64,000 bases of DNA from Mobula hypostoma. Its lineage: Eukaryota. The stretch covers positions 43,712,001 through 43,776,000 of the forward strand of contig NC_086108.1 in assembly GCF_963921235.1 (NCBI RefSeq), written 5' to 3'. Below, piece by piece: positions 1-64,000 of this stretch. Numbering within the stretch: position 1 is the first letter of the stretch; each line of letters opens with the position of its first letter. Below the pieces are notes generated by a model that saw nothing but the letters and a program-made list of their open reading frames with translations, did not search any database and was not told where the DNA came from. Made by a program: the position numbers and the translations under genes.

Positions 1-880
1 CATGTTCACTCTGTGAAAGACTGATCTTGTGTCTGTGATGGTGACTGTCGATTCAGGTACGCTGAAGACTGTCAGGGTGGGTGGTGACATACTCATTCAG
101 TTCTGTTCAAATCATGCATAGCATGTGGTAAGCTTATCAGAAAGGGATGAGTGATTCTGTCTGACTTTGCTTTGTAACCTTGTTATAGTTTGTAATGGTA
201 TGGTTAGACTGAGACTTGATTTTGCATTGGTATTGTCTCTTGGCATCTTTGCTAGCTTTATGGGGGTCAGACCTTGATTTCTTATGAAGGTTAGAGTCAC
301 CTGATTTGAATACTGTGGACCTAGACTTCAGAAGTCAAGTCTTGATCTACAGGTTCATCCATGGTTTCCAGTTTGGAAGCACCCAGATTGTCCAAATTGG
401 TACACAGTTGTCAAAATACTTGTCGATGATAGTAGTGACATGCTCATTTAGGCTGGTAGCTGAGTCTTTGAACACGGGCCAGTTTATTGGCACAAAGTAT
501 TCATTTAGAATCTGATCTGTTTCCTCAGGCTAGCACTGTGTGACTTTATATTCTGAATTCTCCCATTTCAGCAGAGTGTAGGAACACAGTCTGGTGGTCT
601 GCTTCACTAATGTGGGGATGAGGGATGGTTCAGTAAGCATCTTTCATGGTTGTATATGATTGGTTCAGGGTATTTGGGCCCTTGAATATTCCAAGTTGGG
701 TGAGCAAGAGCTTGCCAGAACCTTCATGTCTGTGTATCATGAGGAGTTGATTAAGAAGTCCTCTCCACCTCCTTTTTTGCCCAAGGATACAGTCTATCTG
801 GGGAATTGAGAAGCCCTCGGGTTGAATGATAGTATCAAATGAAGTGTGTGTAAGGCACATCTCAGTGAGTCAGCACACAA
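1..880 (-). mobile_element. Decayed non-LTR retrotransposon (Rex1/Babar- or L2-like) APE endonuclease region
   Basis: Minus ORF 630-860 begins CLTHT..TIIQPEGFSI..D, resembling the LCFTETWL..IQPEGFSIHRMDR segment of fish Rex1/L2-type endonucleases; frames are broken and boundaries approximate. Confidence 0.4.
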
Positions 881-2048
881 CAGATCCTCGTTTAATTATT
901 GAATGGCAGCAAATATAAATCTTGACACCCATGCCTAGTTTAAATAAAGTAAAGCAAAAACAAATCTCTTGAAAGCTTTGTAAAATGAATTTTGATAAAC
1001 CCGGTACTTCTTGAAAATTAAAAATATGCAATTCTGTGACTCTTCATGACCTCTAAGAACTTTAAGTATTTTACTTCCAAAAATACTTTTGATATATAAT
1101 GTTGTAATTGTTGAAGGCAATTTGCATTCAACAAGGGCTCTCAAAGAACATAAGAGGCATTAAGGTTCTTTGATAATTAAAGAAAAATATTAGCATTGTT
1201 CTTTTAAATACTGTCTTTAGCTGTTTATATCCTCTTAAAAGAGGTTGTGGTATTGTTTTAATGTCCAAGTTTGAGGTGATTCTTTAGTATTAGACTGGGT
1301 TGGCTTGAGCCTAAAATCATCTGAGTAAAAATATGAAAAGCTGAGTAGAAGTGATAACCAAAATCAACGAAAACCTTTCTGCTTTAAAAGGAGTGATTTT
1401 CAAGGCCTTTGGACAACTAAAATATCTTGTATCAGTAAGGAACTTTTAAACCGTAGTTGCTGTTGCAACCCGATTAGCCCTTGTTGACTGCTTCCACCTG
1501 AACTCTTTTGGATTTGACATTCATTACTTGAGAATTCTGTTCTCATTCATTTAATATTAATATTGTGTGATAAACAAACCATCTGATAATCAAATTACCA
1601 GTTAAGATGGTCCCTCACAAAGCCTGTGGGAGCTTATTCCTTTCCTGTTATTTCACTTGTCCACAAAATGCTTGGTGGCTATGAGAAGTTAGGAGAATTA
1701 CCGTTGATTCCTAGTTATGGAGGATAATGGAGGGGAATGCCTCCATGAATAAGACAAAATCACTACTTATTTTTAACTAATAGACATATATATACTTAAA
1801 TATGTATATTAAGTTTTTTCACTATTTAGTTAACATGTATTTGATTGTGCTGCTGCTGTAAAGTTAACAAATCTCACAACATATGCCAGTGATATTAAAT
1901 CTTATACTGAAATAGTTTCGAATTAAATGATACAGCTGTTTCTTAACATGGGTAGCTGTGGAAGGAAGAGGATGTTATAGAATTGGCAACATACATCAAA
2001 GTTGCTGGTGAACGCAGCAGGCCAGGCAGCATCTATAGGAAGAAGCGC

Positions 2049-2084
2049 AGTCGACGTTTCAGGCCGAGACCCTTCGTCAGGACT
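2049..2084 (-). ncRNA. Minimal type I hammerhead ribozyme motif, antisense arm of the PLE
   Basis: Exact reverse complement of 3377-3412: AGTC-CTGACGA-AGGGTCTCGGCCT-GAAA-CG-TC-GACT. Confidence 0.7.
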
Positions 2085-2377
2085 AACTGAAGGAAGAGTG
2101 AGTAAGGGATTTGAAAGCTGGAGGGGGAGGGGGAGATGCAAAATGATAGGAGAAGACAGGAGGGGGAGGGATGGAGCCGAGAGCTGGACAGGTGATAGGC
2201 AGAAGGGGATACGAGAGGATCATGGGACAGGAGGTCCGGGAAGAAAGACGGGGGGGGGGGGTGACCCAGAGGATGGGCAAGAGGTATATTCAGAGGGACA
2301 GAAGGAGAAAAAGGAGAGTGAGAGAAAGAATGTGTGCATAAAAGAGTAACAGATGGGGTACGAGGGGGAGGTGGGGC

Positions 2378-2704
2378 CTAGCGGAAGTTAGAGAAGTCAA
2401 TGTTCATGCCATCAGGTTGGAGGCTACCCAGACGGAATATAAGGTGTTGTTCCTCCAACCTGAGTGTGGCTTCATCTTTACAGTAGAGGAGGCCGTGGAT
2501 AGACATGTCAGAATGGGAATGGGATGTGGAATTAAAATGTGTGGCCACTGGGAGATCCTGCTTTCTCTGGCGGACAGAGCGTAGATGTTCAGCAAAGCGG
2601 TCTCCCAGTCTGCGTCGGGTCTCACCAATATATAAAAGGCCACATCGGGAGCACCGGACGCAGTATATCACCCCAGTCGACTCACAGGTGAAGTGATGCC
2701 TCAC
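2378..2704 (-). pseudogene. GIY-YIG endonuclease domain of a 5'-truncated Penelope-like ORF
   Basis: FTCESTGVIYCVRCSRCGLLYIGETRRRLGDRFAEH...HFN...LEEQHLIFRLGSLQPDGMN shows the VIY/YIG motifs with intervening CxxC typical of PLE endonucleases; no RT domain present. Confidence 0.85.
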
Positions 2705-3376
2705 CTGGAAGGACTGTTTGGGGCCCTGAATGGTGGTAAGGGAGGAAGTGTAAGGGCATGTGTAGCACTTGTTCCGCTTACACGGATAAGTGCCAGGAGG
2801 GAGATCAGTGGGGAGGGATGGGGGGGACGAATGGACAAGGGAGTTGTGTAGGGAGCGATCCCTGAGGAATGCAGAGAGAGGCGGGGAGGGAAAGATATGC
2901 TTAGTGGTGGGATCCCATTGGAGGTGGCGGAAGTTACGGAACTTCTCTTATTCTGACATGTCTATCCACGGCCTCCTCTACTGTAAAGATGAAGCCACAC
3001 TCAGGTTGGAGGAACAACACCTTATATTCCGTCTGGGTAGCCTCCAACCTGATGGCATGAACATTGACTTCTCTAACTTCCGCTAGGCCCCACCTCCCCC
3101 TCGTACCCCATCTGTTACTCTTTTATGCACACATTCTTTCTCTCACTCTCCTTTTTCTCCTTCTGTCCCTCTGAATATACCTCTTGCCCATCCTCTGGGT
3201 CACCCCCCCCCGTCTTTCTTCCCGGACCTCCTGTCCCATGATCCTCTCGTATCCCCTTCTGCCTATCACCTGTCCAGCTCTCGGCTCCATCCCTCCCCCT
3301 CCTGTCTTCTCCTATCATTTTGCATCTCCCCCTCCCCCTCCAGCTTTCAAATCCCTTACTCACTCTTCCTTCAGTT

Positions 3377-3412
3377 AGTCCTGACGAAGGGTCTCGGCCT
3401 GAAACGTCGACT
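3377..3412 (+). ncRNA. Minimal type I hammerhead ribozyme motif in PLE 3' repeat (sense to slc30a7)
   Basis: Stem I AGTC/GACT, core CUGACGA (3381-3387), stem II AGG/CCT, GAAA (3401-3404), palindromic ACGU in place of stem III, GUC cleavage triplet ending at 3408. Confidence 0.75.
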
Positions 3413-5519
3413 GCGCTTCTTCCTATAGATGCTGCCTGGCCTGCTGCGTTCACCAGCAACTTTGATGTATGTTGCTTGAATTTCCAGCATCTGCAGAATT
3501 CCTGTTGTTTGCGTTATAGAATTGGCCTTTCTTTTACTTTTGCTCAATTCTCTGGTCTTTTCATTTACAAATTATATGATATTATTAGAAAGCAACTTAA
3601 TTTCCTGCTCCTCAGAATTTTCTGCACCACCATTCTCACCTCTATTTAGTTGCTGCACAATTTCTGTTAAGCTTGTTGCTGAAATTTGGTTCCATTCTAC
3701 CACTAAGACCATTTCAAAAATATTTTGATTCAAGGCTTGATCTGAGTTATTAGTTTTGCTGTACTAAATACTCTGGACATTTAAGATTAATGTTGTTCTT
3801 CAAAAAAAAATTTCAAATAATTCTGCTCACTTAAATGCTTTTCTTAAAAGCAGTTCGCATTAATAATCAATTTACATGCATGTAATTGCTGGATTTATTT
3901 GTGTGAGTCAAATTGGATGATACATTTGATAATGTTTACTAATCTCTGGATGTGAAAGATTATTGTGGAGGAGGTGCATTATCCATCAACAGAAAAATTT
4001 GCTTCTTAAAGTTCTCTTGTGGGCTTTATTCTTGGGCAACTGTTCACTTTCTGCATCAGGAAAATGGTTATAGTTGTTGGTGGTCAGTCATCTTGACCCA
4101 TTGCCTGATTGGAGCAGCTCCTTGTGGCAGCATTCTTTCACTTCTTTATCACAGATTTTCCTTCCATCAGAATTGTGTATGCTCACTGATGATTGCACAG
4201 TCTGTGATATACAGCAAGTATTAGACAACACTTTGGCATGGATCGTAAGTGGAAGTAACATTTTTTTGCCACAGTAGTACCAGACAATTACTACCACCCT
4301 TCTGCCTCCCCCATTCCTCCAAGAGAAAGTCTTACACTTTGACAATCAATGGCATTACAGTGTATGATCTTTGATCACTATTGATCAGAAACAGCATTGG
4401 GTCAGCCACATAAGCATTATGTATACAAGAGCAGATCAGTTAGGGCATCTTGCAGAGATTGACTTGGTCCTCTCACATTAAAGATTTCTGAATGGGCAAT
4501 GAACCAGGAACACTACCTGAGTAGTTTTCCCTCTTTTTGCACTACTTAATTAATGTTTTTAGAAATATATATACTTAATTGTAATTTATTGTTTTTATTA
4601 TGTATTACAATGTACTGCTGCTGCAAAACAACACAACATGCCAGTGATATTAAACCTGATTCTGATAAAGCCTGCCTTCTGTGTACAAGTTTTAAAAAGT
4701 CAGTAGTCATTTGAAATGCACACCACTTGGCTGGATGAGTGCAGTTCCAACAACTCTTAACAAGCTAGTCACCATTTTAGATGCAGCAACCTGCTTGGTT
4801 AGTATTCATCATCCTTTTCAATTATTCCTTCCACCACAGTGGCTTCAGTGCAGACTGTCTACTAAGTGCACCTCAGTTCTTTGCCTAAATGACTCACAGC
4901 ACCTCCCAAGCTCAAACCCACTTTTGATTTATTGCCATTATACGTATCCATGTTATTACTCCATCTCCCCTTTTTTTTCCCTCTACGTTTTCTAAACGTT
5001 GTGTCTTGCAACCAGTTTCAGTAACCATTCCTTACTGGTTATTGCTAAGTCTGGTTCCTCCCCATGCATGATTGCCAGTAACTCTTATTTCACTATTAAC
5101 ACTATTTATACATGAACAGTTAAACTAATTTTTAATTGCACCTCCTCTATATAAGTCAGTCATTTTCTGACAATCTCTTCCATAACCCACCTGTTATGGT
5201 ACCATCATTATTCTACTTTTATGCTTCAACTATGATTGCCTCCTACTTGTTTATGCTTAGGCTGTTCAGATCTTGAAAACGTTAAACTTTTTTGTGCCTC
5301 TGTTTACCTTTACTGTAGGATGTTCATTCCATCCTATCAGTACAGATGTTTCCTCAGATTCCTGTTTGCTACACCTGCTCTTCAGCTGCATGTCCATTGT
5401 CCACCAACCCCTATACCAGTTTGCATGTCATTTGAGAAATTAAGTGTATTCTGTAATTACTGAATTCTTCCTCAATGCCAGATTTTTATTTTACCTCGCT
5501 TCCAATACCCAGTAACTCA

Positions 5520-5700
5520 GAGTGGGTTGTCCTTCGGTGCTGCAGTTTCCTCCCACAGTCCAAAGACTTACCAGGTAGGTTAACTGGTCATTGTAAATTG
5601 TCCTGTGATGGGGTTATGGTTAAATCAGGGTTATAGGGTGTTGTTGGATGGTGTGACTTGAAGGTCTGGTAAGGTCCATTCTGCGCTCTACCTTTTAAAT
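5520..5700 (+). mobile_element. V-SINE/HE1-like SINE fragment
   Basis: GGTGCTGCAGTTTCCTCCCACAGTCCAAAGAC...GGTCATTGTAAATTG resembles the V-SINE central domain; related copies near 5870-6060(-), 21795, 29670, 36170, 36520 and 53640. Confidence 0.5.
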
Positions 5701-6339
5701 AATTTTAAAAAAATTATATTTATCCTGCAGTGACATTGAGTCGCGATTAGATTGTACACTTGAACAGGGCCAGTTTGTGGGACATCCCTCTTAGTCTTTC
5801 ATAAATCCCTGGTATATGGTTCTTCAACAGTGATATTTGCCAAATTCAGTCATTCATTTGTTTATTTATTAGAGATATATCCTTCTGTCCCAAAGAGCTG
5901 CACCATCCAGCAACCCTCCTATTTAACAGGACAGCCTAATCACAGGACAATTTAAAATGACTCATTAACTGCTATGTCCTTGGACTGTTGGAGGAAACTG
6001 GAGTACCCAGAGAAAAGTCACACACTCACAAGGAAAATCCTACAAACAGATCTCCAGACTCTGTGCTTTCCACTGCAGTGTGACTGTTCTGAGCATCTGT
6101 GCAATAATTCCTCCTTGTCCCTTGTTGCAGTTTATTATCTTTCACTTCAGCTCCCTACTTCTTCAGTCAGAGAGATGTACAATGCAAATTTGGCATGGTA
6201 TGTTATTGTTTTCCAGACCTACTTTAAACCATTGTCTGATTTTAAACAAAACAAATGTTTTACTGTTGATGAAGCAGCACATTAGGGATTTGATTGGTTT
6301 GTGAGAAAGAATAAACTACAGAATAACAAGGATATCAGG

Positions 6340-6600
6340 AGAGGCAGAATGGAACAGTTATGAGGATGAATCTCTTTGGCCGGAGGCTAGTGAATGTGTG
6401 GAATTTATTGCCACAGACAGCTCTGGAGACCAATTCATTGAGTATATTTAAAGTGGAGGTTGATAGGTTCTTGATTAGTAAAGGTGTCAAAGGTTACGAG
6501 GAGAATGGGGTTGAGATTGTAAGTTGGCCTTGATGGAATGGCAAAGCTGTCTTAATGGGCCAAGTGGTCTAATTCTGCTGGTACGTCTTATACTCTATGG
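6340..6600 (+). mobile_element. CR1 LINE 3' end fragment
   Basis: GTGGAATTTATTGCCACAG...GAGGTTGATAGGTTCTTGATTAGTAAAGGTGTCAAAGGTTACG is the reverse complement of the CR1 3' region at 40260-40460. Confidence 0.6.
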
Positions 6601-6758
6601 GATTGTTCAATTTGGAGCCAGTATGGACTCAAAGTGCTTAATGCTGTCTCTTGGGTCATGTGTGTCAGCATTAAAAACATCAATAGTGCATTCAGTAGCA
6701 CCTCTCATGCAATTCAGACTCCAAACTTGGCTGATGGAGAGAAATTACAATTCTGTAA

Positions 6759-6956
<198 letters not shown>

Positions 6957-7329
6957 TAAGAACAGGAGTGCTTTGATATTTAATTATGTAGCTGTACACA
7001 AATATTAACACTTATGGGTTTTTTTAAAAGCTTCATTTGAAATAATTAGTTTTTAGGGCATTTCTTGCACTAGTGGAATAAACCATCTAAACAAGAGTTT
7101 GGTCTGATTCCCTTGGAAGGGTTTAAGTTCTTCCCCCTTAATCACCACAAGCTCAAGGGTAAACTTTTTTCTTTATTTCTGTTGTAGGTATCACAGCTCC
7201 ATTTCAACATCAACTGTCGGAACTCTTTCATAACTCAGTGCTAGAACATTGCTCATTTAATCTTGATAAGTTCCCTCCAGCCTAAAATGATGTAATACTG
7301 ATTTCAATTTTCATAGAACTTAAGAGAAC

Positions 7330-8200
7330 TCAGTTATTATTGTGTTTATGGCTGAGGGTAATATATTTGCATAGTTAGAGAACTGGTTAATAGACAGAAA
7401 ATAGAACAAATGGGTTATTTTCTGATTGGCAAACTAAAGATAGTGTTTACCACAAGGAACACATCTCGTATTGCTTACATCTATATTGATGACCAAGGAG
7501 TTGGTGTGAATTATCTAAAATCTGATTATGTAGCTGGGTGAGTAATAAAATGTGTGGACAGTGTTAAAAAGGCCTCATAAGGGTTTTAGATTGTTAACTT
7601 AGTGGCAAAGTAAAAAGCATATGGGATATGGTGTGAAAACTGTAAAGATACCCAATTAGGCAGGGAAATAAATAGAAAATCAGAACTCCAGGAAGACCCG
7701 GGTATCTTTTTATGTGAATTTCAGAAAGATGATGTGGGGGGATGGGGATGGTGTACAGCAACCAATTATTAGAGGAGCCGACAGTCTCCTTCCTTCAGTA
7801 ATGGTGATCTGGAATTTTAGAGCAAGAGAACTACAGCCAAATTTGTGTTTATTTTGGAAAAAAAAATGTAATGGCTATTATATCTTGTCCAAGAGGGTTA
7901 CACTTAAAGTCACTAGACTCTATCTAAATTCCTCAAGTTTGAAGGATGATCTGGTCTGTTAGTTAGAAGCTTGTTAGATGTTTCTCCTGCATGACTTTTC
8001 TAAGGTTATCCCTAGTTCCTGAGTAAAAGCGGTGTCATTTAGAACTGAGTTATGGAGAAATTATTTTAAGTAAGGTACTGGAATTCTCTGCCTCTTAGGG
8101 CTTGGGATGATGAACCATTGAGTATATTCCACATCAATGTTAGTTATCTGTGTATACTAAGAGGATCTAAGGGTATTGCTGGAAAGATGTATTTAAAGTA
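7330..8200 (+). mobile_element. Highly decayed CR1 LINE RT/3' region
   Basis: Scattered similarity to the CR1 RT 3' half seen at 39500-40250 and 41150-41470; no intact frame. Confidence 0.45.
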
Positions 8201-8272
8201 GATTAACAAAATAACAATTTTTTTAGCAAGTTCAAAGGGACAGGTTACCCTCTGCTGTAATATTCTTAAGTT

Positions 8273-11200
8273 ACATAGAACATAGAACAGTACAGCATAG
8301 TACAGGCCCTTCGGCCCACAGTGTTGTGCTGACCCTTAAACCCTGCCTCCCATATAACCCCCCACCTTAAATTCCTCTATATACCTGTCTAGTAGTCTCT
8401 TAAATTTCACTAGTGTATCTGCCTCCACCACTGACTCAGGCAGTGCATTCCATGCACCAACCACTCTCTGAGTAAAAAATCCTTCCTCTAATATCCCCCT
8501 TGAACTTCCCACCCCTTACCTTAAAGCCATGGCCTCTTGTATTGAGCAGTGGTGCCCTGGGGAAGAGGCGCTGGCTATCCACTCTATCCATTCCTCTTAT
8601 ATCTTGTATACCTCTATCATGTCTTCTCTCATCTGCCTTCTCTCCAAAGAGTAAAGCCCTAACTCCCTTAATCTCTGATCATAATGCATACTCTTTAAAC
8701 CATGCAGCATCCTGGTAAATCTCCTCTGTACCCTTTCCAGTGCTTCCAGATCCTTCCTATAGTGAGGCGACCAGAACTGGACACAGTGCTCCAAGTATGG
8801 CCTAACCTAACCAGAGTTTTATAGAGCTGCATCATTACTCCGCGACTCTAGCCCTCGACTTATGAAAGCTAACACTCCATAAGCTTTCTTAACTACCCTA
8901 TCTACCTATGAGGCAACTTTCAGGGATCTGTGGACACGTACCCCCAGATCTGTTTGCTCCTCCACACTTCCAGGTATCCTGCCATTTACTTTGTACTCTG
9001 CCTTGGAGTTTGTCCTTCCAAAGTGTACCACCTCACACTTCTCCAGGTTGAACTCCATCTGCCACTTCTCAGCCCACTTCTGCATCCTATCAATGTTTCT
9101 CTGCAATCTTTGACAATCCTCTACACTATCTACAACACCACCAACCTTTGTGTTGTCTGCAAATTTGCCAACCCACCCTTCTACCCCCACATCCAGGTCA
9201 TTAATAAAAATCATGAAAAGTAGAGGTCCCAGAACCAATCCTTGTGGGACACCACTAATCACAGTCCTCCAATCCAAATGTACTCACTCCACCACGACCC
9301 TCTGCTTCCTGCAGGCAAGCCAGTTCTGAATCCACCTGGCCAAGCTTCACTGGATCCCATCCCTTCTGACTTTCTGAATAAGCCTACCGTGTGGAACCTT
9401 GTCAAATGCCTTACTAAAATCCATGTAGCTCACATCCACTGCACTACCCTCATCTATATGCCTGGTCACCACCTCAAAGAACTCTATCAGGCTTGTTAGA
9501 CACGATCTGCCCTTCACAAAGCCATGCTGACTGTCCCTGATCAGACCATGATTCTCTAAGTGCCCATAGATCCTATCTCTAAGAATCTTTTCCAACAGCT
9601 TTCCCACCACCGATGTAAGGCTTACTGGTCTATAATTACCTGGACTATCCCTACTACCTTTTTTGAACAAGGGGACAACATTCGCCTCCCTCCAGTCTCC
9701 GGTACCATTCCTGTGGACAACGAGGACATAAAGATCCTAGCCAGAGGCTCAGCAATCTCTTCCCTCGCCTCGTGGAGCAGCCTGGGGAATATCCCGTCAG
9801 GCCCCGGGGACTTATCCGTCCTAATATATTTTAACAACTCCAACACCACCTCTCCCTTAATATCAACATGCTCCAGAACATCAACCTCACTCATATTGTC
9901 CTCACTGTCATCAAGTTCCCTCTCATTGGTGAATACCGAAGAGAAGTATTCATTGAGGACCTCGCTCACTTCCACAGCCTCCAGGCACATCTTCCCACCT
10001 TTATCTCTAATTGGTCCTATCTTCACTCCTGTCATCCTTTTGATCTTCACATAATTAAAGAATGCCTTGGGGTTTTCCTTTACCCTACTTGCCAAGGCCT
10101 TCTCATGCCCCCTTCTTGCTCTCCTCAGCCCCTTCTTAAGCTCCTTTCTTGCTACCCTATATTCCTCAATAGACCCATCTGATCCTTGCTTCCTAAACCT
10201 CATGTATGCTGCCTTCTTCCACCTGACTAGATTCTCCACCTCACTTGTCACCCTTGGTTCCTTCACCCTACCATTCTTTATCTTCCTCACCGGGACAAAT
10301 TTATCCCTAACATCCTGCAAGAGATCTCTAAGCATCGACCGCATGTCCATAGTACATTTCCCTGCAAAAATATCATCCCAATTCACACCCGCAAGTTCTT
10401 GCCTTATAGCCTCATGATTTGCCCTTCCCCAATTAAAAAATTTCCTGTCCTCTCTGATTCTATCCTTTTCCATGATAATGTTAAAGGCCAGGGAGTGGTA
10501 GTCACTGTCCCCCAGATGCTCACCCACTGAGAGATCTGTGACCTGACCCGGTTTGTTACCTAATACTAGATCTAGTATGGCATTCCACCTAGTCAGCCCG
10601 TCAACATACTGTGACAGGAATCCGTCCTGGACATGCTTAACAAACTCTGCCCCGTCTAAACCATTGGAACGAATCAGGTGCCAATCAATATTAGGGAAGT
10701 TAAAGTCACCCATGATAACAACCCTGTTATTTTTGCACTGTTCCCTAATCTGCCTCCCAATCTGCTCCTTGGTATCTCTGCTGCTACCAGGGGGCCTATA
10801 GAATACTCCCAATAGAGTAACAACTGCTCTCTCCCTGTTCCTGACTTCTACCCATACTGACTCAAAAGAGGATCTGGCTACATTACCCACCCTTTCTGTA
10901 GCTGTAATAGTATCCCTGACCAGTAATGCCACCCCCTCCTCCCCTCCCCCCCCTATCCCTTTTAAAGCACTGAAATCCAGGAATACTGAGAATCCATTCC
11001 TGCCCTGGTGCCAGTCAAGTCTCTGTACGGCCACTACATCATAATTCCATGTATGTATCCAAGCTCTCAGTTCATCACTTTTGTTCCTGATGCTTCTTGC
11101 ATTGAACTACACACACGTTAGCCCTTGTACCTTACTACCTTTACACCCTTTATTCTGTTTCTCTTTCCTCAAAGCCTCTTTATATGTTAGATCTGGCTTT

Positions 11201-12000
11201 ACTCCATGCACTATACTTGCAGTTCTCACATGACCTTTATTCTCCTCCACCTCACTATCTGCTCTAACACTCTGGTTCCCCTCCCCCTGCAAATCTAGTT
11301 TAAATTCCCCCCGAAGCAGCACTAGCAAACCTTCCCACAAGGATATTAGTCCCCCTCCTGTTCAGGTGCAACCCATCCCATTGGAACAGGTTCCATCTTC
11401 CCTGGAACAAGGCCCAATTGTCCAGAAACATGAAGCCCTCCCTCCTGCACCAACTCCTTAGCCACCATATTTAGCTGCATTATCTTCCTATTTCTAGCCT
11501 CACTAGCATGTGGCACAGGTAGCAATCCTGAGATTGCAACCCTGGAGGTCCTGTCCTTCAACTTTGCACCTAACTCCCTAAATTCTCTTTGCAGGACCTC
11601 CTCCTTCCTATCCATATCATTGGTCCCTACATGGACAACAACACCTGGCTGCTTGCCCTCCTTCTTGAGAATACTGAGAACTCGATCCGAGATATCGCGG
11701 ACCCTGGCTCCAGGGAGGCAACAGACCATCCGGGATTCTCGATCTCTTCCACAGAACCTCATATCTGTCCCCCTAACTATCGAATCCCCTGTCACTACTG
11801 CTCTCCTCTTTTCCCTCCTTCCCTTCTGAGCTGAGGTTCCAGTCTTGCTGCCAGAGACGCAACCACTGCAACTTGTCCCTGGTAGGTCGTCCCCACCAAC
11901 AGTATCCAAAACGGTATACTTATTATTGATGGGAACAGTCACAGGGGTGCTCTGCTCGTTCTGTCTATTCCCCTTCCCTCTCCTGTCAGTCACCCAGTTA
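8273..12000 (-). mobile_element. CR1 LINE, near full-length (ORF1 esterase-like domain, ORF2 APE+RT), frameshifted
   Basis: ORF 11346-11993 has GDSIVRG, CLPGA and VHVGTND (SGNH-like ORF1); 9622-11034 has YRPP, MGDFNFP, LDLVL; 9347-9670 has YRPVSLTS, QHGF, DFSKAFDKVPH; 8906-9277 has GVPQGLVLGP, FADNTK; short tandem tail (ACATAGA)n at 8273. Confidence 0.93.
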
Positions 12001-12497
12001 ATGGATACTTGTCCAGAATTGCAAATACCTTAACGTTACTGACAAGAGTTCCTTTATGTGAAATCAAGTCAGCTGAATACTGATAGCTTATGGGCATCAT
12101 AAGATGAACCATGAGAGAGACCCTTAAATTCTTTGAATTTTCTTACATCTTAACTTGGGTTTCATAGTAATGCCATTATTTATTTCTTTTGCTGATGTAA
12201 CGTATTCAGATCTTGGATCAAGAAATGCTTAAATTTTGAAGACAAAATGAATTATAAAGAGATTAAAATGCAACCTTACGTCTTTATTGTATTGAACATG
12301 ACAATGCAAATGTCTAGACGACATGGGGCAGGGAAAGTTACCAAATAGGGAATTCCCAGACCAGCATTTGGTTTGTCTTGATTATGCTATTATTTGTACC
12401 AACCTTCTTAACCAACTTTAGAAAAAATGTAACATTTCACACTCCTGGTCAAGAGGTACAAGGTGTTACACTGTGTGTATTTTGTTTCCTTTGGCAG

Positions 12498-12585
12498 ATA
12501 TGTCCGAGCAGAAGTTTTGGCTGGATTTGTGAATGGATTGTTTCTGATCTTCACAGCCTTCTTCATTTTTTCAGAAGGAATAGAG
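12498..12585 (+). CDS. slc30a7: ZnT7 coding exon 4 (88 bp)
   Basis: TTGGCAG|A TAT GTC...ATA GAG|GTTGG; encodes YVRAEVLAGFVNGLFLIFTAFFIFSEGIE. Confidence 0.95.
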
Positions 12586-14489
12586 GTTGGTTAGCGAAAA
12601 TATGGTTATGTTAGAGCTGCAGAATTTTGCTCTCAGTTGATTCCTTTTGGGCCTTGCAAGGGATAATTGGCAGTCAAATCTTAACTGTAATCAGAGGATA
12701 TTTCTAAAATTTTTTTGGTTTTATTTGCAATCTGCAATTCTTTGCATGTTGATCGTTCTTTTTGCCTAGATTTATGAAACAATGTTGCATTGTCATTCGC
12801 TATTACCTCTAAAGCAAGGGGTCTATGGACACAGGTTGGGAAACCCTGGTCTAAAGAGAGGATGGATTTTTAGGGGTGTACGTGACATAAAGATATAAAT
12901 TTGATTATATGGATTATGTCTAGACTTTTGGACTTGAGGGTTATTTTCAGACTTCAGCAGAAGACTATAAGCTGAAATTGTTGTCAACATTTCTGTTCAA
13001 GTGACTCAATAGCTTATGCAAGCGGTTGGATATATTCAATGATGGCAGTTTTGCACAAAATTATACTGTACATTAGAAACCTGGAATATGAGGCAGATAT
13101 TAACAGCACATACCTCTGCCACTTTGTAAAGAGTTTGAGATGTCCACCTTCTTGGTAGATGCCTCTGAATTTGCAATTATTTCTGTTTGTTCCAGTTCTT
13201 CTACCAACTCTCCTCCAGTAACTTTCTATTGCTAGTGTTTTCTGCACCTTTACTGCCTCAGCAAATCTTTCTTTTCAAGACCAGACTTTGATGGTAGGCA
13301 ATCATAGAGAGTTGGTTAATTATACTGTGTTCAGTGCTGTGAGAATAGTGTGCAGTAAAATATCGAGAGTCTTTACAAACCACTAATCCAATTGTTGTTG
13401 TTGGCAAATTTATGCCTTGCGTTATCTCCAGTAGTGTCTCCCATTTTCACTTCTACTTGCCCTATCCTGAGAACTTTGTATTTCTAATGAACTATCTGCT
13501 CCCTGTGATAGTTTTTTTTAAAAAACATCTCTTTATTGCTGTTACAGAATGAAAGGAAAACACATTAGATCATCCATAAGTTTGAAAGTACAACAAAGTT
13601 AAAGAAAAGGAAAAAAATAAAATGCATAAGAAATAAAAAAAACACAAAAAAGCAAACACTCCGCCATTTTAAAAAAAAGGCAGTCAATTCAGTTCGTTAC
13701 TTTCATCATCCTGAATATTGTTCTCCAGAAACTTGTAGAAAATGTCCCAAATTTCCTGAAATTTGCCAAGTTTGTTTTTTGTGATGTAGCTTATCTTTTC
13801 CAGCGCAAGATAAGAAGTCATTCCTTTCAGCCATTGTGAGAGTCCACCGGTTGTGGATTTCTTCCATGAATAGGCATGCAGTGTTTGGCTTCTAAAAACA
13901 AATACTAAGCAGAGACCTTACATTTTTGGAGGTTACAAAATCCTTTGGATAAATATTCAGAATACATAATTTAGGATCAAGGGGCACCGTTTTTCCAAGT
14001 GAGTGTTCACTGATTGAGTATGAACTAAGGAACAAGCTTCTGACAACTTTTTTTTCTGACAGATTCTCATGCAAATCATTTCTCCATGCTTGTATGTTGT
14101 TTGATGACTCTTTGCATTTATTTGCAAACAAATTGTATAATACAGACACACGTCCCCTAGCTTCAGATAATTGCAGAGTGATGTCTTCTAGAGTAGATAA
14201 AGGAGGGAGCTTCAATCTGTAACCTTGCCTGGACATAATAAAACTTCGCAACTGAAGGTATTTTAAAAAAAAGAGTTTTGTTGGAATTCCATATGTGGCC
14301 TTGAGTTCTTCAGGCATAAATGTATTGCCATTATAAAGATCAGGCACCTTAGCTATGCTTCGGGTCGACCAAGTTTTAAAAGCGGGGTCTGCTCTGCCGG
14401 GCCGGAAGCTATCATTACCAAAGATAGGAGTAATCTGGGATAACTGTGATGTCTTCCAAATACGCAAGAGCATCATACCAAACCATTAC

Positions 14490-14824
14490 GGTATTTTTAT
14501 ACCCCTTGCCCCTCTGTCCCTCTGACTATACCCCTTGCCCATCCTCTGGGTTCCCCCCCCACCGTCTTTCTCCCCGGACCTCCTGTCCCATGATCCTCTC
14601 ATATCCCCTTTGCCAATCACCTGTCCAGCTGTTGGCTCCATCCCTTCCCCTCCTGTCTTCTCCTATCATTTTGGATCTCCCCCTCCCCCTCCCACTTTCA
14701 AATCTCTTACTAACTCTTCCTTCAGTTAGTCCTGACGAAGGGTCTCGGCCCGAAACGTCGACTGTACCTCTTCCTAGAGATGCTGCCTGGCCTGTTGCGT
14801 TCACCAGCAACTTTGATGTGTGTT
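14490..14824 (+). mobile_element. PLE 3' repeat fragment nested in L1 ORF2
   Basis: Highly similar to 3160-3473; interrupts the minus-strand L1 frame; ends at TTTGATGTGTGTT without the tail. Confidence 0.85.
14728..14763 (+). ncRNA. Minimal hammerhead ribozyme motif (sense to slc30a7, intron 4)
   Basis: AGTC-CTGACGA-A-GGG-TCTCGG-CCC-GAAA-CG-TC-GACT; all core nucleotides present, stem II GGG/CCC. Confidence 0.75.
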
Positions 14825-17800
14825 ACCTGTATTTTTTAAGAAAGGATCTTTAGTTTGTTTGACCATTTTTTTTCCCTTATCTGCTAAGTACATATATAGT
14901 TCTAGAGGGATATTGATCGACTGGGATTCCATTGCGACCCAAGTAGGGGAGTGATCCTTAACAAAATAAAACATTCCTGTTCTAGTCTGGGCCACCCAGA
15001 AATACCATATAAGATTTGGTAGCTGTTAGCCGCCTCTATCATACAGCAGATATAACAGGCAAAGCCTGAGTCTTGGACCTCTATTATTCCAGATAAAATT
15101 AGAAAAAAATTTTCTTTAATAAATAAAAGAAAGATGATGGATGAGAAAGTGGGATAGATTGGAAAAGGTACAGGAACTTTGGTAAAATTGACATTTTTAG
15201 AATGTTTATGCGTCCAATCAAAGATATGGGCAATTTAGTCCATCTGTTTATAAGTTGAATAACTGAATCTGTGAGAGGGTTGTAATTAGTTGGGATAATT
15301 TTATCAATAGGAGGAGTAATTTTAACACCCAAATAAGTAAAACCCTGTTCTGACACTGTAAATGGAGTTTGAAGTGGGGGATTGAGTCTCTCATCTTTAT
15401 CCACGAATAATATTGCAGATTTGTTGTTTATTTTATAGCCTGCAAAAGTACCAAAAGTACTTATCAGGTCAATTAAGGCAGGTAATGTTTGTTTCAAGTC
15501 GGAGCAAAACAAAATTACGTCATCTGCGTACAGGGCTATGCGATGTTCTATGTCTCCTATAGTTATTCCTGCTATGTTAGCCTGTTTTCGTTAGCAAGTG
15601 GCTCAATGGCCAGGATAAACAGGAGGGGAGATGGGGGACAGCCCTGTCTTGTTCCCCGTTGGAGTTTTAAAGGTGACGAAAAGAGCCCATTAGTTAAAAT
15701 TTCAGCCTGTGGGTTAGAATAAAGAAGTCGTATCCACCTTAGAAATTTTCCCCTATACCAAAGCTTTCTAAAACTTTAAATAGGTATTGCCATTCCACTC
15801 TGTCAAAGGCTTTCTTGGTATCCAGTGACAGAATAATGCTATTAGAGCTTCCAGCCTTTTCATAAAGTATATTAAACACTCTTCAAATGTTGTGGAAGCC
15901 CTGCCTTCCCTTAACAAATTCATTTTCGTCAGGGTGGACCATTTTTGGCAAGAGTGGCTCCAGCCTCCTAGCTAATACCTTACAGAGAATTTTGAGATCA
16001 TTGTTCAGAAGTGAGATTGGCCTATAAGATCCACATATGGACGGTGTTTTTCCAGGTTTTAACAGCAGTGTAATTACTGCCATATTAAGTGGGGGGGGGG
16101 TGGCGGTGGAGGAATGACTCCAGTGTCAAATGACTCCTGATACATATAAAGCAGACGTGGTATTAATTTAGTCTTAAAGATTTTATATATTTCAATTGGA
16201 ATTCCATCGGGCCCAGGAGTTTTTCCTCCCTTCATGTTATAGCTTCAGACAATTCTTTAGCCTCTAAGTTAAACTCCAGCGAGGTCAAGTACGTTTCATC
16301 CAGGGCTGTAATTCGAACAAGTCGAGAAATTCCTTTTGTATTTGTGGAGCTGAATCTGAATATTCTGAGTTATACAGATTTTGGTAAAATCTCAAAAAAA
16401 TATTGTTTATTTCTTTTGGGTCAGCAGTTGTCACCCCCTCATCTGATTGTATCGAGTTTATTGCCCTTTCTGTTTGATGCACCAGGCCAAGAGTTTACTT
16501 GCCTTTTCACCCTGCTCAATATAGGATTGCTTCGGTCTCATCAAACTTTTTGTTGCCTTATTAATGGACAATACATTATATTTGGCTCTCGGTTGGTTAA
16601 GTTCTGCAAATAGCTGCTGAGAGGGATTTTGAAATATTTCAGATTCAGCCTCTTATTATTCTTTCAAGCTGTTCTATTTCAAATCTAAAAGATTTATGTT
16701 TAAAGCTGGTAAAGCTAATCATCTGACCTCTTAGAAAGGCTTTAATGGCTTCCCACCATATAGTAGCAGATGTCTGCTCGGTATTATTTCCAAAGTAGCA
16801 GTCTATCTGTTCTCCAATAAACTCTATAAATTCGGAATTCCCCAGCCCAGTCATTTGAAGCCGCCACCTTGGGGAGTAATGTAAAGCGTTAGGCAGGTTC
16901 AAAATAAATGAAACTGGGGCGTGATCTGAAATTATTATGCTATCGTACCAGCAGCTTATAATTGTGGATTTTAAAGCAGCTGAAAGTAAGTAATAATCAA
17001 TTCTGGAAAAGGTCTGGCAAGTGCTAGAATAGCAGGAAAAAGTTAGTTTATCCGGGTGCTTACTTCTCCACACATCAACTAAATTAAAGTCTTTAGTGTA
17101 TTGCAATAACTCTTGTCTGATGGTGAGAGGTATCTATCCCATTAGATCTGTCTAGTTCAGGTTGGAGTGCACAATTAAAATTGCCACCTACAATAAGATG
17201 GCCTGGCAGAGCAGCTACTGATAAAAACAGATGTCTGAAAAAAGCTGGGTTGTCATCATTTGTCCCATAACACATTGACCAAATTAAACCTGATTGAGAA
17301 AATTTCACATTGAATAATAAGGTATCTGCCGGATTGGTCTTCAGTAACATTAACAAGGTGGAAAGGCAGCAACTTATGTATAAGGGTAATTACCCCCGTG
17401 AGTGTAAGCTCAAAGAAGCTGGAAAAACCAGTCCCGGCCATCTCCTCCTTACTCTAACTATATCTTCGTGGGTTAAATGGGTCTCCTCCAGAAAAAACGA
17501 TTTTAGCTTTTAACTGCCTTATCCTACTCATGACTTGCTTTAACTTGACAAGTTTATTTAATCCTCTTACATTCCAAGAGGTAAACTGAAGTTCGCAGGG
17601 CAGGGGCTATTAGTTATAATTTCAATCATGTTGAGATGAATTGATTTAGAATGACTGCTATCTGAGATTACAACGTAACAAAAAAGATGAGTAAAACCCA
17701 GTAAATAGTAACTAGTTCATTGTAAACATAACTAAGTGTACTTCCCAAACTGATATACACCCACCCACCCCACGATGAACACCTCCTGACAGCCCCGAAA

Positions 17801-19344
17801 GAGGGACTAATTATGGAGTTTAACTGGTCCTGCCACGCCGTCGTCATGGTGAGGAACAGCATAGCCAACAGCCGGAACACAGCCCCAATGTTATCAGTAG
17901 TAGAGAATATTACAGCCAAATTATACCAAGAGTCTTTATCAAATTTAACCTGGTCGTAGTTACAGTGCCACTGAAGATAACGAGGACCGATGCAAATTCA
18001 TTAGCATAAACAGTGCAGTGGGTAACACACCGCTAACGTTCGTTAGCGTTCATTTATGTCCCTTAGGCACTATGAACATACCTATTCAAGCAAAAGTTTT
18101 TTAAAAAAAACTGCTGTACTGTCTTACTTGCCCGCATCCTCCAAGTTGTAGTCCTTCAGCTCCTGCACAAATTTCTCCGCTGCTGGTGCACTGTCAAAGG
18201 TGTGGCGTTTTCTTTTGTAGGTCACCAGCAGTTTAGCAGGGTGAATTATCCCATACTGTAGGTCCAGGATGGAGAGAGAGGCTAACTCTTTCTTCATTGG
18301 ATCAAAAATTTTCCTTCACCTGAGGAGTTCGGCAGAGACGTCGGGGGAAAAGAATGATTCTGTGATTGTTGAAAAGTACAGGTTCTTTCAGCCTGGCAGC
18401 CTTCATAACCCGGGTCTTGTCCACATAGTTTAAGAACTTCATTATCACTACCCTGGGTCGCTTAGCCGACTGTGCTTCAACTTCGTTAGCCTTGCCAATT
18501 TTGTGCGCTCTCTTAATCAGCAGGGGTCCAGGGAAGTTTTCCGCACCAAGCACCTTGGGGATCCATTTTTCCAAAAATAGACCATATCAGCCCCTTCCGC
18601 CTTCTCTGGAAGTCCCACCAGGCGAAGGTTGGAATGGCGGCTACAGTTTTCCAAGTCGTCCACTTTAAACACTAACGCCTCCATAGCTGCTTTCATGGTT
18701 GTGTTTGTTCTGATTATGCAGAGGGGTGATATCATCTTGAGTAGTGCTAATTCTATCTTCGGCTTCTGTAATGCGCACTGTGACAGCTTTCAGATCAGCT
18801 TGTACTCCTTGTATAGTGTTTAGTAGCCCATCAAATCTCAACACAAAGTCATCTTGCATTATTTGAATAATGTTTAGGATTTGGTTTGGGCCCGCTGCCG
18901 TGCCAGCATCTGTTGCCTTTTCTTCACCAGCATTGTCGTTAGCTTGCACTGCATGGCTATAGGTGGGGTCCAACTTTGAAGACTTTTACGTCTGCTTTGT
19001 TGGTTTCAGTGGCATTTAGGCTATCACTCAGTTTCCAATCAGACAAACCGGAGCTGTGCAGGTAATTCGAGGTTGTTTGATTGCGTAATTTCAAAACTTT
19101 TCGGAAGAGCTCTGACACGTCTGCTTGGTACCGCGCCATAACCGGAAGCCCTCCCGGTGATAGTTAATTTTTGTGTTGCTTCAACCACTCAGTGGGTGAG
19201 CTACTTAATTGCTGGAGTTACCTTTGTCAAATCTAATCATGCTACCAGCAGATCTTGGTATGAATAATAATCAAGCAAAAACCACAGTTTAGCTCTACCT
19301 TATCCCGAAGATAATTGGTGTCAACTTGTGACAGACAATTTACT

Positions 19345-20687
19345 ATGACAAAGTACTAGACAAACAATCTGCCTAAACTAATAACACACAAACTATTGTA
19401 CTACTCATCAATACTGAGTGAACCATTTAAACAATCACAGTCAAAAAAAGTATGTGAACCTCTGGGGTAATGCCTTTACAAAAGCTATTTGGAGTCAGCT
19501 GTTCCATTCAATGAGATGAAAATGGAGGTGTGGGTTGTAGAGGTGCCCTGCCCTATTTTTAAAAAAAGCACACAAAGTCAGGTTACTGACAGAGCCTGCT
19601 CTTCTCAAAGTTCTGTTTATATGCACCATGCCTTGATCAACACAACTTTCAGTGGACCTTTAGAAAAATTGTAGAGATGCATGAAGCTGGAAAAGGCTAC
19701 AAAAGCATTTCTAAAGACCTGAGTGTTCATCAGTCCACAGTAGGAGAAATTGTTTACAAATGGAGGAAGTACAGTACTTTTGCTACTTTCCCTAAGAGTG
19801 GACGTCCTGAAAGATCACTGAGAACACCATGGAGGAAACCAGTGCTCGCCAAAAAAAAAACATTGCTGCACATCTCAAGTTTGCAAAAGGCCATCTGGAT
19901 GTTCCACAATGTTTCTTGTGGACTGATAAGACAAAACATAAACTTTTTGGCAGATATGTACACCACTATGTTTGGAGGAAAAAGGGCACTGCTTACCAAC
20001 ACCAAAATCTCATCCTAACTATGAAGCATGGTGGAAGGAACATCATAGTTTGGGGCTATTTTGCTGCTCAGGGCCTGGACAGCTTGTTGAGGGAACAATA
20101 AATTTGAATTCGAATTCAAAATGTTATCAAGACATTTTACAGGAGAATGTCAGAGTAGCGGTCCATCACCTAAACCTTAATAGAAGTTGGGTGATGCAAC
20201 AATGATCTGAGACACAACAATAAAATGACAAAAGAATGATTTTAAAAAGAAGAAAATTCGTGTTCTGGAATAGCCAAGTCAGAGTCCAGACCTTAACCTA
20301 ATTGAGATGCTTCGGCATGACCTGAAAAAGGCTGTTCACGCAAGGTATTGGAGAAATATTAATGAATTGAAACAGTTTTGTAGGGAGGAATGGTCTAAAA
20401 TTCCTCTTTGCCATTATGCAAGTCTGATCAGCAGCTACAGCTGGAGGTTATTGCTCCTAAAGGAGGTTCTACCAGTTATTACATGCAAGGGTTCACATAC
20501 TTTTTCCAGCCTGGACGTTGAATTATTAAACAGTGTGTTAAATAAAAACATGAAAAGTATGATTGTGTGTTACCAGTTTAGGCAGATTGTGTTTGTTATT
20601 ATTGTGACTTAGATGAAGATCAAACCACAGTTTGAGTAGAAAACCAGATAATTGCAAAGGGTTCACAAACTTTTTCTTGCAAATGTA
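19345..20687 (+). mobile_element. Tc1-family DNA transposon relic with long IR/DR termini
   Basis: MHEAGKGYKSISKDL..STVGEIVYKW..SGRP (paired HTH), LWTDKTK, KHGGRNIIVWG, SQSPDLNLIE; repeated GGGTTCACA(T/A)ACTTTTT at ~20489 and ~20659 with an inverted partner at 19445-19460; right end TG-TA. Confidence 0.88.
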
Positions 20688-20689
20688 TA

Positions 20690-21560
20690 TGCTGATTTGT
20701 CATCTCCTTTGATTCGGCAAATAACAGTGGTGTAATTAACGTAAATGTTGTATTGAAGCTATGTTTAGGCTCATAATCATCAGTGTAAGCAAGTAGAACA
20801 GGGGGCTAAGCACACAGCGTTTTGGTGCAGCTGTACTGATGGATATTGTGGAGGAGATATTGCCAATCTGAATTGACTTGGGTTTGCAAGTAAGGAGATA
20901 GAGGATCCAATTGCACAAGGAGGTATTGAGGCCTAAGTCTTGAAGCTTATTGATTAGTTTTGAGGGGAATATACTACTGAATGCTGAGCTATAATCAATG
21001 AAGAGCATTTGATGTATGCATCTTCACTGTCCAGATGTTCCAGGGTTGGGTGAATAGCCAATGAAATGTTATCTGCTGTTGACCTGTTGTGACAGTAAGC
21101 ATATTGGAGCAGATCCAATTGGCTTCTCAGGCAGGAATTGATGTCTTTCGTCGCCAGCCTCTCAAAGCACTTCACACAGTGGATGTATTGTCTACTGGAC
21201 AATAGTCATTCAGGCAGGTTACCACTTTCTTTTTGGGTACCGGTATAATTGAAACCTGCTTGAAGTAGTTGGGTACCTCAGACTGCCAGAGCGAGAGGTT
21301 AAAGATACCAGCCTGTTTATCAGTACAGGTCTTTGGTAATGGGCCAGGTACTTCATTTGCGCTGGATGCTTTCTGTGGGTTCACCCTCCTGAAGGATGCT
21401 CTCACGGCAGTCTCAGACTGAAATCACAGGGTCATTGAGGACTGTGAAGATTTGTGAAGGTGCCTCCGTATTTTGACGGTCAAAGCACGCATAAAAGGCA
21501 TTGAGCTCATCTTGGAGTGAAATCTGGTTGTCACCTATGTTGCGTGGTTTCATTTTGTAT
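20690..21560 (-). mobile_element. Rex1/Babar-like LINE RT fragment
   Basis: [51 protein letters not shown] in broken minus frames. Confidence 0.8.
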
Positions 21561-21794
21561 GAGGGTAACTTTTTTAACCTCCTTTATTAAGGGTAAAGGA
21601 TAACATGCATGGAATCAATCCTTGTAGCAACTATTCAAAACTGTAATTACAGTAAGGGAGGACAATTCAATAACTGGCAATGTTGCTACAGTGGCAAAAG
21701 AAGTGGCCATTTTTAAATTTGGCTGCATTTTTTCCTTTTCACTTAAATGTTTTTCATTGGAGAAATATAAAGTTTATATGGGTGCCACAGTATT

Positions 21795-22030
21795 GTAGCA
21801 CCTTGTGCAATGCTGTTACAGCTTGGGGTGTCCTGGAATTCAGAGTTCAGATCACCATTTTGCAAGGAGTCTCTGTACATCCTCCCACAGTACCAAGGTG
21901 TACTGGATAGGTTAATTGGTCTTTGTAAATTGCCCTGTGATGAGGTCAGGGTTTGTTGCAGGATTGCTGGGGCGGCATGACTCAAAGGGCCTACTCTGCA
22001 CTCTAACACTAAATAAAATAAAATAAAATG
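21795..22030 (+). mobile_element. V-SINE/HE1-like SINE, decayed, with (TAAAA)n tail
   Basis: Decayed tRNA-like head, CTCCCACAGT..GGTTAATTGGTCTTTGTAAATTGCCC core, AAATAAAATAAAATAAAA tail. Confidence 0.55.
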
Positions 22031-23395
22031 AATAAAGTTGTAACGTGGAGAGAGGTATTTGGATTACCTGCATGTATCAGATCTAACAGCCACATTCTTG
22101 GTCAATACTTTGCTCCCATCTTTCAAACAGGCATCCATTTATAGAGATGTATCTGGAGTCATCGTTCCTTCTGGTCTTGTAGCTTATTGCAGGAAAAATG
22201 AGAGGTCCCCACTGTTGACCTCAAAGGCTGGTATATTTCTTAAATAATAAGGAATTTGTATCTGTAGAAGAGCAATTAAAGGTCAGGTTCAGAAGCTGTT
22301 ATAGACTAGTGAGCATATACAAAATGTAATTAAGGGCTATTGGAATGTTGGCTTTTTATCCCAAAGTGATTGGAATACAAGGGAGTGGGGGCCATTTGTA
22401 GTTTTGCATTCAGTTCTAGCAATATGCATTAGGCTTGATTTGTTATTTGGAAAGAGTAGCACAGATTCCCAGAATGATTTTTGGGCTTAATGGTTAAATT
22501 GAGAACCAGCTTGGCAATTTTTTTTTCAAGGTGAGATATTAAATCATGACCTGATTCTGGTATTTACAATTGATAGGCAAACGAGAGGTGAAACTCGGAA
22601 AATCCGCAGCAAGGGAATGCAAGCTTAAAATTTCGTGTTTAGCCATTCAATTGGACTATATATAAAGAATTGTGGAAATCTGGTGCTCTCTTCTACCAAA
22701 ATCTATTAATACTAAGTCAGCTGAATGTTTCAAAGTAAGATTTTTTTGTTAGGCAACGATGATTGAATCAAGATGGATAGATGGAGTTAGGATGCAAAGC
22801 AGGTATGATTAAAGAATGCCAAAACAGACTGCTACCGTGCTTGCACCTGTATTTAATTTTTAATTTGTTGATCAGTGCTCTGTTTTTGCTTCCACCTTGT
22901 TCATGTCCATTTTTTAATTTACTGTTTGAAATCTTGATGATGTCATTCAGGTTACCTCAAAATCTCTGTTAAAAGAAAACACGCCTGAAAATTTTTCTTT
23001 ATTAATCTATTTAAAAATAGATTGATAAATAATGCCCAGAATTATGTGCCAGATTTGTAATTACTACGTCTACAGTTGCACCAGTGACAAGACTACTGGT
23101 TGCTATAGATTTTGGTCCATTTTGTCCCTATTGTGTTTTTTCAGCATGTTGTGCTATAAAGGCTAGAAGCCCATCTGTTTTATTTAACGATGTAGTTGTT
23201 GGTTGTTATTCCCATTTAGTGCATGATGGGTGGTGGATCTGTCCTGTATCATTTTGGAAATACTAACTTCGTTCCTAACAGATATCACTTTAAATACGGG
23301 TGTGAAGCCTTGTTGATAGCTTAATAATTGACTAATAAAAGAAGTGTTGATTATCTCTTCTGTAGCTTAAGACCTTGTCTTTTTGAATGTTGGTA

Positions 23396-24606
23396 CAGAT
23401 TGAGCACCCTTTATTCGAAATGCTTAAGGCCAGAAGTATTTTGGATTTTTTCAGATTTTGGAATATTTGAATCTATATAATGAGAATACCTTGGGGATGA
23501 AACCCAAGTTTAAACACAGATTCTTTTTGCATTACATATACGGCTTGTACATATATCCTGAAGGTAATTTTATATAATACTTTTAATAATTTGTGCATGA
23601 AACAATGCGTACATTGAACCATCAGAAAGGTAAGCTATCACTGCCCAGGGTAGACAGTCAGTGGCTGTTTGGCATCACCACCACTTCTGACTCTGAATTT
23701 ATGTGCTACCAGTAAGCAGTCTTTGCCTTACACTTGTTCATCACACATATATACTGATGCAGCCATTCAGTATGTTTGCTTGTCATCAGTAGAGATATTG
23801 GCAAACTAATCAATGAGTTTCTCTGCTGCTGTGGGATCAACAGATACTTTATCAACACAAATATTTAAAACTGTAATGCCTTGCCTTTTCTTAAATTTCT
23901 GCAACCAGCTTGCTGAATATTCACAATTGCCTTCAGTTTTTAGTTTGTCATGATAATAGAGCTTCGCTTGTTTTGTGATCAGCATACCATTAAAAGGCAT
24001 ATGTTCACTCTGTTCATGAATCCACTTTTTGAAACACGATCGAAATCTTCATCTTTTGCCTTTCGCAGTGTTTTTCTATTTTTCATTAGCTTCTGTTCTT
24101 TTCTTTCAGCATAGAACTTTTAATAGTTTGTCCTTCTGTTTCTTCAGGTTGTTCCAACACCATACTCTGTCAGATGCTTCATAGTTAAACCGCTGTCAAG
24201 TTTTTCCAACGATTTGACTTTCTGTATTATAGATAAATATAACTGCTTCCCCTGTTTATTTTCACTATTACCCATGGGGGTAACTGCAGGCCTTGGCATT
24301 TTCAACCATAGCTTCACAACATAGAGCAGAGAATAAGCACAAAACACATGGTAATCACTGTGAGTAATGCAGGAAGATCTGGCTATGATGACTGTTGAAA
24401 ACTAACTGGCTCCAACAGGGCCACCACAGGGTATGTGAGGTCACTCCTCAGAACTATATGTGGTGTGCAAAAACCTGCATGTCGCCTGGGACCCTCCCTT
24501 GTACCTTCTGGAATTTTCCATTTGTGGCATCATGTCAGTGCTCAAAAAATTTTGGATTTTGGGAGTCTTTCAGATTTTGCATTTTGGATATGTGATGTTC
24601 AACCTG
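23396..24606 (-). mobile_element. Tigger/pogo DNA transposon relic (internally deleted)
   Basis: TA-flanked TIRs CAGATTGAGCA.../...TGTTCAACCTG; ORFs 24144-24347 (LSIIQKV..LEKLDSG..EYGVG, psq-type HTH) and 23806-24000 (NGMLITKQAK..SASWLQKFKKRQGI, CENP-B HTH). Confidence 0.85.
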
Positions 24607-24825
24607 TAATTTTGTTTCCATGTGATCTGGGGGCTTCCGTTGTATAATTGGCAAAAACCTGGTTATAAAATGATTCCAGCAGAAAGTTTAAGATCTTTGC
24701 CATATAAAGAAGTAATTATGACTAGGGAATTATTCTACAAAATATATGGTTTATTTTTAAATTGCAGGAGAATAAGACATAATAACTCTGGAAAAGACAA
24801 CTACTTCGTGGTATAAAGTCATTAG

Positions 24826-24940
24826 CAAGAGAAAACCAACAGATGCAGTCTTTTCCATAGATGCTGCCTGGCCTGCTGATTTCCTCCAGCATTTTGTGTG
24901 TGTTGCTCAGATTTCTAGCATCTGCAGATTTTCTCTTGTC
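24826..24940 (+). mobile_element. Short PLE 3'-end remnant
   Basis: CATAGATGCTGCCTGGCCTGCTG...GCATCTGCAGATTTTCTCTTG matches 3425-3510; preceded by an inverted copy of the tail (CAAGAGAAAACC.ACAGATGC). Confidence 0.65.
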
Positions 24941-25215
24941 TGTGGTTGGATTACTACACTGCGAAGTCTCTTCCAGGGACGCTTACCCTGAAGAAGTTTA
25001 AATCTTAGTATATAAAATGACTTCACTTTTGGGGAGAATAAAAGGTCATTTATATTTGACTGCTTTTTATATTCACCAAACTAAGTCCTGTGTAGCAGTG
25101 TGTTAGAGATCAGGAGCTGTTATTACCATTTGGTGGGATGTGCCATTTCCCATGTTGCTTCTACTTGTAAGATGCTTCAAACTTTAGTTCTCTTTCATCT
25201 CCAATTATTTTTCAG

Positions 25216-25342
25216 AGAGCTTTGGAACCCCCTGAAGTGCATCATGAACGGTTGCTGTCTGTATCTGTGCTTGGGTTTCTGGTGAATTTGGTTGGCATTT
25301 TTGTATTTAAACATGGTGGCCATGGACATTCGCATGACGGTG
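25216..25342 (+). CDS. slc30a7: ZnT7 coding exon 5 (127 bp)
   Basis: TTTTCAG|AGA GCT...GGT G|GTAAG; encodes RALEPPEVHHERLLSVSVLGFLVNLVGIFVFKHGGHGHSHDG. Confidence 0.95.
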
Positions 25343-38303: not shown

Positions 38304-41300
38304 CTCGATCTACTGTTCGAGAATGAGACAGGGCAGGTGACCAAAGTTTGTGCAAGGGAACACTTTGCATCTAATGACCATAATGCCATTAGTTTCAATA
38401 TAACTATGGAGAAGAATAGGTCTGGTCCTCGAATTGAGATTCCAAGTTGGACAGAGGCAAATTTTGATGGTATCAAAAGGGATCTGGCAAGTTTAGATTA
38501 GGACAGGGTGTTTTCAGGCAAAGGTATGCTTGATGTGTGGAAAGCCTTCAAAGGTGAAATTTTGAGAGTACAGAGTTTGTCTGTTGCTGTCAAAATAAAA
38601 GGCAAGGATAACAGGTTTAGGGAACCTTGGTTTTCAAGCGATATTAAGGCCCTGGTTAGGAAGAAGTGGGTACATAGCAGGCAAAGGCAGGAAGGAACAA
38701 ATGAGGTACTTGAGTGTAAGAAATGTAAGAGAACACTTAAGAAGGAAATCAGGAGGGCTAAAAGAAAGCATGTGGTTGCTCTAGCCGACAAGGTGAAAGA
38801 GAATCCCAGGGGTTTCTACAAATATACTAAGAGCAAAAGGATTGCAAGGGACAAAGTTGGTTCTCTTGAAGATCTGAATGATCGTCTACTCGTGGAGCCA
38901 AAAGAGATGGGGGAGTCTTAAATGAATTTTTTGCAACTGTATTTTCTTGCAGACAGACAGAGAAGTGAAGCAAAATAGCAGTGAGGTATGGACTGTATAC
39001 AGATCACCGAGGAGGAGATGTTTGCTGTCTAGAGGCAAATTAAGGTGGATAAATCCCCAGGGCCTGACAAGGTATGTTTCCCTCAGACCTTGTGGAAAGC
39101 TAGTGCAGAAATTGCAGGTGCGCTAGGAGGGAGATTTAAAACATCCTTAGCAACAGGTGAGATGCTGGAGGATTGGAGAATAGTTAATGTTCTGTTGTTT
39201 AAGAAAGGCTCTAAAAGAAAGCCAGGAAATTATTGTACAGTAAGGCTGACATCAGTAGTAGGTAAATTATTGGAAGCTGCTCTAAGGGATCAGATTTGGA
39301 TATATGGGGATTGATTAAGGATAGTCAACATGGCTTTGTATGTGGTAGGTCGTGCCTAACCAGTCAGAGTTTTTTGAGGAAGTTACCAGAAAAGTTCATA
39401 AAGATGAGAAAAGTAGATGTTGTTTATGTAGTCTTTAGCAAGACCATTGACAAGGTCCTGCTTGGCAGTTTGGTCAAGAAGGTTCAGTCGTTTGATATTC
39501 TGGATGAAGTAATAAATTAAATTAGACATTGGCTTCGTGGGAAAAGCCCCAGAGTGGAAGTAGATGGTTGCCTTTCTGACTGGAGGCCTGTTGTGCTTCA
39601 GGGATTGGTATTGGGTCTGTTGTTGCTTGTCATCTATATCAATGATCTGGATGAAATGTTGTAAACTGGATCAGGAAATTTGCGGATTACACCAAAATTG
39701 GGGGCGTAGTTGACAGTGAGGAAGGCAATCAAAGCTTGCAGCGGGATCTGGACCAGCTGGAAAAGTGGACTGAAAAATGGCAGGTGGAATTTAATGTAGA
39801 AAAGTGTGAGATGTTACACTTTGGGAGGACAAACCAGGGTAAGACTTGCAGTGTGCAGTGGAGCACTGATGAGAGTGGTAGAACAGAGGGATCTGCGAAT
39901 TCAGCTTAATAATTCCTTGAAATTGGCGTCACAGGTAAACAGAGAACTTTTGGCACATTGGCCTTCATAAATCAAAGTATTGAGTACGGGAGTTGATTTG
40001 TTATGTTGAAGTTATATAAGATGTTGGTAAGGCCTAATTTGGAGTACTGTGTTTAGTTCTGGTCACCTAGCTATAGAAAAGGTAGCAATAAGATTGAAGT
40101 AGTGCAGAGAAAATTTACAAGGATGTTACCAGGACTTGAGGACCTGAGTTATAGGAAAAGGTTGAATAGCTTAGGACTTTATTCCCTAGAGCGTAGGGGA
40201 ATGAGGAGAGATTTGATAGAGATAAAATTATGAGGGGTATCGATAGGGTAAATAAGACATAGCAGCAGAATCGGACCATTCAGCCCATTGAGTCTGCTCT
40301 GCCTTTCCAACGTGGCTGACCCTGGATCCCACTTAACCCCATACATCTGCCTTCTCGCCATAACCTTTGATGCCCTGACCAAACAGGAAACTATCAATTT
40401 TCGCTTGAACAGTTTTGGCCTCCACTGTTGTCTGGCAGAGCATTCCACAGATTCACTACTCCTTGTCTAAAAAAACTGTTCTAAAGGGTCGCCCCTCAAT
40501 TTCAATATTCAGTAGATTTCAATGAGATCCCCCCCCCCATTCTTCTAAATTCCGGTGAGTACAGGCCCAAAGCTGCCAAAGGCTCCTCATTTGTTAACCC
40601 CTTCATTCCTGGAATCATCCTCGTGAAACCCCTCTGAACACTCTCCAATGACAACACACCCTTTCTGAGATGTGGGGCCCAAAACTGTTGACAGTATCCC
40701 AGTGTGGCTTGACTAGTGTCTTATAAAGCCTCAGCATTATCTCCTTGTTTTTATATTCTATTCCCCTTGAAATGAATGACAACATTGCATTTGCCTTCTT
40801 TACCACAGACTCAACCTGTAAATTAGCCTTCTGGAAGTCATGCATGAGGACTCCCAAGACCCTTTGCACCTCTAATGTTTGAATTTTCTCCCCATTTAGA
40901 TAATGGTCTGCACTTTTTCCCTTCTACCAAAATGCATTACCATACATTCCTCAACACTGTATTACATCTGCCATTTTTTGCCTATTCTTCCAATTTGTCC
41001 AAGTCAATTGTGTTGCTTCCTCAACACTACCTACCCCTCCACGTATCTTTGTATCATCTGCAAACTTTGCCACAAAGCCATCAATTGTGTTATCTAAATC
41101 ATTGACAAACAATGTGAAATACCCCTGAGGAACAGCACTAGTTACTGCAAGTGGGTTTTTTCCCCAGGTTGGGTAAGACTAGAACTGGAAGTCGTGGGTT
41201 AAGGTGAAAAATGAGCTATTTAAGGGGAACATGAGGGGCATCTTCTTCACTCAGGGTATTGAAGAGTGTGGAACGAGCTGCCGGTGGACGTAGTGGATTT

Positions 41301-41470
41301 GGTTTCAATTTAAACACTTAAGGAGAAATTTGGATAGGTACACGGATGGTAGTGGTATGGAGGGTTATGGTCTTGGGTACAGGTTGACAGGGCTAGGCCG
41401 ATTAATAGTTTGGCATGGATAATGGGCCAAAGGACCTGTTTCTGTGCTGTAGTGTACTATGATTATGATA
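38304..41470 (+). mobile_element. CR1 LINE ORF2 and 3' end, decayed, interrupted by a nested CR1
   Basis: EPWFS, KENPRGFYKY, DKSPGPD, RLTSVVGKLLE, DSQHGF in broken frames; resumes at 41147 and ends in a (TATGAT)n tail. Confidence 0.88.
40254..41146 (-). mobile_element. CR1 3' fragment nested in opposite orientation
   Basis: Minus ORF 40615-40869 VKKANAMLSFISRGIEYK..LYKTLVKPH; the host sequence GATAGGGTAAAT|GCAAG is split at its ends. Confidence 0.82.
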
Positions 41471-43809
41471 TGAAAAATGTTCCAGTGAACTCGATCAGTT
41501 TAGTGGGAGTGTGGGAAAAGGAGCCCACTGAGTTTAGAGACAGCACAGGAGGCAGGGCCCTGATGGGGCTTGATGGTACACAGGAAACCAAGTCAAGTGA
41601 GCCAGATACCAAATCTATGAATTTCCAGAAAATGAAATAATGGATTATCACTGTTTTATTGTAAAGCTCTTAGTCTTCTATCCCTTCTCCACCCTTGCCC
41701 GCACTCGCAAAGAATACTTTTTCTTCAGATAAAATTTATGATGTGAATGTCAAACCAACGAAAGTAATAATTCAGATGTTGCCTCCTCCCCTCTGGACCT
41801 CTCGAGCAAAAGGATTATTCAGTTCATGACCAAGGCTTAATGAGAACTTTTATTCCCTACAATTTTTCTCAAAATTTATAAATACAAGTTTAGAAGATTG
41901 CTTATTTAAAATCAAAAATATTTTCCCCTAGTAATTATTCTGTTCAGAAGAAGACTGGCCAAATCTGTTGTCTTTCCCTACTTACAGCTGCAATTTTTGG
42001 CATGTGTGCCCCAAGCCAGTCCTTGAGTTCAGAAGGATGCGTTGAAAAGATAAATGACTTCCAGCTGTAACACATGTAGAGTTGTACATCCTTCCAGCTG
42101 TCTTCCATGTCCTTCCCTGTTCTTTGTGCTCAGGCTATTACGATGTAATGTACGGAGTTTTCCTGTAAATTACTTAAGCTGTGCTGGATTTAAAGAGTTT
42201 CAATTTTAGAACAAGGCAGTATAGAAACTTTTTGACTGAAGAGAAAAACAGGGATAGAAACAGTAATGGGAGATTGGATTAACGTAAAAATCAGATAGGG
42301 ACAAAATGACCATTGATGGTATCAGTGACTATTATTTCATTGTTACTGCATAGTCGTAGTCATTTTTCTTTGAAATGCTTTACTTTTCACTACAAAAATG
42401 CTGTACTGTATCAGGATTAATAACTGAAATATCTGATTTTTTTAAACTAGTTACAGATAATTAACTTGCAAAGATAAATTGAACTTTAATCCTCTTCTCT
42501 TGAGGGTTAGTCAAAATCATCAGCTTACCACCAAATAAGCTTTAAATTAGTCAGATATTTTGTGTATTTCAAACATTAGATTTTATGATGAGCTTTATTC
42601 AGATTTGTGCATTTTTATAAATTGTTGGAATATTGTCTTGCACTTGCTAATTTTATTTAACATTTTGCCAATTTTTGGCATTTTGTTTAATTACTACTTG
42701 TAATTCTTCACAGCCATTTCCAATTAATTAAAGATATTAAGTGTTTTGTGCCTAGTAATGTGAACAAAATTGATAGTTTGTGAAGACATTTTCATCTAAA
42801 CTTTATTTTTGTTATAGTAATCAAATAGAGAATATTTTTTCACAGTCTCCATTTCAGTCTTGTGAAAGCTCAAATTTGATGAATCATCTTGTACCTGTAT
42901 TTATTGCAGTTAGGACAAGAGTCTCCAGTTTTCTAAGGTGCAAATTGTTACTTTTATTCTCTTGATGTATATAAAATACACATTGAATCATGTGTGTGCC
43001 GACTAGGTATGTAAACTCAACATCTTGTATTCAACTTTCAGATAAATTCTTCTTCCAGTCGGAGCTGGGATGCATTGCATCTGCAAAGTGTCAGATATCT
43101 CTGGGTTGCAATGCACTGATACTTAAAAATAACCACTAACCTATAAACATCTTTTCATAAGTTGTGTTTACCATCATACGTCAGGTCCAACTTGTTAACC
43201 AGCCCTGTTCTCAATGACCTATATTGACTCCTAGTACCCACACCTTTTATCACGTGTTTCATTATTGTTAATGGGACTTTATCAGCTGCCATGTTTCCTT
43301 ACATTGCAATGGTAACTGGCTGAACAGTAAGTGGCTTCAGGCTTGTTTGTTGTATCTTTAGGATGTGTAGAGTTTGTTTAAGTTCAGCTTTTATTTTATT
43401 TCTTGCTCTTTTTGTAATATCTTATAGTTACTTGTGTTTAGGCTGTTCTGCTCTGAACTGTTATACTGCCATACTCCCATCTTCCCTTCATCCCACAATT
43501 GCGGCAGTATCTTCAGTTCTGTACACTCTGTGCTGTGCGGTTTCCTTCCTCACCTCCTCTGTCTCTTCAGTTCCTTCTTAAAAGATCCACCTTAAAACTC
43601 ACCTCATTTACTAAGCTTTTGAATATCTCTTGTCTCATTGTTTACTAATTGGATCAAATAACTATAATTCATTAATTTGAATGATTTTGCTGAGCTGTGA
43701 AGAACTGATGTGGCACATTCTCAACTTGAAATATGTCTTCCCTTGCCCTTTAATGTTTCTTTGGGCTTGCCTGTTTTTAATATTACGAAATGTAATGCAA
43801 TATCTAATC

Positions 43810-43970
43810 AACACACACAGAATGCTGGAGGAACTCAGCAAGCCAGGCAGCATCTATGGGGAGAAAAAATACAGTTGACGTTTCGGGCAGAGACCCTTCA
43901 CCTGCTGAGTTCCTCTAGCATTCAGTGTGTGATGCTTGGATTTCCAGCATTTACAGATTTTCTGTTGTAA
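43810..43970. mobile_element. Older miniature PLE fold-back with tail and TSD
   Basis: Minus arm 43810-43900 ends in GACGTTTCGGGCAGAGACCCTTCA; plus arm CCTGCTGAGTTCCTCTAGCATT plus tail; 13-bp TSD GCAATATCTAATC at 43797-43809 and 43971-43983. Confidence 0.8.
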
Positions 43971-44459
43971 GCAATATCTAATCTTTGTGTGTACAGTATT
44001 CAAAATGTATAATATTTGAGCAGTCTTGGTTTTATGAAATAATTCAAAGGTGAAAAATAAATATTAATTCAGAATTGAAATACTTGGAAACTTCCATTTC
44101 TACTTTTGTTATACATCTGTAATTGTTCTAAATGTTAGGCAGTTTCACATCTTGCTTTGTTCCTGATTTGTAATGAAACTTATAGTTCCCCTGTAGCATT
44201 TTAAGCTGTATGCGTGTCTAGGGAAGTTGACCAATGTTCTGTCATGTTGTTTACAAGAGGGCACATGGTGCTTGAGAAGAAACCTGTTCTACATGTGTCC
44301 ATCTGGTGATCTGATGTTCATCATCATGTGAAGTGGATTGCAATGGTGGTGTTGGTAAACTTGCTCTTTTCTATATTTAATTCAAGTTCACTTTATAGAA
44401 GTTGGTGCCTTGACAATGTAAAGAATGGATGCCAATATTCCTCATCAAAGAGCTGATGT

Positions 44460-45690
44460 CAAATACAAACTGCAGGAGGAAATCAGCAGGTCAGGCTGTA
44501 TCCGAGGAAACAGATGGTTGACATTTTGGTTCACGACCCTGAGAATGGCAGAGTAAATGAATGAGAGGGAAGGGTGAGAGGAGGGCTGATAGGTTATGTT
44601 GGCATAGGCAGGTGGAGCAGGGGAGGGGATGTTTAGAAATTGATGGGTGGAATCAGGTTAGGAATAAACTAGGTAGTTGAAACCAAGTGGGAGAGGGCAG
44701 TGAAAGATAGAGACAGAAGCTGGCAGGTCCTAAGTGAAACTGGATATGGGAGATGTGGTCAGCAGGTTTAGCCTGATGAGAAAGCTAAGCTGAGAAAAAA
44801 TAAAGTTGAGTGTGTGTGTGTGGGTGATAGACAGATAGACTGTGTGGAACAGGGTAATGAATCTAGATAACTGGGGTTGGGTGGGTGGGGGGGGAAGAGG
44901 AGTAAAAGCTTGAAAAGGAGAGAGAAAGAGAACCTAGGATGACTGCTAAGGGTGGGCAAAGCACACACATTGTGGATTTCCTGAACTTGGCAAGTTCAAT
45001 GTTCATACCTTTGGGTTGTAGGCTAGCCAATTAATGTAATGTGATTTTTCTGCAACCTAATGGCAGTCTACAACCCAGTGCTATGAAACTAGAAAATTTA
45101 TAGTTCATAAATCACTTTGCCTTTGTTCCAGTTCCACTCCTATTGCTCCACCCATGTTCTCATTCTGCCTTTTGCACCCCTTCCTCCCAACCCACCCTAC
45201 TACTTGGTTCCATCTGCCCCTCACTCACACACCCATTCACCTAGGTTTCTTTCTTGGTCTACCCTTTGCATTCAATCCCCCATCGGGTTCCATCTGCACA
45301 TCATCTGATTTCACCTGTCACCTTCCAGTCATTGTCTTTACCCTCTCCTTTCCCCTTCCATCCTCCCCCCAGCTGGGTTTATCTGTCCATTTATTTCCCC
45401 TTGTGTTTCCACCAATCACCCACCAGCCTAACTCTAAACTGTTCTCTTCCCGAACAACCAGTTCGTTATCTTCCACCTAGCCCGGTTCCAACTATTATTT
45501 ACCAACTTGCCTGTCACCCCTTCCTCTCTCCTTATAGTGACTATCATCCCCTAGATGAAGGGTCTTGACCTGAACCATTCAGTATAAGGTTACCTCCACA
45601 GATGTTGTTTGACCTGCTGAATTTCAGCAGCAGTTTCTTTTCCTTTTTTTTCCCTCCAGATTCCAGCATCTTCACTGTCTTGTATCTCAA
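44460..45690. mobile_element. Old, diverged PLE inverted pair
   Basis: Purine-rich minus arm ending in a GIY-YIG 3' end (TTCAATGTTCATACC..GGTTGTAGGCT) faces a pyrimidine-rich plus arm starting GCAGTCTACAACCCAG and ending with a decayed hammerhead (TAGATGAAGGGTCTTGACCTGAA) and tail. Confidence 0.6.
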
Positions 45691-45819
45691 ACCCAGTGAG
45701 TTTAGATCAATTAATTTATAAAATGGGTTAATAATGTGAACATTTTGGAGCAACAGAATCAGTAGCATGCAAACCAGTCATGAGATGCCAGCCTGGCAAA
45801 ACTGTAATATGTGGTTGGA

Positions 45820-46680
45820 ACACCCATAAAATGCTGGAGGAACTCAGCAGCTAAGTCAGCATCCATAAGAACGTTAGCGTTTCTGGTTTCAGGAAGGGGC
45901 AAGTAACCAATATGAGGTGTGGGGAGAGAAGGGAGTACAAGCTAGAAGGTGATAGGTGAAGCTAGGTGGGTGGGGGGAGGAGGGAATGAAATGAGAAGCT
46001 GGGTGGTGATAGTAGAAGAAGGAACCTGATAGAGAGTGGATCATGGGAGAAAGGGAAGGAGGGGGGCACTGGGGGAGGTGACAGGCAAATGAGAAGAGTA
46101 GAGGTAAGAAGGGTGCCAGAGTGGGGAATGGTGGAAAGGGAGAAGGTAGAAAATTATCATAAATTAGAGAAATCAATGTTCATGCTATCAGGTTAGAGGC
46201 TAGCCAGACGGAATATGAGGTGTTGATCCTCCAACCTGAGAGTGCCCTCATTGTGGCAGTATAGGAAGCCAAGTACCGACATATCAGAACGGCAATGGGG
46301 ATTGGAATTAAAAAGGTTGGCCACCAGGAAATCCTGCTTGTTGCGGATGGAGTGAAGGTACTCAACAGAGCGGTCCCCCAATTTTTGTCGGGTCTCAACA
46401 ATGTAGAGGGGGGTCCAATTAGGAGCACGGATACAGTAGGCAACCCCAACAGACTCACAGGTGAAGTATTACCTCACCTGGGAGGATTGTTTGGGGCCCG
46501 GAATGGAGGTGAGGGAGGAGTTAAATGGGCAGGTGTAGCACTTCCACTTGCAGGGATAAGTGCCAAGAAGGAGAGTAGTGGGGCAGGATCAATGGACAAG
46601 ACAATGGAAACCTAGAGAGAGCAATCCCTGTGGAGAATGGGGGGGGGGAGGGGTGGCTGTGATGCAAGTAAAGATGTGTT
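45820..46680 (-). mobile_element. PLE fragment (GIY-YIG and 3' repeat), decayed
   Basis: ORF 46193-46381 GDRSVEYLHSIR..LRLEDQHLIFRLASL is homologous to 2378-2704. Confidence 0.85.
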
Positions 46681-49600
46681 CCATTCCCACTCCTAGCGGT
46701 CCACCTAATTGGAAGAAGATACACGTGGTTTTATGCGTGAAAGAGCAAAAACAGGAAAAGGACAGAGCTAAGCAATTTCACAATCTTAAGAAACTGCAGT
46801 GCTGCCATATTAATTGTAAATTAAAGAATGATGGGAATGTATGTAGGACCATTCACAACTGATCAGTGCCCTGAGTGTGAATGCTTAAGGCAAGGATGAA
46901 GCCATCTTAAAGGGGAAGTGCTGAGTGATCATCACCTGTTTCTTGTGTTGGAGAATCCCATGATCAGTCAGTTTGATTTGTTTATCAAGAAACTGCTGAG
47001 AGCAGTTTCCTGATGAAGACTATGTTACCAATCATATTCTTGCTCTAATACTGAAAATTTTCACTTGAATTAGATCTGAATGTAGATAAGCTGCTTTGGT
47101 ACATTTCTCACATGTGGAAAATGGCCCAGATATATAATCCACAAAACAGGGGAAAAAAATCAGTGTGGCTACTCACAAAGCAGTCACTTACTTGCTCAAT
47201 CCTGGAAGATGTCAGTACAGGTGCAATCAAACGGTGCCTATTTGTAACCTGTATTTTACTGTCATCTTCAGATTACATCTAAGCCACTCATTTCTACATA
47301 ACACTGTAGTTGTAGTCTAAACATTGACTTAAGAACTGAATTACAGGTGAGATCAGATTGCCTGCCTTGACAGCAGGCACCATTTGACTGAATTTGACAG
47401 GAAGGTGCCTAGTAAAACTGAAGAAGGTGGGCATCTAAGGGAATAACACTCCAATGCACACAAAGCAAGTTAGCTGTATTTATTACAGGTCAATAATCTT
47501 GACTCCAGGAGGTGTACGTTAGTCAAGGTAGTGTGGCTTAAATATAACATCTTTGGGTAATTCATTCTGGCAGTACATGAAGTATAAGGATGGTATATTT
47601 TTCATTAGTATTTCTGATCTCTGAAAAATATATCATTTTTGATGTGCAAAATTCACCCAAAAGTATAAATTATGATTATTCCTACAACTTTACAATTCAT
47701 ATAATCTAATGATCCTGATACAGAAGATGGCATTCTACGCAATTTAACTGATGTGTTTTCATAAGCCATAGTCACTTTACGGTTGTGTCTTTTGAGGTTT
47801 TCATGTTGTTCATACACAGGATGTGGATGTAGCTGCTAAGTCTAGAATTTGTGTTCCAATTTATATTCAAAGGTGATTATAAGTTGCCGTCTTGAGCTAC
47901 CAACTATCCTTGTAGAGAAAATACTCTCATGGTCCTTTTATGATTAGTAGTCTTGATTTTGTTGGTGTTAATATTGTTGTAAGAAGTTCAGGGATCTTGA
48001 CTCGGCAGCAGTGAAGGAATAGTAACATATTTCTAAGTCTAGATATTTACAACATGGTGCACAATTGCAAGAATTAGCATTATCAAGCACCAGCTGTCTT
48101 TGATTCTCCTGAGTTCCATATTTGGGGGAGTGGGATGCAGTGAAAAAAACCCTGGCAAGTTACCGCATTGCATTTTGTGGATGTCAAAAGCCCATTAGCA
48201 CAGGGCAACTGAAGTGGAAGGACTGAATGTTGGCAGATGCTTTGGCCTGGATGCTGTCTAATTTCTCAAGTGCAGCTGATTGCTGCACCAGGTAAACACC
48301 CTGTATCTTGCAAATGATGGAAAGACTTTGGAGAGCAATGTGGTTAGTAACCGCACTCTTGTAATCCCATTATTTATTTGCCTGGTCAATGATGACCATC
48401 AATCAGTCTGTTAATTGTTGAAAATTTGGCAATGATAAAACCAAAGTGCTTTGTAAATGGATAAGGCTGTAGGCTGGCATCTCTAAATCCATGTCATCTC
48501 TATCTCAGAACCACTTAATAATATCTAGCTCTCAGATCAAGCCTTTGTACAGCTGTCCTTGTCAGTATTTTGTTTGCCCATCAGGCTGTGAAGCATCCAG
48601 CGATGTCTATTTTCCTAGATGTGATCGAATAATTGGGTAGTGTAAGGGAGTATCAGATTATTTTACGATGAGTTGACGTAATTTGTAAGAAGTTTGGTTA
48701 CAAGTTTCATAATGATATTGTTTATACATTACTTTGTAAAAATGATTTTAATTAACTGCTAGTTTCTGGGTGAAGATGTTTTATTTCAGCTGATGTACTC
48801 TAGGTTTTGAAGGAGCAAGTTTTGAAAAAAAAAAGGCAAGGTACATTCCAAAAGACTTAAGTTGAAATTATAACAAAGTAGCTGTTGTATATTTTGCATT
48901 TTGACTTGATTGCCTTGAGTCTGCTTGTTGAAGTTTTAAGTGTTATGTTTCACAGCACTTCCCCTTTTGTGGTTTATTGGTTAGACAACGCCTAGTATTC
49001 ATGATTTGAAAAAAAAATCTGTTTCTTCTCGCTTTCTATGGGTATTGCAGTTTAAAAGAAGTAAATTCAATGATTTTGCCTTGGGTAATTGAAACAGTAA
49101 TTATTCTCAACTCTTTTTGTTGTGGAACTGAGTGACTTGCGTTTCAGAGGTCAGATAAAAAATTTAAGGCATATGGAATATGGAATTAATGCAAGCAAGT
49201 GAGGTTAGTATAGATGCACATGATGGTTGACATGGACAGGGTGAGCTGAAGGGCCCTTTTCTGTGCTCTACGGCTTTAACTAATCCATTCTAGATTGAAA
49301 TTAATTCAGACTAGATGAGTATGACAGATTTCCTTCCCTGAAGAACATTATAGTGTGGCTTCATGATAACTCTGTGGTTTGTTTTCTCTCCCTATATTTT
49401 TGACTGAATGTATGTACACTCAGTAGGCATTTTATTAGGTACAGGAGACGGATGGTAATGATGTAAGTGAACCCTGAGGCTACGCTCCAAGTTATCATTA
49501 ACTCGTTCATTAAACCCGCTGAATGAATAGGCTTCATACTAAGTTTCTATAAGGCAAAGGTCCTCTGCCAGCCTAAATACCCTTTACATAACACCACATC

Positions 49601-51642
49601 CCAACAATAAATTTCATCAACTGGGTCCAGAAAACATCACTTTCAATATCTTGGGAGCCTACCTCTTAGTGAATACAGAATTCAGTAACAGAAATCACCA
49701 ATGCACTTGCACGGTTTTTTGAAGATTAAGAGTATAATAGTTGGTTTGAAGTCACGGTCTCCTGATCTGTGATCCTCACCTTGCCATATGGTTTTGAGGT
49801 ATGGATTACTTGAGCCAGCATTACAAAATATTGGAGAGTTTTCACCAATACTACTGCAAAATCCTCCAAACTCATTGCTGGACAATGAAATTGATCTTGG
49901 TATTTTCTGCCAGGCTGACATCATCACCATTGACAATTGTATTTACACTTGCTCCATTTCAATATATCATTCATACTCATGAAACCAGGCGTATCTCTGA
50001 AATTTACAGCAGCAGGTGTGTAAAAAGGGCCCAGAGGAAAATCAGGAACTCCAGCCACCCCAACCACAAACTGTTTCAGCTGCTTCCGTCTGGCAAACGG
50101 TACCACAGCATTAAAGACAGGGCCAACAGGCTACAGGACAGCTTTCACCAGGCCATCAGATTGATCAATACACATTGTACATTGTATCTCACTGTACATA
50201 CATGTGTACAAAACAATTATGTATACTATCTTAGTGTTTGGGCAATGGAGCGATGGAGATGCAACATAAAAAATTTTTACTCCCTCATTGTGAGATGGAT
50301 GTGAGAAATAAAATTCTATTCCAAAACACAGGATTGTAATTTACATATGAATGTTGGCAGGATGAACTCTTCAGTACACTTTCACCACTGTAATACTGCA
50401 AAATTTAAGTTTGTCTGTGATCAATGGGGACATTTTCATTGAGTATTTAATAAAGCCATAGTAGCAATTAGCCTGTTGCAGGTATTAAGAGAATACAGTC
50501 TATGCCAATCACTGGGGTGCCTCCAAGACTACAACCAGGAAAAAATATATTCAAAACACATGGGGTTATTTTAATTTAAAGTGAGCTGAGTTCCTTAGTT
50601 TCACTTGTTAAGTGGGCTACAGCAAACTAAAAGTGTAAGAAAGGTAATTTAATTATAATTACCAGAGTGAAATAAATGAGGGAATACTTTCAATATTAAA
50701 TTATTAGGCAGGGTTTAATTGTGGCACAGCAAAGTTTAATTCATTTTCACAAAGTGAACATTAAGTAGGTTTTAAGGATTTAATTTTTTTTAATGTGGCA
50801 AGGACATTCATTCTGCACAGTAGAGGAATGTGGTTTATTTCCAATAACGAAAGTGATTATTATTGGTTACCTGAACCTTTTAAATTGTTTTCTTGTATAA
50901 ATATTGCTTCATTTTACTGTTTTCTAACCATTAAGGGATTACATGTTCCTTCTAAAAAAAATTGTTTCATTATCTTGAATACAAAAGTAATTTTGTTGTC
51001 CAGATATGGCAGAAGTTACTGTTGCCCAAACTATAGCTAATTGGGATCCCTTAATAGTTTTTCAATCTTTCAGTTGAAAACAAGTGCAAAGTTGCTTTTC
51101 TCAACTTAAAACACTTATATTTTGCAGAAAAGGTGCGAATTTCAGACAAGCAAATCTGTTATCTGTGTGGTAAACTGTACATACAGCTCTAACATGTACC
51201 GTCATTTGAGTGATCTAGCAAGTCACACCCTGTATAAAATCTTAGTACTTTCACTCATATCTACATTATAGGTATTTCTGAGGGAGTATTAATTGTTCAG
51301 AAAATAATGACTTTCTGTAGGACGTTTGTGACCTTGCATTACTTAGTATTGATATATAATTTAAACAAAAGCTTTGTAGTCCTTTCATATGTCTTGTAGC
51401 CAGCAAACTGATACAGTCCTATGGTGAAGAAGCATTGCTTTGCTTGGAATCAAAAGTATTCATTCAGCTTCATCTGAAACAATAGATATGAATCAGTACC
51501 TACTGCAAGATAGTATAGTGCTGATGTGGACAGTATCAATCTGTATTAAAAAGTGTATTGTGTAAGTTAAAAACAGCATTTCTAGAATCAAGGTAGTGTA
51601 CAGAAGGGAAAATCTTCTAATTATGTTCTCTTTCCCTGGCAG

Positions 51643-51733
51643 CGTTGTTCCACTTTTAAGGCAATCCATTGGGATTTTAATGCAACGTACACCTCCTTCT
51701 TTGGATCACATATTGCCACAGTGCTACCAGCGG
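51643..51733 (+). CDS. slc30a7: ZnT7 coding exon 9 (91 bp)
   Basis: CTGGCAG|C GTT GTT...CAG CGG|GTGCG; encodes VVPLLRQSIGILMQRTPPSLDHILPQCYQR. Confidence 0.95.
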
Positions 51734-51824
51734 GTGCGTACAATTAATTTTGTATTATTAAGTCTTAGAAGAATCCTCAGTACATCTAGTTCAGTGAAAC
51801 ACTAAAATGTTCTATTTTTTTTAG

Positions 51825-51974
51825 GTTCAACACTTGCAAGGTGTATATAGTATAATTGATCCCCACTTCTGGACTTTATGTAGTGAAGTTTACATTGGAA
51901 CAATGAAGCTTCTGGTAGCTCCTGATGCAGATGCACGATGGATTTTGAGCCAAACACACAACATTTTCACTCAG
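51825..51974 (+). CDS. slc30a7: ZnT7 coding exon 10 (150 bp)
   Basis: TTTTTAG|GTT CAA...ACT CAG|GTATA; encodes VQHLQGVYSIIDPHFWTLCSEVYIGTMKLLVAPDADARWILSQTHNIFTQ. Confidence 0.95.
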
Positions 51975-53639
51975 GTATATCAAGAGAACATTTATTATTT
52001 TTGTTGGTAATATTCCTTTTATATAAATACAAAGTTGCCATTGACCTTTTAAGAGCAGCTTCCTAGAAAGCACAAAAATGAAGGTAATTTTACGTATTTA
52101 GGAAATGCTTCTTGCAAGCATCTATAAGCAAGAGTCTGTTATTTATGCATGTCAGCTTGTAAGTTATAAATATGAAAGAGTTTTGCCTGTAGTGGGATAT
52201 TCTGTATCCAATAAAATTAGAAGCTGAGAATGAACCTGTTTGAATTTGATGCTCTAATAATGTATCATTATGTAAATCAATGTAACACCATTATTATTTC
52301 AGACTTAGCATTTTACTACCTAGGACCCATCTATTTTACTTTAGTGTTTACTACAAAACAAAATCCTCTTGCTTGTTCTGTTATTTTGCAGTCTTTAATA
52401 GAGGTATGGTGCTTAGCAACTGTTGAGTTTAAGGGTTGTCTAAATGGGCACAATGTATAACAATGGGATAGAAATAATTGTCTGCTTCTCTTCAGTCTGG
52501 TGCTGTTGTCTGTTTCTGCCTTCCTCTTGCAGTTTTTCATTATCCTGCTTTGTGTCCATTGCAAGAATGTTAGTGGTTGTTTATTTTTTTTAGTTTTGTC
52601 ACTCATTGTTTGCATTTCAAAGATAACAGGTGGTGTGAAGCCCGCCACATCCCATTCTAGTATAATACTGCTACACATGATCAGTCTATCACCTCAATTA
52701 ATGAGAAAACCTAATGGATTTATTACTTTGAAGCGTTTAGTCATGACCTACTTAGCCTACACTTTATCCCACTACACTCCACCCCCACTTAAGCCCTGTC
52801 AAACTTGGGATCTTATTCTGATGCTTGGACATACCCAGCAATGGAAATATAACTTAACCTGTTATTGAACTAAACTCTGCTCACCAATTTTTCATGTTGC
52901 TGTATTACTTGGTAGCCTTTTATGAATTATCTTGTAGAATGACTGATCTTGTAATTTCCTCAAAGAATAATTCAGTGCACTTTATTATATAGGACCTCCT
53001 GCTCTGCAGCAAGTGCACTGCCAATATCCCTACCTTGCCCTGGCTTTAAACATTCTCCACTCAATGTAGAGTCTTCGGTGTTTTGCATGTTTGAGTACAA
53101 ATATAATTTATCAACGCATGAGTTCAGTTTTCCAAGCTACATCTTAATAACCTGATCAGCACCAATAGAAAAGCATGGGAACATAATTAAATGTTTTTGT
53201 TTCACAGGAGACCTTTGGCTGGCTAAAGACGTGTCAGTTCTCAAAGGCATAATCTCATTAGTCCCATCCTCCCCACTCTTTGCTTGATTTACTGTCATGT
53301 ATGTCTGTCAGCTCCCTTTTTGCTATTTACCTATGGCTAAGGGATAATTTATTGTAGTCAGTTTACCCACCACACAGGTTTGGGATGTGGGAGGAAATTG
53401 GAACATGTAGAGGACCTGCAAATTCCACACCAACATATCGTATACTGTTCAACTTGAGTCCCTGGAGTAAAGAGACAGCAACCACAAACAGCTGTGCCCT
53501 TGTGTTTCTCGTGTGTTGTATTTTTCCCTAATATGGAATATGTTCTGGGTGATTTGATTCCCCTTTCGTGGGTTCTGAAGTTACTTTCTAATGGAGAAGG
53601 TGGTTCCAGCCTCCTGACCTCGCTTGTCAGACAGAAGTT

Positions 53640-53910
53640 CTTATTTATTGAGATATAGTTCGGAATAGGCCCTTCTGGCTCTTTGAATCGCCCAGCAATC
53701 CCCAAATTTTAATCCTAGCTTAATCATGGGACAGTTTACAATGACCAATTAACCTACCAACCGTACACTGTGGGAGGAAACTGGAGCACCTGGAGTAACC
53801 CACACAGTCACAGGGAGAATGTACAACTCTTTACAGGAAGAGGCGGGAATTGAACCTTGGTTACCTGTACTTAAAAGCATTGTGCTGACTACTATGCTAC
53901 CGGGCCACCC
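53640..53910 (-). mobile_element. V-SINE/HE1-like SINE
   Basis: TTTATTTATT tail, TTTACAATGACCAATTAACC, GTGGGAGGAAACTGGAGCACC, GGAATTGAACC (inverted B box). Confidence 0.65.
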
Positions 53911-54191
53911 AGTTTTGTGCATTAGAAGCTGAATTTGTGACTTTGTTCGTTTGATATATATACAGGTACAACTTGTCTTTGCCACTTTTAGCACTCAGCA
54001 AATTCAAGTGTGCAGAATGATGTTGCAGTAAGTTTTGAAGTAATAATGTGGAAAGCCATTCATATATTAAATATCATTCTTCCCATTTAATTGAAGGACA
54101 GTTGAGAATTTTATGATACTGAATTGGTGTTGGAGAGGAAACAGTGCATTCCTACTTTAATGGATGAATAAACTTTCTTTTTTGTTGGCAG

Positions 54192-54239
54192 GCAGGCGTA
54201 AGGCAGCTTTACGTACAGATTGATTTTGCAGCAATGTAA
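54192..54239 (+). CDS. slc30a7: ZnT7 terminal coding exon 11 (48 bp including stop)
   Basis: TTGTTGGCAG|GCA GGC GTA...ATG TAA; encodes AGVRQLYVQIDFAAM*. Confidence 0.95.
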   Translation, partial: AGVRQLYVQIDFAAM

Positions 54240-55810
54240 AGATGCCTGAATCACGTAGGTCTAAACTCCTGGTTATTGGATCTGGGAACAGATTTAACTG
54301 CTGGTTCGTCACTGGATTTGAAACACCACCAGCGTGCAGCAAACTTGAATGTGGTATTATTCACTTGCATCAGTAGAAGGTCTCGAGTCAAGGAACGGTG
54401 AAATAATTAACATCATCTGCTATATATGGAACAATCATTTTGTGATTAGACCTAAAGTGTCTTATTTCATCTTGACTGTTAAGGAATTGAAACTGAGTTG
54501 GTGTTCTGTTGTGTGATGAACAATGTTGTATTATCCTGCATCCAATTTAACAGATGTGTTCCCACAGTTCAGACTATCCCTGTTCATTTAAATATTTGTC
54601 ATCTTGGCTGTCATTCTGCATTCCGTTTTTTTTAAATTTCATTTGTTGTATGCTCACATATTGAGTGATATGAACCATGTTTCTGAAGTGCCTTTTTATG
54701 GTGGCCAAGAAGTAATATTTGAAAGGCAGGTAGTGATTACTGGACCCATCAGAGCAAGTCTTACAATCATTGGTCAGTAGTGCACATCATGGTAATCAGC
54801 ATGGTTTTTCTGGGTTTTAATAGATCATTGTAGGGAGAGGCAGGAGGTTAGGGGACTGATCCTTTTTGTCGTGGCATGTTGGTATCCAGTTCAATAGCTT
54901 ATTCTTTTAAAGGTCCTTTGACATGTTCATTGTACTCTGATAAAATATAAAGAAATTCCATTGCACCATGGAAACTTTCACACTTGAGTTCACCCAGGAA
55001 TGGACTGGGTGAAATTGAATGGTCCAGCAGAGAATCCATGCAGAAGAAAAATAGCCAGATATAAGAACACTGAATGTTTGTAAATTGTCAAGAGTTTTCT
55101 TTAAAAATTATACATTATCCTGATTTGCCTTTTGGTACCGTTTGTATCTGTTCTGATAGTGAAAAGGAATTATTTTAAATGCTCCAAGTGGTGCTTTTAG
55201 AAAAAGAAAAGTACTGTGAATGCTGGAAATCTGAAATGTTTAGAGAAAATTCTGGAAATGTTCAGCATATAAGGCAGTAGAGATTACTGGAAAGAAAAAA
55301 ACGTAGTTGATGTTTACACCAATGATCTTTTGTCACACTTGGTTTAAAAACTAGTGCCTCACCTGTTGGTAGATTTCCAGATCCTTCTCTCAACTGTTTA
55401 TAAATTGCTTACACTATGAAAAACAATCAGTTTATAAATATAAAAGGGGGAGAAAAAGCTCCTGGCAGATTCAAACCTGGTTTGAATAAGCCTGTCATGA
55501 ATTGATTAGTTTAGCAATCATTTTCACTGATGCTTGTGCTGGTTCAGTTAAATGAGCATTAGACATCAGTTTAAATATTTTCACATGAAAATAGTGACTT
55601 AATTATTTGAATTTTTGTCACTTAGCGGTTGGAAAAGAGAATGTAATTCTGATTCAACTCAATGCTGAGTTTATTCAACAGGTGGTAATGAGGTTTAACA
55701 AATGATTTGCCCTGTGGCAAGTTAGGGTGAAGTAGTCAGAGTTATTGGTCATGTGTCACTGGGTAGAAGGAAATCAGATTTGTCCAGTGTCTGTGATAGG
55801 GATTGAAGAG

Positions 55811-55816
55811 AATAAA
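55811..55816 (+). terminator. Candidate slc30a7 polyadenylation signal
   Basis: AATAAA followed within ~10-30 nt by GT/T-rich GTGTGTTTTT..TTGTGT; alternatives at 56080 and 56779. Confidence 0.35.
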
Positions 55817-57261
55817 AATCAACAGTGTGTTTTTAAAATTGTGTCAAATTTTAATTCGTTTTAGCTGTTTTAACAGTTAAAATGTACTTTTGTAAATTGA
55901 GGTCATCCAGCAATTAAGTTGTTTGTCGTTTAAATTAGCTGCATAAGGGAAAAAGGAATATAGCACAGTATCTTACAGTGGATGCCAAACTGCATTATCC
56001 AAAGCAAATGTTTATATCTTGGAAATCTTAGCATGATGTATTTGCACACTCAAGTTGTAATCAGACCCTGTCTGTGAAGAATAAAACAAAGGTACTGCCT
56101 AGACTGTCCTTTTTCCTACTTTATGCCTCCGGAGGGTATTTCTAAAACAATTAGATGGTTTTCTCAAGTTTGGGTCTTTCTAAATTTGTATTGCTCAATC
56201 TACATGCTACAAAAGGGTGTTAAATTTACAGCATTTGTGCACAAAATGTGTTAATAAGAAAGTTTATCTGATTTTCAAAAAAACAGTAACTACTTTTGTT
56301 TCAAAGCAGAAGTATTTATTTGTAACGCATTATTACTCTTTGGTTTAAATGGAATAGTCACTCTATTAGCTATAATATGCATTGTTGCTAGTTCTGGGAA
56401 CACTTTCAATCTTAAATCAAAGGATTCTTTGCTCTGTATCAAGCCTTTGCCTCTACCCAGAAATTAATTGAGCATAAGAGAGGAGAAAAAGAGTATGGTT
56501 GTCAGAATGTAGAGGTCTTTCCTGTTCAAAGTTACTAAACTGAAACTTCTGAGATCCCACGTGTGAGTCCTGAGCTATTTGGTAGTTATTCTAGTTGATA
56601 TACTTATCATTCTAGATAAATCTCTTGATTATTTAAGAAGAGATTGACTACAGTATTTTTAATATTTTAGAACAATTGTAAAGATCACCAAAGCAATTTG
56701 AAGTATGTACTACTTACTCTAATAGTCTCTACAGTAAACATTCATCAAAGAACTTGTCTGAAATGCAGCAATATGCATAATAAATATTTTGATAACTACA
56801 GTTTGTTCAAGTTTCTGAATAAGTTAATTTTAAATTTCTTGCAGGTATATATTCCTTGGAAGTTAATGCTATGAAACAGGTATTCCCTATTATTTTTCCC
56901 ATATACAGGCTTTTCAAATCTGAGAAGCATCGGAGAAGAGAGAGACTATGGTGTGCATATCCATGAATCCCTGAAAACAGTTGGGACCGGAGATGATGAT
57001 CAAGGCAAAGATTTTTTTTCTCTTTATCACCAGAGATGTAGTCCATATAAACATAGCTAGGTTTGATTTCCATAAAGGACCACAGCTCCAGTACTGTGTA
57101 CAGTTCTGGTTGTCATATTGTGTTTGAAAGTGTGCGGAAAAGATACAAGAATCTTCCCAGAGCTGGAGGTGTTTTCTTCAGTAAAGAGATGGCTGAAGGG
57201 AAAGTGAAATGGTGTGTAAAATAATAAAGCCATAAGTAAAAATGATCAAAGTACATACTTG

Positions 57262-58500
57262 ACATTGAGTGATCACTTATTAGGTACAGGAGTGGAAACC
57301 GATTGTGGATTTCTGCTGCTGTAGCTCTTCCACTTCAAGGTTCGATGTGTTGCGCAGTCAGAGATGTTCTTCTGTACACCGCTGCTGTAATAGAAATGAG
57401 AAAATCTGCAGATGCTGGAAATCCAAAGCAACACACAATGCTGGAGGAACTCAGCAAGCCAGGCAGCGGCATCTATGGAAAAGAGTAAACAGTTGACATT
57501 TTGGGCTGAGATCCTTCATCGGGACTGGGGGAGAAAAGATGATTGGGTCAAGAAGGTTGGGGGGGGGTACAGGAGGAGTAAGTACAAGGTAATAGGTGAA
57601 ACTAGGAGAGGAGGAGGGGTGAAGTAAAGAGCTGCGAAGTTGATCGGCAAAGGAGATAAAGGGCTGTAGAAAGGGGGAATACTGATACGAGAGGGTAGAA
57701 GACCATGGAAGAAAAGGAAGGGGATGGAGCACCAGAGGAAGATGATGGGCAGGTAAAGAGATGAGGTGAGAGGGAAATGGGAATGGTGGGGAGGGTGGGG
57801 GGAGAAAAGAGAACGTTTACCGGAAGTTCAAGAAATTGATGTTCATGCCATCAGGTTGGAGATTACCCAGATGGAATGTAAGGTGTTGCCCCTCCAGTCT
57901 GAGTGTGGCCTCTTCATAGCAGTAGAGGAGGCCATGGACTGACATATTGGAATGGGTGGTAACCGGGAGACCTTGCTTTTTCTGGCAGATGGAGCCAGTT
58001 GGTGCTTAGCGAAGCAGTCTCCCAATCTATGTCAGGTCTCACTGGTTTACAGGAGGCCAGACTGGGAGCACTGGGTACAGTAGATGACCCCAACAGGCTC
58101 ACATTGTTGTAATGTGTGGTTATTTGAGTTACTGTTGCCTTGAACCAGTCTGGATATTCTCTGGTCTCTAATTAATAAGACATTTTCACCCACAGAACTG
58201 CTCACTGTGTTTTTAGAATCATTTTTCACACCATTCTCTGTAAACACTAGAGATTTTTGTGTGAAAATCACAGAACATCAGTAGTTTCTGAGATGCTCAA
58301 ACTACCAGGTCTGGCACCAACAATTATTCTACAGTGAAAGTCACTTGGATCATATTTCTCCCCCATTCTGATGTTTGGAACAACAACTGATCCTCTTGAT
58401 CATGTCTGCATACTTTTATGCATTGAGCTGCTGCCACATGATTGGCTGATTAGATATTTTTATTAATGAGCAGGTGTACATTTTAAATACACTGAGTGTA
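57262..58500 (-). mobile_element. Tc1-family relic interrupted by a PLE
   Basis: Decayed TIRs (CATTGAGTGATCACTT-ATTAGGTAC / GTACA..ACTGAGTGTA); minus 58230-58330 reads like IVGAR.G..SISET.D..FS...SRVYREW; another TIR copy at 49414-49445. Confidence 0.7.
57395..58100 (-). mobile_element. PLE fragment with tail, decayed hammerhead and GIY-YIG remnant
   Basis: AAAATCTGCAGATGCTGGAAAT tail; CAGTTGACATTTTGGGCTGAGATCCTTCATCGGGACTG; GVIYCTQCSQSGLL in ORF 58047-58271. Confidence 0.85.
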
Positions 58501-58501
58501 T

Positions 58502-58793
58502 TTAAGGCATCCGTTAGTCTTGCAAGACCATGGATCTGCGCCTGGAAAGTCTTCACTCTCCAGGGTGCAGGCCTGGTCAAGGTTGTATGGAAGACCAGCA
58601 GTTGCCCATGCTGCAAGTCTCCCCTCTCCATGACACCGATGTTGTCCAAGGGAAGGGCATTAGGACCCATACAGCTTGGCACCAGTGTCGCCGCAGAGTA
58701 AGTGCCTTGCTCAAGGACACAACAGGCGGTCTTGACTGGGGCTCGAACTCACGACCTTCAGATCGAATGCCTTAACCACTTGGCCACGTGCCC
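58502..58793 (-). mobile_element. tRNA-derived SINE with RTE-like 3' tail
   Basis: Minus strand GGGCACGTGGCCAAGTGGTTAAGGC (A box)...GAGTTCGAGCC (B box), GTGTCCTTGAGCAAGGCACTTA, tail ATCCATGGTCTTGCAAGACTAACGGATGCC; 13-bp TSD ACACTGAGT(G/T)TAT at 58489-58501 and 58794-58806. Confidence 0.75.
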
Positions 58794-58829
58794 ACACTGA
58801 GTTTATATGTACTTTGTAAAAAGTGCCTG

Positions 58830-59455
58830 GAATCAGAATCAAGTTTAATATCACCAGCATACGTTGTGAAGTTTGTTGTTTTGTGGTAGCGGTACAGTGC
58901 ATTACATAATTATAAAAAAACACATTACAATGAAATATATAAAATTAAATTAAGTGTAGAAAGAGAGCAAAAAAAGTGAGGTAGTGTTCATGGGTTCATG
59001 GTCCATTCAGCTATCTGATGGTGGAGGGGAAGAAGTTGTTCCTGAAATATCTGAGTTTGTGTCTTCAGGACCTGTACCACCACCTTGATGGTAGCAATGA
59101 AAAGAGGGCATGTCCTGCATGATGGGTGGCTTCAATGATGGATGCCACCTTCTTGAGGCATCGAATTTTGAAGATAACCTCGATGTTGGGGAGTCTATTG
59201 CCTGTGATGGAGCTGGCTGTGTTTCCAACTTTCTGCAGTGTTTTCTGATCCCATGAGTGGCCCCTGCGTATGAGATGGTGATGCAACCAGTTTGAATGCT
59301 CTCCATAGTACACCCGTTTTTTCAAAAAAATTCCAGACTCTGATGACATAACAAGTGTCCTTAAACTCCTGAAATAAAGCTGTTGTTGTGCTTTCTCAGT
59401 AATTGCATTAATATGTTGGGCCCAGGCCATGTCTCCGGAGATGTTGATACCCAGA
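58830..59455 (-). mobile_element. Rex1/Babar-like LINE 3' fragment
   Basis: WAQHINAITEKAQQQLYF, ESIQTGCIT, HAGHALFSLLPS..YRS; (GAATCA)n tail; a related plus fragment lies at ~49985-50170. Confidence 0.75.
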
Positions 59456-60149
59456 GGCCAGGAGCCATGGATTTTAAGACGACTGTAGAATGATTAGAGG
59501 GAAAATTAAATCTCTGAGAGCTGGCAAATATATGAAATTCCAATGCCTGAAAGGCAGAAAGTCTCGATAAATAAGAAATAATGACTGTGCATTTGAAATC
59601 CCAAATCCGTGAAGAGTACAGATGCAGCATGAGACAAGATGACAAACTTATCCAACACCAACATGAAAAGTAAAATGGTTATCTTTAGTGCTACAAATGC
59701 TTGTTTCTGATCATCATTAATGTGTTGGAGAAAGCAATGGTTGTAAATCTTAACTAAACTAAGCATGGAAATTCTTTCTAAAATAATCCACATCTCTTCA
59801 ATATAAACTTCTCTGAACTTTAAAAGGAAATTTATTGCTGATCTGCTTTGAGACAAAATCAAAAATACGTTCTATAGATAAATGAAGGTAGGAATTAATT
59901 TATAAAGTCAGTAATTAAATAAAAGTAGATTTGTTTGAGGAAGTAATACTGTGCTCTTTTCTTTTGCATTTTCAAGGTGTTTGTCTCTTCATTTTGCCAC
60001 TCCCAACAAGGAAGGAAGTGATACTAGAATGTTCTGGTTAATAAGCATGGTAGCATATTTGTAAGTGATATTTGTGACCACAACAGAAAGCTAGGTATTA
60101 AATACAGAAAAAAACCTGAAGCTAAAAGCCTTGACTGTTGAGATTTTTA

Positions 60150-60560
60150 AAACCATAAGATATAGGAGTAAAACTAGGCCATTCACTCGAGCCTGCTCCA
60201 CCATTGGATGATGCCCAATTTATTTTCTCTCTAAACCCCATTCTCCTGCCTTTGATGCCCCTACTAATTAAGAACCTATCAACCACTGCTTTAAATATAT
60301 CTTTGCTTCCTCAGCTCTCTGAGGAATGAATTTCACAGATACCACACCATCTGGCTAGATTCCTCATCTCTGTTCTAAAGGTGCATCATTCTATTCTGAA
60401 ATTGTGCCCTCTTTCTAAACACTCCCAATTATCGGAAATATCCTCTCTATCTAGGCCTTTTATTATTTGATAGATTTCAACCGAATATTGAAAATGTTTG
60501 AGATCTCTCTTCTTCTAAGGTGCAGTGAGTCCAGGCCCAGAACCATCTAACGTTTGCCAT
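60150..60560 (-). mobile_element. CR1 3' end fragment
   Basis: CCATAAGATATAGGAG..GGCCATTC..CCTGCTCCACCAT..AAGAACCTATCAACC parallels 40254-40600. Confidence 0.65.
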
Positions 60561-61990
60561 GCAGTGCTTGGGATGCCAACAGTTCCAGAAGATGCCAAAT
60601 GCAATGCCTCTCCAGACCTGAGAATGGCTTACATTACCCTGGCAGAAGATTCATGTGGATTTTGCCAGACCATTCATGGGCACAAATTTCTTGGTAGTAG
60701 TAGATGCAGCCACAAAGTGGCCAAAAGTGTTCCCAATTGCCTCCACTACAGCTAGACACTCTGTTGATGTGCTGAGAAGCATCTCCTCAAGGACTAGTAC
60801 TCCAGAACACTTGGTCAGTGATAATGGACTGTAGATTTTTTGAAATAAAACAATAAAGGTGTTTTAAAGTTAAGGGAAACCATAGCAACTCACTTTATTG
60901 TCAACCAAACACAGAACATAAAGCACAGTAAAAAAAAGCTTCATGTCATTACATAATCATGTCAAACTAGCCTCTTAAAGTGAACTCCAACTCAATAGCG
61001 GTGCTTGTAAATGATGCATCTCTTTCCACTCCTTACATTACTCTACAGGACCACAGTTTGTTGCAGAACTGTTTCAGTCATTCCGGAAAATGAATGGAAT
61101 AAAACATATTATGGCTGCATCATATCACCCAACTACAAATAGCGGAGTGGAAAGTTTTGTCCTTCCTGCGAGCAAAGTCACCAGAATGCACTAAACTGAC
61201 ACTGAATCAGAATCAGAAGTTCGCCAATTTCCTCCTTTCATATCACAATGCGCCACAGTCCACAATCAGCCACTCACCAGCTATGCTGTTCCTGGGTTCT
61301 CCCTTGCGTTCACATCTGGATCTCCTCAAACCCAATCTCAGAAGGAGTATGCAGGACAAATAGCTGAGACAAATTGAGGGCTCCTCAAACAAGGAGGTTT
61401 GATGTTTATCTCCTGGGCAAGCAGTTCTAGTGAAGGACTACAGATGTGATCAAAAGTGGGTGCTTGGAAGGATTAAGGACAGAACTGGACCAATCTCCTA
61501 TACAGTGGAGGTTGCATCTGATGTCATCTGGAGATGACACATTGATCAGCTGAGGAGATCAGAGTCAACAGCAGGAGAAGAAAGATGTCCTGAACTGTCA
61601 GAACCACCTTCTGCAGTCCCAGAGTCAACTCCTACAATCATCACAGAGAAGGGCCCAGAACCTGAGATTTTTTTCACAGACCCTAGGATTGTGTCGCCGC
61701 CACATGTCTCATCTGCCAAGCAGAGTGACTCCCCTTCCCCCTTGTCAGGAAAGATATTATCCCACAAGAGTAAGAAATCCTCCATAGTGATTAAATCTTT
61801 ATATACAGTATATAGGTGCCTAGAAAGCAATGTTGCCTACTTGAGTTGAGCTGCATACTATAGAGTTGGTCCTTATAGCTAAGCAGGGAGGAGTGTTTCA
61901 GTCATATTTCAGTAATACTTGAGTAATATTGTAAATATATTGTTTAATGAAGCATTCTGTTTACATAATTCATTATGAGTTACAAAACAT
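60560..61990 (+). mobile_element. Ty3/Gypsy integrase relic with PPT and start of 3' LTR
   Basis: PWQKIHVDFARPFMGTNFLVVVDAATKWP..PEHLVSDNG|PQF..NGIKH..YHPTTN integrase core; polypurine tract AAGCAGGGAGGAG (61881-61893) followed by TG. Confidence 0.85.
60830..61047. mobile_element. Solo LTR (218 bp) inserted in the Gypsy integrase
   Basis: Ends TGTAGA...TCTACA; 4-bp TSD GGAC (60826-60829, 61048-61051); removal restores the SDNG-PQF motif. Confidence 0.85.
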
Positions 61991-63239
61991 AATAATCCTC
62001 TTTTATATTATTGGCTAGCTTAGCTCATGTTTCATTATTTTTCTCCTTGCTGCTTTTGTAACTTACATATTACTATTTAACTACTTAAGGTTCTATTACT
62101 ATTTATTATTTATGGTGCAACTGTAACAAAAACCAATTTCCCCCAGGATCAATAAAGTATGACTATGACTACTAATTGTCTGCTGTCATTTTCTTTCTTC
62201 TTTGGGATGTATCAACACTGCATCTTCCAAATTATTCCCAGAAACTCCAGCCCTTTACCTCCTGCTTTACTTCGATCTCTGCTAGTGTTCCTTCAAATCA
62301 ACTTTGGCCAGCTACCCTCTCGTGCCTCTGTAGTTACAATATCTTTACTCAGTTGTGATATGTGTATATCCAATTCTAGCTTCTCTTAAATTGCATTCTG
62401 TTTCCTTGAAGGGGAACTGCACTTGTGGCCTGAGTCTACAGTCCGGGATCTGCTGGTATCACTAGATTTGAATATCGATTGATTTTTTAAATGTATTAAG
62501 ACAACGTTGCTTACTGGAGTACCCATTACTTTGTCTGTGGATTTCAGCTGTGGTAGTCCTAGACAGGAATTTTTTGATGATTCCCATTGGAGCCACATGC
62601 AAAAGTTGCCACTTATCAGCATCACTGTAAGTGAAATTAACATTTACCTAAATCTATCTAGCTATCTTTCACACATTTGAACAGATTTTCCCAGCATCCA
62701 TCCTCCATATATCCACTCAGTCTGCTCAATCACAGCTGCACCTCATAGCTACGAGTCATAAATAGATCCCCAGTGCTGGATTGTTGATCCTTTTCTAGAA
62801 TTCATTACTCCTTCCTAAACACTGCTGATAGCAAAGGGACATTTACAAAGTTCTGTGACATTGTGGTGGGAATATATTGCCCCTGAGATCCCAGAATAAA
62901 AATGCACAGTAAATCTTCCTTGGGAGTGGATCACATGCACACTGACTCTTAATGGTAACAGGTCTGCAGACACTGATTCGCTGGAGAATGGATGCCTCCC
63001 CTGTTCTCATGGCCTCACATTGGCCTGTAACTGAATCCACCTTCCACAACTCGGCTATTCCATATGTTCTTTTCTCTTTGTAAATTTTTGAGACATGTCA
63101 ATGAGATTGAGATTACAGTAATACAAGAAATTACAAATGCCAAGAGGAAGTAAAATCCATATTGACACTTGGCCCAGGGATTTTTCTGATGTGTCCCTGC
63201 TTCACTGCTTTGCAGAGTTAATAGTCTGGACCACATTGG

Positions 63240-63770
63240 TTAAGTAAAGAGCTGGGAAGAGATCAGAGCTGGAGAAAGGGGAATCTGACTGGAGAGGTCA
63301 GAAGACCATGGGAGAAAGGGAAGGGCGAGGATCACCAGAAGGAGGCAATGGGCAAGTAAGAGGTGTGAGAAGGAAATGGGAATGGTGAAGGGGCGGGGGG
63401 TGGGGAGGGAGTGTAATTACCGGAAGTTTGAGAAATCAATGTTCATGCCATCAGGTTGGAGGCTACCCAGACAAAATATAAAGTGTTGCTCCTCCAACCT
63501 GAGTGTGGCCTCATCACAGCAATAGAGGAAGCCATGGACTGACGTGTCAGAATGGAAATGGGAGATAGAATTGGAAATTCCACACGAGGTAAATCAGGTG
63601 CTCGATGAGGCGGACTCCCAATCGACATCAGGTCTCATCGATGCAGTAGATGGCCCCAACAGACTCACAAGTGAAGTGTTGCCTCACCTGGAAGGACTGT
63701 TCGAGCCTCTGAATGGCAGTGAGGGAGGAGATGTTGGGGCACTTGTTCCGTTTGCAAGGATGATTATTGC
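63240..63770 (-). mobile_element. PLE GIY-YIG/3' fragment, decayed
   Basis: CGGAAGTTTGAGAAATCAATGTTCATGCCATCAGGTTGGAGGCTACCCAGAC matches 2382-2433. Confidence 0.85.
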
Positions 63771-64000
63771 AGTCATTTCATTGGCTCAGTGCGTATTTCC
63801 AGGCCAGGAAAGACCAGAGTTTATTTATCTCAGAAACAGCTCACGCACAGATACTTTTTCTAAATTAAACTCTGATATCTGTCAAAATACTTAAGTAATT
63901 TTCAGTCTGCCATAGTTACAGACTAAGGGAATTTCCAATATTCATTGATTCTGGGGAATCCTGTTTTAAACCTACTGAATACAAAATGTTCTCTATGAAA

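Follow-up and report, generated by a model that had tools for sequence, protein, structure and literature searches.

A minimal hammerhead motif, probably silent in its intron, in a young and abundant Penelope-like element of Mobula hypostoma with 5' ends gathered at stem I

Introduction

Does a minimal hammerhead motif lodged in an intron of the ray Mobula hypostoma cut the RNA of its host gene, and does cleavage mark the copies of the transposon that carries it? The window analyzed here (64,000 nucleotides of contig NC_086108.1, assembly GCF_963921235.1) contains such a motif at positions 3377–3412, which an earlier note had described as a potentially active self-cleaving RNA of a Penelope-like element (PLE). 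Our overall reading, held at a probability of about 0.7, is that the motif lies in the repeat of a young, abundant, Neptune-like PLE and is likely silent at this site, that the RNA of the active element would start at stem I, and that short insertion copies, called stubs below, would derive from uncut RNA. The sequence, the PLE context, target-site duplications (TSDs), copy number, end distributions and host gene were observed; folds were predicted. Positions within the family are offsets from C3 of the core (0, window 3381): stem I starts at −4 (3377), C17 lies at +27 (3408), and +28 is the first base 3' of the cut.

Sequence and Structure of the Hammerhead Motif

3377..3412, + strand: minimal type I hammerhead (min-HHR), from sequence, descriptor and the architecture in Fig. 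S3 of PMC4209133
3377–3380/3409–3412, + strand: stem I, plus the pair U3376·G3413 (sequence)
3381–3387, + strand: CUGACGA box, followed by an extra A at 3388 (sequence)
3389–3392/3397–3400, + strand: stem II with a CUCG loop (sequence and fold)
3401–3404, + strand: GAAA; 3404–3407: palindromic ACGU; 3408: C17 (sequence)

The letters given in the earlier note were borne out on the + strand, with both core boxes and the GUC triplet present and C3408, its cleavage position, corresponding to C17. Its assignment to the PLE min-HHRs also held, as the CUGANGA and GAAA boxes and a UH cleavage triplet were found, and stem III is the ACGU palindrome it described (3404–3407), with a zero-length loop 3 and a need for a partner. 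The note had suggested descriptor and Infernal-type searches. A descriptor covering the whole min-HHR (CUGANGA, stem II, GAAA, zero-loop stem III, UH and a 4-bp stem I) matched three sites in the 64-kb window (2049, 3377 and 14728) against none in 100 shuffles, and 26 sites per 1.0 Mb of evenly spaced genome stretches, or roughly 90,000 genome-wide. The loose core pattern by itself gave 18 matches in the window against 7.3 expected. Rfam hammerhead models gave no match to the motif at E ≤ 10, and 3377–3412 falls outside the canonical Rfam hammerhead class with a cis-closing stem III.

The motif resembles published PLE min-HHRs in its CUGANGA box followed by an extra nucleotide, the G10.1 that opens stem II, the loopless GAAA-C-GU-C segment and a stem I of 4–5 bp; the published copies are likewise mostly solo, with inverted pairs nearby (PMC4209133). 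It differs in its short stem II (4 bp) and in the G·U at 10.1–11.1 of the 3377–3412 subfamily. In the portion of that min-HHR alignment compared, the CGUC ending of the motif recurs in the Acropora Neptune, Takifugu, Petromyzon and Xenopus rows, and a cartilaginous fish row is absent.

The stem II register proposed earlier (A-U/G-C/G-C) proved to be one base off; an extra A followed by G-Y/G-C/G-C/U-G with a CUCG loop is better supported. In published min-HHRs, one base between 9 and 10.1 is left unpaired and the G10.1-C11.1 pair is conserved (PMC4209133); this register (A3388 unpaired, 4-bp GGGU/GCCY, loop CUCG) was predicted at −7.0 kcal/mol against −5.6 for the earlier one. Across 237 aligned arms, the closing pair of the earlier register was A·C in 79 and A-U in 91, and that of the published register (10.1–11.1) was G-C in 74 and G·U in 83. 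We counted A3388 as unpaired because the base facing it is C in 79 copies and T in 91, so that pairing is inconsistent. At 10.1–11.1 the 3377–3412 copy has G·U where the conserved pair is G-C, which the 14728 copy retains. Position +19 sits within a CpG (TG in 99 aligned arms, CA in 46, CG in 43), so its U is likely a fixed deamination. The changes seen in the stems were one-sided (C-G/U·G at pair 5 of stem I, U·G/U-A in stem II), with no two-sided compensatory change among the 237 aligned arms.

The monomer is predicted to fold into a closed rod in which G5–G8 pair with C15.2–C17 (P ≥ 0.98) and the core is sequestered. The ACGU/ACGU duplex is predicted at only −1.7 kcal/mol. Folding z-scores of the motif (−0.37 to −1.15) did not exceed those of shuffles, so fold stability is no evidence for it. 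The earlier note had asked for conservation of CUGANGA/GAAA above background, and this was found in part: the majority-base frequency was 0.91 at non-CpG core positions and 0.88 in the stems against 0.63 in the linker (+33..+45), but the core did not exceed the downstream pLTR block (0.88–0.92 at +46..+78).

Architecture, Clade and Abundance of the Element

1974..1985, + strand: left target-site duplication of 12 bp (14 at most when microhomology is counted)
1986..2949, − strand: inverted 5'-truncated arm, tailless (sequence comparison)
2378..2947, − strand: C-terminal ORF piece with a C-x4-C-x2-C linker and a GIY-YIG endonuclease (Pfam PF01541, E 7.2e-5)
2950..3512, + strand: direct arm with ORF end, 3' UTR, pLTR and tail (sequence comparison)
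3475..3511, + strand: tail (37 nt) between two preferred 3' ends (+91..97 and +122..140)
3513..3524, + strand: right target-site duplication

With an inverted arm carrying the linker and GIY-YIG domain, a tailed direct arm and a TSD, the insertion at 1986–3512 has the standard arrangement of an EN+ PLE. Segment 1986–2514(−) pairs with 2950–3475(+) as a 526-bp near-perfect inverted repeat. At locus L042, a 3,508-bp unit in partial tandem encodes both RT and endonuclease, but contains stops and a frameshift. The family has the single ORF of an EN+ PLE (RVT_1 E 8.6e-6; GIY-YIG E 2.8e-4 and 7.2e-5), and the pLTR seen through the partial tandem, the inverted 5'-truncated arm and the one-sided tail were all present. 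In frame, the first shared Met comes about 166 nt past C3.

The C-x4-C-x2-C linker between RT and EN suggests that the family is likely of Neptune type; Nematis has the same linker in the available part of Craig 2021 (PMC8557442). The available parts of that paper and of Arkhipova 2013 (PMC3846280) describe Neptune-clade EN+ PLEs with the same RT, CX2-5CxxC linker and C-terminal GIY-YIG, and with the same partial tandems, inverted 5'-truncated copy, one-sided tail of 30–40 bp and TSD.

An exact 26-base anchor occurred 59,438 + 29,921 = 89,359 times in the 3.48-Gb assembly; about 90,000 copies compares with 4,000–9,000 reported for coelacanth and Xenopus. The 161 nt around the motif were 100% identical in 40/40 scored genomic copies, which argues that the subfamily of 3377–3412 is young. 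In L362/L363 (G000:C21:74009984-74016571), two ORF starts lie 3,497 bp apart in a multi-unit tandem, which could be a source of read-through RNA with several hammerheads.

Other Copies and Elements in the Window

2049..2084, − strand: hammerhead copy identical to 3377–3412, antisense to the host gene
14728..14763, + strand: core-intact copy with canonical G10.1-C11.1, in the 5'-truncated arm 14510–14834
27342..27562, no strand assigned: head-to-head stub pair with a 16-bp TSD (1 mismatch)

The three copies previously listed as core-intact, at 2049(−), 3377(+) and 14728(+), are real, and a fourth at 27469–27500(+) had been overlooked. The five listed as decayed are true family members with broken cores. 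The 14728–14763(+) copy differs from 3377–3412 by one base, T>C at 11.1 (+19). Both arms of the stub pair at 27342–27562 begin inside CUGACGA; its + arm (27469–27500) has an intact core and a broken or absent stem I. An Rfam mir-3926 match at 27435–27505 was rejected, as it is merely the palindrome and scored below gathering. At 36913–37061 lies another head-to-head stub pair, old and decayed, from a related PLE subfamily; it has the same architecture in an older wave.

Several other elements were seen. A fragmented LINE at 8906–12029(−), which we take to be CR1-like, has ORFs of APE-like and RT-like type, with an ORF1-like frame upstream of them. Fragments at 13892–17133(−) and 33689–34622 presumably belong to L1/Tx1-type ORF2, and the PLE copy 14510–14834 is nested in the first. 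At 37520–37784, nested inverted repeats form a MITE-like fold-back that adjoins a decayed transposase-like frame (37060–37437).

Host Gene and Activity of the Intronic Copy

6842..6955, + strand: ZnT7/SLC30A7 exon closing the intron of the copy (30/35 residues identical to PDB 8j7t, E 6.8e-15)

The host gene is ZnT7/SLC30A7. Another of its exons, in L032, precedes the window by about 12.5 kb (E 3.8e-9), and the only PDB match of both exons was human zinc transporter 7. The + strand exons (L032, 6842–6955 and one from 12498) join in frame, and the intron of the copy spans roughly 19 kb. Since the L032 exon and exon 6842–6955 flank the copy on the + strand, the earlier placement in the sense orientation within an intron of a housekeeping gene stands.

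The accompanying proposal of a potentially active RNA in this intron is disfavoured by the paired antisense arm, the closed monomer (P ≥ 0.98), G10.1·U11.1 and an at most weak cleavage footprint (see below). In the predicted pre-mRNA fold, 1986–2514 is transcribed first and pairs with 2950–3475 over 526 bp, covering the whole motif. For the copy to be an active ribozyme cutting SLC30A7 pre-mRNA, its partner would be the sense copy at 14728 or element RNAs in trans. Its core is intact and sense to SLC30A7, and that transcript includes the second intact sense copy 11 kb further downstream; yet the motif would be buried in the 526-bp duplex, whose antisense arm is transcribed earlier, the monomer fold is predicted to be closed and carries G·U at 10.1–11.1, sense arms are not depleted in the window (8 sense, 7 antisense to the host gene), and published PLE min-HHRs are inactive as monomers and weakly active as dimers (PMC4209133). 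Given the duplex, the self-paired monomer core and this published weakness, we consider activity in the SLC30A7 intron very unlikely. The copy at 3377–3412 is likely an inert passenger, since its inverted twin 2049–2084(−) would pair with the motif in the host RNA. Contigs of four presumed-RNA sequencing runs cover the repeat and carry no ends, strand or intron-specific signal.

Insertion Ends of the Family

The 3' ends of the family were bimodal, at about +91..97 and +122..140, in agreement with the two internal start sites that bound the tail of the anole element (PMC11167929). At C17, 38 3' ends were counted genome-wide against 43 at the control +24; there was no enrichment, and many of these ends are small deletions. 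An early lead, the inverted arm of L003 that ends at C17, was dropped since two bases are shared with its TSD and a genome-wide excess is absent.

The 5' junctions were counted genome-wide as three mismatches followed by a match, and numbered 289 at −14, 2,238 at −4, 229 at +17, 523 at +28 and 312 at +33, where the +33 count used a shifted anchor and the −14, −4 and +17 counts required five extra matched bases. By eye, about a third of the −14 rows resembled 1-nt deletions. Junctions at the cut site (+28) were 1.7–2.3 times the controls, which were not cleaned as the +28 loci were. When 30 loci at +28 were inspected by eye, 16 showed microhomology or a GAC-GAC deletion, 7 showed point changes, duplications or complex events, and 7 were clean. 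A small cut-derived class may exist among these junctions. Overall, the cleavage footprint in the insertion ends of the family is at most weak and nowhere clear, and natural insertion ends indicate that cut linear RNA is rarely used as template.

Two recurrent structures were noted around the core. L092, L107 and L109 (about 1500) share a deletion that removes the hammerhead core, bounded by direct GAC repeats (+2..+4 and +28..+30). Three unlinked head-to-head insertions, L085, L086 and L087 (about 1500), share one junction, an arm to −3, an extra A and an arm from +28, which reflects either a recurrent mechanism or a copied chimera.

The 5' ends gather at stem I instead. In a sample of 1.16 Mb (100 evenly spaced stretches, 10 flanking ones and the window), 21/51 young arms (≥90% identity) started at −7..+12 and 0/51 at +24..+35; the excess at −7..+12 over its flanks had p 7e-8, for an interval picked after the data were seen. 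Measurement of 98 of the first 100 listed non-C arms placed 72 starts at −12..+8, 3 at +28 and 9 upstream of −12. One of the remaining two starts at −5 and the other is long. Only 3/29 C-class arms (29 arms, 30 loci) started at −12..+8. The weighted estimate is that about 28,000 arms (31%) start within −12..+8. A −4 spike among old copies (<90% identity) was not taken as evidence of truncation, since the sequence upstream of stem I is divergent in old subfamilies, and spikes near −164 are likely poly-C alignment artefacts.

Why 5' Ends Gather at Stem I

3375..3381, + strand: YYANWYY initiator-like site whose A (3377) is the first base of stem I; also a pyrimidine tract and YAG (sequence)

YYANWYY is, as we take it, the initiator consensus, a degenerate one. 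An A at −4 in this context was present in both young and old subfamilies. PLE promoters are located in the pLTR, according to the part of the literature available. The pile-up is ragged (−12..+8), without a sharp edge, and G stood at −5 in about 27 of 100 listed −4 junctions, so there is no cap-G signature.

The 90 short arms comprised 61 head-to-head pairs, 27 solo and 2 direct. A TSD of at least 11 bp was found for 11/27 solo arms, and 10 of these start at −9..−1 with an 11–15-bp TSD within a few bases. As the TSD abuts the stub start this closely, the 10 solo stubs are primary insertions without an upstream exon. This bears on a further explanation, that the boundary is a 3' splice site, with a pyrimidine tract and YAG abutting stem I, and that stubs come from spliced RNA as in Drosophila virilis Penelope. 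The intron of that element does end at helix I (PMC4209133), and tract and YAG are retained in young and old subfamilies; against it, a common upstream exon is lacking, TSDs or an inverted arm adjoin the stub start, and the ends are graded, not set at −6 or −2. We regard splicing as a highly improbable origin of the stubs. Immediately 5' of stem I, 3354–3378 holds a branch-point-like sequence, a pyrimidine tract and CAG/TAG. We assume that this stretch fits the branch-point/acceptor consensus and could be used as a cryptic acceptor where a copy is intronic and in sense.

The ends might also mark a structural barrier, with the enzyme halting or folding back at a rod hairpin in the cDNA (−4..+31) or at a protein bound there. 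The predicted hairpin starts exactly at −4, 61/90 short arms lie in head-to-head pairs, and 4/30 loci contain a stem I fold-back junction. An RNA hairpin, however, would be expected to halt the enzyme at +31, the hairpin's 3' foot, and counts there are low; a barrier should act on every pass, whereas second passes stop in 3/33 cases against about 31–41% of first passes. A barrier thus appears doubtful to us, if less so than splicing.

How Long Copies and Stubs May Arise

Those second passes come from 39 loci with an ORF start. In 33 of them the copy extends as far as the upstream motif; 3 of these end at −12..+8, 1 at +19 and none at +28, and 29 continue, which speaks against a simple model of an RNA start at stem I. 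Because 29/33 ORF-start copies run past the upstream motif, long copies require templates of more than one unit. One route would be that the ribozyme cuts both repeats and the unit is ligated into a circle, with long copies made from circles and stubs from uncut linear RNA. Circles have no ends, so no C17 footprint would be expected. The circle model was put forward in PMC4209133, and it agrees with the 29/33 copies that extend upstream, with L041/L042, which contain one unit plus about 1.1 kb, and with the retention of core and stems between subfamilies. The same copies are, however, explained by tandem read-through or strand transfer; in the available part of PMC11167929, insertion in vitro is normal for anole ribozyme mutants, and zero reads end at the cut site; and the single circle-like copy found here (L367) is joined at +83/+384, away from the ribozyme. 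We consider ligated circles unlikely as the source of long copies, with a better chance than the barrier. L367:1356-1750 itself is TSD-flanked and runs about 1.3 times through a 300-nt segment (+83..+384); an identical microhomology junction, not GT-AG, occurs in it twice.

A chimera, L388:1317-2548, consists of a TSD, a piece from −4 to about +1116, A9, a stub from −4 to +93 and a TSD, its pieces starting at −4/−2. It looks like run-off at the 5' end of one RNA followed by a jump to the 3' end of a prematurely polyadenylated RNA.

The anole element Poseidon PAc (Anolis carolinensis) is among the closest known systems. In the available part of Frangieh 2024 (PMC11167929), its ribozyme cuts only with protein and uncut RNA is the main template; two internal start sites bound the tail, with the hammerhead upstream of both, and both target strands are extended on uncut RNA, which we count as likenesses to the ray family. 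The PAc ORF starts inside the hammerhead, unlike the ray family with its first shared Met about 166 nt past C3, and the C-x4-C-x2-C linker of the ray family is a further difference. A 5'-end pile-up at stem I was not found described for PAc in that part of the paper.

In our preferred reading, RNA of an active element would start at stem I (window 3377), with the motif as its first 36 bases. The motif would rest in the predicted closed hairpin and, by analogy with the anole element, may be cut after C17 only when two copies pair via ACGU, aided by the element protein. Reverse transcription would begin internally, 93 or 130 nt downstream of C3. Priming on the repeat at the 5' end of the RNA would lead to run-off at stem I and stubs of 100–140 nt, putatively from uncut RNA. 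Long copies would need a more-than-unit template, which could come from strand transfer from one repeat to another, from read-through of tandems or from a ligated circle. More tentatively, and at somewhat less than even odds, we suggest that the 135-nt repeat acts like a retroviral R region, with stem I as the transcription start. The ~28,000 stubs would be failed strong-stop cDNAs, and successful ones would transfer to the 3' repeat or use the ribozyme circle to yield more-than-unit copies; cleavage would strip off the first 32 nt together with the cap, a switch triggered by protein that would turn mRNA over to template use or to decay.

Discussion

The min-HHR motif class has been known since 2014 and the dimer idea is published; the 3377–3412 copy occupies an ordinary, probably silent site. 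Literature searches, subscription papers and supplements aside, found no paper that treats shark or ray PLE hammerheads or a pile-up of 5' ends at stem I. In the available part of a preprint on vertebrate non-LTR retrozymes (bioRxiv 10.64898/2026.07.22.740005), these share PLE-derived type I hammerheads with the ray family, and 1/9 dimers of the Xenopus retrozyme hammerheads cleaved in vitro. Retrozymes are head-to-tail tandem repeats, whereas ray copies are solo or head-to-head and stem from an autonomous element; with only 2/90 short arms direct, the family does not count among the non-LTR retrozymes.

The part worth following is the end map of the family, since the start of the copied RNA can be read from about 90,000 natural insertion ends. 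The near-intact young consensus suits the assay already built for the anole element, and the cap-removal, circle and strand-transfer models are directly testable with this ray family.
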